Shown: positions 1 through 64,000 of the stretch, one piece after another
How the letters are laid out: each line of letters starts with the position of its first letter
Position numbering within the stretch: position 1 is the first letter of the stretch
Source of the DNA: Chloroflexota bacterium
GTDB taxonomy: Bacteria > Chloroflexota > Anaerolineae > JACRMK01
Direction: 5' to 3'
NCBI GenBank assembly: GCA_016235055.1
Contig: JACRMK010000046.1
Coordinates: forward strand, 34,958 to 98,957
DNA length: 64,000 bases
The notes under the pieces: model-generated
The model's database searches: none
Seen by the model: the letters and a program-made list of their open reading frames with translations, nothing else
What the model was told of the DNA's origin: nothing
Program-made: the position numbers and the translations under genes

Positions 1-122
1 GCATGATCAATGATGGTGTATCGTGGGAGCGTATTCTAGCCGAGATCGACAAGTGTGAAGTGCGATGCGCAAACTGCCATCGCAGGCGAACAGCCGCTCA
101 GTTCGGCTGGTGGAAGCATTGA
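1..122 (+). CDS. HNH endonuclease-like protein, 3' fragment (gene enters window from upstream)
   Basis: Frame 3 reads ...WERILAEIDKCEVRCANCHRRRTAAQFGWWKH then TGA at 120-122; the C-x2-C / C-A-N-C-H pattern matches the C-terminal zinc knuckle of HNH nucleases; too short to appear in ORF track. Confidence 0.4.
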   Translation, partial: MINDGVSWERILAEIDKCEVRCANCHRRRTAAQFGWWKH

Positions 123-135
123 CCAAACACAATTC

Positions 136-208
136 GGGCCTGTAGCTCAATGGTCAGAGCAGCGCCCTCATAAGGCGTTGGTTGCTGGTTCGAGACCAGC
201 CGGGCCCA
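136..208 (+). tRNA. tRNA-Met, anticodon CAT, elongator-type (could also be tRNA-Ile2 if lysidinylated)
   Basis: 73-nt cloverleaf folded by hand: acceptor GGGCCTG/CGGGCCC (one G-T wobble), D-stem GCTC/GAGC, anticodon stem GCGCC/GGCGT with loop CTCATAA, T-stem GCTGG/CCAGC with loop TTCGAGA; G1-C72 paired and no three G-C pairs in anticodon stem, so not initiator; CCA not encoded. Confidence 0.9.
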
Positions 209-224
209 TCCATCTTCGGACACA

Positions 225-253
225 AGCCGCCCTCACCGTGCGGCTTATTTTTT
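225..253 (+). terminator. Rho-independent terminator after tRNA-Met
   Basis: Hairpin AGCCGC-cctcaccgt-GCGGCT followed by T-run TTATTTTTT. Confidence 0.6.
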
Positions 254-278
254 GTCCACCTTTATGTGAGGTCTTGCC

Positions 279-1991
279 ATGCCCGATTTCTCAGCCCTGC
301 CGCGCTACGCGCCCCGCCAGTGGGTGCCCGACCGCTTCGACCCGTCCGAGCCGGCGCAGATCGAAACGCTGTACGACCAGCTCGCCGAGCAGAACCTGGC
401 CTCCCCGGCCGCGCTCGAGCAGTTTCTGCGCCGCTGGAGCGAGTTGACCGATGCGATCCAGGAAGTCGGCATCCGGTGCTATATCGCCATGACCTGCCAG
501 ACCGACGACGCGACTGCCGCCGAGGCGTACCGCCAGTTTGTCACCGGCGTCGCCCCGCTCGTCAAGCGGCGCGACAACGAACTGGAGAAGATGGTCCTCG
601 CCTCGCCCGCGCGCAGCGCGCTGCCGGCGGCGCGCTACGCCGTCTTCGACCGCGAGGTGACGCGGCGCGACGAGATCTACCGCGAGGCCAATGTCGCGCT
701 GGAGACGGAAGACGAACTGCTGGCGCAAGAGTACACGACGCTGATCGGGTCGCTGACCGTGCAGTTCGACGGCGAGGAGCGCACGCTGGCGCAGTTGTAT
801 CCGGTGCTCGAAGAAACCGACCGGGCGCGGCGCGAGGCGGCCTGGCGCGCCATGAACGAGCGGCGCTACCGGGAGCGCGAGAAGCTCGACGCCATCCTGG
901 ACCGCATGATCGGCCTGCGCGAGACGATCGCGTGCAACGCCGGCTTCGCCAACTTCCGCGACTACAAATTTGCGCAGTTGCTGCGCTTCGACTACACGCC
1001 GGCCGACTGCTTCGCCTTCCATGACGCGGTCGAGCGCCACGTCGTGCCCCTGCTGCGGCGCATCCAGGCCGCGCGCCGCGCGCAAATGGGGTTGGGCGCC
1101 CTGCGCCCCTGGGACACATCGGCCGACCCGCTCGGCCGGCCGCCGCTGCGCCCGTTCGCGACCGCCCGCGAGTTGATCGACGGCTGCGCGCGCATCTTCA
1201 CGCAGGTCGACCCGGCGCTGGCGGCGCAGTTCGCGCAGATGGACCAGCGCGGCGTGCTCGATCTGGAGAACCGCAAAGGCAAGGGACCGGGCGGCTACCA
1301 GGAGCTGCTGCCGGAGTCGCGCGTGCCGTTCATCTTCATGAATGCCGTCAGCACCGATGGCGACGTGATGACGCTGCTGCACGAGGGCGGCCATGCCTTC
1401 AACGCCTTCGCCACGCAGAGTGAATGGCTGAACACCTACCGCCACCCGCCGATGGAGTTTGCCGAGGTCGCCTCGATGAGCATGGAACTGCTCGGCGCGC
1501 CGCACATCGAGGCGTTCTACGCGCTGGCCGACGCGCAGCGCTCGCGCACGCAGCACATGGAAAGTACCGTGACGGTGCTCTCGTGGATCGCGATCGTGGA
1601 TGCGTTCCAGCATTGGCTGTACACCGCACCGGGCCACACGCACACGGAACGCAACGCGGAGTGGGCGCGCCTTTACGCGCGCTTCGGCGGCGAGGCCGAC
1701 TGGACTGGGCTGGAGGCGTACCGCGACAGCATGTGGCATCGCCAGTTGCACATCTTCGAGGTGCCATTCTACTACATCGAATACGGCATCGCGCAGTTGG
1801 GGGCGTTGCAGATCTGGCGCAACATGCGGCAGGACCGCGCCGCCGCGATCGCCGCCTACCGGCGCGCGCTGGCGCTGGGCGGCTCCCGGACCCTGCCGGA
1901 GATCTACGCCACGGCCGGCATCGAGTTCAAGTTCGACGCCGGCACCGTCGCGCCGCTGATGGAGCTCGTCGCGAAGGAACTGGGCATATAA
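279..1991 (+). CDS. pepF: Oligoendopeptidase F, M3B family zinc metallopeptidase
   Basis: 570-aa ORF, HEGGH zinc-binding motif (HExxH), overall PepF-like length and composition; GAGG upstream of ATG. Confidence 0.9.
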   Translation: MPDFSALPRYAPRQWVPDRFDPSEPAQIETLYDQLAEQNLASPAALEQFLRRWSELTDAIQEVGIRCYIAMTCQTDDATAAEAYRQFVTGVAPLVKRRDNELEKMVLASPARSALPAARYAVFDREVTRRDEIYREANVALETEDELLAQEYTTLIGSLTVQFDGEERTLAQLYPVLEETDRARREAAWRAMNERRYREREKLDAILDRMIGLRETIACNAGFANFRDYKFAQLLRFDYTPADCFAFHDAVERHVVPLLRRIQAARRAQMGLGALRPWDTSADPLGRPPLRPFATARELIDGCARIFTQVDPALAAQFAQMDQRGVLDLENRKGKGPGGYQELLPESRVPFIFMNAVSTDGDVMTLLHEGGHAFNAFATQSEWLNTYRHPPMEFAEVASMSMELLGAPHIEAFYALADAQRSRTQHMESTVTVLSWIAIVDAFQHWLYTAPGHTHTERNAEWARLYARFGGEADWTGLEAYRDSMWHRQLHIFEVPFYYIEYGIAQLGALQIWRNMRQDRAAAIAAYRRALALGGSRTLPEIYATAGIEFKFDAGTVAPLMELVAKELGI

Positions 1992-1996
1992 GAAAA

Positions 1997-2027
1997 GACC
2001 CGAAGGGTTTGGGGAACCCTTCGGGTC
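1997..2027. terminator. Bidirectional terminator hairpin between convergent pepF and HAD hydrolase genes
   Basis: Near-perfect palindrome GACCCGAAGGGTT-tgggg-AACCCTTCGGGTC; member of a hairpin family reused at 17612, 23058, 28754 and 62679. Confidence 0.55.
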
Positions 2028-2037
2028 TGTCGTTCAT

Positions 2038-2688
2038 CTACTCCGCCATCACCCGCCAGCCGTGCTCGCGCGCCGCGGCCGCCAGCGGCTCGTCGGGCGC
2101 GACCGCCACCGGCGCGGCGCTCATTTGCATCATCGGCACATCGGCGGCGGTGTCGCCGTACGCCGCGACCAGCGCATCGCCGTTCAGCGCGGTGCGCAGG
2201 CGCTCGGCCTTCAGCGGGCCGACCGTCATCGGCCCGGTCAGCCGGCCGGTGGCGCGGCCATCGACCATCTCGAAGCCGGTCGCAATCGCCTCGGCCCCGA
2301 GCCGGCGGGCGAACGCTTCCAGCACGGGCAAGTACGAGCCGGAGGCCAGCACGACCCGGCGGCCTTCTTTCCGGTGCGCCTCCAGTTCGGCGATGACGGC
2401 CGCGCGCCGTTTCGGCCACAGTTCGTTCTCGACGACCCACTCGCCCATTTCGGCCAACTGCTCCGGCGTGCTGCCCTTAAACAGCCCAACCAGATCGATC
2501 AACCAACTCTGGCCGAACTTGTCGCGATCCATCCAGCCTAGTCGGACAGCGACGATGCCCGGCACGCGCGTGAAGAAGAAGCGGCGGTACGCGCCGGACT
2601 GGCCGCTCGCTTCCAGATAGCGGCCGATGCCGCGCCAGGTGGCGCCGCTCGACAGCGTCCCTTCCAGGTCCGATGCAACGACGGGCAT
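2038..2688 (-). CDS. HAD-superfamily hydrolase (HAD-IB / phosphoserine-phosphatase-like)
   Basis: 216 aa; N-terminal DLEGTL is HAD motif I (DxDGT-like); GAGGA upstream of start. Confidence 0.8.
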   Translation of the reverse strand: MPVVASDLEGTLSSGATWRGIGRYLEASGQSGAYRRFFFTRVPGIVAVRLGWMDRDKFGQSWLIDLVGLFKGSTPEQLAEMGEWVVENELWPKRRAAVIAELEAHRKEGRRVVLASGSYLPVLEAFARRLGAEAIATGFEMVDGRATGRLTGPMTVGPLKAERLRTALNGDALVAAYGDTAADVPMMQMSAAPVAVAPDEPLAAAAREHGWRVMAE

Positions 2689-2776
2689 GTGTTATGTCCT
2701 CGATCGCGTCGTGATGAATTGCCGATCCGCGAATAACGCGAATCGACGATACTTCTTCAAGTAGAGCGCGGTCTCA

Positions 2777-2920
2777 TGGTTGTCATGCTGAGCGCGAAGG
2801 TCGAACTATTGGCCTATCGTGCGCTTCGCGCGCGAAGCGCCTGAAATGCAGCACTTCAGATGTCTCGCGCGAGCGACGAGCCAAAGGAAAGAAGTCTTGC
2901 CTTCGCGCTCAACATGACAA
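2777..2920. repeat. MITE-like element, family 1 (terminal inverted repeats GTTGTCATGYTGAGCGCGAAGG)
   Basis: 22-bp terminal inverted repeats with one mismatch flank about 100 bp containing internal hairpins; related copies at about 17279-17415 and 28809-28950. Confidence 0.6.
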
Positions 2921-2950
2921 CATGACAAATTGGGGCACGGCCAAGTCGAA

Positions 2951-3337
2951 TCAGTATGACCACCACGTTTCCGCCGCGCGAGGGCGCCGCGCATACCATT
3001 CGACGAAGCGCAGTTCGCGGCGGCCTTGCGCCGGGGTGATCAGAATGGCGGTCTTCCCGTAGCGCACGCGGATGCGCTTGCGCAGGGATTCCTCGTCCCG
3101 GTCATGATCGACGACCGCGCGCTGGTGAACTGCCACGAACTCGTCGGCATAGCGCAGCCGCTCGTCCGGTGGCAGCGAAGCCCACCACGCCGACTCCGCA
3201 TTCACCTTATGTCGCTGGGCCTCGAATCGATAGTGCCGAATCGCCGTTTCCACAAGACTCTCCGCGTCGACCCCTTCGGCCTGCGCGGCCGCGCGGATCT
3301 GCGACGCCAGCGGCTCGTGAACCACCAATTCACTCAT
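2951..3337 (-). CDS. Hypothetical protein, possible ribbon-helix-helix N-terminus, last gene of metallophosphoesterase-amidohydrolase operon
   Basis: 128-aa reading frame inside track ORF 2951..3781 beginning MSELVVHEPL...; AGGAGG Shine-Dalgarno 5-10 nt upstream of its ATG, start lies 12 nt after the amidohydrolase stop. Confidence 0.6.
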   Translation of the reverse strand: MSELVVHEPLASQIRAAAQAEGVDAESLVETAIRHYRFEAQRHKVNAESAWWASLPPDERLRYADEFVAVHQRAVVDHDRDEESLRKRIRVRYGKTAILITPAQGRRELRFVEWYARRPRAAETWWSY

Positions 3338-3348
3338 CCGACCTCCTG

Positions 3349-4947
3349 TTACTTCCGCTCGTAGACGAACTTGCCGCCGACCATCGTCAGGTCCACCTTG
3401 ACGTCGGTGATGCGCGCCGGGTCGATCGTGAAGATGTCCTCGTTCAGCACGGCCAGGTCGGCCAGCTTGCGCGGCGAGATCGAGCCTTTGATGTTCTCTT
3501 CGCCGGAGGCGAACGCCGGGCCCATCGTAAAGCCGTACACCGTCTCCTCGACGGTCAGCTTCTGCTCCGGGTGCCAGCCGCCCGGCGGCGTGCCGTCCTT
3601 CTTCGTGCGGGTGACGGCGGCGTGGATGTTCGGCATCATGTCGAGCGGCTCGACCGGCGCGTCGGAGCCGAGCGCCAGCATCGCGCCCGAGTTCAGCAGC
3701 GTACGGAACGCGTATGTGCGCGCGGCGCGCTCCTTGCCCCAGAAGCGGTCGGCGTTGGCCATGTCGGCCGGCTGGTGGCACGGCTGCATCGAGGCGATGA
3801 CGCCCAGCTTGGCGAAGCGCCCGATGTCCGCGCTGTCCAGCGTCTGGCAGTGCTCGATGCGGCAGCGCAGTTGGCGCTCGGTCGGCCGCAGTTCTTCGTA
3901 GATGTCAAGCATCTCGCGGTTGGCGCGGTCGCCGATCGCGTGGATCGTCGTCGCCAGCCCGTTTTCGATCGCGCGCGACATGCGGTCGTGCAGGACCTCC
4001 AGCGGTGTGACGGCGATGCCGGTATTGGCCGGCGCGCCCTCGAACGGCGACAGCATCAGCGCCGTCTGCGAGCCGAGCGTGCCGTCGGAGAACAGCTTGA
4101 TGCCGCCGATACGCAGCCACTCGTCGCCGAGTCCGGTGCGCAGTCCGAGTGCAATGGCGTGGTCCAGGTCCTCGTCCGGGATGTACGCCAGCACGCGCAG
4201 GTTCAGCGCGCCGCGGTCCTTCAGCGCCTGGTACGCCCAGAGGTGATCCTTGAAGACGCCCTCGTTCGACATGTCGTGCACGCTGCTGATGCCGTGCTTG
4301 TGCGCGTACGCAATGCCATCCTTCATGGCGTTCAACGCGTCCTCGCGGGTCGTCGGCGGGATGAAGTTGCGCACCAGTCCCATCGCGCTTTCGCGCAGGA
4401 TGCCGGTCGGCTCGCCCGACTCGTCGCGGTCGATATGGCCGCCCGGCACGTCGGCCGTGTCTTTGTTGATTCCCGCGATCTGGAATGCGACCGAATTGCA
4501 CCAGAGCAGGTGCCCGTCCGTGCGGCTCAGTGCCACCGGATGGTTCGGCGCGACGCGATCGAGGTCCTGGCGCGTCGGGTAGCGGTTCTCGACCCACTCG
4601 GTCTGGTCCCAGCCACGCCCTTGAACCCACTGGCCGGCGGGCGTCTTCGCGACACGCTCGGCGACGCGCTTGAGCGCCTCCTCCAGCGACGGCAGATCGT
4701 TGTGATCGACCATCTGCATCGCCTGCGACATCGAGGCGAAGTGCAGGTGCGCGTCGCAAAACGCCGGCACCACGGTGCGCCCCTTCAGATCGACCGCCTC
4801 GACGCCGGGCCGGATCAGGTCCTTGAGGTCCTTGTCCATGCCGGCCGTGACGAACTCGCCGTTGCGAATCACGATCGCCTGCGCGCGCGGGCGGCGTGGA
4901 TCCATCGTATGAACGTTGCCGTTGTACAGCACCATGTCAATCTTCAT
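3349..4947 (-). CDS. Amidohydrolase family protein (metal-dependent hydrolase, amidohydrolase-3 / YtcJ-like)
   Basis: 532 aa; metal-binding H-x-H near N-terminus (CDAHLHF), C-terminal HAIGD and GSDAPV motifs typical of the family. Confidence 0.9.
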   Translation of the reverse strand: MKIDMVLYNGNVHTMDPRRPRAQAIVIRNGEFVTAGMDKDLKDLIRPGVEAVDLKGRTVVPAFCDAHLHFASMSQAMQMVDHNDLPSLEEALKRVAERVAKTPAGQWVQGRGWDQTEWVENRYPTRQDLDRVAPNHPVALSRTDGHLLWCNSVAFQIAGINKDTADVPGGHIDRDESGEPTGILRESAMGLVRNFIPPTTREDALNAMKDGIAYAHKHGISSVHDMSNEGVFKDHLWAYQALKDRGALNLRVLAYIPDEDLDHAIALGLRTGLGDEWLRIGGIKLFSDGTLGSQTALMLSPFEGAPANTGIAVTPLEVLHDRMSRAIENGLATTIHAIGDRANREMLDIYEELRPTERQLRCRIEHCQTLDSADIGRFAKLGVIASMQPCHQPADMANADRFWGKERAARTYAFRTLLNSGAMLALGSDAPVEPLDMMPNIHAAVTRTKKDGTPPGGWHPEQKLTVEETVYGFTMGPAFASGEENIKGSISPRKLADLAVLNEDIFTIDPARITDVKVDLTMVGGKFVYERK

Positions 4948-6343
4948 CGTGTCGTTGTCTCCCGGGAAGTAATGCTCGCAAGCGGGCGAGCAGGTTGCTC
5001 ACAAAATCGGCCAGCCGCTGCAGGATGCCTGGCGCGGCCGGCGGCGCATCGACGAGGCTGGGCGGGGCGTGCTCCAGCAGACGCGCTGTCACGCCGCCGG
5101 CGTCGTCAAAGTCGAGACGCGCATAGTTGAGGCGACGCAGGGCGGCGTATGCGTCCGGTTTAGCGAACAGTTCGCGCCAGCGGCTGTCGTTGGCCCCGGA
5201 CAGGTCCAGTTGCCAGACCCAGCAGCCGGTATTGATGTAGCGCGCGCCGTTCCGCAACTCCATATCGACCGGCCGGTGCGTGTGCCCCAGCAGGACGACC
5301 GTCGCGCCATTCGTCTGCGACAACTGGGCGGCGCCGTCGATCAGGCGACGGTCCTGCTCCTCCTGCATCTGCTGAGCCGTCGCCTGCGGATCGGCCGACG
5401 CGCCGGGCGCCGGCGTTTCGCGGGCGACCGCGTCCATTTCATCCAGCGCGTGGCCCAACAGCGCATGCACTTCGGCGCGATAGGCGTCGCTGGTGCGGTA
5501 GCGCTGGGCAGCGAATTCGGGGTTCGTTTGCAGGTTCGTCAGCCACGAATCGCGGATCTCGTCGCGCACGCCGGCCAGGCGCGGCGCGGCGCGCAACAGC
5601 GCGACCAGCGTGCGGAACGCAAACGACGGGTCGTATTTGAGCGCGTGCCAGACCAGCGCGCCGATCGGCTTGACGCCGTCCACCCAGTACTTGTCGCGCT
5701 CGACGCGGTTGAAGAACTCGATGACGAACTTCGAGCCCCACGGCGTCTCGATCTGCGACGGATCGCCCGGCGCGAGCGGCGCAGCCATGTCCCGGAACCG
5801 GTTGGCCGACTCGGCGTACTGGTTGCCATGTTCCATGCAGGCTGCCCCGTGCCGGTAGCTGACGGCTGGGAACTCCACCAGCGTGCGCCGCTCGCCGCCC
5901 GCGCCGATCGCCTCGCGCAGCGCCTCCTGCACGGCCGACCAGTACCAGTGCGGGTCGTGGTTGCCGCGCAGGATGACGAGCCGGCGGCGCGGCGCATCGG
6001 CGCGCAGCCAGTCGCGCAGCGCGTCGAACAGCGGCCCATGCCCGGCGATGACGTGCCGCAGCCGCTGGGCCGACGCGCTCGGGCCCATATCGGCGTAGTC
6101 GGCGGGCGGGTAGTCCTGCGCGGGATCAAACGAAGCAGCGCGTGGCACCTGCAGGAACTCGACGAAATCGCCGTTGATGACCAGTTCGGCGGCGCGGCCG
6201 CTCTCCTCGCTCTCGCGCGCCAGCGCGGCCAGCAGCGAGGCGAACGCGCCATCGCTGGCGAAGTCTTCGAGCGTGTTTCCGGCGTAGAACCGGCCCGCCC
6301 CGAGATGCAGATCGCTCAGGACGGCGACGATATCGCCTGCCAT
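4937..6343 (-). CDS. Metallophosphoesterase (calcineurin-like phosphoesterase)
   Basis: Start chosen at MAGDIVAVLSDLHLG (7 codons downstream of alternative ATG at 6364; track ORF begins further upstream at 6460); D-x-H, GDFVE, GNHD metallophosphatase motifs; 3' end overlaps amidohydrolase start by 11 nt. Confidence 0.85.
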   Translation of the reverse strand: MAGDIVAVLSDLHLGAGRFYAGNTLEDFASDGAFASLLAALARESEESGRAAELVINGDFVEFLQVPRAASFDPAQDYPPADYADMGPSASAQRLRHVIAGHGPLFDALRDWLRADAPRRRLVILRGNHDPHWYWSAVQEALREAIGAGGERRTLVEFPAVSYRHGAACMEHGNQYAESANRFRDMAAPLAPGDPSQIETPWGSKFVIEFFNRVERDKYWVDGVKPIGALVWHALKYDPSFAFRTLVALLRAAPRLAGVRDEIRDSWLTNLQTNPEFAAQRYRTSDAYRAEVHALLGHALDEMDAVARETPAPGASADPQATAQQMQEEQDRRLIDGAAQLSQTNGATVVLLGHTHRPVDMELRNGARYINTGCWVWQLDLSGANDSRWRELFAKPDAYAALRRLNYARLDFDDAGGVTARLLEHAPPSLVDAPPAAPGILQRLADFVSNLLARLRALLPGRQRHDED

Positions 6344-6349
6344 GCGCGG

Positions 6350-6355
6350 ATTATA
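6350..6355 (-). promoter_or_regulatory. -10 hexamer TATAAT 6 nt upstream of metallophosphoesterase ATG (leaderless-type promoter)
   Basis: mRNA-sense sequence TGGTATAATCCGCGCATG; spacing fits a transcript starting at or next to the start codon. Confidence 0.5.
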
Positions 6356-6523
6356 CCACGGCATGACGGCGTGACAGGATGACAGGCTGGCCGGGTGACA
6401 CGGTGACACGATGAAGAGATGACGGGATAACACGATGACAAGGGGCAGCTTGGGGCGCACTATGAGCGCAGATTCGCGTTATTCGCGGACAGGTTGTTTT
6501 TAAGAAGTCCGACGGTTTGACGG

Positions 6524-6529
6524 TATAAT
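6524..6529 (+). promoter_or_regulatory. -10 hexamer TATAAT 7 nt upstream of epimerase ATG (leaderless-type promoter)
   Basis: GGTATAATGCCGCGTATG; no Shine-Dalgarno between box and ATG at 6537. Confidence 0.5.
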
Positions 6530-6536
6530 GCCGCGT

Positions 6537-7487
6537 ATGTCCTTATGTCTCGTAACCGGCGCGGCTGGCTTTGTCGGCTCGACGCTATCTGAGCGGCTGC
6601 TTACCGACGGCCACACCGTCGTCGGCATCGATTGCTTCACTGACTATTACGCACGCGACGTCAAAGAGAGCAACCTTGCGACGCTGCGCCGACACCCGCG
6701 TTTCACGCTGATCGAGCGAAACCTCGCGACCGGCGACCTCTCGGACGTCATCGACGGCGTTGATGCCGTGTTTCACCAGGCCGGCCAGCCCGGCGTCCTG
6801 CCCTCCTGGGGCCGGCTGTTCGACCAGTACGTGACCAACAACATCATCGCGACACAGCGCTTGCTCGAAGCGCTCAAGGGGCGGCCGCTGCAGCGCTTCG
6901 TTTTCGCCTCGTCGTCCACCGTGTACGGCGAAACGCCCGACCTGCCGGTGCGCGAGACCTCCCTGCCGCGCCCGATCGTGCCGTACGGCGTCACCAAGCT
7001 GGCCGCCGAGCACCTGGTCAATATGTACCACCTCAACTTCGGGCTGCCGGCCGTGATCCTGCGCTACTTCAGCGTGTACGGCCCGCGCCAGCGGCCCGAC
7101 ATGGCGCTCCACAAGTTCATCAATGCCATCGCGCGCGGCGAGACGATCCAGATTCGCGGCGACGGCGAGCAGACGCGCGATGCGACGTACGTGGACGACA
7201 TCGTCGAGGCGAACGTGCTGGCACTGCGCGCCGGCGACGGCGTGCTCGGCAGCGTGTTCAACATCGGCGGCGGCGAAAGCGCCAGCGTGAACCAGATCAT
7301 TCAGCACATGGAGCAGATCATCGAGCGCGCCGCCGTGACGACCCATGTGCCGACGCAGCCCGGTGAACTGCGCCACCAGTGGGCCAATACGAGCCGCGCG
7401 CACGACGCGCTCGGCTTTGCGCCGCACATGCCGTTCAGTCAGGGCTTGCGCCACCAGATCGAATGGCAAATCGGCGGCGGCCAATGA
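6537..7487 (+). CDS. NAD-dependent epimerase/dehydratase (SDR family, UDP-sugar 4-epimerase-like)
   Basis: N-terminal TGAAGFVGS Rossmann motif, YxxxK catalytic pair (YGVTK); start taken at second ATG (MSLCLV). Confidence 0.9.
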   Translation: MSLCLVTGAAGFVGSTLSERLLTDGHTVVGIDCFTDYYARDVKESNLATLRRHPRFTLIERNLATGDLSDVIDGVDAVFHQAGQPGVLPSWGRLFDQYVTNNIIATQRLLEALKGRPLQRFVFASSSTVYGETPDLPVRETSLPRPIVPYGVTKLAAEHLVNMYHLNFGLPAVILRYFSVYGPRQRPDMALHKFINAIARGETIQIRGDGEQTRDATYVDDIVEANVLALRAGDGVLGSVFNIGGGESASVNQIIQHMEQIIERAAVTTHVPTQPGELRHQWANTSRAHDALGFAPHMPFSQGLRHQIEWQIGGGQ

Positions 7488-7876
7488 GCGCAACGGATCC
7501 ATCGCTGACGCGCGTCTTCATCATTCTTGCGATCAACATCGTTTCGAGCGTCAGCGGCCAGTTGCTGCTCAAGCTCGGTATGCGCAATGCCGGCGGGTTT
7601 TCGCTGGATGCCATCGCGCAGGACCCGCTGGTCATTCTGCGCATCGTGTTTAACCCGTTCGTCTTCGTCGGTCTGGTGCTGTACGTGGTGAACGTCTTCC
7701 TCTGGCTCGACGTCATCTCGCGCGCCGACCTGTCCTTCGTCTACCCCTTCCTGAGCCTCTCGTACGCCGCTGTCGTCATCGCCTCGTGGCTGATCCTCGG
7801 CGAGCAGATGTCGTGGATCCGGCTCGTCGGCGTCGCGGTTGTGACCGTCGGCGTCTATCTCATCTCCCGCAGTTAG
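7484..7876 (+). CDS. EamA-like small membrane transporter (ArnE/ArnF-like flippase subunit)
   Basis: 130 aa, four hydrophobic helices; ATGA start-stop overlap with epimerase gene indicates translational coupling. Confidence 0.7.
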   Translation: MSATDPSLTRVFIILAINIVSSVSGQLLLKLGMRNAGGFSLDAIAQDPLVILRIVFNPFVFVGLVLYVVNVFLWLDVISRADLSFVYPFLSLSYAAVVIASWLILGEQMSWIRLVGVAVVTVGVYLISRS

Positions 7877-7968
7877 CACGTACGATTCTTCGCGGCGACG
7901 CAGCGGCACAGAGAAGATCCCTATGGTTCTCTCCATGTCTCCGTGGTGGCCTGGTTCTGGTTTGGCTG

Positions 7969-10900
7969 CTACTGCCGTATCAGCGGCAAGTACAGTTTGG
8001 CGCGCTCCACGAACGTCCACGCGCGGCGCACCAGTACGAAGCCCTCATCGACATCCGCCACCTCGTACTGCGCATAGAACGGATCGGCCGCGGCCGGGTC
8101 AAGCTGCACCGTCCACGTCAGCGGCGGCGCGGCAGTCACCATCCCGCTCCAGCGGATGCTGCGCGATGGCGCATCATACGCCAGCGATGGATCACCCAGT
8201 GAGAGCAACGTCACGGAGGCCGGCAGCGTCACCGTGACGCGCGCGCCCGCGCCAAACGCCGCGTTGCTCGTCGTCAGGCTCAGTTGGTAGGTGAACGCCG
8301 CGCCGGTCAGCACGCTGCTCGGCGCGATCACCGCCGAGTCGCCGAGCGGGCCGAGCCAGCCGGCAACGCGGCCGAGCACCACCGGGCGGGCGGCCACCGG
8401 CAGCGTCTCAAATGGAAAGGCGAAATACGCCGTCTTCCAGACGCCGTTCGGCTGGCGCACCGTCACGGCCGATGGCTGAGCGCCGTTCCCGAGGTACGCG
8501 GCCGTGGCCGTCACGGTTGGCAGCACGTAGTCGCTAAAATTGTTGAACGGGAACGTCAGCGTGTATGGGCCGAGCCCATCGGCGATCGGGCTGTACCGCG
8601 CACCGCCAACGCTGGTGACGGTCACGTCGTTGGTGTACGACAGCACGCCGAGGTACGACGGCGCAAAGCTCGACTGCCCGTAGCGCACATCCAGATAGTC
8701 CTGCGACGTGAAGAACAATCGTCCCCCAGCGTTGAGATAGGCCGCCAGCACTGCTTCGTCGTTCGCGCTCAGCGGGTCGAACCAGTCGTAGCCGGTGAAC
8801 CAGACGACCAGCGGGTACATCTGCATCGTCGCGGTCGACGGCCCCGGTCCGCCGCGCGTGTCGAAAACATCGTACGCGATGCCGGCCGCAGCCAGCGTGG
8901 CGGTGTATTTCTGCTCCTGCTCGTACCAGCGGTCGTCGTCCACCAGCAGCAGCGGCGCGGGCGTCTTGCTGGTAACGGTGCGTGTCTGCGCCACGCTCGG
9001 ATCGCCCTGCGCCTGCACGGCCAGTTGCGCCTGATCCGATGTGTTGCGCGCGGCGTCGGTCGGAATCGTCGTGCGCAGTTCCAGCGCGCGTATTTCGCAC
9101 GCGCCCAGCGTCAGCGGCGATCCAAGCGGCGCGCCGCCGCTCCAGAGCGCGGTCGGCCACGCCTGGCCGGATAGCGCGAGGTCGAATGCATCGGACACGA
9201 TGCCGGTATTGCGCACGCTCACGGCATGCGTCACGGTGGCGCCCGGCACGCCGACGGCGATCGACGCGTCGTCGGTCACGCTCAGGCCGTGCACGGCCGG
9301 CGCTGCCGTCAGCCAGTTGATGAGCTGCTGCAGCGCAGCCTGGCGCGTGGCGGCCGGGCCCGCACCCTCGAATCCGAACGACAAGTACGCCGCGCGGTAC
9401 GGCACACAGGTGTCCACGACCAGCCCGGCGATATCGCCGGTGGCATAGCGCGCCAGCGGCCGCGCCGTGGCGTCGAGCGGCTGGACGGCGTCCGTGGAGC
9501 CCTGGTTGTGCGCGCTGTCGGTCGTGTTGAGCGTGAACGTGATGCCCTGCAGCGCTTCCCCGCTTATGCCTGCGACGTGGGTAGTGGCCACGGCATCGGC
9601 CGCAAACTGCCCATGCAGCCGATACGGGAAGTAGTCGTAGCCGGCGAAGCCCGGCCCGGCGTCCCAGAAGGCGATGTCCTGCCCCGATAGCAGCATCCGC
9701 CCGCCGTAGTTGAAGTACTCGATCAGCGTCTGCCCCGCGCCGATATAGTCCGGCGAATCGAACGGCGCCGACCAGACCACGATGTCATACGCCTGCAGGG
9801 TCGTCGTGGCCGGCGCGCCGTGCAGCGGATCGCCGATAGCGTGCACGGCGTATGGATAACCGAGCGCGTCGAGCGCATCGCGATAGTACTGGATCTGGCT
9901 GCCCATGTACCACGCGCCACTGTCCACCAGCAGGATGGTCGGGGCGGACGCCAGCGCGAAATCGACCGTGAGCAGCGCGTTGGCCGTCAGGCTGACCGTC
10001 GCCGTCAGCGCGCGGTGGGCCCAGGCCGATGTGCGCAGCGTGTAGTCGCCGACCGGCAGGGTCAATGTGTAGAAGCCATCGGCGCCGGCGGTCGTCGTGG
10101 CCGGCGTGCCGGATGCCTGCACGCTGGCGCTGATCGGTTGGCTGCTCGCTACGTCGGTCAGGCGCCCGCGCACGACGCCGGACGGCAGGCGCAGCAGCGT
10201 CGCGTCGAGTGTCGTGGCCTGCGCGGTCGTGATCGCAAGCGCGTTGTTGAGCGCTGGCGCAAAGCCGTATGCAAACACCGAAACCCAGTAGTCGCCCGGC
10301 GCCAGCGGTAGGCGGTATACGCCGTCGGGGCCGCTGCTCGCCGTCGCGGTGCGGCTCAGGCGGTCGGTCGCGACGATCTGCGCGCCGGCCAGTGGTGCGC
10401 CTTCGGCCGTGATCGTGCCGCTCAGCGTGCCGTAGGCCGTCGCCTGCAAAACCGCCTGGAAGGCGTCCACGCGGCCCCAGCCGGTATTGTTGTTCGGCAC
10501 GCTCGTCGTCAGCGGCAGGGCCGTGGATGTGATCAGATAGTATGTGCCATCGACCGTCAGGCTGGGCTGCGCCTGCCGGAGCAGCGCGGCCAGGCCCGCC
10601 ACATGCGGCGCGGCCATCGAGGTGCCGCTCATCAATTGGTAACCACCGCCGGGGACGCTGGAGCGCACACCGACGCCGGGGGCCGACACATCCGGCTTGA
10701 TGTGACCATCGATCGGCGACGGGCCGCGCGACGAGAAGTAGGCCACCTGGTCGGCGCTGTCGGTCGCGCCGACGCCGAACGACTCGGGGTACGAAGCGGG
10801 CGCGCCAACCGTGCCCAAGCCCATGACGCCGTTGTTGCCGTTGGAGAAGACCTGCACGATGCCGGCCGCGCGCACGGCCCGCACATCGTCCTGGAAGACG

Positions 10901-11889
10901 GTGTCGAAGCCGTTGTCGGTGCCCCATGAGTTCGAGACGATATCCGGCGCCAGCGCCGGGTCGCCTCCGGGCGCAATGACCCACTGGAAGCCGGCGTGAA
11001 TCCACGAGTCGAGCCCGCGCCCGCTGTTGTCGAAGATCTTCGCGGCGATCCACTTCGCGCCGGGCGCCACGCCGATTGTGTCGCCGGGCGCGCCGCCGAC
11101 GAGCGTGCCCATCGTGTGTGTGCCGTGGCCGTAACCGTCGCCGGGGTAAAGGTAGCCGCTGCCGGTGGCGTCGAACCAGTTGCCGGTGTGCACCGCCGGG
11201 CCGCTGCCGCGATAACCGCGGTAGCGCGTCTGCAGCGCCGGGTGTTGCCAGTCCACGCCGGTGTCGAGATTGGCGATGACGACGCCGGAACCGTCGATGC
11301 CGAACGCGCTCCAGACGCGGTCGGCGCCGATCAACTGGAGGTTCCACTCGGCGGCAGAGGCGGCAGCCGGGGCGGCGGGCGGCGCATCGTCCGCTGCCGT
11401 GAGCACGCCGTCGACCAGTTGCCGCACGTGATCGGCGCGCACAACCGACACCTCCGACAGGGCAGCCAGCGCGAGAATCGTATCGCGGTCGGCTTCGCCG
11501 GCCAGCGCGTTCGCAATCCAGAGCACGCGCGGCGGCCCGGCCTGCCCGGATGTCTGTCGCGCCGCGAGCAGCGCGCGCGCGTTGACCTGCGCCCGGTCGG
11601 CGGCAATTTGCAGCGCCGACACGACCGACGCCGCGCGCGGGGCGCGCCCGCCCGTCGTCGCCGGCACCAGGCTGGCGCGCGCCGAGAAATGCGCCACAAA
11701 TGGCACGCGACCGCCTTTGGTTTGCAGCAGTTGTTTGCGAAGCGCCGGCTCGAGCTTGCGCGCGCTGTCGGGGAACGGCGCGCCGGCGGGCGCGGCGCTG
11801 GTGGCCGGCCCACGCGGGTCGAGCAGGGCCGCGCAGAGCAGCAACAGGGGCAGCAGCGCGACCAGCACGCGCGATAGTCGGCGGTTCAC
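7969..11889 (-). CDS. Secreted subtilisin-like serine protease (peptidase S8) with long C-terminal beta-rich extension
   Basis: 1306 aa; signal-peptide-like N-terminus; catalytic triad motifs DTGVD, HGTHTMG, GTSMAAPHVAG; GTG start. Confidence 0.9.
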   Translation of the reverse strand: MNRRLSRVLVALLPLLLLCAALLDPRGPATSAAPAGAPFPDSARKLEPALRKQLLQTKGGRVPFVAHFSARASLVPATTGGRAPRAASVVSALQIAADRAQVNARALLAARQTSGQAGPPRVLWIANALAGEADRDTILALAALSEVSVVRADHVRQLVDGVLTAADDAPPAAPAAASAAEWNLQLIGADRVWSAFGIDGSGVVIANLDTGVDWQHPALQTRYRGYRGSGPAVHTGNWFDATGSGYLYPGDGYGHGTHTMGTLVGGAPGDTIGVAPGAKWIAAKIFDNSGRGLDSWIHAGFQWVIAPGGDPALAPDIVSNSWGTDNGFDTVFQDDVRAVRAAGIVQVFSNGNNGVMGLGTVGAPASYPESFGVGATDSADQVAYFSSRGPSPIDGHIKPDVSAPGVGVRSSVPGGGYQLMSGTSMAAPHVAGLAALLRQAQPSLTVDGTYYLITSTALPLTTSVPNNNTGWGRVDAFQAVLQATAYGTLSGTITAEGAPLAGAQIVATDRLSRTATASSGPDGVYRLPLAPGDYWVSVFAYGFAPALNNALAITTAQATTLDATLLRLPSGVVRGRLTDVASSQPISASVQASGTPATTTAGADGFYTLTLPVGDYTLRTSAWAHRALTATVSLTANALLTVDFALASAPTILLVDSGAWYMGSQIQYYRDALDALGYPYAVHAIGDPLHGAPATTTLQAYDIVVWSAPFDSPDYIGAGQTLIEYFNYGGRMLLSGQDIAFWDAGPGFAGYDYFPYRLHGQFAADAVATTHVAGISGEALQGITFTLNTTDSAHNQGSTDAVQPLDATARPLARYATGDIAGLVVDTCVPYRAAYLSFGFEGAGPAATRQAALQQLINWLTAAPAVHGLSVTDDASIAVGVPGATVTHAVSVRNTGIVSDAFDLALSGQAWPTALWSGGAPLGSPLTLGACEIRALELRTTIPTDAARNTSDQAQLAVQAQGDPSVAQTRTVTSKTPAPLLLVDDDRWYEQEQKYTATLAAAGIAYDVFDTRGGPGPSTATMQMYPLVVWFTGYDWFDPLSANDEAVLAAYLNAGGRLFFTSQDYLDVRYGQSSFAPSYLGVLSYTNDVTVTSVGGARYSPIADGLGPYTLTFPFNNFSDYVLPTVTATAAYLGNGAQPSAVTVRQPNGVWKTAYFAFPFETLPVAARPVVLGRVAGWLGPLGDSAVIAPSSVLTGAAFTYQLSLTTSNAAFGAGARVTVTLPASVTLLSLGDPSLAYDAPSRSIRWSGMVTAAPPLTWTVQLDPAAADPFYAQYEVADVDEGFVLVRRAWTFVERAKLYLPLIRQ

Positions 11890-11941
11890 AGACAGATGTT
11901 ACCGATAAAGCGGCGCAGGCGCAAGCGAGTTGTGCGGTAGG

Positions 11942-12192
11942 AGGTATATTCAGTTCTGGGGCGCAACCAATACGGAGCAAGAACATAGTAGCTCGTTATG
12001 TCCGCGTAGGGGCGCATGGCCATGCGCCCGCATCCAGAGGTGCTGCCCCCTGGATTCCCGCGGTGCTCTGCGGCCTTCATCCTGTGCCCGCGCCTGCGGC
12101 GCGGAGCGGGGCGAAGCCCCGCTGCACAGGACATCGCGCAGAGCGTTAACCGCCCGCTGGCCCGAAGCCAGCGGGAAACGCGCGGGAGTGAC
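11942..12192. repeat. Composite intergenic repeat, family 4 (GGTATATTCAGTTCTGGGGCGCAACC module plus GTAGGGGCGC hairpins)
   Basis: Modules recur at about 31255-31370 (inverted) and 55057-55220; several perfect short palindromes. Confidence 0.55.
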
Positions 12193-12433
12193 GTCTTGTT
12201 CTGCCACGGACACCTATTTGCCCCCAATTTGAAATGCGCTCCTATGCCGTAGTGCATACCCGAAAGGTTTAGCGCACCTCCGATAGCGGACAACCCACGA
12301 GAAACTCTTCGGGTCGCAACGCGCCGCGCTCCCATTCGTCGTGCCGGACAACCCTGTGCGCCGATATCCGCGCAATTCCAGCAGATTCATTTCCTCTAGT
12401 ATAATGACCGACGTACCAATTTTGGAGGTCTCT

Positions 12434-14107
12434 GTGGGCAACTCGCAGAAAGTGCTCGTCATCGGACTCGATGGCGTGCCGCTTGAACTGATCAAACCGT
12501 GGGCCGATGCAGGCCACCTGCCGACCCTCAAGCAATTCATCGCTGACGGCGCGTCCGGGCACCTGGCGAGCACCATGCCGCCGACGTCCGGCCCGTCGTG
12601 GTCCACCTTCGCGACCGGCAAGAACCCCGGCAAGCACGGCATCTATGACTTCCTGTTCCGTCATCCGAAGGCGTACGTCTTCCCGCCGGTCAACACGACC
12701 CGCCGCGACGGCAAGGCGCTCTGGAAGATCATCGCCGATGCCGGCAAGGTCGCCGGCTCGCTCAACGTGCCGATCGCGTACCCGGTCGACAAGTTGAACG
12801 GCGGCATGATCTCCGGCTGGATGACGCCGTACAACGCCAAGGACTTCGCGTACCCGCCCGAGCTGCTCGGCGAGATCGAGAAGCGCATCGGCGGGCACTA
12901 TCACATCTACCCGACCGAGACGTTCGCCGAGGGGCGCGGCGAGGAGGCGTTCATGCGCGCCTCCGACGACCTGCTGGATGGGCTGACGAAGACGACGCTG
13001 GCGATGCTGGACAAGTACGCGCCGGACTTCTTCATCACCGTGAACTTCGACACCGACCGCATCCTGCACCAGATGTGGCACTACCTCGACCCGACGCACC
13101 CGTGGCGGAACGACAGCGCAGACCGTTCGGGTCCCGTCCTGCGCTACTTCCAGAAGGTGGACCAGAGCATCGCGCAGATGCTGACGCGCGCCGACGAGAA
13201 CACGCTGGTCGTCATCCTGTCCGATCATGGCATGGGCGCGGCGCACAACTTCGTGGTGCTGAACAACTGGCTGCTGCAGACCGGCCTGCTGCAACTGAAG
13301 CGCGACATCCCGACGCGTCTGAAGCGACTGCTGTTCGACCTCGGCTTCACGCTGCGCAATGTGCACCGCATCGCGAACCGGCTGGGGCTGGCCAAGCACG
13401 CCGAGTACAAGATGGGCTACTTCACCGACGCGCTCATCAAATACTTCTTCCTGTCGTTCCGCAACGTGGACTGGGCGCGCAGCAGGGCGTACTCGTTCGG
13501 GCGGCACGTCGGCTCGATCTATATCAACGTCAAAGGCCGCGAGCCGCAGGGCAGCGTCGAGCGCGGCGCGGAATACGAGCGCGTGCGCGACGAGATCATC
13601 GCGCTGGCGAAGGATTTCCGCGACCCGCACGACGGCCGGGCGATCATCGCGCAGGTGCTCAAGCGCGAAGATGTCTGGACGGGCAAGCATCTCGACGAAG
13701 CGCCCGACCTGGTCATGCTGCCGAAGGAGCCGACCGATATCTTTTTCGGGCTGGCCGACTTCGGCTCCAACCAGTTGATGGACCGCGTGTACCGCTATTC
13801 CGGCATGCACCGCAACGACGGCCTGCTGTTCATGCGCGGCCCGATGATCAAGAAAGGCCACGTCATCACGGGCGCGCAGATCCAGGACATGGCGCCGACG
13901 ATCCTGTGGGCGATGGGCCTGCCGGTCGCGCGCGACATGGACGGCAAGCCGCTGACCGATGTGTTCGAGTACGCGTTCACCGCCGAGCACCCGGTCACCT
14001 ACGACGACGGCAGCAGCGCGGAGCAGAAGCCCGACGTGGCGGACTACAGCGACGAAGAGGCCAGGCAGGTCGAAGAGCGCCTGCGCGAGCTCGGCTACCT
14101 CGGCTGA
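12434..14107 (+). CDS. Type I phosphodiesterase / nucleotide pyrophosphatase family protein (alkaline-phosphatase superfamily)
   Basis: Start chosen at GTG preceded by GGAGGT (alternative ATG at 12404); N-terminal KVLVIGLDG motif typical of the family. Confidence 0.8.
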   Translation: MGNSQKVLVIGLDGVPLELIKPWADAGHLPTLKQFIADGASGHLASTMPPTSGPSWSTFATGKNPGKHGIYDFLFRHPKAYVFPPVNTTRRDGKALWKIIADAGKVAGSLNVPIAYPVDKLNGGMISGWMTPYNAKDFAYPPELLGEIEKRIGGHYHIYPTETFAEGRGEEAFMRASDDLLDGLTKTTLAMLDKYAPDFFITVNFDTDRILHQMWHYLDPTHPWRNDSADRSGPVLRYFQKVDQSIAQMLTRADENTLVVILSDHGMGAAHNFVVLNNWLLQTGLLQLKRDIPTRLKRLLFDLGFTLRNVHRIANRLGLAKHAEYKMGYFTDALIKYFFLSFRNVDWARSRAYSFGRHVGSIYINVKGREPQGSVERGAEYERVRDEIIALAKDFRDPHDGRAIIAQVLKREDVWTGKHLDEAPDLVMLPKEPTDIFFGLADFGSNQLMDRVYRYSGMHRNDGLLFMRGPMIKKGHVITGAQIQDMAPTILWAMGLPVARDMDGKPLTDVFEYAFTAEHPVTYDDGSSAEQKPDVADYSDEEARQVEERLRELGYLG

Positions 14108-14153
14108 GCCGGAGCGCATCCCGCGCGGCAGACGGGACGCGCGATCGACCTCC

Positions 14154-15989
14154 ATGGCTACGCGGACGCGCCTCGCGATTCTCGCCATACTGCTGGCGGC
14201 GTTCGCCCTGCGCGCGGGCAACCTCGACACGCAGAGCATCTGGGGCGACGAGGCGTTTTCGATCTTTACGGCGAAACAGGATATTGCATTTGTGACCGGC
14301 GGCGGGGCGGACACGCACCCGCCGCTTTATCATTTCCTCCTGCACACCTGGATGCTGACGGCGGGCCGCACGCCGTTCGCCATCCGCTGGCTGTCGGTCA
14401 TGGCGTCCATGCTGGCGGTGGCGGCCGCCTATGTGCTGGCCCGACAGGTGTCCGGGCGGAACGCGGGAGCCGGAGCGCCGCTGCTGGCCGCCTTGCTGGT
14501 CGCCGCTGCGCCGTTCCAGGTCTTCTATGCGCAGGAAGCACGCATGTACGCGCAGACCGCCGCGCTGTGCGCGCTCTCGCTGGCCGGATTCATTGGCTGG
14601 CACGCGCGCGGCACGCGCCGTGCGCTGCTCGGCTGGATCGTGGCGACGCTGCCCGCGCTCTACTCTCACTATTTCGCATTCTTCGTGCTGGGCGCGCAGG
14701 ACCTGTTCCTGCTCGGCTCGTTGTGGCGCGACCGCCGCACCGCGCCAGGGCGTTTGCGGGCGGCGGTAGTTGCGCACCTCGCGCTGGCGCTCGCCTATCT
14801 GCCATGGGTCAACGCGCAGCGGGAATACCTCTCCAGCCGCGCCAACGCGCGTGCCAGCACGCTCTCACTACAGGGCATCTGGGATGTGGTGCGCCAATCG
14901 CTTGGCGCATTGTTCGCCGGCACGACCCTCGATGGCCCGGTGCAGGTCGCTGCCGCGCTGTTCTGCCTTGCGCTGGCTCTGTTTGGCCTGTGGTCGGCGC
15001 GGCGCGCGCCATACGCGTGGCTGATGGCGCTGGCGATTGGCGTGCCGATCGCGGGCGCGATCGTGGTCAACCCGCTGTTGCCGTTCTTCCGCGAGCGATT
15101 CTTGCTGCTGGCATCCGTGCCGTTCGCGCTCCTGATGGCGGCCGGACTGTGGCGTTTACCGACGCCGGAGCGATGGGTGTCACTGGCGGTTATCGGAGCG
15201 ATTGTGGCACTCGCGCTGTCGAACACCTGGTACGCAGACCGTTTCCACAAGGGTGAATACGGGCTGGCGATCAACACGATCCGGTCGAATATGCGCGCCG
15301 GCGACGCGGTGATCGTCTATACGCCGATACAGGAGGCGGTGTACGACTACTACCGCATTGAGGGGTTGCCCGCCTACACCATGCCGGGCGCCGACCTGGC
15401 CGCTGTCGCGGCGAAGCAGTCGCGCATCTGGCTGCTGCTGTACGGCGATCCGGCCGTGTTCGATCCGAACCGCAGCGCGGAACAGTTCCTGAGCCAGCAC
15501 GGTTTCAAGAGTTTCTACCAGGGCTACCGTGACGGTGCCCTGGCTCGTTACGATATGGCATCCGAAGCCGTGACGCTGACACCCGCGCAGACGCGATTCG
15601 GCGATGCGGTCACGCTGACCGGCTATGCCGTACCGCCATCGGTGGCCCGCGGAGAGACGCTGCCGGTCGTGCTGCAATGGCAATCGAGCGCGCCGCTAAG
15701 CGAGGATTACACAGTCTTCGCACACCTGCTGGCGCCGGATGGCCGCGTCGTCACGCAGATGGACAGCCAGCCGGTCGGCGGTACGCGCCCGACGCGCGGC
15801 TGGAAACCGGGCGAACCGGTGCGCGACCAGATCGGCGTGGCGGTGCCGTTTGACGCGCCGCCCGGCGTCTATCGCGTCGAGGTCGGCATGTACCTGCTGC
15901 GCACGCTCCAGCGGCTGCCCGTGCGCGAGTCGGGCGGCCTGCCTGTTCAAGCAGACGCCGTGATCCTCGGATCGATTGAGGTGCGATAG
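14154..15989 (+). CDS. Glycosyltransferase family 39 / ArnT-like membrane glycosyltransferase (GT-C fold)
   Basis: 611 aa from internal ATG; multiple TM helices; first-loop IWGDEAF (DE motif); soluble C-terminal domain. Confidence 0.85.
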   Translation: MATRTRLAILAILLAAFALRAGNLDTQSIWGDEAFSIFTAKQDIAFVTGGGADTHPPLYHFLLHTWMLTAGRTPFAIRWLSVMASMLAVAAAYVLARQVSGRNAGAGAPLLAALLVAAAPFQVFYAQEARMYAQTAALCALSLAGFIGWHARGTRRALLGWIVATLPALYSHYFAFFVLGAQDLFLLGSLWRDRRTAPGRLRAAVVAHLALALAYLPWVNAQREYLSSRANARASTLSLQGIWDVVRQSLGALFAGTTLDGPVQVAAALFCLALALFGLWSARRAPYAWLMALAIGVPIAGAIVVNPLLPFFRERFLLLASVPFALLMAAGLWRLPTPERWVSLAVIGAIVALALSNTWYADRFHKGEYGLAINTIRSNMRAGDAVIVYTPIQEAVYDYYRIEGLPAYTMPGADLAAVAAKQSRIWLLLYGDPAVFDPNRSAEQFLSQHGFKSFYQGYRDGALARYDMASEAVTLTPAQTRFGDAVTLTGYAVPPSVARGETLPVVLQWQSSAPLSEDYTVFAHLLAPDGRVVTQMDSQPVGGTRPTRGWKPGEPVRDQIGVAVPFDAPPGVYRVEVGMYLLRTLQRLPVRESGGLPVQADAVILGSIEVR

Positions 15990-15997
15990 CGAACTCG

Positions 15998-16957
15998 CTA
16001 GCGCCCCGCCAGCCGCGCGACGATCGGCGCAAATTCCGCCACCCGATCATCCGGCACGACGTAGTACGAGAACCCGTACACCGCGCGTCGCTCTTCCATC
16101 TGGGCCGCCATCTGCTCCGGCGTGCCGATGAACACCGACGGCATCGCCAACACCTGCTCGACGGTGACGCCCACCCATCCGCGAGTGCGGATCAGCTGCT
16201 CGGCACCGCCCTGCCGGTCGTCTGTGAAGACCAGCCCCGGTATCAGATTCAACTCGATCTGATCGAATCGCTCGCCGGCCCCCTGCCGCACCCACTCTAT
16301 CTTCTGCCGCACCGATTCGGCCAGGCGCTCGGTCGGATCATCAGACAGCGCCCCGCTGGCGACCGACGTGGTCAACATGCTAATGATGTCGGCCTCCCGT
16401 CCGGCCAGCATCAACATCCGCTTCTGCCCGCCACCGAGCAAGATCGGCGGGCGCAGCCGCTGGATGGGCTTCGGGTAGCCGTTCAGATTCGTAACATGGT
16501 AATGCTCGCCCGCATAGGTGAATGGGCCGTCCGCAAACAGGCCGTTTAGCACCCGCAGTGACTCCGCGAGGCGGCTAATGCGCGTGCCAGCGGAATCGAA
16601 TGGCAATCCCGCCTGCGCGTATTCTGTGCGCAGCCAACCCGCGCCGAGCCCCAGTTCCAGCCGCCCGCCGGACAGCGCGTCCAGCGTCGCCGCTTCCTTG
16701 GCCAGCACGACCGGATGCCGGTAATCGTTGTCAATCACGAGCGTACCGACGCGCAGGGTTGTCGTCGCCAGTGCAGCGGCGGTCAGCGCGCTGAACGGCG
16801 CCAGTTGGTCGCCGAAATAGTCGGGCACGAAGTGGTCGCGGATCAGGAACGTCGCGTAACCGAGGTCTTCTACGCGACGTGCGTGGTTCATCCACGTCTG
16901 CGGGTAATGCGACTGCTCGTTGATGACGCCGAAACGGAACGGGTGTGGGTGGGCCAT
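15998..16957 (-). CDS. LLM-class (luciferase-like) flavin/F420-dependent oxidoreductase
   Basis: 319 aa, TIM-barrel luciferase-like composition, N-terminal FRFGV motif. Confidence 0.8.
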   Translation of the reverse strand: MAHPHPFRFGVINEQSHYPQTWMNHARRVEDLGYATFLIRDHFVPDYFGDQLAPFSALTAAALATTTLRVGTLVIDNDYRHPVVLAKEAATLDALSGGRLELGLGAGWLRTEYAQAGLPFDSAGTRISRLAESLRVLNGLFADGPFTYAGEHYHVTNLNGYPKPIQRLRPPILLGGGQKRMLMLAGREADIISMLTTSVASGALSDDPTERLAESVRQKIEWVRQGAGERFDQIELNLIPGLVFTDDRQGGAEQLIRTRGWVGVTVEQVLAMPSVFIGTPEQMAAQMEERRAVYGFSYYVVPDDRVAEFAPIVARLAGR

Positions 16958-17278
16958 GAACTACCGCCTTTCTGGAATCTCAGAACTGCGGCCAGTATAG
17001 CGAGTACCGATGCGTCGTTCTATCCGATTCTTGCGGTTCAAACTGCCGCACAAGCAGGGGACGGCAAAAAGGAATCGTCCGCGCTAGAGCATCTTGCAGA
17101 AACATCGGGCACGCCATGCGGTTCGCCGGGTAGGGGCAGGTCTTTGACCTGCCCAGCGGACAGGCCAAAGGCCTGTCCCTACAGGCGGCGTGCAGCACCG
17201 TATCGGATCATGTCGCAAACCGCTATAAACGCTGGCGACGCTTATGCTTATCCGGGCAGAGCGTGTCCGCAGGAACAT

Positions 17279-17415
17279 GTCATGTTGAGCGCGGCGGCCA
17301 AGTCATCATTAGGCAGACAATCACGCACGCGAAGCATCTATGCCGAAGCATTTCAGGTGCTTCGCGCGCGTGACAGGCCTACCCACAGCGGCCTTGCCTT
17401 CGCGCTGCTCATGAC
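17279..17415. repeat. MITE-like element, family 1 copy
   Basis: Terminal inverted repeats GTCATGTTGAGCGCGG / CCTTCGCGCTGCTCATGAC; internal GAAGCATTTCAGGTGCTTC hairpin as in the copy at 2777. Confidence 0.55.
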
Positions 17416-17611
17416 GTTCGCGGTATTGCTCGTAGGGCCGACCCCGACCCGTTCGCCCCCTTTGGGGGGTTGCGGTCGCCCGGTGCTGGGCCGGGCAAGC
17501 GCTGCTCCTACACGGCTGTCATGCAACGGCGCATGCCCGCCGGGCATGGGGTTCTCGCAATGACGCTTTTGTCGCAGCGCCGCTTACTCTGCAAACCGCT
17601 TCAAAACAAAA

Positions 17612-17644
17612 CAGCCCTTCGGGTCTCTTAACCCGAAGGGCTGT
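17612..17644. terminator. Terminator hairpin (CCCTTCGGGTC family) downstream of L,D-transpeptidase gene
   Basis: Palindrome CAGCCCTTCGGGT-ctctta-ACCCGAAGGGCTG. Confidence 0.55.
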
Positions 17645-17668
17645 TGGTTTCTGGGCGAAGTGTTGCGT

Positions 17669-18472
17669 TTAGTAGTGCGTCCGCACCGGCATGCCGACGT
17701 AGCCGAAGCTGTAGAAGTACGCCGCGTCGTCGAGCGTCAGGTTCACGCAGCCGTGGCTCATCGGGTGCCCGAAGTTGCGGTGCCAGTAGGTGCCGTGCAG
17801 CGCGAAGCCGCGATAGAAGTACATGATGTTCGGCACGCCGGGCAGGCGGTAGTAGTCGCGGGCCGCGCGCGAGCCGCCGGACATTGTCTGCGACTTGACC
17901 TTGGCCCAGACGCGGAACAGGCCGACGACCGTCGGATGACGACGCACGCCGGTCGAGGTCAGCACGGTCTTCAGCGGCGTCGAGCCGCGATAGGCGGTGA
18001 CCGTCTGCCGCGAGATGTTGACGTCCACCCACATGCCGGAGGTCGGCGGGTTCGCCACCGGGCCGGCCAACGTCGTCTCGGCGGTCGTGCGCGGCCAACC
18101 GGGGGCGTCGCCGGGCTTCGCAGGCGGCGCGCCAAGCACGCCGGGCGGCAAGCCGAGCGACAGCGCGCTCTCGAAGGCGGGCGTTTCCGTGGGCGGCATC
18201 GCGAATGCCTCGCTGCTCAACGGCACGCCGCTCATATCCGGTCCACTGGCGGCCAACTCATCGTCGGCAAACAGATCGGCATCGGCGCCGGCCATGATCG
18301 GGTCAAAGCTCAACAGCGCGACCGGATCGATCTCCGCTGACTGCTGCAGCAAATCAGCGGCAACGGCAATGCGCTCCTGCGACACAAAGGCCAGCCCCGT
18401 GCCGATCACGAGCAGCAACAGACTTGCAGCGAGCAGTATACGGTTCTTCAATGTGCCCCCTTTGGCGCTCAA
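17669..18472 (-). CDS. L,D-transpeptidase (YkuD domain), membrane-anchored
   Basis: HGTYWHRNFGHPMSHGCVNL contains the YkuD catalytic His/Cys motif; N-terminal hydrophobic anchor; start is TTG (18472, or a second TTG at 18451 preceded by AAGGGGG). Confidence 0.8.
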   Translation of the reverse strand: MSAKGGTLKNRILLAASLLLLVIGTGLAFVSQERIAVAADLLQQSAEIDPVALLSFDPIMAGADADLFADDELAASGPDMSGVPLSSEAFAMPPTETPAFESALSLGLPPGVLGAPPAKPGDAPGWPRTTAETTLAGPVANPPTSGMWVDVNISRQTVTAYRGSTPLKTVLTSTGVRRHPTVVGLFRVWAKVKSQTMSGGSRAARDYYRLPGVPNIMYFYRGFALHGTYWHRNFGHPMSHGCVNLTLDDAAYFYSFGYVGMPVRTHY

Positions 18473-19566
18473 CGTGCAAAGTTAGGTTGTTCCGTTTTAC
18501 TGCCATTAAGATGGCTTGTCAAGCGCTGCCAATCGGAAACCATCGCTTCGACGCGTACGGCCGCCTCTGCATCTTCCGGCAGCGGGCCGTCGTGCAGGTC
18601 GGCGTACGACGCGCGCTTGTGCGGCGGCACGCAGCCGGCCAGCGTGCCGAGCATCAAGCTCCAGCAGCGCGCGACCGTTTCCGGATGATAGCCGCCGCCG
18701 CCGAACAGCAATAACCGCCCGCCGCACAACTGGTGCGCGGCCGCGTGCAGGCGCTCAGTCAGCGCCTGGTAGGTCTGCGTGGTCAACTGCAATCCGACGA
18801 GTGGGTCGTTGGCGTGCCCGTCGGTGCCGAACTGGACGAGCACGAACTGCGGCCGGTAGGCGCGCAGCGCGGGCAGCGCCACGCGATCGAACGCGTCGAG
18901 GTAGGCGCTGTGTCCCGTCCGGCGCGGCAGCGGCAGGTTGATGTTGTGGCCGAGGCCGGCGCCTTCGCCGTGGTCTTCCAAGCGGCCGGTGCGCGGGTAG
19001 AAGCGCCCGTCGTACTGGTGCAGGGAGATGGTCAGCACCGGTTCGGCGTACAGCAGGTTCTGCGTGCCGTCGCCGTGGTGCCCGTCCACGTCTACGACCG
19101 CGATGCGCGATAGCCCCTGCGCCTGCAGCCAGCGCACGACGATGACGATGTCGTTGAAGATGCAGAACCCGCCGGCGCGGTCGCGCTGCGCGTGGTGCAG
19201 GCCGCCGCTCGGGTTGAAGACGTGGTCGGCTGCGCCATCCATGATCAGCCGCGCGCCGAGCAGCGAGCCGCCGACGCTCAGGCGCGCGCGCTCGAACACG
19301 CCGGGGTAGGCCGGCGTGTCGCCGCCGTCAAGGAAGCCGCTGCCCTCGGCGTCGCGCTGCCGGACATAGTCGACGTACTCCGGCGTGTGCACGCGCAGCA
19401 GTTCGTCCACGCCGGCCGGCGCCTGCCGCTCGACGCGCAGCCCGTTGGCAAAGAAGCCAAGCGACTCAAACAGACGGTAGCTGTCGCGGTAGCGCATCCA
19501 CGAGCGCTGCATCCGCGCGAAGCCGCGCTCGTTGTAGCGCGGGTGGTAAATGAGGACGGTCGACAT
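18469..19566 (-). CDS. Histone deacetylase-family protein (AcuC / acetoin utilization-like deacetylase)
   Basis: 365 aa from internal ATG; zinc-site motifs DVDGHHGDG and GGGGY typical of HDAC/arginase-fold deacetylases. Confidence 0.85.
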   Translation of the reverse strand: MSTVLIYHPRYNERGFARMQRSWMRYRDSYRLFESLGFFANGLRVERQAPAGVDELLRVHTPEYVDYVRQRDAEGSGFLDGGDTPAYPGVFERARLSVGGSLLGARLIMDGAADHVFNPSGGLHHAQRDRAGGFCIFNDIVIVVRWLQAQGLSRIAVVDVDGHHGDGTQNLLYAEPVLTISLHQYDGRFYPRTGRLEDHGEGAGLGHNINLPLPRRTGHSAYLDAFDRVALPALRAYRPQFVLVQFGTDGHANDPLVGLQLTTQTYQALTERLHAAAHQLCGGRLLLFGGGGYHPETVARCWSLMLGTLAGCVPPHKRASYADLHDGPLPEDAEAAVRVEAMVSDWQRLTSHLNGSKTEQPNFAR

Positions 19567-19573
19567 GCGGGGT

Positions 19574-19909
19574 CTACCAGATCCAGCGCTTCGGGCTGTA
19601 GCCGAAGACGAGCACGCCGCAGGCCGCGGCGGCCGAGACGACCGCCATGGCGATGACATCTTCGACGGGCGTCACGCCGAACAACCAGATGCCAAGCACC
19701 TGCTGCGGGTCGAAGTACCACGCGCCCCACTGCCCGCCGAGCGGGTCGGTGACGAGCATCCACAGTTCGGCGATCAGCACGACCGTGATGATTATGCGGC
19801 GGCGGCTCCAGAGAAAGCGCGCGTTGCGCGCCCACAGGATCGCCATGAACAGCGCGCCCATCGCCCCCGTCATCACGAGATAGGTGGCGCGCGGGGGAAT
19901 CAGATCCAT
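19574..19909 (-). CDS. Lycopene cyclase domain protein (heterodimeric CrtYc/CrtYd type), subunit 2
   Basis: 111-aa membrane protein with PVED (PxE[ED]) motif; ATGA overlap with upstream subunit. Confidence 0.75.
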   Translation of the reverse strand: MDLIPPRATYLVMTGAMGALFMAILWARNARFLWSRRRIIITVVLIAELWMLVTDPLGGQWGAWYFDPQQVLGIWLFGVTPVEDVIAMAVVSAAAACGVLVFGYSPKRWIW

Positions 19910-20223
19910 CAGACGCGGCCCTCCGCTTCGGCCAGGACGATCGTCAGTGCGCCGAACAACACGGTGATGGCGGCGATCCAGATCCACTCTTCAATCGGCA
20001 GGCCGAGCAGCCAGATATTGGCGATGTGCTCCGGCGCGTAGAACCAGACGCCGCGCCGCACGGCCAACGCGTCCCACAGCCAGCCGCCGGCCAGCGAGCC
20101 GAGCGTGACCCACGTCAGCGCGCGCCGCTGCTTCCAGAAGACCTGTCGCCAGCGCAGCAGCGCCAGCAGCGGCACGCCCATGCAGAGCGCCAGCCAGATC
20201 AGGTATGTGTAGTGACCGAACAT
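19909..20223 (-). CDS. Lycopene cyclase domain protein (heterodimeric CrtYc/CrtYd type), subunit 1
   Basis: 104-aa membrane protein with PIEE (PxEE) motif. Confidence 0.75.
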   Translation of the reverse strand: MFGHYTYLIWLALCMGVPLLALLRWRQVFWKQRRALTWVTLGSLAGGWLWDALAVRRGVWFYAPEHIANIWLLGLPIEEWIWIAAITVLFGALTIVLAEAEGRV

Positions 20224-20233
20224 AGCTGTTATC

Positions 20234-20452
20234 GGGGATCGGGTTTCAGGTGTCAGGGATCAGGGGATAGGGTATAGGGCATAGTGAGAGCGTCTTGCGC
20301 CGGCCGTCGACATCCGCTTCGCGCAGCAACGCCTTGCTCCGATCCCGAATACCCGATGCCCGGACTCTATGCCTTGTTCCCCGAAACCTGACCCCTGATT
20401 CTCTATTCCCTATCCCCTGATCCCTGACACCCGATCCCTGATACCCGACCCC
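20234..20452. repeat. Large imperfect palindrome in divergent promoter region
   Basis: Left arm GTGTCAGGGATCAGGGGATAGGG is mirrored as CCCTATCCCCTGATCCCTGACAC about 140 bp away; arms extend to about 50-85 bp with mismatches. Confidence 0.6.
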
Positions 20453-20500
20453 CGCTCAACGCGTTTGATTATACCGCCGATATTGTGGTATTGTGATGAT

Positions 20501-21724
20501 ATGCCGCGCGCTGAGCCGCGGCTTCCGAAAATGTCAGACCTCCGAATCAAAGGGCTTGTCGCCGCGATGAACCGCGCCCGCGAGGGGTGGAGTCACGGCG
20601 TGCCCGTCGCCGAAGCCGACGATTTCCGCCGCATGGTGATGGATACGGTCGCGCAAGTCGAAGCGATCTGCCGGCGCAACCAGGTCAAGCCGTCGCAACT
20701 GCCCGGCCCCTCGTACCGCGCGTACCGCTACCTCAAGTCGCTCGATCTGGCCGCGCTGCCGGTCTGCGACGAGTCGGCGGCGCCGTCGCGCGCCGTGCGC
20801 ATCAAGAACGCCATCGCGACCGCGAACCGCATCCGCGCCGACCTGCTGGCGCTGCCCGGCCGCGCCGAACCGGCCGCCCTGCAGCATGGCCCCGCGGCCG
20901 CGCTGCTGAAGCGCATCCAGTCGCAGTCGCGCGCGATCGAGGAGATCTGCGCGCGGCTGTCGAGCTCGCCGGCGCGCCTGCCGCTGCCGTCGCGCCGCGC
21001 GTACCAGTGGCTCAAGTTCCTCAGCGCGACCGACAATCTGCTGTCGCACTGGGCGACGCTGGCGCTGGTGCGCGAGATCATCGGCAGCCTGCGCTGGATC
21101 AAGCAGCGCTGGCCCGGCTACGCCTTCAGCTTCGAAATCTACCCGAGCGACTATCTGTACCGCGCCCAGGTCAATCACACGCAGGTGCGCATCGTCGCCG
21201 CGCCCGGTTTCGTCGGCGCGCCGCCCGATGCGCTCGAAGCGTTGGTGCGCGCGGCGGTCAGCCGCCGGCAGGCGAGCGCAACCAACGCGGTCAAGCGCTA
21301 CATCAACGGCGAGGACTTCGCCGAGGCGTCGCTGGCGTTCGAGTTGTGCCTGGAGCGCCCCGACGGCGGCCTGAAGGGGCGCCACTACGACCTGGCCGAG
21401 GTGTTCGCGCGCGTCAACGCCGCGTACTTCGACGGGTGCATGCCGCGCCCGCGCCTGCAGTGGAGCCGCACCGTCACCGAGCGCACGATGGGCCACTATC
21501 AGGTCGAGAGCGACACGGTGATGATCAGCATCGCGCTCGACGACCATCGCGTGCCGCAGTACGCCATCGACTTCGTGATGTACCACGAACTGCTGCACAA
21601 GCAACTGGGCGTGCAGTTCGTGGACGGGCGGCACTACGCCCACACGCGCGCCTTCCGCGAGGCCGAGAAGCGCTTCAAGCGCTACGACGACGCCGAGGCG
21701 TTCCTGCAGTCGCTGGCGCGCTGA
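20501..21724 (+). CDS. Putative zinc metallohydrolase with C-terminal DUF45/SprT-like HExxH domain and N-terminal internally repeated domain
   Basis: C-terminus ...ISIALDDHRVPQYAIDFVMYHELLHKQ...HTRAF resembles YgjP/DUF45 metal-dependent hydrolases; two about 33-aa N-terminal repeats (...EAICRRNQ...PSYRAYRYLK / ...EEICARLS...PSRRAYQWLK). Confidence 0.65.
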   Translation: MPRAEPRLPKMSDLRIKGLVAAMNRAREGWSHGVPVAEADDFRRMVMDTVAQVEAICRRNQVKPSQLPGPSYRAYRYLKSLDLAALPVCDESAAPSRAVRIKNAIATANRIRADLLALPGRAEPAALQHGPAAALLKRIQSQSRAIEEICARLSSSPARLPLPSRRAYQWLKFLSATDNLLSHWATLALVREIIGSLRWIKQRWPGYAFSFEIYPSDYLYRAQVNHTQVRIVAAPGFVGAPPDALEALVRAAVSRRQASATNAVKRYINGEDFAEASLAFELCLERPDGGLKGRHYDLAEVFARVNAAYFDGCMPRPRLQWSRTVTERTMGHYQVESDTVMISIALDDHRVPQYAIDFVMYHELLHKQLGVQFVDGRHYAHTRAFREAEKRFKRYDDAEAFLQSLAR

Positions 21725-21739
21725 CCGGAAAGCCCACCG

Positions 21740-21955
21740 CAGAGCACGCAAAGAGCGCAAAGAAAAGCTTTGTTGACCGTGAATAACGCGAATTGGCGCT
21801 AGTCGAACGCTAACCGCAGAGAACGCAGAGGAAAACAAGACCAACCGCAAAGCACGCAAAGAGCGCAAAGGAGAACCCTGCTTTCGATTGGCGTCGATTC
21901 GCGTTATTCGCGGATAGAGAGCTTTTCTTTGCGGTCTTTGCGCCCTTTGCGGTTC
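21740..21955. repeat. MITE-like element, family 2 (nested inverted repeats; inner GAATAACGCGAAT / ATTCGCGTTATTC)
   Basis: Outer inverted repeat CGCAAAGAGCGCAAAG / CTTTGCGCCCTTTGCG and inner CCGCGAATAACGCGAAT-type termini; related copy at 56831-56974 and solo ends near 2712, 6465, 24808. Confidence 0.6.
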
Positions 21956-22026
21956 AATGTTCTTGGTGTCCATTCGTGTTCCTTCGTGGACAAAGGTGAT
22001 GTTGAATCTTCCCTGGGGATTTTCTA

Positions 22027-23052
22027 ATGACTGACAAGCTGACCATTATGATCGCCTCGCAACTGGAGCCGGAGCACATCGAGCGCATCCGCGCCGTCGA
22101 TCCGCGCATCGAGGTGCTATACGACCTCGCGCTCGTGCCCCAGATGCGCTACATCGCCGACCACACCGGCGGCCCGTTCCAGCGCACGCCGGAACAGCAG
22201 GCGCAGTGGCTCGACTGGCTTAAGCGCGCCGAGGTGCTGTTCGACTTCGAGCGCGCCGCACTGAAAGATCTGCCGGTCACCGGCCCGCGCGTCAAGTGGA
22301 TCCAGTGGACGAGCGCCGGCATCGGCCAGGTGATCAAGGGCGCGGGCATCGACCGGCTGCCGATCGCGCACACGACCGCCAGCGGCGTGCATGCGCGGCC
22401 GCTGGCCGACTTCTGCCTGATGGTCATGCTGATGACGGTCAAGAACTTCCTCTGGATGCAGCGCGACAAGCGTGCGCACCACTGGGAGCGCTACTGCGGC
22501 GAGGAACTGACCGGCAAGACGCTGGCGATCGTCGGCATGGGGCGCGTCGGCAGCGAGGTGGCGCGCACCGGCAAGCTGATGGGCATGTGTGTGATTGGCA
22601 TGCGCCGTGGCACCGAGCCGGCGCCGTACGTCGACCGGATGGTCACGCGCGCGGAACTGCCCGACATGCTGCGCGTGGCCGACTTCGTGGTGCTGATCGC
22701 GCCGCACACGCCCGAGACGGAGAACCTGATCGGTGGTACGGAACTGGCGCAGATGAAGCCGACCGCCGTGCTGATCAACATCGCGCGCGGCCAGTTGGTG
22801 GACGACGCCGCACTGGTGCGCGCCCTGCAGAGCGGCCAGATCGCCGGCGCGGCGATCGACGTGGCGCGCGTCGAGCCGCTCGACCCGGCGTCGCCGCTGT
22901 GGGCGATGCCGAATGTCGTCATCAGCCCGCACTCGGCCAGCACCGTGACGGCCGAGAACGATCGGATCATGGACATCTTCTGCGAGAACATCGGCCACTA
23001 CCTGCGCGGCGAGCCGATGCGCAACCGCTGGAACCCCGATCTGCTATATTGA
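22027..23052 (+). CDS. D-isomer-specific 2-hydroxyacid dehydrogenase, NAD-binding
   Basis: GxGxxG-type motif IVGMGRVG, conserved catalytic R/E/H region (NIARG..., ISPH). Confidence 0.85.
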   Translation: MTDKLTIMIASQLEPEHIERIRAVDPRIEVLYDLALVPQMRYIADHTGGPFQRTPEQQAQWLDWLKRAEVLFDFERAALKDLPVTGPRVKWIQWTSAGIGQVIKGAGIDRLPIAHTTASGVHARPLADFCLMVMLMTVKNFLWMQRDKRAHHWERYCGEELTGKTLAIVGMGRVGSEVARTGKLMGMCVIGMRRGTEPAPYVDRMVTRAELPDMLRVADFVVLIAPHTPETENLIGGTELAQMKPTAVLINIARGQLVDDAALVRALQSGQIAGAAIDVARVEPLDPASPLWAMPNVVISPHSASTVTAENDRIMDIFCENIGHYLRGEPMRNRWNPDLLY

Positions 23053-23057
23053 TTGGC

Positions 23058-23092
23058 AACCCTTCGGGTCTTCAAGACCCGAAGGGTTTTTT
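23058..23092 (+). terminator. Rho-independent terminator (CCCTTCGGGTC family) after dehydrogenase gene
   Basis: Palindrome AACCCTTCGGGTC-ttcaa-GACCCGAAGGGTT followed by TTTTTT. Confidence 0.65.
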
Positions 23093-23121
23093 GGATTCGC
23101 GAAACGACCGGAGGCGCGGAT

Positions 23122-24765
23122 ATGATCATCAAACGCCTGCTATACCTCGCCTGCACGCTCGTCGCGCTGTTTGCCGCGTACCGCATCCTTGTCGTGGACG
23201 GCGGCATCGTACGTACCTCGACCGTCGTAGATGGCATCCCGGTCGAGATATTCGCGCCGGCACCTGAGCCGAACGCGCGGCTGCCGCGAGTGTACCCTGC
23301 TGTCGTTATCGCACATGGCTATGCGGGAAGCAAGCAGGTCATGTACGAACTGGCGCGCACCCCGATCTATTTGTCACCGGATCAAGGTTTGTTTGTAGCG
23401 GGATTGCTCTCTGGTCCTGGACAGGCAATCGCTGTCACGTTCGACTTCACCGGGCATGGCGCTAATACAACTCCGCTTTCAGCGACCGCACGACTAGATC
23501 AACTGCAGAAGGATATAGGCCGCATTGTGCAGTACGCGCGCTCGCTGCCCAATGTGGATCCAAATAGCATCGCTTTGATTGGTCACTCGATGGGGGCCGG
23601 CGCAGTCGTGCAATACGCCAATCAACACCCGGATATCAAGGGGGTCATATCCATTTCGGGAGGCGCTACCGAGGTGACGCCCAACGCGCCGAAGAATCTG
23701 CTATTGCTGGCCGGTGTTCTCGAATTCGATTCAATCAAGACAGCCCAGAAGATCGCTCTGGCAAACGCGGGGGGCTCGTCCGAAGCATTTTGGTCAGGAC
23801 GGGCGCGAGCATTGGAGTTTGTACCGTCTTCAGAGCACCTTACGGTTTTGTGGAATGACATGACGCTAGTCAGCGCGGCGAGTTGGTTACGGTATTGCTT
23901 TCTCGGAGGGATTCCAGATCGCCTGAGAATAATCGATCGTTGGGGACCATCATTTTGGCAAACGTTGCCACAATCACTGCTTACCGTGCGGGCTATTCAG
24001 GCAGCGCTCTTGCTATCGCTCGCCGTCTTCGTCCTCTTCTTCCCCCTCTCATCATTCGCCGTGTCGCGGCTCGGCCTGCGCGTGGCCGCGCCCGTGCCCG
24101 CCGGTCTGCCGTACGGGCAGGTGCTGCTCGTCGCGCTCGTGCCGGCCGTGCTCGCGCCGCTGATCCTGCGTGGGCTGTCGCTGACGCCGATTGACCCGGC
24201 GACGTGGCTGCCGATCCAGATCGTCAACTACATGGCGATGCATTTCCTGCTGTACGCCGCGCTAATGCTGGGAGTGCTGCGACTGTTCGGCGTGCGCGAC
24301 CTGTGGGCACGCATCCGGCGCAATCTGCGGCCGGCTGCGCTCGTGCTGGCGGCGCTGTTCTTCGCGTGGATCTACGTCACGAACGGGGTGGTGGCGCACC
24401 TGACGTGGCTGAACTTCCTGCCGTCGGGCAGCCGGCTGTGGCTCTGGCCGGTGGTCTGCGCGTTGGCGATGCCGTACTTCGTGCTGAACGAGTATGTGAC
24501 GAAAGCGGCGACGATGCGGCGGAGCGCGCTGAACGAGTTGACCTCGAAGGTCGCGCTGATCGGCTCGCTGCTGTTCGCGGTGGCGATCACGCCGGGGTTG
24601 TTCTTCCTGCTGCTGGTGATCGCCGTCTTTGCGGTCTTCTTCGCCGTGTATGGCGCGTACGCGGTGCGCCTGCATAGCCTGACCGGCAACCCGCTGATCG
24701 CCGCGCTCGGCTACGCGGCTATGACCGCCGCGTTGCTCGTCGCCGTGTTCCCCATCACCGGATAG
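23122..24765 (+). CDS. Alpha/beta-hydrolase fold protein fused to C-terminal polytopic membrane domain
   Basis: GGAGG 7 nt upstream of internal ATG; N-terminal signal anchor; GHSMGAG nucleophile elbow (GxSxG); about 250-aa C-terminal region of 6-8 predicted TM helices. Confidence 0.75.
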   Translation: MIIKRLLYLACTLVALFAAYRILVVDGGIVRTSTVVDGIPVEIFAPAPEPNARLPRVYPAVVIAHGYAGSKQVMYELARTPIYLSPDQGLFVAGLLSGPGQAIAVTFDFTGHGANTTPLSATARLDQLQKDIGRIVQYARSLPNVDPNSIALIGHSMGAGAVVQYANQHPDIKGVISISGGATEVTPNAPKNLLLLAGVLEFDSIKTAQKIALANAGGSSEAFWSGRARALEFVPSSEHLTVLWNDMTLVSAASWLRYCFLGGIPDRLRIIDRWGPSFWQTLPQSLLTVRAIQAALLLSLAVFVLFFPLSSFAVSRLGLRVAAPVPAGLPYGQVLLVALVPAVLAPLILRGLSLTPIDPATWLPIQIVNYMAMHFLLYAALMLGVLRLFGVRDLWARIRRNLRPAALVLAALFFAWIYVTNGVVAHLTWLNFLPSGSRLWLWPVVCALAMPYFVLNEYVTKAATMRRSALNELTSKVALIGSLLFAVAITPGLFFLLLVIAVFAVFFAVYGAYAVRLHSLTGNPLIAALGYAAMTAALLVAVFPITG

Positions 24766-24839
24766 AACTTTTCACCGCAGAGAGCGCAGCGAGAACCTTT
24801 GTATCCGCGAATAACGCGAATCGGCGCGAATAGAACAAC

Positions 24840-24995
24840 TGCGTCCCCCAATGAACGCAAAGAGCGCAGAGGTTACTCCCTGCGCTCTCGTCATCTCTTC
24901 ATCCAGTTATCTTGTCATCTCTTCATCCAGTCATCTTGTCATCTCTTCACCTTGTCACCTTGTCACCTTGTCATCTTGTCATCCCGTCATCTTTC
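24840..24995. repeat. Short tandem repeats (CTTGTCAYC units) next to solo family-2 repeat end
   Basis: TCATCTCTTCATCCAG... then CACCTTGTCACCTTGTCACCTTGTCATCTTGTCATCC; similar GTGACAGGATGACAGG tract in inverted orientation near 6380-6450. Confidence 0.55.
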
Positions 24996-25479
24996 AGATG
25001 ACCGGCTTCTCCTTGTCGGTCAGGTTGACGACGACGGCGCGGCTCGCCTTGACCAGGTCGGCCGGCGCAATCAGGATCTCCTCGCCCCACTGGCCGGTGC
25101 CGACGCCGAGCACGCTCTCAATCAGCAGTGACGCTTCGAGGAACGAGCGGAAGCCCGGCCTCTGCCAGTGAAACGGCGGGATCGAGCCGATCTCGTAGCC
25201 GGTCGTCGTTTTGACCGCTTCCGGGCTGGCGAGCTTGATGTTGCGCGAGTTGAGCACCTTCTTCAGGTGCCCGGAGATCGCGCTCTGGTCGCCGCCGAGC
25301 ATGATCAGTGCCCGCTCGCCGCGGTCGTTCTCGAAGATCAGCGTCTTGACCATCTGCCGCTCGTTGAAGCCGAGCGCGCGCGCCACCGAGGCCGCGCCTT
25401 TCTCGATGTCGGTCGGGAATGAGCGCCGCTCGTATGGAATATTCTGCTGGTCGAGGTAGTCGTGGGATGGCAGGTTCAT
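24994..25479 (-). CDS. ybaK: YbaK/ProX-type aminoacyl-tRNA deacylase (Cys-tRNA(Pro) editing domain)
   Basis: 161 aa from internal ATG with AGGAGA upstream; central G-rich loop and K...GG editing-domain pattern (MVKTLIFENDRGERALIMLGGD). Confidence 0.75.
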   Translation of the reverse strand: MNLPSHDYLDQQNIPYERRSFPTDIEKGAASVARALGFNERQMVKTLIFENDRGERALIMLGGDQSAISGHLKKVLNSRNIKLASPEAVKTTTGYEIGSIPPFHWQRPGFRSFLEASLLIESVLGVGTGQWGEEILIAPADLVKASRAVVVNLTDKEKPVI

Positions 25480-25587
25480 CGCGGTCTCCTGTGCCGGTTG
25501 GCGTAGTGCGCGTATTATAGCCGAACCGCATCCACGAAGGAATACAAAGGGGCACGAATAGACCGCCGACACACAGCAATCCCGACC

Positions 25588-25687
25588 GTCATGCCGGCAA
25601 GTAGTAAGCCGGCATCCACGACCACGGCACGCAAAAGCCCGTGACTCTTGGCCGTGTGGATTCCGGCCAAAATCACGCCGGAATGAC
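25588..25687. repeat. MITE-like element, family 3 (termini GTCATGCCGGCA ... GCCGGAATGAC)
   Basis: About 100 bp with 11-bp terminal inverted repeats and internal hairpin GCCGGCAAGTAGTAAGCCGGC; second copy 41470-41568. Confidence 0.6.
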
Positions 25688-25852
25688 AAATTGCCGATTG
25701 TTGCCGACTTTTAGCGCTTCTTGCCTGTTTGGTGCCCCTTCGTGCCGCTTCGTGGACAATGCTCCCGCGATTTCTGGTATACTTTCAAGGATACGGCCGC
25801 GCGCGGCGGCGCGCCAGCCGGCTGGCGCTGGTTACCCACGGAGGACGCGAAT

Positions 25853-27763
25853 ATGGCTCACGGAAGCACTGGCAAGATCCTGCACGTCAATCTCACCACA
25901 TCGGCTATTCACACCGAAGATATCGACGAGGCGCTGTACCGCCTCTACCCCGGCGGCAAAGCGCTGGCCGCCTACCTGCTGCTCAAGCAGATGCCGGCAC
26001 ACGCCGACCCGCTCGGCCCCGACAATGTGCTGATCCTGGCCAACGGCGTGCTGACCGGCGCGCCGGTCTCGACCGCCACGCGCTTTTCGGCCGTCGCGCG
26101 CTCGCCACTAACCGGCGCATTCGGCGAGTCGGAAGCGGGCGGTTTCTGGGGCCCGGAACTCAAGTTCGCCGGCTTCGAGGCGATCGTGCTCAAAGGGCGC
26201 GCCGACAAGCCGGTCTACCTCTGGATCAAAGACGGCCGGGTCGAGATTCGCGATGCAGCGCACCTGTGGGGCAAGGAGACCGGCGACACGCAGAACGCCG
26301 TGCGCGCCGAACTGGGCGACAAGCTGGTGCGCTTCCTGCAGATCGGCCCCGGCGGCGAGAACCTGGTGCGCTTCGCCTGCCTGACCAACGACCTGCGCCA
26401 CTACAACGGCCGCAACGGCATGGGCGCGGTGATGGGCTCCAAGCGGCTCAAGGGTATCGCCGTGCGCGGCAGCGGCAAGTACCTCGACCTTGCCGAGCAG
26501 CCGAAGGCGCTCTCGGAGTTCGGCAAGCTGCTGTCGAAGCGCGTCAAGAACCAGCCGCAGTCGTTCGACTTGCAGGAGAAGGGCACGCCGGGCATCACCG
26601 GCGGCCTGAACGCGGCCGGCATCCTGCCGACGCGCAACTTCCTGCAGGGCGCGTTCGAAGGCGTGGACGGCCTCAAGTGGGAGGTATACGAGAAGGAACT
26701 GCTGACCGCCCGTCGCTCGTGCTACGCCTGCGCCGTGCGCTGCAAGCGCGAGGTCGCGGTGAACGACCGCTACGTGGTCAGCGATACTTACGGCGGCCCG
26801 GAGTACGAGGCGGTCGGCGGCTTCGGCTCGAACTGTGGCATCGGCGACCTGCAAGCGGTCGCCAAGGCGAACGAACTGTGCGGGCGCTACACGCTCGACG
26901 CCATCTCGACCTCATCGGTCATTTCGTTCGCCATGGAATGCTTCGAGCACGGGCTGATCACGACGAAGGACACCGGCGGCATGGAACTGCGCTTCGGCAA
27001 TGTCGACGCGATGCTGAAGACGGTCGAGTTGATCGCGTTCCGTAAGGGCATCGGCGACCTGCTGGCCGAGGGCGTCAAGCGCGCGGCTGAAAAGATCGGC
27101 GGCGACGCGCCGTTTTTCGCGATGCACGTCAAGGGCCAGGAACTGCCGATGCACGACCCGCGCGGCAAGATTGGCGTTGGCATCGGCTACGCCGTCAACG
27201 AGGGCGGCGCGGATCACCTCGTCGCGTACCACGACACGGCGCTCGCGAACCCGGCGTCGGCCGGTTTCAAGAGCGCGACGGCGCTCGGCATCACGGAAGC
27301 GGTGCCACCGCGCGAACTCAGCGCGCGCAAGGCGTTCAACTACGCGATTCTGGAGAACTGGAGCAGCGCCGGCAAGGTGACCGGCTACTGCTACTTCGGC
27401 CCCGGCCCGCGCTCGTTCATCGAGGCGCAGGAAGTCGTCGATTCGGTGCGCGCGGCGACCGGTTGGGATCTGACGATTGCCGACCTGCTCAAGATCGGCG
27501 AGCGGGCGACGAACCTGGCGCGCGTCTTCAACGTGCGCGAAGGGTTCTCGCGCAAAGACGACATGATCCCGGAGCGGTTGTTTGCGCCGTCGCCGGTCGG
27601 CGCGCTGCAGGGCGTCGGCATCTCGCACGACGAGTTCGAGCAGGCGCTGACCGAGCTGTACCGGCTGAAGGGCTGGGACCCGGAGACCGCGAAGCCGACC
27701 CGCGAGCGCCTGCGCGAGCTGGGCATCGAGTGGGCGGCGGACATCGTCGAGGCGTCCGCGTAG
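25853..27763 (+). CDS. Aldehyde:ferredoxin oxidoreductase (tungsten/molybdopterin AOR family)
   Basis: 636 aa from internal ATG with GGAGGA upstream; N-terminal HVNLT...YPGGKAL AOR signature; cysteine motif CYACAVRC for the [4Fe-4S] cluster. Confidence 0.9.
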   Translation: MAHGSTGKILHVNLTTSAIHTEDIDEALYRLYPGGKALAAYLLLKQMPAHADPLGPDNVLILANGVLTGAPVSTATRFSAVARSPLTGAFGESEAGGFWGPELKFAGFEAIVLKGRADKPVYLWIKDGRVEIRDAAHLWGKETGDTQNAVRAELGDKLVRFLQIGPGGENLVRFACLTNDLRHYNGRNGMGAVMGSKRLKGIAVRGSGKYLDLAEQPKALSEFGKLLSKRVKNQPQSFDLQEKGTPGITGGLNAAGILPTRNFLQGAFEGVDGLKWEVYEKELLTARRSCYACAVRCKREVAVNDRYVVSDTYGGPEYEAVGGFGSNCGIGDLQAVAKANELCGRYTLDAISTSSVISFAMECFEHGLITTKDTGGMELRFGNVDAMLKTVELIAFRKGIGDLLAEGVKRAAEKIGGDAPFFAMHVKGQELPMHDPRGKIGVGIGYAVNEGGADHLVAYHDTALANPASAGFKSATALGITEAVPPRELSARKAFNYAILENWSSAGKVTGYCYFGPGPRSFIEAQEVVDSVRAATGWDLTIADLLKIGERATNLARVFNVREGFSRKDDMIPERLFAPSPVGALQGVGISHDEFEQALTELYRLKGWDPETAKPTRERLRELGIEWAADIVEASA

Positions 27764-27787
27764 CGCCGGGCTGATGGAGGAGAGTCG

Positions 27788-28120
27788 ATGAGCACCCCCG
27801 TAATCGCCGAGCCGCCGTGCTTGGCTGAAGCGATTGAGCGCATCGTGCAGCAGTTTCACCCGCTGCGCATCATCCTGTTCGGCTCCTGGGCGCGCGGGGA
27901 CGCCCGCCCGGACAGCGACCTTGATTTGCTGGTGGTGATGCCGGAGGCGCAGAACAAGCGCGCTATGACAGTTCGCATAGGCAATTCGTTGAGTGATCTG
28001 CCGATCAGCAAAGATGTCGTGGTAACGACGCCAGCGGAGATCGTGGAGCACGGGCAGACTATCGGGCGGGTGCTCCAGCCGGCGCTGGCCGAAGGCAAAG
28101 TCGTCTATGAGCGCCGATGA
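27788..28120 (+). CDS. Nucleotidyltransferase (MNT/MntA-like antitoxin component)
   Basis: GSWARGD...DSDLDLLVV matches the GSx9-13Dx[DE] minimal nucleotidyltransferase motif; GGAGGAG upstream. Confidence 0.8.
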   Translation: MSTPVIAEPPCLAEAIERIVQQFHPLRIILFGSWARGDARPDSDLDLLVVMPEAQNKRAMTVRIGNSLSDLPISKDVVVTTPAEIVEHGQTIGRVLQPALAEGKVVYERR

Positions 28121-28508
28121 TGTAGGCACTTGGCTGGCGTATGCGCATTCCGACTTGGGGGCGGGTCGGTCACTCTTGCTCGGGCCTGAGCCTTTTTCAC
28201 GCCAGTCGTGTTTTTATGCACAACCGGCTGCGGAAAAGGCGCTAAAAGCTGTGCTGGTAGCGCATGGCATCAAAGTTCCGCACACGCATGACCTTGATCA
28301 TTTGCGTGAGATCATCCCGGGCGGGGCTTCGGTGAAAGTCGAATTCCCGCACCTCTATGCATTGTCGATCTGGGCCGTCGAGGCGCGCTATCCCGGCGAT
28401 CCGCAAGAGGTCACGGCCGATGAGGCACGCGCGGCGCTCGATCTGGCGGAACGAGTGCTGCGGGCGGTGGAGCGCGACTTGCGCGCCGGCGGCGCAGAGG
28501 CGTCGTAG
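28107..28508 (+). CDS. HEPN domain protein (toxin component), overlaps MNT gene by 14 nt
   Basis: 133 aa with HEPN-like helices (QQA/QPAAEKALKAVL); gene order MNT-HEPN with overlapping ends is the canonical arrangement. Confidence 0.75.
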   Translation: MSADDVGTWLAYAHSDLGAGRSLLLGPEPFSRQSCFYAQPAAEKALKAVLVAHGIKVPHTHDLDHLREIIPGGASVKVEFPHLYALSIWAVEARYPGDPQEVTADEARAALDLAERVLRAVERDLRAGGAEAS

Positions 28509-28745
28509 ATGCAGGTGCATCTCGGCGGGCATCTCAACTGGTACGAGCCGCAGCGCCGGGTCTGGGTGGAGTTGCCTGCCGGCGGGGCCATGCGCTTGCT
28601 GGCGATCTGTGCCGCGGTGGGCGTGCCGCCGGAGGAAGTCGCCATCGCCGTCGTGAACGGCCATGCGGTCGACCTGGAGCGTGCCACGGCGACCGATGCC
28701 GACCGCGTGGAGTTATACCCGCCGATCGGCGGCGGGGTGGCATAA
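28509..28745 (+). CDS. MoaD/ThiS-family small beta-grasp protein (sulfur-carrier-like)
   Basis: 78 aa; about this size and with Gly-Gly near the C-terminus (IGGGVA); this family commonly accompanies AOR genes. Confidence 0.55.
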   Translation: MQVHLGGHLNWYEPQRRVWVELPAGGAMRLLAICAAVGVPPEEVAIAVVNGHAVDLERATATDADRVELYPPIGGGVA

Positions 28746-28753
28746 CAACACCA

Positions 28754-28787
28754 AGCCCCTTCGGGATTTCAAGACCCGAAGGGGCTT
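28754..28787 (+). terminator. Terminator hairpin (CCCTTCGGG family)
   Basis: AAGCCCCTTCGGG-atttcaa-GACCCGAAGGGGCTT. Confidence 0.55.
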
Positions 28788-28808
28788 CTGTTTCCGGCCA
28801 CCTCGGGC

Positions 28809-28950
28809 GGTCATCCTGAGCGCGAAAGCGGGGCGTATGTCCTTTGGCTCGTTAGGCGCGCGAAGGATCTGAACTGCCGCCTCTCAGATTCTTCGCGCGC
28901 GAGGCGTGTTGCACGCCATCGGTCTTGCCGCCGCGCTCCGAATGACAGCG
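28809..28950. repeat. MITE-like element, family 1 copy
   Basis: Termini GGTCATCCTGAGCGCGAAAG / CCGCGCTCCGAATGACAGCG with internal CGCGCGAAGG...CTTCGCGCGCG hairpin. Confidence 0.5.
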
Positions 28951-28999
28951 GACCAGGGTATGCTCAGCGCAAAACCGCTGTACCTGCGCTTGATTTGCG

Positions 29000-29842
29000 C
29001 TACCGCATCGCGCCGTAGACCAGCACGGCGGTGACGGCGCCGGCCAGCGACGCGAGGAAGTTCACCACGTCGTTGTCCATCCATGCCAGCCCGCGCGTCA
29101 GGATCGCCGGGCGGCCGCAGGCGTGGATCGGCTTCTCGGTGTACGCAGCGTCGCTCGCGCAGTAGTAGAGCGCCTGCACCGTTGCGCCCAACAGCGAATC
29201 GACTACGCTGCCGATGAAGCCCGCGATCAGCGCGGTGGTCGGCAGCCAGAGATACGCGCTCAGGGGCACGTCCGCGAAGAATCCCTCGACGTAGCGCCCC
29301 AGCAGCGCCGCCGAGCCGATCAGCAGCGCGCCGGTGGCCGCCGAGATCAGGCCGAGCGTGCTGACCGCGCCGTTCTCGCCGGTCCGCGTCTCGCGCCAGG
29401 TGGTGACCATGCGCGGCGGCGTCAGGCTGAGCATGCCCAGTTCCGTCGCCCACGTGTCGGCCGTCACGGCCGCCATGGCGCCGGCAAACGCGGCGAAGAT
29501 CGGCAGGGTGTACGCGGGAAAAATGGCGCCCGAGACGGCCAGCACGGCCGCCGCGCCGCCGTTGGCGAGCGTCTGCGCCAGGTCGCGGCGGCCACCCTTG
29601 GCGAACTCGGCGGACGATTCGCGTTTGCGTTCCGCGCCGTAGCGCGTCAGCGCCGACGACGAGACGAAGAACGCCACGACGACCACGGCCCAGGCGAAGC
29701 CGCCGAGGCCGAACGTCAGCGTGCCGACGATGGCCGCGCCCGCGACGCCGTCGCGCGTCAGCGCGCCGCGTCGCTGCGCCGCCAGCCCGATCAGCAGGCT
29801 GAGCGCGAACCCGGCGGCCAGTTGCAGAGGCGAAAGAGACAT
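29000..29842 (-). CDS. Integral membrane protein, DUF92 / TIGR00297-like
   Basis: 280 aa, 7-8 predicted TM helices, Gly/Ala-rich composition as in DUF92 membrane proteins. Confidence 0.55.
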   Translation of the reverse strand: MSLSPLQLAAGFALSLLIGLAAQRRGALTRDGVAGAAIVGTLTFGLGGFAWAVVVVAFFVSSSALTRYGAERKRESSAEFAKGGRRDLAQTLANGGAAAVLAVSGAIFPAYTLPIFAAFAGAMAAVTADTWATELGMLSLTPPRMVTTWRETRTGENGAVSTLGLISAATGALLIGSAALLGRYVEGFFADVPLSAYLWLPTTALIAGFIGSVVDSLLGATVQALYYCASDAAYTEKPIHACGRPAILTRGLAWMDNDVVNFLASLAGAVTAVLVYGAMR

Positions 29843-29896
29843 AGGCAGCCCCTCCGGCGCGCGGCGCGGAGGGGCGTTTTCTTCGGAGCGCGGAGA

Positions 29897-30172
29897 CTAC
29901 TGCGGCAGGATGAAGCGCAGTGCAATCATGCCCGCGAGCAATATGGTCGCGAGCACGGCGATGCGGACCAGGTCGCTCTTGACGTGCGCGTACTGCTGCG
30001 CGGGTGCGGACGACAGCGCCGGCGCGGGCGACCGGGGCGCCGGGGCGGCGGTGACGCGCTCGATCGGCTCCATTGAAGCGCCATGCGGCATGGTGGCGGG
30101 TGCAGCGGAGCGGGGCGCCCTGGGGGTCTTGTCGCCCATGCGGCGGCGCTCGCGGCGTGACGGTTTTGCCAT
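29897..30172 (-). CDS. Small tail-anchored protein (basic N-terminus, C-terminal TM helix), hypothetical
   Basis: 91 aa; GGAG 9 nt upstream of ATG; lies between sortase and DUF92 genes on the same strand. Confidence 0.5.
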   Translation of the reverse strand: MAKPSRRERRRMGDKTPRAPRSAAPATMPHGASMEPIERVTAAPAPRSPAPALSSAPAQQYAHVKSDLVRIAVLATILLAGMIALRFILPQ

Positions 30173-30212
30173 GTGAATACTCCGGTGTCTGTGAAATGGC
30201 CCGAAGGGCCGG

Positions 30213-31037
30213 TTACTTCGCCAGTTGGGCGAAGACGATCATGCGCTGGTTGTCGATCAGGTACGGATAACAGGTGATCAGCGTCAGCGTCGGTTCGGTC
30301 GTCGCCTGCAGCACGCTGACGTCCGTCGGCTCGACAATGCGCCGGTTGCGGACGACGTATGTAAACTTCGCTTCCTTCGAATAGACCTGCACCTCGTCCC
30401 CGGCTTTCAGGTCGCCGATATAGCGGAAGACCTCGCCGAAGACATCATCGTGCCCCGATATGACCATGTTGCCGCGCTGGCCCGGATTGGTCGAGCCCGC
30501 CCGGTGTCCCGCGCCTTTCTTGAGCGCTTCCCAATCGTCGCCCTCGACGACCAGCGAATCGACGTTGATCGCCGGGATGACGATGCGCACCGGCTGCTGC
30601 GGGCCGGGCGTCGGAATAGCGACAGGCACGACCTGCTTGAGCACGCCCTTGAACCGCTCCGGCGTGCCCGCCGAGGGCGGCTGTGAAGCGCCGGGCAGCG
30701 TGGCCGCCGCCTCGGGACTGCCGGTGCGCACCTGGCCGCTGCCGGACTGCGCCGCCGCGCTCTCGCGGTTGAGCTCCTGCAGACGAAAGAAGATGGCGAG
30801 GCCGGCAATCAGCAGTCCCGCCACCGCAAAGACCTCGACAGCCAGCAGCAGGCGATTGCCGACGCGCATGAAGTTGATGTCGGGGCGCGCCGTGCCCGCC
30901 GCCTTGAGCTTCTGCGCGCCGCGCTCCATCGCGCTGGTCTGCGACTCCATGCGCGTGCTGAAGCGTTGCCGCGCGCGTTTCTCGGCCAGCAGTTTTTCCA
31001 GCTCTTCAATCGACAGGTCGTTCAGGTGGGTGCTCAT
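30213..31037 (-). CDS. Class E-like sortase (transpeptidase)
   Basis: N-terminal TM anchor, catalytic TLITCYP (TLxTC) motif and conserved His (MVISGHDD). Confidence 0.8.
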   Translation of the reverse strand: MSTHLNDLSIEELEKLLAEKRARQRFSTRMESQTSAMERGAQKLKAAGTARPDINFMRVGNRLLLAVEVFAVAGLLIAGLAIFFRLQELNRESAAAQSGSGQVRTGSPEAAATLPGASQPPSAGTPERFKGVLKQVVPVAIPTPGPQQPVRIVIPAINVDSLVVEGDDWEALKKGAGHRAGSTNPGQRGNMVISGHDDVFGEVFRYIGDLKAGDEVQVYSKEAKFTYVVRNRRIVEPTDVSVLQATTEPTLTLITCYPYLIDNQRMIVFAQLAK

Positions 31038-31254
31038 ACGACGCCCGTCGGCGCAATCGAAATTATACCCGCGCTATGGATGACGGGCAACTGGCGACCC
31101 GGCAACGGGTATACCGACAAACTGTCGGGGACTCAATCGGTCGTCATGCCGGAATGGCGGATTGGTCAGCCGTGCGGCCCCGACACTTTTGCGGTATACC
31201 CTTTCAATTGGGTGCATTTCGGATTGGGGCCGGGCGCATGCAACTCAACGAGGC

Positions 31255-31370
31255 GTCACTCCCGCGGAAGCGGGAGTCCAGGGACAACACCGCTGGATGC
31301 CCGCGCTGGTCGGCGGCGAGCCACCGTGGTCTCATACCGTATTGGTTGCGCCCCGGAACTGAAAATACCC
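31255..31370. repeat. Intergenic repeat, family 4 partial copy
   Basis: CGTATTGGTTGCGCCCCGGAACTGAAAATACC is the reverse complement of the module at 11942; CACTCCCGCGGAAGCGGGAGTC hairpin. Confidence 0.5.
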
Positions 31371-31467
31371 CCTTTCAACGTCTCAAGCATAGCGAACTGC
31401 CTGCGCAGGGGAGCGATTTGCGAGCTCATCGGGTCGGTATTCATAGGGCGTGCCGGGCGCGCCCGGA

Positions 31468-32397
31468 TCACACGTAGACGGTGCAGCCGCGCGTCTCAAG
31501 CTCCACGAGCCATGTGGGTGCGGCCAGCATCTTGTTCCAGCGCAGATCGAGCTTTTCCAGATGAGGCAGGTTGCGGATGCCCGCAGGCAGTTGCGCCAGC
31601 CGGTTGGCGCGCAGGTCGAGGGTGCGCAGATTGCGCAGGCCGCCGAGGGTTTCCGGCAGGGCGATCAGCGCATTGTTTCGCAAGTCGAGGTCAGTCAGGC
31701 TGCGCAGGCCACCGATTGACTCCGGGAGCGTGGTCAGCCGATTGTCCTGCAATACCAGTTTCCGCAGCGCCCCGAGCGCTCCAATGGATTCCGGCAGCGA
31801 CGCCAGCCGGTTGTTCATCGCGTGCAGTTCCCGCAGGCGCGTCAACCGCCCCAGCGATTCCGGCAGCGCGCCGATCTGGTTGTTGTACACGCGCAACTCG
31901 CTCAGTTGCGTCAGGTCGCCGATGAACTCCGGTAGCGACGTGAGCCGGTTATCGGTCACGTTCAGGTAGATCAGCCTGCCGAGTTTCCCCATTGATTCGG
32001 GCATGCTCGTCAGTTGATTGTTGCTCCCGTACAGAAACGCCAGTTGGCCCAGCCTGCCGAGTGCAACAGGGAGCTCGGCCAATGCGTTGTGCCCCAGGTC
32101 GAGCATGCGCAGCGCGGTGAGCTCGCCGATGCCGCCCGGTAATGCGGTCAGCCTGTTGTCCGCGACGTTGAGCGTTTGCAGCGCGCTCAACTGCCAGAGC
32201 GAGTCGGGCAGTTCGCTCAACCGGTTGTGGTACAGGCTCAACGATGTGAGCGTAATCAGTTCGCCGATCCAGCGGGGCAGTTCGCTCAACCGATTCAGAT
32301 CGAGGTCGAGATCGGCCAGCACAGCGCTGGCGCGAATATGGTCGGGCACGCTGGCCAAGTCGCGGCCGCGCAGGCTGATGCTGGTCGGGTTGTGCAT
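31468..32397 (-). CDS. Leucine-rich repeat (LRR) protein
   Basis: About 12 tandem 23-aa repeats of LxxLxLxxNxLxxLPxxIGxLxx; no other domain; start at internal ATG (MHNPTS). Confidence 0.8.
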   Translation of the reverse strand: MHNPTSISLRGRDLASVPDHIRASAVLADLDLDLNRLSELPRWIGELITLTSLSLYHNRLSELPDSLWQLSALQTLNVADNRLTALPGGIGELTALRMLDLGHNALAELPVALGRLGQLAFLYGSNNQLTSMPESMGKLGRLIYLNVTDNRLTSLPEFIGDLTQLSELRVYNNQIGALPESLGRLTRLRELHAMNNRLASLPESIGALGALRKLVLQDNRLTTLPESIGGLRSLTDLDLRNNALIALPETLGGLRNLRTLDLRANRLAQLPAGIRNLPHLEKLDLRWNKMLAAPTWLVELETRGCTVYV

Positions 32398-32565
32398 GAT
32401 GAGGTGCCGGCATTGTAGGTGCGGCCCCGGCAATCCGCAAATCGGCGCCAGATGCGCGCACGGTTAGCAGCACAATACGCCGTCGAATCACACCTTATTG
32501 TCGGAAAGCCTACCCTTCGACAGGCTCAGGGTACGTGTGTCATTGCGCCCGGCCGCTGGCCGTGT

Positions 32566-32571
32566 TATGAT
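32566..32571 (+). promoter_or_regulatory. -10-like hexamer TATGAT 7 nt upstream of ATG (leaderless-type)
   Basis: GTGTTATGATGCCGGTCATG. Confidence 0.4.
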
Positions 32572-32578
32572 GCCGGTC

Positions 32579-33601
32579 ATGGATACCATCCGCACCCTCC
32601 GCGTCGCCGTCAGCGGCATCCCGCGCGGCTGCCAGACGGCCCGCCCCGATGGCAACTGGCTCTCGCCTGTTCAGCGGACGCAGATCGAGTCCGTTTCCTC
32701 CCGCATCGAGTTAATCGAGCATCCGGCCGACCGGATCGGCGCACCGGTCGGCAGCGAGGTGCTGCTGGCCGAAGGCGGCAACCGCACGCACTACCCCGGC
32801 GAATTGGACTGGGACGACTATCTGCGCTTCTTCATGCCGAGCCTGCGCTGGGTGCAACTATGCAGCACCGGCTTCAGCGACAACATCACCCCGCAGGTGC
32901 TCGACGGCTCCGTGACGCTGACCAATGCGCCGGGCATTCACACCATTCCGATCGCCGAGAGCGTGCTGGCGGCGATGCTCGATCACGCCAAGCGCCTGCG
33001 CGAGCGGCGCATCCACCAGCAGTCGCGCGACTGGCAGGCGCTGCACACCGGTGAACTGCACGGGCGCACCGTGCTGATCATCGGCCTGGGGCGTATCGGC
33101 GGGCGCGTGGCGCAACTGGCGCGCGCGTTCGGCATGCGCGTGATCGGCGTGCGGCGCACCACGGCCGCCGCAAACGAGGCCGATGAAGTGATCGGTCCGC
33201 CGGCGCTGCGCGCGCGCCTGCCCGAGGCCGATTACGTTGTCATGACCGCGCCGTTGACGCCGGAGACCGAGCGCATGCTCGGCGCGGCTGAACTGGCCGC
33301 GATGAAGCCGTCGGCGTACTTCGTCAACGTCGGGCGCGGTTCTACGGTGGACGAAGACGCGCTGGCGCGCGCCATGGCGACGCGGCAGATCGCCGGCGCG
33401 TACCTCGATGCGTTTGCCGACGAGCCGCTGCCGCCGGCGCACCCGTTCTGGGCGCTCGACAACGTCCTGCTGGTGCCGCACGACAGCCACTCGTCGCCGC
33501 ACATCACCGACCGGATGGTGGCGCTGTTCTGCGACAACCTGCGGCGCTATGTCGGCGGCGAACCGCTCCTGCATGTCTGCGACCGGACGCGAGGCTATTG
33601 A
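32579..33601 (+). CDS. D-isomer-specific 2-hydroxyacid dehydrogenase, NAD-binding (paralog)
   Basis: IIGLGRIGG nucleotide-binding motif; catalytic region NVGRG ... VPHDSH. Confidence 0.85.
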   Translation: MDTIRTLRVAVSGIPRGCQTARPDGNWLSPVQRTQIESVSSRIELIEHPADRIGAPVGSEVLLAEGGNRTHYPGELDWDDYLRFFMPSLRWVQLCSTGFSDNITPQVLDGSVTLTNAPGIHTIPIAESVLAAMLDHAKRLRERRIHQQSRDWQALHTGELHGRTVLIIGLGRIGGRVAQLARAFGMRVIGVRRTTAAANEADEVIGPPALRARLPEADYVVMTAPLTPETERMLGAAELAAMKPSAYFVNVGRGSTVDEDALARAMATRQIAGAYLDAFADEPLPPAHPFWALDNVLLVPHDSHSSPHITDRMVALFCDNLRRYVGGEPLLHVCDRTRGY

Positions 33602-33723
33602 GATGAACGGAATCCATACCAACAATGCCGGACAGGGCGCACTCCGTATAATAAAGTAGATACTCAACCGTCCGCGCATGGCGCGGCCTATCAGCAGATG
33701 ATACACTCTGCAAGGTGTAGATA

Positions 33724-34659
33724 ATGAACTGGACTGCAAACGACCTGCCCGACTTACGCAATCGAACCGTGATTGTCACCGGCGCGAACAGCGGCGTCGG
33801 GTTTGAATCGGCGCGCGGCCTGGCGCAGCACGGCGCGACCGTGGTCATGGCCTGCCGCGACGAGGGGCGGGGCCAGCGCGCGGCCGACGCGATCCGTGCC
33901 GGTCAGCCGGATGCGGCGCTCGCGGTCATGCCGCTCGATCTGGCCGATCTCTCCTCCGTGCGGCGCTTCGCTGATGCGTTCACGGCGCGCCATGACCGGC
34001 TCGATGTGCTGCTGAACAACGCCGGCGTCATGGCCATCCCGTACCGCACGACGGCCGATGGCTTCGAGATGCAGTTCGGCACGAACCACCTGGGGCACTT
34101 CGCGCTGACGGGGCGGCTGCTGGACGCGCTGCGGCGCACACCGGGCGCGCGGGTGGTCGTGGTCAGCAGCGGCATGCACCGTCGTGGCCGCGTTGCGTTT
34201 GATGATCTGCAATCGAAGCGAGCGTACAGCCGCTATGGCGCATACGGGCAGAGCAAGCTCGCCAACCTGCTGTTCGCCTACGAGTTGAATCGCCGCTTCG
34301 CCGCGAACGGCGTGCCGGCGATCGGCGTGGGCGCGCATCCCGGCTATGCGGCGACCAACCTGCAGACGGCGGGGGCGCGCATGGACGGCGCACGCATGAC
34401 GGAGACGATCACGAACGCCGTGACCAATCTGGTGGCGCAGAGCTCGGCCATGGGCGCGCTGCCGCTGATGTACGCGGCTGCCGCACCGGGCGTCAGCGGC
34501 GGCGACTACATCGGCCCAACCGGGTTGGCGGGCATGCGCGGCTACCCCGGCCAGGCCAAGTCGAGCACCGCCTCGCACAGCCGCGCCGATGCCGCGCGCC
34601 TGTGGGAGAGCTCCGAGCAGCTGACTGGCGTCTCGTACAACCTGCCGCCCGCGCCGTGA
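33724..34659 (+). CDS. Short-chain dehydrogenase/reductase (SDR) family oxidoreductase
   Basis: TGANSGVG (TGxxxGxG) cofactor motif, NNAG, catalytic YGQSK (YxxxK). Confidence 0.85.
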   Translation: MNWTANDLPDLRNRTVIVTGANSGVGFESARGLAQHGATVVMACRDEGRGQRAADAIRAGQPDAALAVMPLDLADLSSVRRFADAFTARHDRLDVLLNNAGVMAIPYRTTADGFEMQFGTNHLGHFALTGRLLDALRRTPGARVVVVSSGMHRRGRVAFDDLQSKRAYSRYGAYGQSKLANLLFAYELNRRFAANGVPAIGVGAHPGYAATNLQTAGARMDGARMTETITNAVTNLVAQSSAMGALPLMYAAAAPGVSGGDYIGPTGLAGMRGYPGQAKSSTASHSRADAARLWESSEQLTGVSYNLPPAP

Positions 34660-34754
34660 CGCTTGCCCGCGCTGGGGCGGGTGGTACAATAGACCGTGCT
34701 GCGCCCGGCGCAGCTCAAAATCACGCTATTCCGGTCACCGGCAAGGAGAACCAG

Positions 34755-35606
34755 ATGGCAATCAAGACGGTCGGTGTTGTCGGCTGCGGTTTGATGGGGT
34801 CGGGTATTGTCGAAGTCTGCGCGAAGAGCGGCTACGACGTCATTGTAATGGAGATGAACGACGGGCTGTTGAAGCGCGGGCTGGAGCGCATCGATGCCAG
34901 CCTGGCCAAAGCGGTTGAGCGCAAGAAGCTGGACGCCGCCGCCCGCGACGGCATCCGGGCGCGCATCCGTGGCACCACCGGTTTCGCCGATTTCCGCGAC
35001 GCCGATTTCGTCGTCGAGGCGGCGATCGAGAACCTCGACGAGAAGAAGCAGATCTTCGCGCAGCTCGACACAGTCACCCGGCCGGACGCAACTCTGTCGT
35101 CGAACACGTCGTCGCTGTCGATCATCGACATGGCGTCGGCGACGAAGCGGCCGGCGCAGGTGCTCGGCATGCACTTCTTCAATCCGGTGCCGGTCATGCC
35201 GCTGCTCGAGATGGTGCGCTCGTTCCTGACGAGCGAGGCGACCTACCAGGCGGCGCGGGCTTTCGGCGAATCGCTCGGCAAGACCGTGGTCGTGGCGAAG
35301 GACAAGCCGGGCTTCATCGTCAACGCGTTGCTGATCCCGTACCTGCTCGACGCGATCCGCATGGTCGAAGAGGGCGCCGCGTCACGCGAGGATATCGACG
35401 CCGGCATTCATCTGGGGCTGAACCACCCGATGGGCCCGCTGACGCTGACGGACTTCGTGGGGCTGGACACGACGCTCTACGTGGCCGACGCGATGTTCGC
35501 GGAGACGAAGAACGCGCGTTACGCCGCGCCGACGCTGCTGCGCCGCATGGTCACGGCCGGGCACATGGGCCGCAAGAGCGGCAAGGGGTTCTACGAGTAT
35601 GAGTGA
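34755..35606 (+). CDS. hbd: 3-hydroxyacyl-CoA / 3-hydroxybutyryl-CoA dehydrogenase
   Basis: N-terminal VGVVGCGLMGSGI Rossmann motif; AAGGAGAA upstream of internal ATG; C-terminal dimerisation domain. Confidence 0.9.
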   Translation: MAIKTVGVVGCGLMGSGIVEVCAKSGYDVIVMEMNDGLLKRGLERIDASLAKAVERKKLDAAARDGIRARIRGTTGFADFRDADFVVEAAIENLDEKKQIFAQLDTVTRPDATLSSNTSSLSIIDMASATKRPAQVLGMHFFNPVPVMPLLEMVRSFLTSEATYQAARAFGESLGKTVVVAKDKPGFIVNALLIPYLLDAIRMVEEGAASREDIDAGIHLGLNHPMGPLTLTDFVGLDTTLYVADAMFAETKNARYAAPTLLRRMVTAGHMGRKSGKGFYEYE

Positions 35607-35751
35607 GGCTTGGGGGCTTGCAAAAGCCTCGGCTGGCACACTTGCCACGCTGCCGCCCATAGCGGTTATGGGCGGCAGCGAGTTGATTCCCCCCGTTTGG
35701 TCCGTCGGCGGCCAGAACGACGGTCTGGCCGCCAATCACGAACTCGGCAGA

Positions 35752-35997
35752 TTACGGGCAGGATGAATTGACCACAGCGGTGTGCATGCCGATGTTTCCA
35801 TTGATGTTATCGCGAGCCATCGGAATACTCCCCATCGTGGCGTCGGCGATCATGTTGCGCGCTCCGGCATATCCGGTGCCCGGAGCGGGGCACGTTCCGC
35901 CATCAGCCTGTGCCGGGCGCGGCGCGAGCGCGCCTGCACCCAATGCCAGGATAGCCAGCAACGCCCAAACCTTGATAGAGCGAATATTCATGTGCAT
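35752..35997 (-). CDS. Small secreted protein (signal peptide plus about 50-aa Gly/Ala-rich mature part with 2 Cys)
   Basis: GGAGGT 9 nt upstream of ATG; predicted signal peptide ending ...RPAQA; flanked by terminator-like hairpins and its own upstream region. Confidence 0.6.
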   Translation of the reverse strand: MHMNIRSIKVWALLAILALGAGALAPRPAQADGGTCPAPGTGYAGARNMIADATMGSIPMARDNINGNIGMHTAVVNSSCP

Positions 35998-36393
35998 GGT
36001 GGTCAGACCTCCAGTCTGAAGATGCGCTTTTGATCATGCTTATCCATTGCCGCGGAATTGAAGCCGAGACACAATTACACCGTTGTTGATCCGCAGTCAG
36101 ATTAGGGCGACATGTGAGCCTCCTTGAGAGTCCGCGCGCCTGCCCTTTGTGACGCACTGCAGTCGTGTCGTCGGAGCGAACGTTGCTATCGGGCAATGGC
36201 GTCTTGCAGCTAGCCTGCTTCGGGCACGCGCTCGACGGTCTGGATGTACTCCTCTATGAGCGTAGAACCCTGGGCTGTCTCGCGCTCCTCGCGCTTACGG
36301 CGGGTCGACCAATCGCGTCCGCCTTAATCTCCCTCCGGGCACGGTCGCTAGGCGTGCCCGGAGATCGACGCAATTGAAACCCGCTCGGCGATT

Positions 36394-37308
36394 CTAGCCG
36401 GGTTTCACGACCGGCAAACCGGCCTTGGCCCACGCGGCGAAGCCGCCGGCCAGGCTTTTTACGTTGGTATAGCCCAGCAGGCGCAGCGCCATCATCGTCT
36501 GCGCACCGTTGTGCCCGATGGAACAATGGGTCACGATGGGCGCGTTTTTGTCCTGCGGGAGCTTGTCCAGGTTCTTGAATAGGTTGCGGATCGGCACGTT
36601 CAGCGCGCCGACGATCATGCCGTTGGTTTTCAGATCCTGCTCGTTGCGCACATCGAGCACGACCGGCTTGCCCGCGGCCAACTGGTCTTTGAGACCAGCC
36701 GGCGCGACGGCGTTGTAGTCGTCCGGGAGGTTGCTCAGGTACTGGTCAACCAGTGCCAGCCGGTCGGCATCGACCGCGGCGGCTTTGCCCGCCACCGGCG
36801 CCGCGATCGGTCCTTTGACCACGGGCAGATTGGCGCCCGTCCAGCCGGCAAAGCCGCCCGCCACGCTTTTCACGTTCGTGTAGCCCAGCAGGTGCAGCGC
36901 CATCATGCTCTGCGCCCCGTTGTGCCCGATCCCACAGTACACCACGATGGGCGCCGTCTTGTCCTGCGGCAGCTTGTCCAGGTTCTTGGCCAGCGTGCGG
37001 ATCGGGATGTTGACTGCCCCCTCGATGTAACCATTCGTCGCCACGTCCTGGGCGCTCCGCACGTCCACCAGGAACGGCTTGCTGCCGGCCAGTTGCTCCT
37101 GCAAGCCAGCGGGTGTGACCGCCCAATTGCTGTCGGGCAGGGTCTCGATGTAGTTCTGGACCATGGCGCGGACGTCGAGCGCGGCTTTGGTTGGCGCTTG
37201 CGTCGGCGCCGGCGCGGGCGCAAGCGGGCCGCACGCCACCGTGCCGACAAAGGCAAGCAGCGTGAGCAGCATGGCGAACAACACAGTGAACCGATATTGG
37301 TTTCTCAT
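36394..37308 (-). CDS. Tandem-rhodanese sulfurtransferase lipoprotein
   Basis: Lipobox-like TVAC; two rhodanese domains each with active-site Cys loop (YCGIGHNG, HCSIGHNG). Confidence 0.85.
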   Translation of the reverse strand: MRNQYRFTVLFAMLLTLLAFVGTVACGPLAPAPAPTQAPTKAALDVRAMVQNYIETLPDSNWAVTPAGLQEQLAGSKPFLVDVRSAQDVATNGYIEGAVNIPIRTLAKNLDKLPQDKTAPIVVYCGIGHNGAQSMMALHLLGYTNVKSVAGGFAGWTGANLPVVKGPIAAPVAGKAAAVDADRLALVDQYLSNLPDDYNAVAPAGLKDQLAAGKPVVLDVRNEQDLKTNGMIVGALNVPIRNLFKNLDKLPQDKNAPIVTHCSIGHNGAQTMMALRLLGYTNVKSLAGGFAAWAKAGLPVVKPG

Positions 37309-37320
37309 GTCTCTCCTTGA

Positions 37321-37963
37321 TTATTTTCGCCCTAAGGCAATATGCGCAGCTGTTCGATAGACTTGTTCGTCACCGTCGACGTATGTTTGCAGGGCCCGCC
37401 CGATATCGCCCTCTACCGCCCGCGCCACGGCAGCGCGCTCATCGGGGCCCATGGTACTTACGGCGGGGACACATCCCCCAACGCTCGCCAGAATCGGAGC
37501 AATGATCTGCGGACTGCGCGGCTCACGCACGTTGTAGGCGCGAGCCGTGATCGTCACATCGATAAACCCGGCCGCCTCCAGCAGCGCCTCGAGTTCGCTC
37601 GCGTCGCCAAGATTGAAGAACGGAAGTAGGACGGAGACGCTGGTAGCAAAGCGATGGGCGAGCGCTACCCAGATGAGCCGCACCTTCGGATGGTGTTCAA
37701 TGGAGCGCCAGACACAACTGGCGGCGCGCCCGCATGGCTGGATCGATGTCCACGCCCACGACGATGCCGGCGCACCCCACGCGCGGTGCGACCCGCCGGG
37801 CGACGATTCCCGTGCCGCACGCCACATCCAAAACTCGCTCGCCGGGCAGTGGGTTGGCGATTTCGAGCAGGAGCGTCGCCCATGATCCCATCTGGTAGGT
37901 AACGAGGTTCTTCTCATAGTTCTCGGCTGCGGCCAGTGCGGGATTGGGTTGTGGTTGAGTCAT
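37321..37963 (-). pseudogene. Class I SAM-dependent methyltransferase, reading frame disrupted
   Basis: Motif I VLDVACGTG in ORF 37697..38005; C-terminal MTase-like part continues in a different frame (ORF 37321..37917). Confidence 0.5.
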
Positions 37964-38202
37964 GTGCTCTTCGATCGCCGTGTCGATATGGCATGCGCGT
38001 TTCATTCCCCTATGAACCCAGTTTAGCCAACCGGGCCAGAATGTATATGCTCAAAATCAACCGTTTATCGGCGCAAGTGCGCCGCAGGTCCCGCGGCACC
38101 ACTAGTCAATTTGGACTGTGCAAGAAAAAACCTGACGGTGCCAATGGGCCCGTCAGGTCTGCGCCTGCGTGCGAAGTTAGCGGCCGCCCGGCCGCTTGCG
38201 GC

Positions 38203-41200
38203 TCAGATCAGGCGGCGATCCAAAGCGGCGCGCATGGCAGCCGAACGAGAGGGCACGTCCAGCTTGGCGTAGACCGACCGCAGATGACCGCGCACGGTAT
38301 GCACGCTGATAACCAGCCGGTCCGCGATTTCCTTGTCGCTTAGGCCCTGAGCGAGCCAGCGCAGCACCTCCATCTCGCGCGCGGTCAGGGGTTCGCCGGG
38401 CGTTGGCGGTGCACCTTCGTCAACGGGCCCGCCATGCGACTCGGGAGAGGGGTGTTGCCGCTTGGGACCCAGTGCCTCCAGCGCGGCGCGCGCGCGCGCC
38501 GCGTCGGGCAGCGCCTGCACTTCCTCAAAACCGGCCAACGCGCGGGAAAGATAGTCGTGCGCGCGGACAGCGTCGCCGCGCGCGCGTTCGAGGTCGCCGA
38601 GGTCGGCCAACGTGCGACCCGTTTGCCAGGGGGTGCCTAATTGCTGGAACAGCGCCAGTGCCTGCTGGAAGCGTGTTTCCGCTGAGGGGTATTCGCCGGC
38701 CAGCCGGTGAGCCACGCCCCAGGCGCGATGGGCGACGGCCTGATAGAGCACATGGCCGTAGCGCATGGCCAGCGCTTCGGCGAGCGGCGCGTACCTGCGC
38801 AGCATCGGCTCGTCGGCCCGCTGCGCCGCCGTGTCGGCCATTGTGGCGAACAGATCATGGTCGCCGGGCCAGCTTCCGTTATTAAACACCTGTGGGTTGT
38901 TCGCAAATCGCTTCTGCAATGCCCCTTCCAGGTGCTGCTCCACGAGGGCGAACTCGCCCTCCGCCATTAACGGCAGCGCATGTCAGTAGTGCTGGGTGCG
39001 TCCCCACCCATCGGGCCCGACGACCGCGCCCATGATCTGGGCCGACTCGAGTCGCAGCCGGCGCGCGCGTTCGGAATCCCCGCGCATCGCATAGGCGCAC
39101 GAGAAAATGGCGGTGTGCCAGCAAGGATATTGGAACAGGTCCTGCGTGGAGCGCCGCTGCAGCGCAACCATGATTTGCTCGCTGCGGAGGACCTCGTTCC
39201 AGCGGTCGAGGCGCAGCCAAGACAGTGCCTGGCTCGCAAGTGTATGGAGGCAAAGGTCCAATGCGCGAATCTGCCCGGCCTGCGTCTGTGCTTCATCCAG
39301 ATACCGCAGCGCGTCTGTGTATTCGCCCACCGACGCCAACGCCGCGCCCAATTGCATCAAAATCCGCACACGCTCGCGCTGATCGCGGAAACGGGCATCG
39401 CGGCTCAGCGCCAACCGGCGCTGCACCAACTCTATTTGCTCGCGCAGCATGCCCTGCGCGCCATAGACCAGGGCCAGCGCGTCGAGCGCAACCGACGTGA
39501 CGACAGGGTCGTCCAGTTTTTCGGCCATATCCACGCCGGCGCGGGCGTACCGCTCGGCAGCCTCCCAGTCTGCGCTCGCTTGCCGGATCCACATGGCCGA
39601 GGAAAGGGTGGCCAGCAAGTAAACCGTTTCCACATGCGGCGGTTCCACGCTCGCTATTTCCCATGCAACGGCCAGCTGGGCCCGCGCATCGACCCGGAAG
39701 CGCTGGAAGTCGGCGCCCGCGCGCAGATTGAGCACGGCGTTCCCAAACTTGCGGCGCAAGCGAACGGCAAGCATCTTGTCACCGCTGGCCAGCGCGTCCC
39801 ACAGCGCGATCGCCTGCGCGAAGAGCGGAACCGCCAGCAAGGTGTCTCCCTGTTGGTCGTATATGTCGGCCAATTGCTCGACCACGGCGGCTTGCGTGTC
39901 CGGTTTGCGGCTGCCCTGCAGCCAGTCCAGCGCGCGGTGCAAATGCTGCGCCGCCGCGTCATACGCATGGACGGACTGAGCACGCCGCGCCGCCTTGCAG
40001 GCGTAATCGATCGCTTTGTCGCGCTCTCCGGCCGCGCTGAAGTGATAAGCCAGCGCTTCGTCGTCATCCGGATGCCGGCCCTCGATCGCCATCGCAACCT
40101 GGCGGTGAAGATGCTGGCGGCGCGGGGCCACAATATCTTCCTGCAGCGCCGACGGGATGAGCGCATGGGCAAAGACGGACAGGCTGTGCCCGCCTCGCCG
40201 CGTCTCCCGGATCAGCCCCGCGCGCCCGGCGGTCTCCAGGGCATCGATCAGCCGATCGGCCTCCAGGTCGCCCGCAATACGCAGCAGGTCAACGTCAAAT
40301 TCCCTGCCGATGATCGCCGCCAGGCGCAAGACATCCTGCACAGCAGCCGGCAGTTTCTCCACGCGCGCCCGGACCACGGCGCGCACGTTCTGCGGGATGT
40401 GGGACTGTTCCGGCGAGGGCCAGTGCCAGCGTTCTCCTGTGCGATACAGCGTGCCGTCTTCGAGCAGTCCTTTGACAACCTCCTCAATAAAGAAGGGGTT
40501 GCCTTCGGTCTGGCGATACAGGTATTCCAGAAATGCGGGCTCGACCTCGCCGCCAAAAGGCGCGGCCAGCAGCTCGCGAGCCTGCTCGAGGGTGAAGCGC
40601 GACACGCCGAGGTGCGTGCTCAGCCGCTCGCGATTGAGGTCCAGCAGCAGGTGGCCGAGGGCCGCGTTGTCGTGCAGCTCCTCCTCTCGGTAGGTCAGGA
40701 CCACCATGAGACGCATCTGGAATGCGCGGCGAGCCACGTGGCGCAGCAGGTCGAGGGTGCCTCGATCAGCCCAGTGCACGTCCTCAATAGCGAGCACGAC
40801 GGGCGTGCGCGCGGCCGGCGCAGCGCACAACTCCGCGACGCTTTCAAAGATGCGCTCTCGCTCCGAGAGCGGATCGAGCGTGGGATTTGGAGCTATGGCC
40901 GGATAGCGTGCACGCAGCGCCGGCGCGAGTGTAACGAGGTCAGCCAGGGCGAATGCGGGGAGACGCAATTCCTCGCTGGACTGCTCTAAGGCTTGCCGGA
41001 TGAACTGGGCAATGGGAGCATACGGCGTGCCGCCTTCGGCATGGCAGTCGCAGATGAACGCGCGTGCGCCGGCGCGGGACGCCCGGGAGGTGAATTCGCG
41101 CACCAGGCGCGTCTTGCCGACACCCGGCTCGCCGCTCACGAGCAGCGTATGACCTTCGCCGTCCAGCACTCGCCCGAACACGGCGTCGGCCTCGGCCAAC

Positions 41201-41253
41201 TCCCGCGCACGTCCAACAAATGGGCTGCGTAGCAGGCGTTCCAGCATTGGCAT
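38203..41253 (-). pseudogene. Large LuxR-family regulator (N-terminal AAA/NTPase, helical repeats, C-terminal LuxR HTH) interrupted by one in-frame TGA
   Basis: Walker A GEPGVGKT near N-terminus; LuxR HTH (EIADRLVISVHTVRGHLRSVYAKL) at C-terminus; ORFs 38983..41253 and 38203..38967 are in the same frame, separated by TGA at 38983-38985 plus 5 sense codons. Confidence 0.7.
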
Positions 41254-41469
41254 TAGAATCTCGGACCGACTAGCTAATGGAGTGCTACGGGGGTGTATTT
41301 ACCCGTGATCGTCGCGATCTGGGACACGGGCGTGCTCCCTTCCATAGCACGCTGCGCCGATGGTGCTGCCTCATTCGGGTAGACCGATAATAGGCTCGCG
41401 GGAAGCTAATGTCAAGCGAGTAAAAGGTAGGAGCGCACCTCAGTTTCGGGGTAGAGTTGTTGGCAACCC

Positions 41470-41568
41470 GTCATGCCGGCATGTAGTTAGCCGGCATCCA
41501 CGCCAGCATCTGGCGCGCATGCTGGCCCGTGTTACGCCGGCGTGGATTCCGGCCTTCGCCGGAATGAC
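41470..41568. repeat. MITE-like element, family 3 copy
   Basis: GTCATGCCGGCATGTAGTTAGCCGGCAT ... GCCGGAATGAC; close match to 25588-25687. Confidence 0.6.
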
Positions 41569-41792
41569 GGCTTGGATATGCGGTGCATCAGTTTCTGCAC
41601 TCACGCATCCGACGCTGCGGGATGTAATTCTTGCAACGACAGTCTCGCTGAGTGGTGGTTATGCGTATCGGACATCTCTGTTACTGAGTTGTCGAAATCT
41701 AGCATTCATCCGATATTCGCAATATACACTGTATTTCCGGGCGCTTCGTACTCATCGCATGCGCGCTATTTGCTGAAAAGTCAGTAAGCGTT

Positions 41793-42485
41793 CTAGCCGC
41801 CGCTGCGGCGGCCGGGCAGTCCCGCAGAGTCTTTCGGTGCCGTGCGCATCTTTTCCATCATCCGCATGCGCACCTGCGCCAGCGCGTGCTTGAGCGGCGT
41901 CACGCGCAACAGCAGCAGTAACGCGAGCACCGTGCCGTACACCAGCGGCAGGCCGACGTTGCCTTGCAAACGCAGGAAGTCGCCTTTGACCGATAGAACG
42001 AAGTGCACGACCACCAGCGGCGCAATCAGATAGACCAGCTTGTGCAGGCGCGTCCAGCCTTTGCCAAGCCGTTTCATCCAGTAGCGGAACGACGTGACCG
42101 CCAGCGGCACCAGCAGCAGGAACGCCGTCGTGCCGATGATGATGTACCACTTGCTGCCGACGTCGGCCCAAATCAACCCGAAATCGAACGTGTAGTCCAC
42201 CCCGACGAACGCCAGCAGGTGCAGGCTGGCGTACATGAAGCCATAGAGCCCCAGCGCCTTGCGGCGCCGCAGCACCGCCTTCCAGCCGCCGATCGAGGCC
42301 AGCGGCGTGCAGGCCAGCGACAGCAGCAGGAAGGTCAGCGCGACCAGCCCCGTGCGCTGCTCGATCGCCTGGATCGGGTTGGATGTCAGGTTGCGCGCCA
42401 GCGCATCGGCAGCCAGCCACGCCAGCGGCAGCCAGCCGCCGATGTGGACGAGCGCCTGCAGCGGGTCAGGCAAGTGATGTTTCAT
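41793..42485 (-). CDS. msrQ: Protein-methionine-sulfoxide reductase heme-binding subunit MsrQ (YedZ-like)
   Basis: 230 aa from internal ATG, 6 TM helices, conserved His residues for heme b; immediately downstream of msrP. Confidence 0.85.
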   Translation of the reverse strand: MKHHLPDPLQALVHIGGWLPLAWLAADALARNLTSNPIQAIEQRTGLVALTFLLLSLACTPLASIGGWKAVLRRRKALGLYGFMYASLHLLAFVGVDYTFDFGLIWADVGSKWYIIIGTTAFLLLVPLAVTSFRYWMKRLGKGWTRLHKLVYLIAPLVVVHFVLSVKGDFLRLQGNVGLPLVYGTVLALLLLLRVTPLKHALAQVRMRMMEKMRTAPKDSAGLPGRRSGG

Positions 42486-42535
42486 GACCGGACGTAGACC
42501 TGGCGGGTTTGCAAAACCCGCGAGGTCTTTCTCGC

Positions 42536-43507
42536 TCAATAGTTCTTCCGCAAGTCCAGCCCCGCGTAGAGGCCGGCGACCTGCTCGGCATAGCCGTTGA
42601 ACGGCTGCGTCGTCCGCCGGCGCAATTCGCCGATGCGCCGCTCGCTGCCCTGCGACCAGCGCGGGTGATTGACCTCCGGATTCACATTAGCGTAGAAGCC
42701 ATATTCATTCGAGGCAATCGTGCTCCACATCGTCTTCGGCTGCGTGTCGGTTAACTCGATCTTGACGACCGCCTTGATCGACTTGAACCCGTACTTCCAC
42801 GGCACGACCAGCCGGATGCCGCCGCCGTTCGCGGCCGGTAGTTCGCCGCCGTACAGGCCGGTCGCCAGCAGCGTCAGGTCGTTCATCGCCTCGTCGATAC
42901 GCAGCCCTTCCTGGTACGGCCAGGGGTAGAACGGCGAGCGCTGGCCGGGGAAGTCGTCCGGCTTGAAGAGCGTCTCGAAGCGCACATATTTCGCGGCTGC
43001 CGTCGGTTCGACCGCCTTCAGCAGCTTCGCGAGCGGGAAGCCGACCCACGGGATGACCATGCTCCACGCTTCGACGCAGCGCAGGCGGTAGATGCGCTCC
43101 TCGGGCTGGAAGCGCTTGATCATCTCCTCGACGGCGTACTTGCCCGGCTTGCCTACCAGGCCCGACACCTGCACGTCCCACGGCGACGTCTTGAAGTTGG
43201 CGGCGCGCGGCGCAACGCCCTCTTTCTCTTCCGTGAACTCGTAGTAGTTGTTGTAGTGCGTGATGTCCTGGTACGACGTCGCCGGATCGCCCAGTTCGTC
43301 CTTGCGCGCGGACGCGCCCGGCTGGGCCGCAGGCGGCGCCGTGGCCGAAGGCGCCGGCTGCGCGTCGTTGCCTGCCAGCGGACCGCACGCCGCAAGTGCC
43401 ATGCTGCCCGCCACCACGCCGGTGGCCTTGATAAACTCGCGCCGCGAGAGGTACACCGCCTTCGGCGTGACCTCGGATTCCGCGATGCGCGGATAACGGC
43501 TCTTCAT
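42536..43507 (-). CDS. msrP: Protein-methionine-sulfoxide reductase catalytic subunit MsrP (YedY-like molybdopterin oxidoreductase)
   Basis: Twin-arginine signal (SRREFIK), sulfite-oxidase-fold motifs (ITHYNNYYEF, RLRCVEAW, GGGIRLVVPWKYGFKSIKAV). Confidence 0.9.
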   Translation of the reverse strand: MKSRYPRIAESEVTPKAVYLSRREFIKATGVVAGSMALAACGPLAGNDAQPAPSATAPPAAQPGASARKDELGDPATSYQDITHYNNYYEFTEEKEGVAPRAANFKTSPWDVQVSGLVGKPGKYAVEEMIKRFQPEERIYRLRCVEAWSMVIPWVGFPLAKLLKAVEPTAAAKYVRFETLFKPDDFPGQRSPFYPWPYQEGLRIDEAMNDLTLLATGLYGGELPAANGGGIRLVVPWKYGFKSIKAVVKIELTDTQPKTMWSTIASNEYGFYANVNPEVNHPRWSQGSERRIGELRRRTTQPFNGYAEQVAGLYAGLDLRKNY

Positions 43508-43531
43508 ACAGCTCTCCCTCCCTGGGTGTGT

Positions 43532-44083
43532 CTAAGCCGGCTCATTCAGCAATGTCACGATGGCGGCTTCCAGTTCATCATACCGCCCCTCGCCGATATG
43601 CGTGAATCGAATGCGGCCGTGCTTGTCGATCAGGTACAACGTCGGCCAGAACTGATTGCGATACGCGCGCCACGTCGCACCGTCATTGTCCTGCGCCACC
43701 GCATATGGCACGCCCAACCGGGCCACGGCATCCTTCAGATTGCCAAGGTCGGCCTCGTAGCCGAACTCCGGGAAATGGTTGCCGATGATCGTCAGCCCTT
43801 GCGGGCCGTACTGCGCATGCCAGCCCCTCAACGAGGGGATCACATTACGGCAGTTGATTCAGCCAAACGTCCACATATCGAGCAGCACGACGCGCCCGCG
43901 CAGATCGGCCAGCCGCAGCGGGCGGTCGGTGTTGAGCCAGACCGTGTTGGTCAGCTCCGGCGCCGGGCCGAGATCAACCAGTTGCGCCTTTGGCGCGCCG
44001 GCGGCTTGCGGCAACTGCGCAGCCGCCTGCGGAGCGCACGCCGCCAAACATACGAGGGCCAACAGCCAGATAGCATGTCTCAT
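43532..44083 (-). CDS. TlpA/DipZ-type thiol:disulfide oxidoreductase lipoprotein with in-frame TGA at first active-site position (candidate selenoprotein, U-x-x-C)
   Basis: ORFs 43859..44083 and 43532..43843 are in the same frame; TGA at 43859-43861 gives ...[19 protein letters not shown]..., matching the WTYTCINC redox motif of this family with Sec in place of Cys; AGGAGG 6 nt upstream of ATG; lipobox LAAC. Confidence 0.7.
43803..43850 (-). promoter_or_regulatory. Candidate SECIS-like hairpin downstream of the in-frame UGA
   Basis: mRNA CCCCUC-guu-GAGGGG hairpin about 20 nt 3' of UGA, nested in a longer GCCGUA...UACGGC pairing; not verified against a SECIS model. Confidence 0.3.
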
Positions 44084-44150
44084 GGTCGCCTCCTGAAAAC
44101 ATACTAACCGGTTGACATTACGAAAGTATTACCCGGCGCTGAATGGCCGC

Positions 44151-45383
44151 TTACGGCAGCGTAAAGCGGAACGTCGTCCCGGCACCCGGTTCGCTCGCGA
44201 CGCTGATGTCGCCGCCGTGCGCCTGCACCAGCCCGCGCGCGATCGCCAGCCCCAGCCCGGAACCGCCGGTCGCGCGACTGCGCGACTTCTCGCCGCGGTA
44301 GAACTGCTCGAACACGCGCGCCAGATCCTCGGTGCGAATCCCCTCCCCGCTGTCGCTGATGCTCACGCCAACCTGGCCGCCCTCGCGTGCCGCCTGCACG
44401 ACCACGCGCCCGCCGGCCGGCGTGTGCCGCAGGCCATTGCCGACCAGGTTGCTCAGCACGCGACCAATGCGTGCCGCGTCCATCGTGACCGGATCCACAC
44501 CGGGCGCGACAGCCCCTTCCAGCACGACGCCCTGGCGAGCCGCCATGGCGGAAAAGCTTTCCAGCGTGTCGGACACCAGGTCGGCGAGCGAATTCGGCGC
44601 GCGGTCCAGCCGCAGGCCGCCCGCGTCGATCTGGGCCATCTGGAACAGGTCGTCAATCAGCGCCGACAGCGCGCGCACGTCGCGCTGCGCGCCTGCCAGG
44701 TACCGGCGCGCCGTCTGCGGATCGTCCACCACGTCGTCGGCCAGCGCCTCGACAACCGCACGGATCGACGCGAGCGGGGTCTGCAGATCATGGCCCACCC
44801 AGGCGATCAGGTCAGCGCGGAGCCGCGCGACCTCCTGCTGGCGCTCGGCCGCTTCCTGCAACTGCGCCGCCATGCGGTTGAAGGCGCGTGCCAGCGATGC
44901 CACCTCGTCGGTGCCGTGCGCCTCGACGCGCACGCCGAGCTCGCCCCCGGCCACCGCCTGCGCCGCGGACTCGACCTGCCGGATGCGGTCGGTCACAGCG
45001 CTGGATAGAAAATATCCGAGCGCCATCGCCATACCACCGGCAAAGACCAGCAGGATCGTCGCCAGCGCCAGATCATGCGCGCTGGCGAACATCAGGCGCG
45101 CAGTCAGCCATACATTGACGAACGTCAGCACGCTGGACAGGGCATGCCCGGCCAGCAGCGCCCATCGCAGCGTCGGCGCGTACGACAGCCAACCCAGCCG
45201 GTAGGCCGCAAAAGCCGCCGCGCCGGAAATGATCGCCGTCACGCCCAGGAACGCCGTCATCAGCCCGAGCTCGGCCGGCGGCGGCTGCATGACGAGCGTA
45301 AACAGCGCCAGCGCCGCCAGGGTGGCGATCAGGACGCCGGCGGCATAGCGCGCGGCCAGTGGTATGCGAGTGATAGCGCTCAT
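44151..45383 (-). CDS. Sensor histidine kinase (HAMP-HisKA-HATPase)
   Basis: Two N-terminal TM helices; H-box EVARLRADLIAWVGHDLQTPL; N, G1, G2 boxes (GLGLAIAR, GAGTTF); ATGA overlap with response-regulator gene. Confidence 0.85.
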   Translation of the reverse strand: MSAITRIPLAARYAAGVLIATLAALALFTLVMQPPPAELGLMTAFLGVTAIISGAAAFAAYRLGWLSYAPTLRWALLAGHALSSVLTFVNVWLTARLMFASAHDLALATILLVFAGGMAMALGYFLSSAVTDRIRQVESAAQAVAGGELGVRVEAHGTDEVASLARAFNRMAAQLQEAAERQQEVARLRADLIAWVGHDLQTPLASIRAVVEALADDVVDDPQTARRYLAGAQRDVRALSALIDDLFQMAQIDAGGLRLDRAPNSLADLVSDTLESFSAMAARQGVVLEGAVAPGVDPVTMDAARIGRVLSNLVGNGLRHTPAGGRVVVQAAREGGQVGVSISDSGEGIRTEDLARVFEQFYRGEKSRSRATGGSGLGLAIARGLVQAHGGDISVASEPGAGTTFRFTLP

Positions 45384-46069
45384 GGTTCGAACTTGTACCC
45401 CACGCCCCACACGGTCAGCAGGCGGCGCGGATTGGAGGCGTCGGCCTCGATCTTTTCGCGCAGACGCCGCACGTGCACCGTCACCGTGCCTGGGTCGATG
45501 TATTCCGCGCCACCCCACACGCGCTCCAGCAGTTGATCGCGCGTGAACACCTGGCGCGGGTGTCGTGCGAACAGGTAGAGCATGTCAAACTCCCTGGCCG
45601 TGAGTATGGCCGGCGCGCCGGCAACCGTGACGCTGCGCGCACGTGGGTCCACGCACAGGTCGCCATGCTGGATGGCGCGCTCGCCGTCGGCGCCCTTGTC
45701 TCCGCCGGCGCGGCGCAGCACAGCGCGCACGCGACTGACCAGCTCTTGCGGGCTGAACGGCTTAACCATGTAGTCGTCGGCGCCCATCTCCAGTCCGGCA
45801 ATGCGGTCAATCTCCTCGCGTCGCGCGGTGAGCATGATGATCGGCACGTCGCTCTGCTCGCGCAGCCAGCGGGTGAGCGTGTAGCCGTCCAGACCCGGCA
45901 GCATCAGATCGAGCACGAGCAGAGCGGGCAGGCGCTGCGACAGCCACGTACGCGCCGACAGACCGTCCGCCGCGATGTGAACGGTGTAGCCCGAGCGCCG
46001 GAGGTATAAGCCGATCACTTCAGCGATGCTCGGTTCATCTTCAACGACAAGGATTGTTTTCTCGGACAT
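45380..46069 (-). CDS. OmpR-family response regulator (REC plus winged helix)
   Basis: ILVVEDEP, phospho-acceptor region LLVLDLMLPGLDG, C-terminal ...LTVWGVGYKF winged-helix signature. Confidence 0.9.
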   Translation of the reverse strand: MSEKTILVVEDEPSIAEVIGLYLRRSGYTVHIAADGLSARTWLSQRLPALLVLDLMLPGLDGYTLTRWLREQSDVPIIMLTARREEIDRIAGLEMGADDYMVKPFSPQELVSRVRAVLRRAGGDKGADGERAIQHGDLCVDPRARSVTVAGAPAILTAREFDMLYLFARHPRQVFTRDQLLERVWGGAEYIDPGTVTVHVRRLREKIEADASNPRRLLTVWGVGYKFEP

Positions 46070-46259
46070 CGTTCGTGCCCCGCCTCACTGAATAATACAC
46101 CGATTCCGGTCAAACTCATCACTTTGTTAAGAATCTTGTAATACTCCGGCAGGCTGCGCGTAATGAGGATGCGGTAGGATACGCACAGTTATCAATCCAC
46201 CGTGCCGACGGCTTCCGCAAGTCAGGAACCCGTACCGGCCGCTTTTCAAGGAGCAAACC

Positions 46260-47024
46260 ATGCGCAAAGAGATAGCAACCGTCGTGTTGGGATTAACAAT
46301 GATACTCGCGGCTTGCGGGCCGACCCCCACACCCGCCGCCATGATGCAAGCCGCGATGCCAACGCCTGACGCAATGATGGCCAAGCCGACGCCCGATGCG
46401 ATGATGGCCAAGCCGACGCCCGATGCCATGATGGCCAAGCCGACGCCCGACGCCATGATGGCGCGCCCAACACCCGACGCGATGATGGCGCACCCAACAC
46501 CCGACGCCATGATGGCGCACCCAACACCCGACGCGATGATGGCGCATTCGACCCCGGATGCCATGATGCAAGCCCCGGCCTGGTTTGGCGCATCGCTGAC
46601 CGATGTGCGCACCGGTCAGACGTTCTCGCTCAACGGCTTCAAAGGCAAGGTGGTGCTGGTCGAAACGATGGCGCAATGGTGTCCGAGTTGCCGCACGCAG
46701 CAGACGCAGGTGAAAGACCTGCGCGCGATGTTTGCCGGGCGCGATGATCTGGTGACGATCGCGCTCGACGTGGATCCGAATGAGCAGGCCGCCGACCTGA
46801 AGAAATACGTGCAGGCCAACGGCTTCGAAGGGTTCTACGGCATCGCGCCCGCCGCCGTGGCGCGCGAGATCGGCAATCTTTATGGCGCGCAATTCCTGAA
46901 TCCGCCGTCCACGCCGATCCTGATTGTGGACCGCCACGGCCTGGCGCATCCCCTGCCGTTCGGCATCAAGAGCGCACGCGATCTGGCGAGCGCCATCGAG
47001 CCGTACCTCAAGGACGCCATGTAA
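46260..47024 (+). CDS. TlpA/ResA-like thioredoxin-fold lipoprotein with tandem nonapeptide linker
   Basis: Lipobox ILAAC; seven to eight repeats of A[KRH]PTPDAMM; redox motif WCPSC; AAGGAG upstream. Confidence 0.85.
   Translation: MRKEIATVVLGLTMILAACGPTPTPAAMMQAAMPTPDAMMAKPTPDAMMAKPTPDAMMAKPTPDAMMARPTPDAMMAHPTPDAMMAHPTPDAMMAHSTPDAMMQAPAWFGASLTDVRTGQTFSLNGFKGKVVLVETMAQWCPSCRTQQTQVKDLRAMFAGRDDLVTIALDVDPNEQAADLKKYVQANGFEGFYGIAPAAVAREIGNLYGAQFLNPPSTPILIVDRHGLAHPLPFGIKSARDLASAIEPYLKDAM
46341..46560 (+). repeat. 27-bp tandem repeat array inside the tlpA-like gene (coding, in frame)
   Basis: GCCAAGCCGACGCCCGATGCGATGATG-type unit repeated about 8 times with third-position and K/R/H variation. Confidence 0.8.
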
Positions 47025-47088
47025 GGCTGCACGGTTGCGGGCGGACGGCGCTCCAGGGAGCGCCGTCCGCCCCGGGAGGGACAGTTCT

Positions 47089-47757
47089 ATGGAAACGATT
47101 CTGACCGCGATCGGCATTGGCCTGTTGGCGACGACCAGCCCGTGCGTGTTCCCGCTCTATCCCGGGTTTCTCGCCTATATCGGTGGGGGGCCAGTGGCGC
47201 CGAGCCGCGCCGGGCGCTACACGCTGGGCGTGTTCGTGTTGGCGGGCGTGCTGACCATGATGCTCGCACTGGGTGCGCTAATCGCGGCGCTATCCGTCTC
47301 GGTCGGCCGCGCGCTCTCCCTGCTCGTGCCGCTGGCCGACGGCCTGATCGTATTGCTGGGCGTGCTGTTGTTGCTGGGCGCCAACCCGTTCAAGGCGCTG
47401 CCGCAGGTACGTGTGCCGGCGCTGTCGCACCCCTTCGCCAACGCATTCGTCTATGGCTTGTTGTATGGACCGATCGCCCTGCCGTGCGCGGGTCCATTGC
47501 TGGTCGGCCTCTTCGCGTTTTCGCTGACCGCGACGGAGTTCGTCTCGAAACTGGGAGTCTTTCTGGGCTTCGGGTTCGGCTTCGGCTTGCCGTTGCTGGC
47601 GCTTTCGTTTCTGTCCGGCGCCGCCCAGCGCGTCATCACGCGCGCCTTCGCGCGTCATAGCCGGGCGATCAACCGCGCGAGCGGCAGCCTGTTGGTCGGC
47701 GTGGGAGCGTACGATCTCTGGTCGAACTGGACGCTGATCAGCGCGTACCTCGCCTGA
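47089..47757 (+). CDS. ccdA: Cytochrome c-type biogenesis protein CcdA (DsbD-like transmembrane electron transporter)
   Basis: 222 aa, 6 TM helices, two conserved Cys in TM1 and TM4 (TSPCVFPLYP, LPCAGP); GGGAGGG upstream; perfect 30-bp palindrome between tlpA and ccdA. Confidence 0.85.
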   Translation: METILTAIGIGLLATTSPCVFPLYPGFLAYIGGGPVAPSRAGRYTLGVFVLAGVLTMMLALGALIAALSVSVGRALSLLVPLADGLIVLLGVLLLLGANPFKALPQVRVPALSHPFANAFVYGLLYGPIALPCAGPLLVGLFAFSLTATEFVSKLGVFLGFGFGFGLPLLALSFLSGAAQRVITRAFARHSRAINRASGSLLVGVGAYDLWSNWTLISAYLA

Positions 47758-48006
47758 CTTGTGCGCACCGGTTCTTGAAGCGCAATACCGTTTCCCGGAG
47801 TAGACCAGGAGCTAGCGCAGCGTGCAGAACCATCGAGCAGGCAGAATGGAAATCGCCACCCGCGCTGTGCCATGCCTGGCGTCCGGCTTTTGCGGGAATG
47901 ACGTACCGAGACCGTGCCGGTTCATTCTACAAGCCGCGCCAGGGGATGAAGTGGCTCAGCATCGCGCCAGTATGCGCCGTGATGATGGAGACGGATGGCG
48001 ACTGCG

Positions 48007-48174
48007 TCAAAGCAAAACCGTATGCACGCGCCCGGGCGCGCCCGGCGGCCCGCAGGCCGCGATGGCCATACTGCCCGCCACGACGCCGGCGGCCATGATG
48101 AATGCGCGCCGCGAGAGGTACGCCGCCTTCGGCGTGACCTCGGATTCCGCGATGCGCGGATAGCGATTGTTCAT
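48007..48174 (-). pseudogene. Truncated duplicate of the msrP 5' end (RBS plus twin-arginine signal peptide only)
   Basis: About 110 bp near 48060-48175 is roughly 90% identical to msrP 43395-43505 including the GGGAGG ribosome-binding region; reads MNNRYPRIAESEVTPKAAYLSRRAFIMAAGVVAGSMAIAACGP then terminates; end coordinate approximate. Confidence 0.5.
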
Positions 48175-48338
48175 ATTTTTCCCTCCCCTGGATATACGCG
48201 CAGGCCGCCCTGGTCCATTGCCTCCGGCTGTGGCAGCGTGCTGTTCATCTTACCGCCCTTGCCCGAATTGCGTGAACGGCCGCCGGCAACAAAAAGCCCC
48301 GCGTAAGCGCGGGGCGTGTCTGGCTGACCCGCTGCGGG

Positions 48339-49283
48339 CTACCCGCCCGCGCAGATGCTCATGTTCGGATAGAACTGCTTGCAGATGCGCGGCACCGACG
48401 GGCCGAGGATCACCAGGCCCAGCGCCGGCAGCAGCATCAGCACCAGCACCACGCTCATCTTGACCGGCGCGCGCTGCGCCTCTTCCTCGGCGCGCTGGCG
48501 CCGCTGAATGCGCATCATGTCGGACTGCACGCGCAGCACCTTGGCGATATTCACACCCAATTGCTCGGCCTGCAGGATGGCCGCCACAAAGCTGGACAAC
48601 TCCGGCAGGCCGGCGCGCGCCGCCATATCGCGCATCGCTTCGGAGCGCGTCTTGCCGATCTGCACCTCCACCAGCATCTGCGCCAGCCCGCGCGCCATCT
48701 CGTCGTCCCGCTCGCGCGCGACGCGCGCCATGGCCGCCTCCAGGCCAAGTCCGGCTTCCACGCTGACCGTGATCAGGTCAATCGCATCCGGCAGCGCGCG
48801 GCGAATCAAATGCTGGCGGGCGCGAATGCGGCTGTTCAGCCAGAGCACCGGCGCATAGAATCCCAGGCCAACCACCGCCAGGAAAACCAGGATCTGGTTG
48901 GCCAGCGGCAAATTGAGCACCCCGAAAAGCAGTAAGCCGAAGCCGCCGAATAGCGCCGCCAACACGACCCGCATCCCCAGGAAATCGGCCGGCGCCCAGC
49001 GAAACGGGTTGCCCGCCATATCGAGCTTGAGCCGGATCGCATCCAGGTTGACCTGCGGCATCAGGCGCAGCAGCAGTCGCGCCAGGTTGCGCAGTCCGGG
49101 CCGGATCACACGCTCATACAGCGGCTGGTCCAGATCCACCTCGTCCAGCGAGCGGACGCGGCGCCCGTAGTTTTCGAGGCGCGCCTGCACGCGATCGCGG
49201 CGCGTAGTTACCGCCAGGCCCGCGAAGACCAGAAAGATGCCGTAGGCCAGCGACAGCGCGATAATGACAATCTCGGTGGGCAT
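48339..49283 (-). CDS. tadC: Tad pilus inner-membrane platform protein TadC (T2SS F-family)
   Basis: 314 aa, N-terminal TM, cytoplasmic GspF-like domain, two C-terminal TM helices. Confidence 0.85.
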   Translation of the reverse strand: MPTEIVIIALSLAYGIFLVFAGLAVTTRRDRVQARLENYGRRVRSLDEVDLDQPLYERVIRPGLRNLARLLLRLMPQVNLDAIRLKLDMAGNPFRWAPADFLGMRVVLAALFGGFGLLLFGVLNLPLANQILVFLAVVGLGFYAPVLWLNSRIRARQHLIRRALPDAIDLITVSVEAGLGLEAAMARVARERDDEMARGLAQMLVEVQIGKTRSEAMRDMAARAGLPELSSFVAAILQAEQLGVNIAKVLRVQSDMMRIQRRQRAEEEAQRAPVKMSVVLVLMLLPALGLVILGPSVPRICKQFYPNMSICAGG

Positions 49284-49292
49284 GGGGTTGCG

Positions 49293-50267
49293 TCAAACCT
49301 CGATACTGATAATCCGGCGGATGACCAGCATGGCCGAGCCGACCAGCACCAGCACTGTGAAGAAGATCAGTTGCCCGCACAGCGAGTTGAAGAACTGTCC
49401 CATGTACGCGGGGCTGATGACAAAGAGCAGCACGGTCAGCAGGAACGGCATGGCGCCGACAAAATAGCCGGATGCCTGCTGCTGCGTGGTCAGGATGCGC
49501 ACCTCACCCTTGATGCGGATGCGCTCGCGGATCGTGTGGTTGATCGTGTCGAGAATGAGCGAGAGGTTGCCGCCGACCTCGTGCTGGATCAGCAGCGCGG
49601 TGACCAGCAGGTCGAGGTCTTCATTGCGGATGCGATTGCGCATGTTTGAGATCGCCTGATCGAACGCCACGCCAAGGCCGATCTCGCGCACCACCCGGCC
49701 GAACTCCTCCGAGATCGGCGGCTGCAGTTCCCGCGACAACAACTCCATGGACTGCAAGAGGCTGTAGCCGGACCGCAGCGAGGTGGACATCAGGCTGATC
49801 GCGTCGGGCAGTTGCCCGCTGAAGGCGCTGCGCCGCTGGTACTGGCGGAACACCAGGTACCAGCGCGGGCCCAGGTAGCCCAGGATGGCGCACGGCAGCG
49901 CCACATACCACTGCTTGAAGATGAGGAGTCCCAGCGCAAACGCGAGCAGCACGCCGGTGACCATCACGACGATGAACTCGCCGGGCGTCAGCTTCAGGTC
50001 GGCCTGCGCCAGCTCCAGCTCCAGCGTGTGGCCGCGACCGCGGCGCGTCAACTGGCGGTCGATGTCGCGCGTCAGGCGCCCGCGCGCGCGCGCGCCGCCC
50101 GTCACGTGCCCGCCGACGACGCTGGCGCGCATCGCATAGTGTTCCATGCGGTCGTCCACGTCGTACGGGTTGCGCGATAGCGCGCGCGCCAGCCCGGCAA
50201 AGAACAGGACGATCCCCAGCATGGCGAGGCCGCCGACGACCAGCGCCGCAACGGGTAGCCCGCCCAT
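49293..50267 (-). CDS. tadB: Tad pilus inner-membrane platform protein TadB (T2SS F-family)
   Basis: 324 aa with the same topology; start codon directly abuts cpaE-like stop. Confidence 0.85.
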   Translation of the reverse strand: MGGLPVAALVVGGLAMLGIVLFFAGLARALSRNPYDVDDRMEHYAMRASVVGGHVTGGARARGRLTRDIDRQLTRRGRGHTLELELAQADLKLTPGEFIVVMVTGVLLAFALGLLIFKQWYVALPCAILGYLGPRWYLVFRQYQRRSAFSGQLPDAISLMSTSLRSGYSLLQSMELLSRELQPPISEEFGRVVREIGLGVAFDQAISNMRNRIRNEDLDLLVTALLIQHEVGGNLSLILDTINHTIRERIRIKGEVRILTTQQQASGYFVGAMPFLLTVLLFVISPAYMGQFFNSLCGQLIFFTVLVLVGSAMLVIRRIISIEV

Positions 50268-51536
50268 CTAGCGTGCTCCGAACAGCCCGTGCTTCGGCCG
50301 GGAACCGGCCGCGCGCAACTCGGGCGCCATGTGCTGCGCCAGGTGTAACACCACCTGGCTGATCGGCGTTTTGGGACTGCTGATGACGAACGGCAGGCCG
50401 GACTGCACCGCCTCGACCGCCGTCTTGTCGTCGCGCTCGATCACGGCGACGATCGGCTGGCCGATGGCAGATTCGATCTCCTTGGGCGACACGCGTCCTT
50501 TGGGGTTATGCCGGTTCAGCACCAGCATCATCTTATTCGCCGGGTATTTGAGCAGTTCCGCAACCTCCAGGAACAGCCGCATGTTCTTGACGACATGCAC
50601 CTCGCTGGTGGCGACCAGCACGATCCGGTCGGCATGGTCGAGGATCGTCAGCATCGTCTCGTCGAGCGCGCTGAATGTGTCCACGATCACATAGTCGAAC
50701 TGGTCGCGCAGCGCGTTCAACACCTGGTCAACGGCATGCGGCGTCAGCGTGTCGGCAAGCTCCGGCGACGCCGGCGCCAGCAGGACCTTAACGCCGCTGT
50801 GGTGCGCGGCCAGCACGTCGGGCAACGCCGCCAGGTCCACCTTGCCGTTGGACGAGCAAATATCGGTGATCGTGCGCTGGGAGCGCAGGTTCATGTACAC
50901 GCCCACGTCGCCGTAGCGCAGGCTGGCATCCATCAGCGCGACCCGTTCGATCCCGCCGGTTTGCAGCGCAATGGCCAGGTTAACCGCCAGCGTGGTGCGC
51001 CCGATGCCGCCGTTGGCGCTGTACACGGCAATGATTCGACCGTGCCGCGACGGCGGTGGCGGTGGCGGCGGAGCGATCGCGGCCAGGCGCGGCGCCGAGC
51101 CGGGTATCACGCTGCCGGGCGACAGCGGCATAGGGCCAGCCGACGGCGCAGCGTACGCGGTGCGCCGGATCCCTTCCAGCAGTTCTGCCGACTCAAACGG
51201 CCGGATGATAAACTCGCGCGCGCCAGCCAGCAGTACGCGCTGCAGATATTCCGCGCTCGCCAGCGACTTGGGAATCACCATCAAGATGCGCGTGGCGGGC
51301 AAGCGCTCGGCAATCGCCTGGCTAATCTGCAGACCATCGGCGCCCTGGCCGCCCACCACCGCCACCAGCACGACGTCGGGCATCTTCTGCTCGGCCGCAA
51401 ACAACGCGTCGTGCAGCGAGGTCGCCGTACCCACAATCTGGATGGTAGACTCAAGGGACAGCAACTGCTCAAGCGCAGACAGCGTGTCCCGCTCGGCGTC
51501 GACTAACAGGAGTCGGATCGGTTGCGTTGAGTTCAT
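50268..51536 (-). CDS. cpaE: CpaE/TadZ-like pilus-assembly ATPase (ParA/MinD fold) with N-terminal receiver-like domain
   Basis: Deviant Walker A VYSANGGIGRTT; N-terminal about 120-aa REC-like domain (IRLLLVDAE...); Pro-rich linker. Confidence 0.85.
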   Translation of the reverse strand: MNSTQPIRLLLVDAERDTLSALEQLLSLESTIQIVGTATSLHDALFAAEQKMPDVVLVAVVGGQGADGLQISQAIAERLPATRILMVIPKSLASAEYLQRVLLAGAREFIIRPFESAELLEGIRRTAYAAPSAGPMPLSPGSVIPGSAPRLAAIAPPPPPPPSRHGRIIAVYSANGGIGRTTLAVNLAIALQTGGIERVALMDASLRYGDVGVYMNLRSQRTITDICSSNGKVDLAALPDVLAAHHSGVKVLLAPASPELADTLTPHAVDQVLNALRDQFDYVIVDTFSALDETMLTILDHADRIVLVATSEVHVVKNMRLFLEVAELLKYPANKMMLVLNRHNPKGRVSPKEIESAIGQPIVAVIERDDKTAVEAVQSGLPFVISSPKTPISQVVLHLAQHMAPELRAAGSRPKHGLFGAR

Positions 51537-51560
51537 AAAGAGCTATCGGACCGGTTGACG

Positions 51561-51953
51561 CTAGCGCGGCTTGCCCAATTGCGCCGCCACAAAACGGACA
51601 ATGCTCAGCGCGTATTGATAATATTCCCCGGATTGCTCGATCGTCGGCGCCGCTTCAATATCAGCCGGGTAGACCGATTGCGTCGTAAACGGCACGAGCG
51701 CCGCCACCGGCCGCTCAAACTGGCGGAACGCCGCATCGACCGAGACACACAGCCCCAGCAGGTAGGTCAGGTTCTGGCGCAGCAAAAAGTGCTTGGCGCT
51801 CGCCACCAGATATGCCTTCAGGCTCTTTTCGATCGCCTGCTGGCAATGAAAGGCGTGGATCGCCGTCGGGAAGTCGTCGACGTGCTGCAGAATCTCCGCG
51901 GTTCTAAGGTCGGACTGCGCATAGCGCAGCCAGTCTTGAGCATTTTCAGCCAC
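51561..51953 (-). CDS. HEPN domain protein, orphan (no adjacent nucleotidyltransferase gene)
   Basis: 130 aa, GTG start; helix pattern HCQQAIEKSLKAYL similar to the HEPN at 28107; sits between cpaB and cpaE-like genes. Confidence 0.7.
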   Translation of the reverse strand: MAENAQDWLRYAQSDLRTAEILQHVDDFPTAIHAFHCQQAIEKSLKAYLVASAKHFLLRQNLTYLLGLCVSVDAAFRQFERPVAALVPFTTQSVYPADIEAAPTIEQSGEYYQYALSIVRFVAAQLGKPR

Positions 51954-52004
51954 GGGTGCGTCTATCCTTTGTGTAGTGTGATGCAGAGCGTCCGTCGCGG
52001 CCGC

Positions 52005-52778
52005 TCACTTGACGAGCATGCCGTTGAAGCCGAAGCGAATATCCACGTATTCCACGACGATCGGCTGGGTCCGGAAGCGCTGGTGGTCGCCCGCCGCGCG
52101 CAGGACGAGATGCAGCCCCGATGACGTCTCGCGCAGGAACTTGAGCGTCAGCGCGTCCTGCGGCGTCAGCAGGAAGGTCACGTACGACTGCGCGCCCGCC
52201 TCAGCGCTCGCCGACCAGAGGCCGACCTTGAGCACCTCGACGTCCTGCAGCGCGATCTGGGTGATCTGCCGCCGGGTGACGCCGGTCGTGATGTTGCCGG
52301 TCGAGGCGACATCGTAGGACGCCAGCACGTCCACGTGGTCGCCTTCGCGCAGCGCCGATGCTACGCCGCTGACGGCGTCGATCGCGTATGCCATCGCCAC
52401 CAGGCCGTTCGGGACAATGTATGAGGCCTGGCTGCCGGCGCCGCGGCGCGTCTCCTCGATCTCTTTGTCGATCAGCATGCCGGGCAGGATGACCTGCCCC
52501 TCGGCGATCTGCGTCGCCGCCAGCCGGTTGTACGCGTCGACCGGATCGGTCAGCGCGCCGCGCGGCACGGAGGCGGTTGGCCAGTCGGCCAGCCCGATCG
52601 TATCGGTTGTCACCGTCGCGCGCGGCGCAATCGCCCGGCGCGCCACGACGACTTTGGTCGTCTGCACTTCCACCTGCGCCCGATTGCGATCGGGGTTGAG
52701 AAAGACAAATGACGCGATGAGTGCGAGGCCGCCGAGCAGAATGCCCAGCAGGATCAGAACGCGCCCGCTTCGTTGCAT
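52005..52778 (-). CDS. cpaB: Flp pilus assembly protein CpaB (RcpC-like)
   Basis: N-terminal TM anchor, SAF-like and beta-rich periplasmic domains typical of CpaB. Confidence 0.85.
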   Translation of the reverse strand: MQRSGRVLILLGILLGGLALIASFVFLNPDRNRAQVEVQTTKVVVARRAIAPRATVTTDTIGLADWPTASVPRGALTDPVDAYNRLAATQIAEGQVILPGMLIDKEIEETRRGAGSQASYIVPNGLVAMAYAIDAVSGVASALREGDHVDVLASYDVASTGNITTGVTRRQITQIALQDVEVLKVGLWSASAEAGAQSYVTFLLTPQDALTLKFLRETSSGLHLVLRAAGDHQRFRTQPIVVEYVDIRFGFNGMLVK

Positions 52779-52838
52779 ACGATTCTCCGAATGGCCGGCG
52801 AAAGTCGCTTGCGCAGCGACGCTGCTGCGCGCCGCCGG

Positions 52839-53855
52839 CTAGTTGGTCAGATTGACGCTCTTAACGCCCGACACACCACCACAGTTGGTTATACAGATCT
52901 CGCCCGGCATGATGTAATGCTGGAAATAGCCCATTACCGTCTTCGGATTGCCGGTCATGTTTACCACGCTTACCACGAGGCGCGCGAAGCCCACGACGTG
53001 GTACATCTTATGGCCCTGCTCCGAATTCGCTGTGTCGTAGAATAATACCGTCACCGACATCCCCTGATGCGCTACGATGGCGTCGCGAATGTTCTGCGTA
53101 TTGCCCAGGCCGGTGTCGCCGTCCAGGCAATCGCCGATGGACAGCATCGTCTTCGATGTCGCCTGATTCTGATCGCACTCGCCGCCTGAATACAGATAGG
53201 TCATGTACGGGCTGGCGGACTGACCGTTCAGCCAATTCAGCGTGTCGGTCGAATTGTTGTTGCCGCCATTAAAGTCGACCCACCCGAACGTGCCCGGCTG
53301 GTAGTTGGTGCCGTTGTCGTTGAACAGCGTATACACCTGACCATAGGACAATGGCGAGGTGATCGACGGCGTGTGCACAACCATCGGCCACAGCGGCGCA
53401 TTGGTCATTCCGATCGGCCCGGCGCACGCCGTGGCTTGCGCGGACGTGTTCATCGCGTTGAATCCGACGATGCCCATGAAGTAGGTGCCAAAGGTCACGT
53501 AGGTTGTGACCCGCACGCAGTTGTCGCTGGCCGACGGGTTGGTCGTTTTGACATCGTTGTTGCTGGGCAGGAAGACACCTTCCCAGTTGTCGGCGCGATT
53601 GCCGAAACCGCCGCCGCCCACCGTGTACGACTGAACCTGTCCTTCGATAATCGAGCGCGCCATCGCGTTACCCAGTGCATACGCGCCTGCCATGGAACCC
53701 GAATCGGCGGCGTTCTGCATCATGCGCCGCCGCTCGAAAACCTGCGCACCATCCAGCGCCAGACCCACGAACGCGACCAGCGCAACCGCCATCAGCGCCA
53801 CCAGCACAACGGCTTGCCCGCGCCGGCGACGGTCCTTCAAATGTAGGCCGTTCAT
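52839..53855 (-). CDS. TadG-like pilus-assembly protein (Tad N-terminal domain plus large extracellular domain)
   Basis: N-terminus RRGQAVVLVALMAVALVAFVGLALDGAQV matches the Tad/TadG motif; Gly/Asn/Thr-rich remainder. Confidence 0.7.
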   Translation of the reverse strand: MNGLHLKDRRRRGQAVVLVALMAVALVAFVGLALDGAQVFERRRMMQNAADSGSMAGAYALGNAMARSIIEGQVQSYTVGGGGFGNRADNWEGVFLPSNNDVKTTNPSASDNCVRVTTYVTFGTYFMGIVGFNAMNTSAQATACAGPIGMTNAPLWPMVVHTPSITSPLSYGQVYTLFNDNGTNYQPGTFGWVDFNGGNNNSTDTLNWLNGQSASPYMTYLYSGGECDQNQATSKTMLSIGDCLDGDTGLGNTQNIRDAIVAHQGMSVTVLFYDTANSEQGHKMYHVVGFARLVVSVVNMTGNPKTVMGYFQHYIMPGEICITNCGGVSGVKSVNLTN

Positions 53856-53927
53856 GGGACCATCTCCTTCTGCATCAGACCGCTCCCCCTTAGGCCTCGA
53901 AAGCCCTGGGACCTTCCGCCCTCACCG

Positions 53928-54359
53928 TTAATTGCACGTGCTATTATTGTTCGTACGGCCAATCCGCATGGTCGCCGTCGCCGCCAGCGGCAAACTCGGA
54001 ATAAACGACACGATCGGCGAGAACGTGTAACTGGTGCCCACCTGGATCCGATTGCCAAACGAGCAGTAGCTGCTGCCGGTGGCGCCGGCATCGTTCAAGC
54101 AGGTGACCGTAACGTCGCTGGATGTCATACCCACCGCGACGACGCGCTGCAAAGCGACCTGCGTGACGCATGCCGTATTCTGGTTAACTATCCCGTAGCG
54201 CGCGCCTTCTTCCGCCGCGCTCAGGACGGTGTTGTAATAGAAATAGGCGCGCGAGAACTCCAGAATGCCGAACACGATCAGAAACAGCAGGGAAGCGATC
54301 GCTGCAAACTCAACCAGCGATTGCCCGGCCTGCCGCATGCGCGCGACAATGCTCATCAC
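53928..54359 (-). CDS. TadE/TadF-like pseudopilin
   Basis: N-terminal GQSLVEFAAIASLLFLIVFGILEF (TadE motif); 143 aa. Confidence 0.75.
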   Translation of the reverse strand: MMSIVARMRQAGQSLVEFAAIASLLFLIVFGILEFSRAYFYYNTVLSAAEEGARYGIVNQNTACVTQVALQRVVAVGMTSSDVTVTCLNDAGATGSSYCSFGNRIQVGTSYTFSPIVSFIPSLPLAATATMRIGRTNNNSTCN

Positions 54360-54821
54360 CTAATTCCCGGTCGTCAAAACCATCATGTCAGCCTGCCCCA
54401 TCAGCGGAATCGTCGAGAAGCCGATGATGCCGGCGAAATACGGGGTCAGACTGTAGGCGACCGCGACGCGCACCGGGCAACCTGCGGCGGCAGAGCCGCC
54501 GGCGCACGTGATTGTTCCGCTGAGCGCTGGATAGCTGACCGTCACATCGCCGCACGCCACCGTCAGTGTGCCGGACAGCGATTCCTGCACACGCGAGCAG
54601 ACCGTCGCCGACGTTCCATCCGGCAGCGCAGCATAATATGCGCCCTCGCGCGCCGCGTTGGTCAGCGCGATGTAGATACGAAACGCGTTGGCGAAGTCAA
54701 CCACGCCGGCCAGCAGGAGGATGAGGAACGGCAACACGAGCGCGAACTCGATCACGCTCTGCGCCCGGCTGTTTTTGCGGTGCAATACTCCGACCATATC
54801 ACCCCATACTCCCTTAACCAT
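54360..54821 (-). CDS. TadE/TadF-like pseudopilin
   Basis: N-terminal AQSVIEFALVLPFLILLLAGVVDF (TadE motif); 153 aa; start may be the internal ATG 24 nt downstream. Confidence 0.75.
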   Translation of the reverse strand: MVKGVWGDMVGVLHRKNSRAQSVIEFALVLPFLILLLAGVVDFANAFRIYIALTNAAREGAYYAALPDGTSATVCSRVQESLSGTLTVACGDVTVSYPALSGTITCAGGSAAAGCPVRVAVAYSLTPYFAGIIGFSTIPLMGQADMMVLTTGN

Positions 54822-55056
54822 ATTATAACATTATAACGGCATAGCGGGAGCGCAACAATAGCCCATACGGCACAAAAGTCGCTGAACTGTGCCATCCGGC
54901 CAGCCGGCCAGCGCGGTGCCGTCAGGCTCTGCCGGGGTGGAAGGCGCCAATCCCCTCGCCTGCGACGCCGTTGGGTGAGCCTGCCGAACCCCGTCGCGGG
55001 AGAGGGTTTGGGAGCGGGCCAATCCGACTCTGAAAAGACCCAGACCCGATAAGCAG

Positions 55057-55220
55057 GGTGCATTTCACTTCTGGGGCGGCTAATGGGCCAACAAGCCGTC
55101 ATGCCGTTGCCCGCTGGCCCCTTGCCAGCGGGCGCTTGACGGTCAGCGGCGAGAAGCCGCTGACCAGCGCGGGCATCCAGAGGTGTTGCCCCTGGACTCC
55201 CGCTTTCGCGGGAGTGACGA
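55057..55220. repeat. Composite intergenic repeat, family 4 copy
   Basis: GGTGCATTTCACTTCTGGGGCGGC module; GCCCGCTGGCCCCTTGCCAGCGGGC and TCCCGCTTTCGCGGGA hairpins matching modules at 12030-12192. Confidence 0.55.
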
Positions 55221-55316
55221 TGTGGAGGGCTGACTGGTTATGCGCCGAATCTCGCCCCTAATCTGAAATACACCCGATAAGAACATTTGTTTCATTGGTG
55301 GTTCATCCTGTGGTAT

Positions 55317-55322
55317 TATAAT
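55317..55322 (+). promoter_or_regulatory. -10 hexamer TATAAT 6 nt upstream of ATG (leaderless-type)
   Basis: GGTATTATAATGATGCCATG. Confidence 0.45.
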
Positions 55323-55328
55323 GATGCC

Positions 55329-56690
55329 ATGCCCCAGCCGATCCATTTTGAGAAAGGCGCGACGCAGACCGTCGCCTTTGTGCCCGGCGCCGACGCGACC
55401 GCCATCGCCGAGACGATGGTCGCCTTCGCCAATGCCGAGGGCGGCAGCCTGTTCATCGGCATGAGCGCCGACGGCCGCATCCACGACCTGTCCGGCGAGG
55501 ATGTCGACGCCTCCGTCACGCGCGCGCAGTCGCTCTGCCGCCCGCCGGTGCGCTCCGAGTGGCAGCGCGTCGAGACGCCGGCCGGCTTCGCCATCGGCAT
55601 CACCATCGCGCGCAGCCCCGAATTGCACTCGCTGGCCGACGGCCGCGTGCTGATCCGCGCCGGCGCGGAGAACCGGCCGCTGGCCGGCTCCGAGATCCGC
55701 CAACTGGCGGCGACCAAGGGCAGCGGCGATTTCGAAGCGGAACTGGTGCCTGCCGCGCGCCGCGCCGATCTCAGCGACGCCCTCATCAAGGAGTACATCG
55801 CCAAGCGCGAGGAGAAGCAGCGCCGTCGCTTTGCCCAGCCCGCCGACGAGATCCTGCGCGACGCCGCGTTCACCGACGAGCACGGCAACCCGACCGTGGC
55901 CGGATTGCTGCTGCTCGGGCACAACCCGCAAGCGCTCCTGCCGCAGAGCGGGCTCGTCTTCGTGCGCTTCCCCGGCACCCAGCCGACCTCCGGCGAGAAA
56001 GCCGGTTACGGCCGCCGCGAGGAGATCGGCGGCCCCCTGCCGCGCCTGACCGAAGAGGCGTGGGACTTGATTCACCAGGAGATGCGCGTCGGCGCCGTCG
56101 TCACCGGCCTGCGCCGGCAGGAGACGACCGAGTACCCGCCGTTCGCCGTGCGCGAGGCGCTGATCAACGCCGTGGCGCACCGCGACTACCGGCTGGGCGG
56201 TCGGCGCATCGAGGTGCGCATGTTCGACGACCGGCTGGAGATCATCAGCCCCGGCGGGCTGGCCGGCTACATCACCGTGGACAACATTGTCGAGGAGCAC
56301 TTCTCGCGCAACCCGCGCATCGTGCACGGCCTGTTCCAGTGGGGCTACATCGAGGAGCTCGGGCTCGGCGTGGACAAGATGATCGACGACATGCTGGCCG
56401 CCGGGCACCCGCCGCCCAAGTTCAAGCCCGCGCCGTACTCGTTCACCGTGATCCTGTCGAACCAGAAACAGCGCGCGCCGATGCCGACCTGGCAGAAGAA
56501 CATCAGCGAGCGCCAGAAGCGCGCCGTGCAGTACGTGCAGGAGAACGGGCGCATCACCAATCGCGAGTACCAGCAACTGTGCCCCGACGTCAGCGCCGAG
56601 ACGCTGCGCATCGATCTGGCCGACCTGGTCGACAAGGGCCTGCTGATCCGCATCGGCGACAAGAAGGGCACCTATTACATGCTGAAATGA
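55329..56690 (+). CDS. Schlafen/AlbA_2-type ATP-binding protein with HATPase_c_4 and C-terminal HTH (RecG-C-terminal-like putative regulator)
   Basis: N-terminal AFANAEGGSLFIGMSADGRI (AlbA_2 pattern); middle REALINAVAHRDY; C-terminal winged-helix-like segment. Confidence 0.75.
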   Translation: MPQPIHFEKGATQTVAFVPGADATAIAETMVAFANAEGGSLFIGMSADGRIHDLSGEDVDASVTRAQSLCRPPVRSEWQRVETPAGFAIGITIARSPELHSLADGRVLIRAGAENRPLAGSEIRQLAATKGSGDFEAELVPAARRADLSDALIKEYIAKREEKQRRRFAQPADEILRDAAFTDEHGNPTVAGLLLLGHNPQALLPQSGLVFVRFPGTQPTSGEKAGYGRREEIGGPLPRLTEEAWDLIHQEMRVGAVVTGLRRQETTEYPPFAVREALINAVAHRDYRLGGRRIEVRMFDDRLEIISPGGLAGYITVDNIVEEHFSRNPRIVHGLFQWGYIEELGLGVDKMIDDMLAAGHPPPKFKPAPYSFTVILSNQKQRAPMPTWQKNISERQKRAVQYVQENGRITNREYQQLCPDVSAETLRIDLADLVDKGLLIRIGDKKGTYYMLK

Positions 56691-56830
56691 TGCGGGTGCG
56701 TAGGGGCGCGTTGCACGCGTCCCGCAACGGGGCACATGCAATGTGCCCCTACGTTATCCGCAGGTGGCAGATGTCGTTCTGCGAAACGATCATCCGCTGC
56801 CCGCCCAGCACCTCCGCCGCATAGACTCAT

Positions 56831-56974
56831 CCACGAAGGGACACGAAGGAACACCAAGAACACCTTTATCCGCGAATAACGCGAATGAACGCGAATAGAG
56901 CCCACAAACTCCAGAACTGATTGGCCTCGATTCGCGTTATTCGCGGATCGCTTTTTATTTGTGTTCCTTCGTGG
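56831..56974. repeat. MITE-like element, family 2 copy (nested inverted repeats)
   Basis: Outer CCACGAAGGGACACGAAGGAACAC / GTGTTCCTTCGTGG; inner CCGCGAATAACGCGAAT / ATTCGCGTTATTCGCGG. Confidence 0.6.
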
Positions 56975-56982
56975 ACGGTGTG

Positions 56983-58008
56983 TTAGATCATCGCGCGCGC
57001 GCGGCGGGCGAGGGCCGGCACGCCGGTATCCAGCATCGCGAAGAACGGGTCGTCGGTCGTGCCGAGCTGATGGCGCTTATAGCTGCCTTCCAGCAGGATC
57101 GCCAGCTTCCAGATCGCCAGCACGATGTAGAAATTGAGGTTGGCGACCTTGCGGCCGCTCAGTTCCTCGTAGCGCGCGGCGACCTCCGCGCGGCCCGGGA
57201 AGCCGCCCGAGGCCGTTACATCGCCCATGTCGTCGGGCAGCGGCGTTGTTGGCGCCTCGCCCGGCTCGCGCCAGAACGACAGCAGGTAGCCCAGGTCGGC
57301 CAGCGGATCGCCGAGCGTGGACATCTCCCAGTCGAGCACCGCCAGCAGCTTGACCGGCGGCCGGCTGGCGTAGATCGCGTTGTCGAGCCGGAAGTCGCCG
57401 TGCACGATCGTCGCGGCAGGCGATTCCGGGATGTGGCCTTGCAGCCACGCGCTCACGGCGTCGAGGTCGGGCAGGTCGCGGGTACGCGCGCCGTCCAGTT
57501 GGCCGACCCAGCGCTTGACCTGCCGCGCGATGTAGCCATCGGGCTTGCCCAGCGTGCCGAGGCCGGCCGCCGTGTAGTCCACCGTGTGCAGGGCAACCAG
57601 CGCGCGAATCAACTCATCGGCGAGCGCGGCGCGTTCCGCCGGGCCGCTCAGAGCTGCCGGCAGCTTGTTGCGCACGACCGCGCCCTCGATGCGCTGCATC
57701 AGGTAGAACGGCGCGCCGATGACCGCCGTGTCTTCGCACAACAGGATCGGTTGCGGGACCGGAAAGTGCGCCGCCGTCAGCCCCGCGATGACGCGGTACT
57801 CGCGCGCCACGTCGTGCGCGGTCGGCAGGTACGGCGGGCGCGGCGGGCGGCGCAGGACGTACTGCTCCGCGCCGCGCGAGACGAAGAACGTCAGGTTCGA
57901 GTGTCCCGCATCGATCCGTTCCGCGCGGACCGGCGCCTCGCTCGGCGACAGCGCGCGGTCGAGGTACGCTTGCAGGTTCGCTTCATCCACGAGCGGGGGC
58001 AGGGTCAT
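56983..58008 (-). CDS. Phosphotransferase-family protein (APH-like kinase fold)
   Basis: Brenner motif HGDFRLDN and downstream D-W-E metal-binding region (VLDWEMS). Confidence 0.8.
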   Translation of the reverse strand: MTLPPLVDEANLQAYLDRALSPSEAPVRAERIDAGHSNLTFFVSRGAEQYVLRRPPRPPYLPTAHDVAREYRVIAGLTAAHFPVPQPILLCEDTAVIGAPFYLMQRIEGAVVRNKLPAALSGPAERAALADELIRALVALHTVDYTAAGLGTLGKPDGYIARQVKRWVGQLDGARTRDLPDLDAVSAWLQGHIPESPAATIVHGDFRLDNAIYASRPPVKLLAVLDWEMSTLGDPLADLGYLLSFWREPGEAPTTPLPDDMGDVTASGGFPGRAEVAARYEELSGRKVANLNFYIVLAIWKLAILLEGSYKRHQLGTTDDPFFAMLDTGVPALARRARAMI

Positions 58009-58347
58009 GGCTGGTCATCCTCACAACACAATGGGTCGATGCGGACGCAAGCCATTATAGCACGGCCGAATGAGCGCGGCGCTAGTTTGCTTCTGCGCGT
58101 TATCGCGGTTGCAGCTGGAGTAGATGGATGGTTTGCCGGCACGGAAGGTCATGGGGCAGGTCGAATTGCACTCCCTTTGATCCCAGATGAGGTTTGCTGG
58201 TCCGGGCTACTGCGCTTGCTTCATGGATTGAGGGCGCATATAATCCCATTGACCCCGACGGTTTACGAGCATCGTTGGTGGTAGCTGCGGGACGGATGAC
58301 CTGCGCACCAGGCATAGTGGCCGGTTCGCAAAAGGAGACGCGACTCC

Positions 58348-58686
58348 ATGAACATAACGGCGCAAGGAAGCCGCACGGCGTCAACACGTGGACGGTCCGA
58401 TCTGAACCGATTCAGACGAATCCTGAAGCGGCACATGCCTGATTTGGAGAACCGCTACAACGTCCGGTCGCTAGGCATCTTCGGATCGTATGTTAGGGGC
58501 GAACAGCGGAAGCGTAGTGATCTGGACGTGCTGGTCGAATTCGCCAAATCGCCCGACCTGTTCGAGTTCACGGCATTGGCCGACGACCTCGAGCACCTGT
58601 TGGGCGTTAAGGTGGATTTGGTCAGCCGGAACGGCCTGCAAGGCCGCTTGGCAGAGCGCATCTTAAGCGAGGTTGTGCCGGTATGA
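58348..58686 (+). CDS. Nucleotidyltransferase MntA-like antitoxin
   Basis: LGIFGSYVRGE...SDLDVLV motif; AAGGAG upstream. Confidence 0.8.
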   Translation: MNITAQGSRTASTRGRSDLNRFRRILKRHMPDLENRYNVRSLGIFGSYVRGEQRKRSDLDVLVEFAKSPDLFEFTALADDLEHLLGVKVDLVSRNGLQGRLAERILSEVVPV

Positions 58687-59069
58687 GTGCCGCGCGCCGC
58701 CATCTCGACTACCTGCGGGACATCGCCGACATGATGGGCACCGTTGTCGAGTTGACCGATGCGATGACGTTTGAGCAGTTTGCGACTGACAAACGCACGG
58801 CTTTGGCCGTCAGAAAGGCAATCGAGATCATCGGCGAAGCCGCCAAGCATCTGCCACCGTCCTTCCGCGATCGGCACGATGCAATCCCCTGGAAACAAAT
58901 GGCTGGCATGCGCGATCGGTTAATCCACGCTTACTGGGGCATCAACATTGACATTTTGTGGGCAACGGCAACCGAAGTGATTCCCAGCCTGCGCCCGCGC
59001 ATCGCACTAGTCCTGGAACAGGAGCTGGCACGCGAACAGCGCGCGCGGCCGGCGCCAGATGATACGTGA
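58683..59069 (+). CDS. HepT-like (DUF86) HEPN toxin
   Basis: R-x4-H-x-Y HEPN motif (RDRLIHAY); ATGA overlap with mntA-like gene. Confidence 0.8.
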   Translation: MSAARRHLDYLRDIADMMGTVVELTDAMTFEQFATDKRTALAVRKAIEIIGEAAKHLPPSFRDRHDAIPWKQMAGMRDRLIHAYWGINIDILWATATEVIPSLRPRIALVLEQELAREQRARPAPDDT

Positions 59070-59186
59070 GTCACATCCGTTCCAGCCGGTCTTATTTATC
59101 TCGCCTCGCTTGACTTTCCCCCGCCAAATCGAGTACGCTTGCAACGCAACACCGTCCACAACCATGACCTGGTAAGGAGGCATCCC

Positions 59187-60785
59187 ATGACCACGTTGTA
59201 TGCCGAGAAGCAGGCTGCGTTCGATTGGATCGAAGCCAACCGAGCGCGCCTTTCCGGCTTCTGCGAGCAGATCTGGAACTATGCGGAGACGGCGTTCCGC
59301 GAGTACAAGTCCGCGCGCGCGTATTGCGATCTGCTGCGCGCCGAAGGGTTCACCGTCGAGGAAGGCTCCGCCGAGATGCCGACGGCGTTCGTCGCGACGT
59401 ACGGCAACGGCGGGCCGGTGCTGGCGACGTTCTCCGAATACGACGCCGTGCCGGAGAACTCGCAGGAGCGCGTGCCGTACCCGTCGCCGCGCGCCGGCCT
59501 GAACCGCTGGGCGGCCGGGCACACCGACCCGCACTCGTCGCTCGGCACGAGCGCGCTGATCGGTGCGCTGGCCGCCAAGGCGATGATGGTCAAATACGGG
59601 CTGCACGGCACGCTCAAGCTGTTCGGCGAGCCGGCGGAGAAGGTCTGCGGTTCCAAGCCGGTACACGCCGCCAAGGGGTATTACGACGGGCTCGACGCGG
59701 CGGTCGTCTATCACCCCAATGCCAGCAACTCCGTAGTGTGGGAAACACACAGCGGCTCGTACTGGAGCGCGGCGTTCGTCTTTGAGTGCATCGATCCGGA
59801 GGAGTGGATCGACCAGCGCCTGCTGCCGAACACGAGCACCTCGCACGCGGCGGCGCGCTGTCCGGCGGCGATCGACGCGCTGTGCCTGATGTATACGCTG
59901 ACCAAGTACAGCAAGGAGGCGATGTTCCCGCACACCGGCACCTGGACGCTCAACGAGAACATCATGGTTGGCGGGCAGTGCACCTCGGACAACCTGCCGC
60001 CGCGCCTGGCGGTCATCCAGTACTCGTGGCGCTCGCCGACGCTCGACATCCAGGAGCGCGTATTCCAGGTGCTGGCGCAGAACGCGCGGCAGGTCGCCGG
60101 CGCGACCGGCTGCGTCGCCTCGGTGCGCTGGATCACGAAGACGCGCGTCGGCCTGCCGAACCTGGCGATCTCCGACCTGGCCTACCGCAACCTGGAACTG
60201 GTCGGCGCGCCCCAGTTTGGAGACGAGGCGCGCACCTTCGCCCGCGCGATCCAGAAGAATCTCGGCTTCGAGCCGATGGACGACCCGTTCATTGCCGACA
60301 ACCAGACGCTGACGCCGCCGCCCGAACTGGAAGCGCGCGTGCGCCAGGGCCTGCCGCCGTGGCAGCTCAACTTCACGTCGGATGATTATGTGGAATACAC
60401 CTGGCACGCGCCGACCGTGCGGCTCTACACGGCGCGGCCGCGCCTGAAGGCGCCCAAGCCCGGTTACACGTACCCGGCATGGGTGAACAACGCGATGGGC
60501 GGCGTGCCGGCCTGCATCGATCCCGGCATGTTCGTCGCGGGCAAGACGATCGCCGCGACGATGCTCGATCTGCTCAAGTCCCCGGACGAGCTCGCCAAAG
60601 CGCAAGCCGAGTTCCGCGAGCGGACGGGTGGCGGCGTGGGCGGCAGCCAGTGGGTCGCGCCGCTGTTGGCGCGCGATTTCCCGCCGCCGGTCGAATTACG
60701 CTGGCCGGAGTACGTGCAGACGCCGCGCGGCGAGGAGTGGTGGGTGCCGACGGTGACGCACGAATCGGCCTACGTGAAGCTGTAG
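59187..60785 (+). CDS. M20-family amidohydrolase (aminobenzoyl-glutamate-utilization AbgB-like)
   Basis: 532 aa from internal ATG with AAGGAGG upstream; metal-ligand regions (GHTDPHS, EPAEK) typical of M20 peptidases. Confidence 0.8.
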   Translation: MTTLYAEKQAAFDWIEANRARLSGFCEQIWNYAETAFREYKSARAYCDLLRAEGFTVEEGSAEMPTAFVATYGNGGPVLATFSEYDAVPENSQERVPYPSPRAGLNRWAAGHTDPHSSLGTSALIGALAAKAMMVKYGLHGTLKLFGEPAEKVCGSKPVHAAKGYYDGLDAAVVYHPNASNSVVWETHSGSYWSAAFVFECIDPEEWIDQRLLPNTSTSHAAARCPAAIDALCLMYTLTKYSKEAMFPHTGTWTLNENIMVGGQCTSDNLPPRLAVIQYSWRSPTLDIQERVFQVLAQNARQVAGATGCVASVRWITKTRVGLPNLAISDLAYRNLELVGAPQFGDEARTFARAIQKNLGFEPMDDPFIADNQTLTPPPELEARVRQGLPPWQLNFTSDDYVEYTWHAPTVRLYTARPRLKAPKPGYTYPAWVNNAMGGVPACIDPGMFVAGKTIAATMLDLLKSPDELAKAQAEFRERTGGGVGGSQWVAPLLARDFPPPVELRWPEYVQTPRGEEWWVPTVTHESAYVKL

Positions 60786-60835
60786 CCAAACGCGACGCAC
60801 AAACGGAAGCGGGACAGGCATGATGCCTGTCCCGC
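60705..60835 (+). repeat. Direct repeat, left copy (3' end of M20 gene plus terminator)
   Basis: 131 bp; identical to 62092-62222 except 2 substitutions. Confidence 0.85.
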
Positions 60836-60841
60836 TTTTTT
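60811..60841 (+). terminator. Rho-independent terminator of M20 gene
   Basis: GGGACAGGC-atga-GCCTGTCCC followed by GCTTTTTTG. Confidence 0.7.
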
Positions 60842-60945
60842 GTTGTGCGTGCTATCCCTCAGCGCGCCCGGCTGGACGAAACTGGCTTGAATCCCCGTTT
60901 GCGGCAATCCGCACGAGGAATGTCAAACAGCATCAGTACGGAGAA

Positions 60946-61080
60946 AATGGGGGTACGACGGCGTGTGCCCATTGCCAACGCAGTGGGCAACAAGTCAAGG
61001 ACGGAATCAATGCGTTTGGCAGCCTGCAGTATCGATGCAAAGGCTGTTGCCCTTCTGAACTTTTTCACTTAACACGGTAG
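60946..61080 (+). pseudogene. Possible IS1595-family transposase N-terminal zinc-ribbon remnant
   Basis: ...NGGTTACAHCQRSGQQVKDGINAFGSLQYRCKGCCPSELFHLTR then stop; pattern NG..C.HC...(13)...YRCK.C...F resembles the Zn_Tnp_IS1595 ribbon; no DDE domain follows. Confidence 0.3.
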
Positions 61081-61086
61081 CAATTG

Positions 61087-61743
61087 TCATCTTCCAAGCA
61101 ATTCTGCATTCGACTGGAATAGAGGAATCTGTGTACTTTCAGTATCATCGCAGTCCGGTGAGAACTTGTATTTCACGTTGAAACTCATTTCTGAATAGCT
61201 GTAGGCTTGATACCCTTTAAAATGGGAATTGGAAAGCTGGGTAAAGCGATTCTCAATAGGTTTCCATACGGCGGTGCTCCAATATGAAACCGGATATCGT
61301 ATGCACGACCTCTCGTGAGCCCCACCATCTTGAACATCCAAATCGACAAAAACCAAGAATCGATCTGAACCGAACTTCACATACTCGACCAAGTAGTAGC
61401 CCTTGCCATGATACCAAACGTCTCGCCTGACCCCGACGTTTATCGAACCAAGCGCTTGTGCCTTGGTGATAAACGCCGCGACCCCTGAGGCATCTTGCAC
61501 GGCCGCAGTCGCCCAGAAGGTATTTTCGCGTTGAGCTTTACGCTGTGACTCAATTGTGCTGACAGCTCGATCATCAAGTGTACCATATGAAATCGCATTC
61601 GACGCGCCTTGGTAAACTGCGACGACGGCAGAGAATCCGACGAGGATGATCAGGAGGCCGATTAATCCCCTCAGCAAATTGCCAAAACATCCCGACTCGA
61701 TCAAAATACCCAAGCCAACAGCTCGAAAGAAGTTATCGCTCAT
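61087..61743 (-). CDS. Hypothetical membrane-anchored protein (cargo gene B)
   Basis: 218-aa ORF in AT-richer DNA where stop-free frames of this length are unlikely by chance; two N-terminal hydrophobic helices; ATGA overlap with upstream ORF. Confidence 0.55.
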   Translation of the reverse strand: MSDNFFRAVGLGILIESGCFGNLLRGLIGLLIILVGFSAVVAVYQGASNAISYGTLDDRAVSTIESQRKAQRENTFWATAAVQDASGVAAFITKAQALGSINVGVRRDVWYHGKGYYLVEYVKFGSDRFLVFVDLDVQDGGAHERSCIRYPVSYWSTAVWKPIENRFTQLSNSHFKGYQAYSYSEMSFNVKYKFSPDCDDTESTQIPLFQSNAELLGR

Positions 61744-62054
61744 ATTCCGCCTGCGTCTTTCTCTTCGGTGACAACTGGAGGAAAACAGCGCTTTGCACTA
61801 GAAAGCATGTCTCGCCGTGTGTACCGCATGTATCCAATCTTCAAGTATATGCACTTTGCATTGTGGCGACCATCATGATAGCGGTGTGAGTTTCCAGGCT
61901 TGGGCAATGGCGAACGAAGATGGAAATAGCATCGAACTTCGCTCGCGTATTTTCTTCTGAACTCAGCCCACGGTTGGTTTGTCCCATAAACACAGTCATT
62001 ATACAACTTTGTGCTGCGTTTCTGGTTTATCGGCAATGGGTGTAGCAACGACAT
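61740..62054 (-). CDS. Hypothetical Cys/His-rich small protein (cargo gene A)
   Basis: 104 aa; 4 Cys and 6 His could form a metal site; no obvious RBS. Confidence 0.45.
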   Translation of the reverse strand: MSLLHPLPINQKRSTKLYNDCVYGTNQPWAEFRRKYASEVRCYFHLRSPLPKPGNSHRYHDGRHNAKCIYLKIGYMRYTRRDMLSSAKRCFPPVVTEEKDAGGI

Positions 62055-62091
62055 ACACTTGATTCCATCGATACCGTGCGGTTTGCTCTGG

Positions 62092-62222
62092 CCGGAATAC
62101 GTGCAGACGCCGCGCGGCGAGGAGTGGTGGGTGCCGACGGTGACGCACGAATCGGCCTACGTGAAGCTGTAGCCAAACGCGACGCACAAACGGAAGCGGG
62201 ACAGGCATCATGCCTGTCCCGC
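62092..62222 (+). repeat. Direct repeat, right copy (duplicate of M20 3' end plus terminator hairpin)
   Basis: Same 131 bp as 60705-60835 with G-to-A at position 6 and loop ATGA-to-ATCA; followed by TTCATTTTC. Confidence 0.85.
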
Positions 62223-62459
62223 TTCATTTTCACTCGGGCGCGGTATTCTGTTCGGACCCTATCTGGCTGCGTCGGGATCGCGTAGGGGCGCACCGACGTG
62301 TGCGCCCGCCTGGCACGCTGCGGGCCGACACGCAGGTCGGCCCCTACCACCGGCGCTTTGCGGGTGGCTTTGCCCAATTCGCACGCATGTTCTAAGTTTG
62401 TGCTATAATAGCGACGGGCACAGAACATTAGTTCTCACTACCGCTATAGGAGAATCGCG

Positions 62460-62654
62460 ATGATCACCGGACCGCAATCCCAACTGCTCTTCATCGGCGT
62501 GTTTGCCGTGCTGTTCGCCTTTTGCCTCGCGTTCGCGTGGCTGTTTGCCACCGTGGCCGCCAGGATCGGCATGCCCAATGACGACGAGCTCGACGAACTA
62601 GCGGAGGCCGTGCTGAATGGCACGCCGGTCCGCGCGCCGCGCGTCGCCGAGTGA
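62460..62654 (+). CDS. Small membrane protein, hypothetical
   Basis: 64 aa; AGGAGAA 7 nt upstream of ATG; TATAAT-like box about 50 nt upstream; one TM helix plus acidic C-terminus. Confidence 0.55.
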   Translation: MITGPQSQLLFIGVFAVLFAFCLAFAWLFATVAARIGMPNDDELDELAEAVLNGTPVRAPRVAE

Positions 62655-62678
62655 CCAGCTCGTGCGGTTGTAACAAAA

Positions 62679-62710
62679 GACCCGAAGGGTTTGCAAACCC
62701 TTCGGGTCTA
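62679..62710. terminator. Bidirectional terminator hairpin (CCCTTCGGGTC family) between convergent genes
   Basis: AGACCCGAAGGGTT-tgca-AACCCTTCGGGTCT. Confidence 0.6.
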
Positions 62711-62733
62711 TTTCGCTGCGCCCGCGACGGCGC

Positions 62734-64000
62734 TTACGCCGGTCGCCAGCAGAGGTCCGGCTTGCGCGCTGCCGTCGCCTCGTCCAGCCGCGAGACCGGC
62801 GTGGTGTGCGGCGCAGAGCGCACGAGCTCGGGGTTCTCCTCGGCCTCGCGCGCGATCTGCAGCATCACCTCGCAGAAGCGGTCGATCGTCTCCTTGCTCT
62901 CCGTCTCGGTCGGCTCGACCATCAGCGCTTCCTCGACGACCAGCGGGAAGTAGACCGTCGGCGGGTGAATGCCGAAGTCGATCAGCCGCTTGGCGATGTC
63001 GAGCGTGCGCACGTTGTTCTTCGCCTGGCGCTTGCCGGAAAAGACGACCTCGTGGTAGCAGGTGCGGTCGAACGGCAGGTCGTACGCGCCCTTGAGGCGC
63101 TCCTTGATGTAGTTCGCGTTCAGCACGGCGATCTGGCTCACCTCGCGCAGGCCGTCCTCGCCGTGTGAGCGGATGTACGCGTAGCCGCGCACCAGGTTGG
63201 CGAAGTTGCCGTGGAACGCGCGCACCCGGCCGATCGACAGCGGCCGGTCGTTGTCGAGCGTGTAGCGGCCATCCTTGAATGCGACGACCGGCGCCGGCAG
63301 GAACGGCGCCAGCGCCTTGGAAACGCTTGTGCCGCACGCGCCCGGCCCGCCGCCGCCGTGCGGCACGCCGAACGTCTTGTGCAGGTTGTAGTGCAGGATG
63401 TCGAAGCCGACCTCGCCCGGCTTGCAGATGCCGAGCAGGGCGTTCATGTTCGCGCCGTCGCCGTACACCAGGCCGCCCGCCGCGTGCACCAGTCGATTGA
63501 TCTGCTCGATGTGCTGGTCGAAAAGGCCAACCGTCGACGGATTGGTGATCATCATGCCCGCGACCGTGTCGTCGAGCAGCGCCTTCAGCGCGTCCACGTC
63601 CACGTTGCCGTGGGCGTCCGCCTTGACGGTGACGACGCTGTAGCCGACCATCGCGGCGGTCGCCGGGTTGGTGCCGTGCGAGCTATCCGGCACGATAATT
63701 TTGGTGCGCTTCGTGTCGCCGCGCGACTTGTGATAGCCGTGGATCATCAGCACGCCGGTCAGTTCGCCGTGCGCGCCTGCCGCCGGCTGCAGCGTCGCGC
63801 CCGCGTGCCCTGCGATCTCGGCGAGCTGCTCCTGCAGTTCGTACATCATGCGCAGCGCGCCCTGCACGGTGCTCTCAGCCTGGTACGGGTGAATGCGCGC
63901 AAAGCCCGCCTGCCCGGCGATGACGTCGTTGATCTTCGGGTTGTACTTCATCGTGCACGAGCCGAGCGGATAGAACACGGTATCCACGCTGAAGTTCTTG
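62734..64000 (-). CDS. gcvPB: Glycine dehydrogenase (decarboxylating) subunit 2, GcvPB; 5' end lies beyond window
   Basis: PLP-enzyme motifs incl. [13 protein letters not shown] and LHKTF (Lys for PLP); reading frame stays open to the window edge. Confidence 0.9.

Follow-up and report, generated by a model that had tools for sequence, protein, structure and literature searches.

A low-GC insert bracketed by a duplicated M20 hydrolase gene end in a Chloroflexi genome, most likely the stump of an integrated mobile element

The closest described counterpart of the locus reported here is e14, which resides in icd of Escherichia coli K-12, where 163 bp of the icd 3' end occur on both sides of the element (PMC6379469, PMC13626634). 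A second point of reference is the cis-mobilizable element (CIME), the definition of which (PMC5704250) fits the DNA segment described below. We analyzed a 64-kb stretch of DNA (hereafter the window) taken from a metagenome-assembled genome and resolved in it a short foreign insert directly behind the gene for an AbgB-like M20 amidohydrolase. As with e14 and phage 21 at icd, the site of the insert is a protein-coding gene at its 3' end, and a replacement end is supplied, leaving the enzyme intact. The most likely reading is that a mobile element integrated here and has since decayed to a stump; features of this kind are ordinary.

The insert is bracketed by two copies of a 137-bp direct repeat at an offset of 1387 bp, which differ from each other at two positions (Table 1). 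The repeat starts at the third base of codon 505 of the M20 gene and comprises codons 506-532 (27 codons), the TAG stop codon, a 20-nt spacer, and a hairpin. The repeated unit is made up of 84 nt of M20 coding sequence and a perfect terminator hairpin with a 15-bp stem. One of the two mismatches (60710 G, 62097 A) turns GAG into GAA and is synonymous, and the other (60822 G, 62209 C) is the central base of the hairpin loop. The edges of the repeat are sharp, with the in-register identity falling from 99% inside to 23–37% directly outside both edges. A 32-nt core of the repeat has a chance expectation of 0.00 in 100 shuffles, and the window contains no further copies of the repeat. A degenerate homology reaching past the repeat was considered and rejected (11/27 matches, p ~0.06). 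The initial annotation had placed the duplication at 60705-60835 and 62092-62222, with 26 codons and the terminator hairpin occurring twice with two mismatches, around approximately 1256 bp of DNA with a GC content far below the surroundings. The duplication, its two mismatches, and the low GC content all hold, whereas the extents had to be corrected to 137 bp and 27 codons for the repeat and to 1250 bp for the insert. At 98.5%, the two copies are more alike over their 137 bp, the non-coding spacer included, than selection on an att site needs, which counts against the reading preferred below; plain homologous recombination or duplication would fit such an identity equally well.

Table 1. Features of the M20 gene end and the adjoining insert (positions are those of the window; a dot marks features without a strand).
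Feature	Position	Strand	Description
AbgB-like M20 amidohydrolase gene	59187..60785	+	532 aa, intact; TIGR01891 amidohydrolase 1e-30, Pfam Peptidase_M20
Left repeat copy, attL-like	60701..60837	.	M20 3' end, stop, spacer, hairpin 60806-60837
Extended terminator, left copy only	60795..60850	+	8-bp outer stem, then T-run
Insert	60838..62087	.	1250 bp
Possible IS1-type transposase gene stump	60920..61060	+	ATG 60920; zinc ribbon in another frame
ORF218	61087..61743	-	218 aa; N-terminal membrane helix, long helix, C-terminal beta-sandwich, two invariant cysteines
104-aa ORF, unsupported	61740-62054	-	No homologue, family or tblastn match
Stretch upstream of ORF218	61744..62087	.	344 bp; ORF218 promoter presumed here
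Right repeat copy, attR-like	62088..62224	.	Displaced M20 pseudo-3' end 62088-62172 and second hairpin 62193-62224

The M20 gene is complete. Its product is identical to NCBI MBI5878177.1, and the full-length reading frame, the last 27 codons of which lie inside the left repeat, has a length like that of its homologues (525–536 aa), which carry the JGI name aminobenzoyl-glutamate utilization protein B. The gene has a GC3 of 0.91. A search of 5.8 billion proteins returned no relative above 78% identity other than the protein from the same genome, and no relative was found on viral contigs. The best relative in a scan of GTDB genomes, 78% identical, is followed by other genes and is not syntenic, and a direct duplication of the 3' end is absent at all eight of the eight homologous M20 loci.

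Each repeat copy holds the same hairpin with a 15-bp stem and a 3-nt loop, whereas the terminator is extended in the left copy alone. There, ACGCACAA inside the repeat pairs with TTGTGCGT, the first bases past the repeat, to form the outer stem; the flank directly after the hairpin reads TTTTGTTGTGCGT... The minimum free energy of the left copy is −40.3 kcal/mol (z −8.5), compared with −31.5 kcal/mol for the right copy, which has no outer stem. A complete and stronger terminator on the left, formed by pairing between flank and repeat, is expected if the incoming element brought the whole gene end as a replacement.

Nowhere else in the window does the composition deviate as strongly as in the insert, which has a GC content of 0.490 against a mean of 0.656 (sd 0.025, minimum 0.585) in the other 1250-bp windows of the 64 kb. 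Its first 82 bp are host-like (GC 0.60), and the remainder lies at 0.48–0.50. The same shift is seen in the third codon positions, where the GC3 is 0.51 in ORF218, the main reading frame of the insert, versus about 0.9 in host genes. The unchanged foreign composition, together with the near identity of the two repeats, indicates a recent event. Logan k-mer contigs of three sequencing runs (SRR12113407, SRR12113394, and SRR12113397) match positions 60808-62127 at 100%, indicating that both junctions exist in the raw data, with the limit that unitigs at k=31 do not phase the two repeat SNPs, which are 112 bp apart; a fourth Logan contig, from the left flank, stops at 60740. Contigs of the insert in the three runs are 1.2–1.3 kb long and those of the chromosomal flanks 1.1–3.9 kb, and these comparable lengths argue for an abundance of the insert similar to that of the chromosome. 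No second copy of the insert is present in the window, the insert DNA has no blastn match in plasmid or phage collections, and no tRNA lies at the site. No Rfam family was found in the 58–64 kb region at an E-value below 0.89.

ORF218 is the sole real gene of the insert, and it is conserved. The family is very rare, with eight representatives among 1.84 billion, and scans of IMG/VR and JGI metagenomes gave no match. Its relatives are found in phage and integrative-element settings. At two genes' distance from one of them (P0007), a terminase large subunit is encoded (phrog_38, 5e-100). Another (P0006) has a tyrosine integrase 3.6 kb away (phrog_1, 2e-34) with an HNH gene and phage-family genes near, and a third (P0008) adjoins an HNH endonuclease. 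A fourth (P0003) is located in an island with a GC content of 0.37–0.44 in a host of GC 0.6–0.8. That island starts directly after tRNA-Asn and its terminator and contains, 87 bp downstream, a 19-nt copy of the tRNA-Asn 3' end. The P0003 gene is situated about 290 bp from this att-like copy and reads away from it; ORF218, 344 bp from the right repeat, also reads away. These settings lend indirect support to integration at a gene 3' end, and to judge from the cargo, the ancestor was more likely a phage than a conjugative element.

The rest of the insert contains little that can be recognized. The initial annotation counted a zinc-ribbon remnant and two unknown ORFs. The 218-aa frame of this pair turned out to be the conserved gene described above, and the 104-aa frame has neither homologue nor family match and was not called as a gene by NCBI; it shows no similarity to the neighbor genes of the ORF218 homologues, and an initial impression that it might be a DUF488 fragment was not borne out. 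The zinc ribbon (C-x2-C-x19-C-x2-C) is encoded in a frame that ends after about 35 residues and has no other copy in the window. It was matched to transposases only weakly, at E-values of 0.03–0.17: to positions 1–27 of NCBIfam transpos_IS1 (E 0.17), to the PHROG 1191 transposase (E 0.034), and by tblastn to a haloarchaeal plasmid (E 0.03), which was the sole match in the plasmid and phage collections. Judged by these sequence matches, the stump may be of IS1 type. An insertion sequence or transposon as the source of the whole insert was rejected, since the duplicated stretch measures 137 bp and not 2–15 bp, the weak IS1-like stump of about 35 residues is no intact transposase, and convincing terminal inverted repeats are absent: in the best inverted pair (60904-60915 and 62075-62086), one of the 12 nt is mismatched and the left arm lies 66 bp within the insert. 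An integron gene cassette was rejected as well. The repeat consists of M20 coding sequence and a perfect hairpin, no integron integrase is nearby, and attC was judged by inspection.

The claim that neither an integrase nor an intact transposase is present was upheld both in the insert and across the 44–64 kb region. No frame of the insert has a recombinase match in Pfam, NCBIfam, or PHROG, and no recombinase, excisionase, or recognizable pseudogene of one was found in the insert or among the genes of 44–64 kb. Hidden pseudogenes were sought in the frames of the insert with stops masked, which gave no Pfam match at E-values up to 10, and the insert contains no transfer genes. Exact-match scans of JGI metagenomes and IMG/VR with the repeat gave no match. 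Likewise, neither an attP-bearing phage nor an empty site nor a second occupied site was found in the plasmid and phage collections, GTDB genomes, IMG/VR, or JGI metagenomes; no empty site was found because the nearest M20 relative is only 78% identical. Looking up the M20 protein and the products of the downstream ORFs by exact sequence retrieved no record.

With the left copy of the repeat the gene is whole again, and the right copy remains as a pseudo-3' end, which is the geometry of a crossover between a circle and the chromosome, as in e14 at icd. The proposal of an integration at a gene 3' end stands as far as the architecture goes, and the integration itself gains indirect support from the settings of the ORF218 family. 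With moderate confidence, we regard the insert as what decay has left of an integrative, phage-like element, a remnant of CIME type that arrived by a Campbell-type crossover at the M20 gene end. In this scenario, a circular element would have carried its own copy of the last ~137 bp of the M20 gene plus terminator, and the circle and the chromosomal copy would have recombined by a Campbell-type single crossover, presumably made by a site-specific recombinase. The crossover would have kept the host gene whole, with its 5' part now joined to the left repeat and the complete terminator, and would have pushed the second gene-end copy to the far side. The two copies would then presumably be functional att sites. 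The element would once have been larger, and a later internal deletion, possibly linked to the IS1-type element beside the left repeat, would have removed the recombinase and nearly everything else. What would be left over is one att-proximal accessory gene, ORF218, and both copies of the repeat.

The same circle and single crossover could have arisen through RecA-dependent homologous recombination across the 137 bp instead of a site-specific recombinase, provided that a small circle had earlier taken the M20 end and its terminator from a close strain, for instance when an IS was excised together with adjoining DNA in an illegitimate or IS-mediated event. Such behavior is that of circles which enter a segment they share with the chromosome and thereby duplicate it. 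We consider this route rather unlikely. A repeat that is 98.5% identical, has sharp edges, and includes the non-coding spacer would fit this route, as would the absence of an integrase. The host-like GC content (0.60) of the first 82 bp and the completed terminator suggest that repeat and flank were captured as one host piece, and the possible IS1-type stump follows directly after. However, a near-identical donor should match the chromosome downstream of the hairpin too, where the identity is 27%. A length of 137 bp is also short for efficient RecA recombination, and the phage and integrase contexts of the ORF218 relatives better fit an ancestor that bore an integrase. As no integrase, attP-bearing relative, or empty site was found, integrase-mediated and RecA-mediated integration of a circle look alike. 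It is doubtful, at a clearly lower level of probability, that the 1387-bp unit (insert plus one repeat) is a working miniature integrative element with a single gene, a satellite that would leave and re-enter the AbgB-like gene end with an integrase encoded elsewhere, in the host or a helper phage, and would thereby disseminate a membrane protein of phage type, or that the 137-bp duplication is the mark of an unknown insertion mechanism which cuts at the foot of the terminator hairpin.

Two further explanations were considered. The shared 137 bp could have been threaded twice during assembly, joining an uninterrupted chromosome to a strain variant or to a distinct molecule of 1387 bp, circular or tandem, that also carries the repeat. 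At k=31, an integrated copy and an empty site plus circle give identical unitigs, every path passing the repeat twice necessarily yields the SNP pattern observed, and the sequence comes from a metagenome-assembled genome. Against these points, three runs contain both novel junctions at 100% identity, the assembly of the insert is about as good as that of its flanks and so the insert is no rare by-product, and a 1.39-kb circle without a replication gene could not maintain itself, making an assembly artifact very improbable. Even if it were true, the molecule would still be a mobile unit with a gene end, and the biology would be largely unchanged. Least probable, and hardly to be expected, is a target-site duplication, in which the strands were cut 137 bp apart (60700/60701 and 60837/60838), a foreign fragment was ligated, and the gaps were filled by end-joining or an unknown insertion enzyme. 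The sharp edges, one of them exactly at the end of the hairpin stem, and the absence of a recombinase would agree with such an event. No terminal inverted repeats bound the insert, however, and known transposases make duplications of 2–15 bp. Moreover, the terminator stem is completed by the 13 bp with which the fragment begins; for an insert end of random sequence, we estimate the chance of this at approximately 1 in 10,000.

If the insert is indeed a decayed integrated element, its attachment site was the end of an AbgB-like M20 gene, in an uncultured lineage of Chloroflexi for which mobile elements are poorly described. The locus would show how far an element can decay with both repeats and one intact accessory gene kept. 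Both att-like copies would have been kept exactly while the interior was nearly all lost, so that a fortunate internal deletion is needed, which weighs against this reading. Through ORF218, a family of beta-sandwich proteins with a membrane anchor, very rare and so far unannotated, is linked to phages and integrative elements of Chloroflexota. As its two repeats are intact, recombination could still remove the islet, and a matching integrase could mobilize it. Current understanding is unchanged by this locus, which is a clean example of a known process.

The insert was compared with three known systems. Like e14 in icd, it is flanked by repeats, one of which completes the target gene, the DNA between them is of foreign, mobile origin, and the original end, now displaced, persists beyond the insert as a pseudogene fragment. 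The length of the duplication is similar (163 bp for e14, 137 bp here), and one of the two differences here is synonymous. In contrast, e14 is 15 kb long, has an integrase, and excises in an SOS-inducible manner, whereas the present insert is 1.25 kb with no recombinase; its duplication passes the stop codon and runs through the whole terminator hairpin, and host and target are a Chloroflexi metagenome-assembled genome and an AbgB-like M20 gene. With CIMEs it shares a small foreign segment, direct repeats at the 3' end of the target gene, and the absence of recombination and transfer genes, the putative attL and attR being retained. CIMEs were defined in Firmicutes, with a related ICE on the same att site and with cis-mobilization demonstrated, whereas no parent element or other element using the site of the insert was found in the collections searched (IMG/VR, JGI metagenomes, and the phage and plasmid sets). 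The third counterpart is the class of prophage remnants and islands at tRNA 3' ends, represented by an island (L015, tRNA-Asn) that is also of low GC content, directly follows a gene terminator, has a partial copy of the 3' end near, and carries an ORF218-family gene about 300 bp from the att-like copy that reads away from it. Here, the target is protein-coding, the repeat measures 137 bp (19 nt in L015), and both ends of the island are visible, whereas L015 ends at the end of its contig.

The 3′ end of the M20 amidohydrolase gene occurs twice in direct orientation, on both sides of a low-GC insert. The two copies differ at 2 positions over 137 bp (98.5% identity, non-coding spacer included), and the edges of the repeat are sharp because in-register identity drops immediately to 23–37% outside these limits. 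All of the repeated sequence belongs to the M20 gene, comprising its last 27 codons, the TAG stop codon and, after 20 nt of spacer, a hairpin whose stem is 15 bp long; the initial annotation had recognized the duplication and its two mismatches but undersized it at 131 bp and 26 codons. The chance expectation for the 32-nt core of the repeat is zero. One mismatch (60710 G versus 62097 A) is a synonymous GAG/GAA change and the other (60822 G versus 62209 C) is the central base of the hairpin loop. Since the stems are perfect palindromes with that base as the sole difference, reading the left hairpin on the opposite strand yields exactly the right one. A 13-7-13 recombinase site was considered as a candidate reading of the hairpins, and the G/C difference was treated as a neutral loop mutation. 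Homologues of the M20 gene product are named aminobenzoyl-glutamate utilization protein B by JGI.

Features of the duplicated locus and its surroundings in the window
Feature	Position	Strand	Remarks
M20 gene	59187-60785	+	532 aa; TIGR01891 amidohydrolase subfamily (1e-30) and Peptidase_M20
Left repeat copy	60701-60837		137 bp; offset 1387 to right copy
Left terminator hairpin	60806-60837		central loop base G, otherwise as right
Left flank of insert	60838-60919		GC 0.60, host-like
Putative zinc-ribbon stump	60920-61060		holds an ATG; CAHCQRSGQQVKDGINAFGSLQYRCKGC in another frame
ORF218, 218-aa cargo gene	61087-61743	-	GC3 0.51 versus ~0.9 in host genes
Stretch upstream of ORF218	61744-62087		contains 104-aa ORF
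Right repeat copy	62088-62224		137 bp
Right terminator hairpin	62193-62224		central loop base C, otherwise as left
12-nt inverted pair	60904-60915 / 62075-62086		GCAATCCGCACG / CGTGCGGTTTGC; 1 mismatch
MNT/HepT pair	58348-58686, 58683-59069		just 5′ of M20 gene
Milder low-GC patch	58000-59100		GC 0.57-0.59; HepT GC3 0.71
Dispersed TCCGCGAATAACGCGAAT-type repeat	2709-2756, 6466-6501, 21759-21806, 21883-21942, 24776-24835, 56852-56959		intergenic
Long-range inverted pair	31254-31317 / 55156-55219		64 nt, 94% complementarity
Long-range inverted pair	11939-11995 / 31317-31373		57 nt, 81% complementarity
Direct repeat	43375-43508 / 48042-48175		134 nt, 87% identity, 4.7 kb apart
27-nt tandem repeat, x7	46353-46568		in thioredoxin/AhpC-like ORF 46260-47024
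ARAGORN tRNA-Ala(GGC)	63283-63374	-	92 nt, within GcvP2 coding sequence

GC content is 0.490 over the 1250 bp that separate the two copies, as against a mean of 0.656 (sd 0.025, minimum 0.585) for the remaining 1250-bp windows of the 64 kb, in agreement with the low GC noticed at the outset. The first 13 bases of the insert pair with ACGCACAA inside the repeat, so that the terminator of the left copy is extended and followed by a T-run, with an energy of −40.3 kcal/mol versus −31.5 kcal/mol for the right copy. The zinc-ribbon peptide ends after about 35 residues, and its cysteine spacing is that of IS1 InsA; its matches are weak (NCBIfam IS1, E 0.17; PHROG transposase, E 0.034; tblastn to a haloarchaeal plasmid, E 0.03). 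Terminal inverted repeats are absent from the insert, and no integrase, excisionase, or transposase domain was found in any of its frames or among the genes of 44–64 kb, as the initial annotation had stated for integrases and intact transposases. Of the two ORFs it had listed, the 218-aa one is genuine, while the 104-aa one has no homologue, family, or NCBI gene call. The left arm of a 12-nt inverted pair lies at the GC drop of the insert, 4 nt ahead of the zinc-ribbon ATG, and the right arm 1 nt ahead of the right repeat; the pair could be due to chance (expected ~0.08) or mark where an older transposon-like unit began and ended.

The genes of 44–64 kb comprise a Tad pilus cluster, a Schlafen/AlbA_2 protein, an APH kinase, the MNT/HepT toxin-antitoxin pair, M20, and GcvP2. 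The low-GC patch holding MNT/HepT suggests that foreign DNA was taken up near the M20 gene more than once. A small intergenic repeat around TCCGCGAATAACGCGAAT or its reverse complement, in some places arranged as ~60-nt inverted pairs, could represent a family of REP- or MITE-like elements in the host genome. The 134-nt direct repeat flanks the upstream region of the Tad pilus genes, the tandem array encodes a Pro/Thr/Asp/Ala/Met-rich nonapeptide, and the tRNA-Ala call is probably a false positive.

ORF218 is a real, rare, phage-associated gene. When 5.8 billion proteins were searched with a word index, ORF218 itself was the only hit; HMMER, run exhaustively against 1.84 billion representatives, recovered seven relatives, the closest being 50% identical across almost the entire length (E 6e-46 and 2e-38). 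Members of the family share an N-terminal membrane helix and two invariant cysteines, and most also have a conserved NYGTLD motif. One relative (P0007) lies two genes away from a terminase large subunit (phrog_38, 5e-100); another (P0006), in an Anaerolineae MAG, has a tyrosine integrase (phrog_1, 2e-34) at a distance of 3.6 kb, along with an HNH gene and phage-family genes; P0008 adjoins an HNH endonuclease, and P0002 is located in a low-GC islet. P0003, in an unrelated high-GC genome, sits in an island of GC 0.37–0.44 (host GC 0.6–0.8) that starts directly after a tRNA-Asn and terminator. At this locus (L015, 1930–2090), the tRNA-Asn 3′ end CAAATCCTCGGCGAGGAGC is repeated 87 bp downstream (17/19 bases), just before the island, an arrangement that resembles a pair of att sites or a scar left by an element since lost. 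The P0003 gene lies ~290 bp past the 19-nt copy and reads away from it, as ORF218 does from the right repeat at 344 bp. These settings place the insert cargo among the phage-like or integrative elements of Chloroflexota.

Given as a possible refutation in the initial annotation, an assembly artefact, in which an empty site and a separate circle were merged into one integrated arrangement, is quite unlikely. The window was taken from a metagenome-assembled genome of Chloroflexi, where the M20 protein (MBI5878177.1) and ORF218 (MBI5878178.1) are encoded by consecutive genes of a 139,767-bp contig. Logan k-mer contigs from three independent runs match 60808–62127, which covers the insert and the distinguishing parts of both junctions, at 100%, and the left-flank Logan contig stops at 60740, exactly 30 nt beyond the left SNP, as a contig should on reaching a repeat; both junctions are thus present in the raw data. 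With k=31 and SNPs 112 bp apart, unitigs would be alike for G...G/A...C (integrated) and G...C/A...G (empty site plus circle). Within these runs, insert and chromosomal contigs are of about equal length, an argument for the insert being as abundant as the chromosome, and a 1.39-kb circle that lacks a replication gene would be unable to persist.

The architecture and foreign origin proposed at the outset stand as observed, and the recombination mechanism is inferred. The collections searched yielded neither a recombinase nor an attP-bearing relative, and neither an empty site nor a second occupied one. On balance, the locus is probably a decayed integrative-element or prophage remnant, because its geometry is that of a circle-by-chromosome crossover. 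A single crossover of this kind would restore the target gene on one side and leave a pseudo-3′ end on the other, and between the copies lies unchanged foreign DNA with a phage-type accessory gene. Integration by RecA of a circle carrying captured host DNA is appreciably less probable, although 98.5% identity extending through the non-coding spacer fits it equally well. An active one-gene miniature integrative element served by an integrase in trans, or an unknown hairpin-directed insertion mechanism, is unlikely. A very long target-site duplication by staggered cuts is unlikely, as the first insert bases fold together with the repeat, and the insert ends are not inverted repeats. For the decayed remnant, the incoming element would have brought a full replacement gene end, the left repeat and flank forming a complete terminator, and the IS-like stump beside it may mark a deletion that removed the rest of the element. 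The best-documented parallel is e14 of E. coli K-12, which supplies the 3′ end of icd while a 163-bp pseudo-icd fragment stays at its far end (PMC6379469, PMC13626634). As in e14/icd, the M20 gene end would be restored on one side, with the displaced pseudo-3′ end on the other.

Follow-up and report, generated by a model that had tools for sequence, protein, structure and literature searches.

A transposase-like zinc-ribbon fragment in a 1.25-kb island between 137-nt gene-end repeats of a Chloroflexi genome

Insertion sequences of the IS1595 family generate an 8-bp target duplication, have inverted repeats at their termini and encode one transposase, which contains a DDE domain (PMC8101967, citing Siguier et al. 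2009). The IS1595-like ISNpe28-type element of haloarchaea is a 944-bp IS with 25-nt inverted repeats. Its ORF1 (~170 aa, PF12760 Zn_ribbon_IS1595) has a conserved 28-aa leader, a zinc ribbon and a downstream FNDLT...HTH segment, and a DDE ORF follows. Some members of the IS1595 family are said to carry passenger genes. The InsA protein of IS1 also contains a zinc ribbon (PF03811; NF033558), with the architecture CxxC-x18-Y-x-C-xx-C and a V-(R/K)-x-G linker. Mobile insertion cassettes and transporter IS (tIS, mentioned in PMC7986276) consist of cargo bounded by inverted repeats, with or without a transposase. CIMEs (cis-mobilizable elements) are decayed, att-flanked elements of 1.2-13 kb that lack recombination genes and lie at the 3' ends of protein-coding genes; the sites in the streptococcal literature are gene 3' ends such as fda, rpsI, and rpmG (PMC7563491). 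Descriptions of CIMEs come from Firmicutes. Phage 21 and e14 have their integration site in icd of E. coli (PMC12803456). Both are prophages, 15-40 kb in length, and each encodes an integrase of its own. The integration site of these prophages is in the 3' part of the gene, and the gene stays intact. The 3' end of icd is duplicated in the process: a substitute gene end is brought by the element, and the displaced fragment is found at the far junction. ICEs and IMEs integrate in this Campbell-type manner at fda, rpsI and rpmG.

The locus described here lies in a 64-kb stretch of DNA from a Chloroflexi bacterium (64,000 nt, hereafter the window). Direct translation of positions 60946-61080 on the + strand gives NGGTTACAHCQRSGQQVKDGINAFGSLQYRCKGCCPSELFHLTR followed by a stop codon, and the same frame read from 60820 runs up to this stop as ...GENGGTTACAHCQRSGQQVKDGINAFGSLQYRCKGCCPSELFHLTR. 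An earlier note on this DNA had pointed out a four-cysteine zinc-ribbon pattern on the + strand followed directly by a stop, and both are present, with the core reading CAHC-x18-YRCKGC. The spacing given in the note was right in its pattern and wrong in its counts, since NG is separated from the first Cys by four residues and not two, and HC from YRC by 18 and not ~13. In the six-frame translation of the window, C.HC-x(10-20)-YRC..C has a single match, which is this stretch. A degenerate DNA pattern of the ribbon (C..C-x7-K.G-x8-YRCK.C) also matched once in the window and in none of 100 shuffles, and viral contigs contained no match to it. The bare pattern C..C-x(10-22)-C..C was found at ~4 independent loci of the six-frame translation, including the zinc-ribbon stretch. 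Its presence at ~three other loci favors the explanation that the four cysteines are a coincidence, arising either in non-coding island DNA or on the strand opposite to a genuine 69-aa ORF (60859-61068, - strand). Taking together the evidence given below, we consider such a coincidence somewhat unlikely.

The stop-free stretch that contains the zinc ribbon spans 60778-61077. The only candidate start in it is ATG-ATG at 60820, with no other ATG, GTG or TTG, and this pair is located in the loop of the terminator hairpin of the upstream peptidase gene. Thus the zinc-ribbon stretch has no usable start codon and is not an expressible gene, and the missing start codon is a further point in favor of coincidence. 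Another ATG at 60920 is out of frame with the ribbon; judging from the sequence, it could join the ribbon frame if one base were restored in the A4/G5 run at 60944-60953. The ribbon begins 108 nt inward from the left edge of the island (60838). Its GC3 is 0.51, compared with 0.90 in the host peptidase gene, and the stretch is foreign in composition, like the remaining island. The 69-aa antisense ORF spans the zinc-ribbon stretch and starts 19 nt past the stop codon of a 218-aa ORF. A partial form of it was called by the gene caller on Logan contig L002, and this preference for the antisense frame would fit the chance explanation. Against that explanation, the antisense ORF has no family match and no Shine-Dalgarno sequence or other obvious ribosome-binding site. 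An exact-protein look-up of the 69-aa product returned no record.

Curated models did not recognize the stretch. No Pfam family, including PF12760 and PF03811, matched either the 86-aa ORF or a trimmed 44-aa peptide at E<=10. The earlier note had named the Pfam Zn_Tnp_IS1595 model as a check of its proposal that the ribbon is of the IS1595 type, and by this criterion the proposal found no support. The sole NCBIfam match was to the IS1 transposase NF033558 (E=0.17, 11.8 bits against a cut-off of 100). We used as controls peptides that were shuffled with the four Cys held fixed. Ten of these gave NCBIfam E-values of 0.077-0.4 and never matched a transposase; the IS1 match is thus at noise level, as the chance explanation would have it. 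The best PHROG match was PHROG 1191 'transposase' (E=0.013), about one order of magnitude better than the shuffle noise, as ten shuffles reached E=0.11 at best and again never matched a transposase. When the zinc-ribbon peptide was searched by tblastn against plasmids (7.3 Gb), five matches were obtained, the best with E=0.03 and 37 bits. At least three of the five correspond to the N-terminal part of ISNpe28-type transposases from haloarchaea; two of these are annotated as IS1595-like and one is unannotated. Four shuffles in the same search matched only unrelated loci, with best E-values of 1-10. A transposase zinc ribbon comes first in three independent resources (NCBIfam, plasmid tblastn, and PHROG), and none of 14 Cys-fixed shuffle searches matched a transposase or reached comparable scores, both of which speak against chance.

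Larger protein collections gave no relative. A word-indexed search of a 56-aa peptide against 5.8e9 proteins yielded zero candidates, and exhaustive phmmer over 1.84e9 representative proteins found no real homologue, only two repetitive junk proteins whose scores were summed over 5-6 repeats. Tblastn of the zinc-ribbon peptide against phages gave zero matches. The absence of a homologue in the exhaustive search, together with that of a significant curated HMM match, is in line with coincidence.

The ISNpe28-like family comprises 62 proteins of ~170 aa with PF12760, in one of which PF03811 is present as well. A local HMM of 44 ISNpe28-like zinc ribbons scored the segment at 21.2 bits (E=1.5e-5 over the 1250 stop-free six-frame segments of the window), an E-value that is inflated because the best-matching family was selected post hoc. 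The second-best segment of the window scored 6.6 bits. None of 2000 Cys-fixed shuffles reached 21.2 bits (mean 0.6, SD 3.0, maximum 18.8), which again argues against chance, and with a local profile of the ISNpe28 family the segment scored 21-23 bits. As positive controls, bona fide ISNpe28-type ORF1 proteins were compared with PF12760 and reached 25.8-27.3 bits against its cut-off of 25.4. Since genuine members exceed the cut-off by only 0.4-2 bits, PF12760 is a weak test for this subtype.

The stretch has the same CxxC-x18-Y(R/W)CK(G/E)C spacing as ISNpe28-type ORF1. The two also have in common G-T before the first Cys, a (V/I)K-x-G linker and QYRCKGC, and they are 45% identical over 33 residues. 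This agreement at non-Cys positions speaks against chance. The short length of the matching stretch (~33 residues, 4 of them Cys) counts against the interpretation as a transposase fragment. Neither the island nor any other part of the window contains the conserved leader, FNDLT segment, HTH or DDE domain of the ISNpe28 family. That the flanks of the stretch resemble neither this HTH nor the leader is also in favor of coincidence. The claim of the earlier note that no DDE domain follows the ribbon was borne out: tblastn with an ISNpe28 transposase over the whole window and an HMM of the full-length ORF1 family, run on all six-frame segments, both matched the zinc ribbon alone. In addition, no island ORF has a Pfam or NCBIfam match to the DDE_Tnp_IS1595 (ISXO2-like) domain, and in place of the single intact transposase gene of an IS1595-family element there is a stretch without a start that ends at 61080. 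Neither the 944-bp element nor its 25-nt inverted repeats were found at the locus, and the hosts differ, haloarchaea on one side and a Chloroflexi bacterium on the other. A similarity between the ISNpe28 inverted repeats and a 12-nt repeat of the island was rejected on comparison. A zinc ribbon of TnpB/IscB or of a serine recombinase was considered and rejected, as Pfam was negative and the typical downstream motifs are missing.

The IS1 InsA ribbon has the same architecture and linker as the stretch. PF03811 gave no match and NF033558 remained far below its cut-off, so that the two marks of the IS1 family are missing here, and in BLASTP the E. coli IS1 InsA aligned in a collinear register without significance (E=0.74). 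As far as sequence goes, 33 residues cannot separate IS1 from IS1595, and the best matches are IS1595-like. Of the IS1595-type identity proposed in the earlier note, the affinity survives, with ISNpe28-type ORF1 proteins that carry PF12760 as best matches, while a significant match to an IS1595-family HMM is absent. The weak best matches are all transposase zinc ribbons, the stretch itself is not confirmed by curated models, and its homology to such ribbons is borderline on these statistics. We think that 60946-61080 is probably the 5' fragment of a dead transposase of the IS1/IS1595 type. It would once have encoded the N-terminal zinc-ribbon DNA-binding domain common to the IS1 and IS1595 families, and in spacing and sequence it would be nearest to the haloarchaeal ISNpe28-type IS1595-like ORF1. 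The start codon, HTH and DDE catalytic domain would have been lost, and the fragment would thus have no present function.

The fragment is part of an island of 1250 bp (60838-62087) downstream of a peptidase gene, and the features of the locus are collected in Table 1. The GC content is 48-54% in the island and 65-70% in the flanking genes, and GC3 is ~0.50 in the island ORFs and 0.90 in the flanking host gene. Between the left edge and the zinc-ribbon stretch (60838-60945) GC is 0.556. Homology between the left spacer and the right flank (62225-62460) was considered and rejected, since 65 of 1000 shuffles were as good. In Pfam, NCBIfam, PHROGs and PADLOC searches, no recombinase, integrase, excisionase, relaxase, conjugation gene, DDE domain or other known domain was found in the island. 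The 218-aa ORF and the 104-aa ORF have no family in Pfam, NCBIfam, PHROG or PADLOC. Among 5.8e9 proteins, the only match of the 218-aa ORF was itself, a hypothetical protein of a Chloroflexi MAG (locus tag HZB53_11045), and its AlphaFold model has a pLDDT of 41 and is confident only in the N-terminal helix at residues ~20-40, with values below 50 elsewhere. The 104-aa ORF (AlphaFold pLDDT 44) was uncalled on Logan contigs L001-L003, and its coding status is doubtful. Island DNA had no match in plasmids in a distant-mode search, the 218-aa ORF matched nothing in viral contigs and plasmids except a chance UvrA alignment, and Rfam gave nothing near thresholds. A chimeric 53-aa ORF (62011-62172, + strand) begins in island DNA and continues, in the same frame, into the right repeat copy with the last 27 codons of the peptidase gene; it probably arose as a side effect of the insertion.

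Table 1. Features of the peptidase-island locus (positions in the window)
Feature	Position	Strand	Remarks
M20-like peptidase/amidohydrolase gene	59187..60785	+	ATG 59187 after AAGGAGG; intact to C-terminus; target gene of the island
Left 137-nt direct repeat	60701..60837	+	Last 27 codons of the peptidase gene, stop codon and terminator hairpin; completes the intact gene
Left spacer	60838..60903	.	T-tract of the left terminator copy; no recognizable feature
Possible left inverted repeat GCAATCCGCACG	60904..60915	+	4 nt upstream of the out-of-frame ATG 60920
Putative zinc-ribbon remnant	60946..61080, core 60964-61047	+	Ends with TAG 61078-61080; no in-frame start, HTH or DDE
218-aa orphan ORF	61087..61743	-	N-terminal hydrophobic helix; island cargo
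104-aa ORF	61740..62054	-	Overlaps the start of the 218-aa ORF by ATGA
Possible right inverted repeat GCAAACCGCACG	62075..62086	-	1 nt from the right direct-repeat copy
Right 137-nt direct repeat	62088..62224	+	Displaced/duplicated peptidase 3' end and terminator

The product of the peptidase gene matches Pfam Peptidase_M20 with E=5.9e-4, below the curated cut-off. Its closest relative, found in a contig scan, is a protein from an Anaerolineae MAG with 78% amino acid identity, and the alignment extends through residue 548. The C-terminus aligns with that of this homologue, in comparison with which the peptidase gene is full length. The two direct repeats that enclose the island are identical at 135 of 137 positions, with a synonymous mismatch at 60710 (G/A, GAG/GAA) and a second one in the hairpin loop at 60822 (G/C). 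Upstream of the 137-nt repeat, homology past 15 nt was rejected. Each copy has a terminator-like hairpin, at 60805-60839 on the left and at 62193-62225 on the right. In the left copy (60805-60843) the T6 tract comes from island DNA and makes the better intrinsic-terminator tail, and in the right copy (62193-62235) CATTTTC is found downstream. Hence it is the island that supplies the terminator tail of the host gene. Logan contig L001 covers 60808-62127 with 100% identity. Both island junctions recur in three independent SRA assemblies (100% identity), and each junction has its own copy-specific variant; the island structure is therefore not an assembly artefact.

This structure suggests Campbell-type integration at a gene 3' end, followed by a CIME-like decay. 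A circular DNA with a copy of the peptidase gene end would have recombined, by a site-specific or a homologous route, through the 137 nt of shared sequence. Such an integration would restore the peptidase gene and its terminator and leave the displaced copy at the far side. Subsequently, the island might have decayed, or it might always have been non-autonomous, and it would now consist of two orphan ORFs and a scar, as in a CIME. The transposase fragment would be a passenger scar and not the vehicle that inserted the island. The arrangement resembles that of phage 21 and e14 in the insertion in the 3' part of a gene, the intact gene and the displaced end fragment at the far junction. Unlike these prophages, the island is 1.25 kb long and has no recombinase.

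Judged by its sequence features, the island has the structure of a CIME, with the 137-nt repeats as putative att sites. At 1.25 kb it falls at the lower end of the 1.2-13 kb range, its site is the 3' end of a protein-coding gene, the target gene is intact, direct repeats flank it, and it carries cargo ORFs. As in CIMEs, integrase, excisionase, relaxase and conjugation genes are absent, and so is a transposase gene. The 137-nt repeats are much longer than typical att cores, which counts against this explanation, and no cognate ICE/IME, integrase, tandem partner or related element was found; the host is a member of the Chloroflexi instead of the Firmicutes. We also looked for the state before integration. 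In a putative empty site, CATTTTCACTCGGG would directly follow the peptidase 3' end and its terminator. The searched collections contained no empty site or circular junction, and no cognate integrase or related element. Exact-protein look-ups with the peptidase (with two start codons) and with the 64-aa ORF downstream of the island returned no record and no empty-site contig. A metagenome scan with a 53-nt repeat/terminator sequence gave 0 matches. The locus of the 78%-identical peptidase is not syntenic downstream, and it is thus unusable as an empty site.

The earlier note had seen the island as a decayed IS with passenger genes and had suggested terminal inverted repeats at 60836 and 62091. 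These were looked for and are absent, and the proposal is mostly contradicted by the locus, in which the edges have no inverted repeats, the IS1595-type 8-bp target duplication is missing and the flanks are the 137-nt direct repeats. The sole feature that favors an IS-derived cassette is a 12-nt inverted repeat further inside (60904-60915/62075-62086; p ~0.002-0.025, post hoc). The arms are complementary at 11 of 12 positions, and they are the only two copies in the window. If these were terminal inverted repeats, the island core 60904-62086 might be a cassette of the tIS or mobile insertion cassette type. The left repeat would then lie directly upstream of the start of the remnant transposase, with ATG 60920 joinable to the ribbon frame by one base; the remaining transposase would have been deleted and the two passenger ORFs kept, and a separate recombination would have produced the 137-nt repeats. 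We regard this as unlikely.

The likeness to mobile insertion cassettes and tIS consists of a possible 12-nt repeat pair around a transposase remnant and cargo ORFs. The positions of the arms are in its favor, with the right one 1 nt from the right edge of the island and the left one 48 nt before the first Cys codon, and an equal or better repeat occurred in just 3 of 2000 mononucleotide shuffles. The zinc-ribbon evidence is the same for this explanation as for the one we prefer. However, the repeat is only 12 nt long and was chosen post hoc, and 125 of 5000 random placements in the real window (2.5%) were equal or better, which leaves its significance borderline. The right arm may equally well be the direct repeat continuing in degenerate form (9 of 15 positions identical to 60687-60701), and the left arm has another 66 nt of island DNA on its outer side. 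Neither 60904/62086 nor 60838/62087 is flanked by a target duplication, of 8 bp or of any other short length, and transposition leaves the 137-nt direct repeats unexplained. An intact related IS might carry GCAAWCCGCACG at its ends. A second copy of the cassette was absent from the window and from every searched collection, and this single occurrence is another difference from mobile insertion cassettes and tIS.

The preferred explanation is a combined one, in which a dead zinc-ribbon fragment lies inside a Campbell-integrated, CIME-like island; it is the best that we can offer, and we put it forward tentatively. A further idea, which we consider very improbable, is that the island is a minimal cassette without a recombinase that could be mobilized in trans. 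This would occur either through the 137-nt repeats, acting as a long att, or through the 12-nt repeats and a transposase of the IS1/IS1595 type, and the stub would be a vestige of an autonomous ancestor. If true, two orphan genes, one of them for a membrane-anchored 218-aa protein, would have been delivered to the 3' end of a Chloroflexi peptidase gene.

The neighbors of the island include an APH-like kinase, an MntA/HepT toxin-antitoxin pair and gcvPB. The pair consists of an MntA-type nucleotidyltransferase and a HepT-like RNase (58348-59069, + strand; Pfam E 6.7e-13 and 1.6e-26) and immediately precedes the peptidase gene. With a GC of 0.59, compared with 0.65-0.70 around it, it looks like a separate small accessory insert. 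On the other side of the island, a near-perfect 19+19-nt palindrome without a spacer (62675-62712) is located between the 64-aa ORF and the convergent gcvPB, and it is likely to be a bidirectional terminator. The GcvPB-like ORF (62734-63987, - strand) begins at a GTG just past an upstream stop codon, and its match to Pfam GDC-P does not start until profile position 92. The N-terminal part of the protein may be lacking or may be encoded in a different frame. ARAGORN reported a 92-nt tRNA-Ala(ggc) at 63283-63374 (- strand) within this coding region, which is probably a false positive. Elsewhere in the window, the second-lowest GC of any kilobase (0.569) was found at 23001-24000.

The fragment appears to be a very divergent and fragmentary new example of a well-known genomic scar, and it has little importance beyond annotation. 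It would mean that an insertion sequence of the IS1/IS1595 type was once carried by the island or moved together with it, and that its lineage is without close relatives among 1.84 billion representative proteins. More useful as a by-product is the corrected view of the island, a 1.25-kb foreign cassette inside a 137-nt duplication of a gene end and its terminator. This duplication is suggestive of an integrative element that has decayed, and less so of a transposon. The island thus shows how scars can mislead when they are read from the sequence alone.
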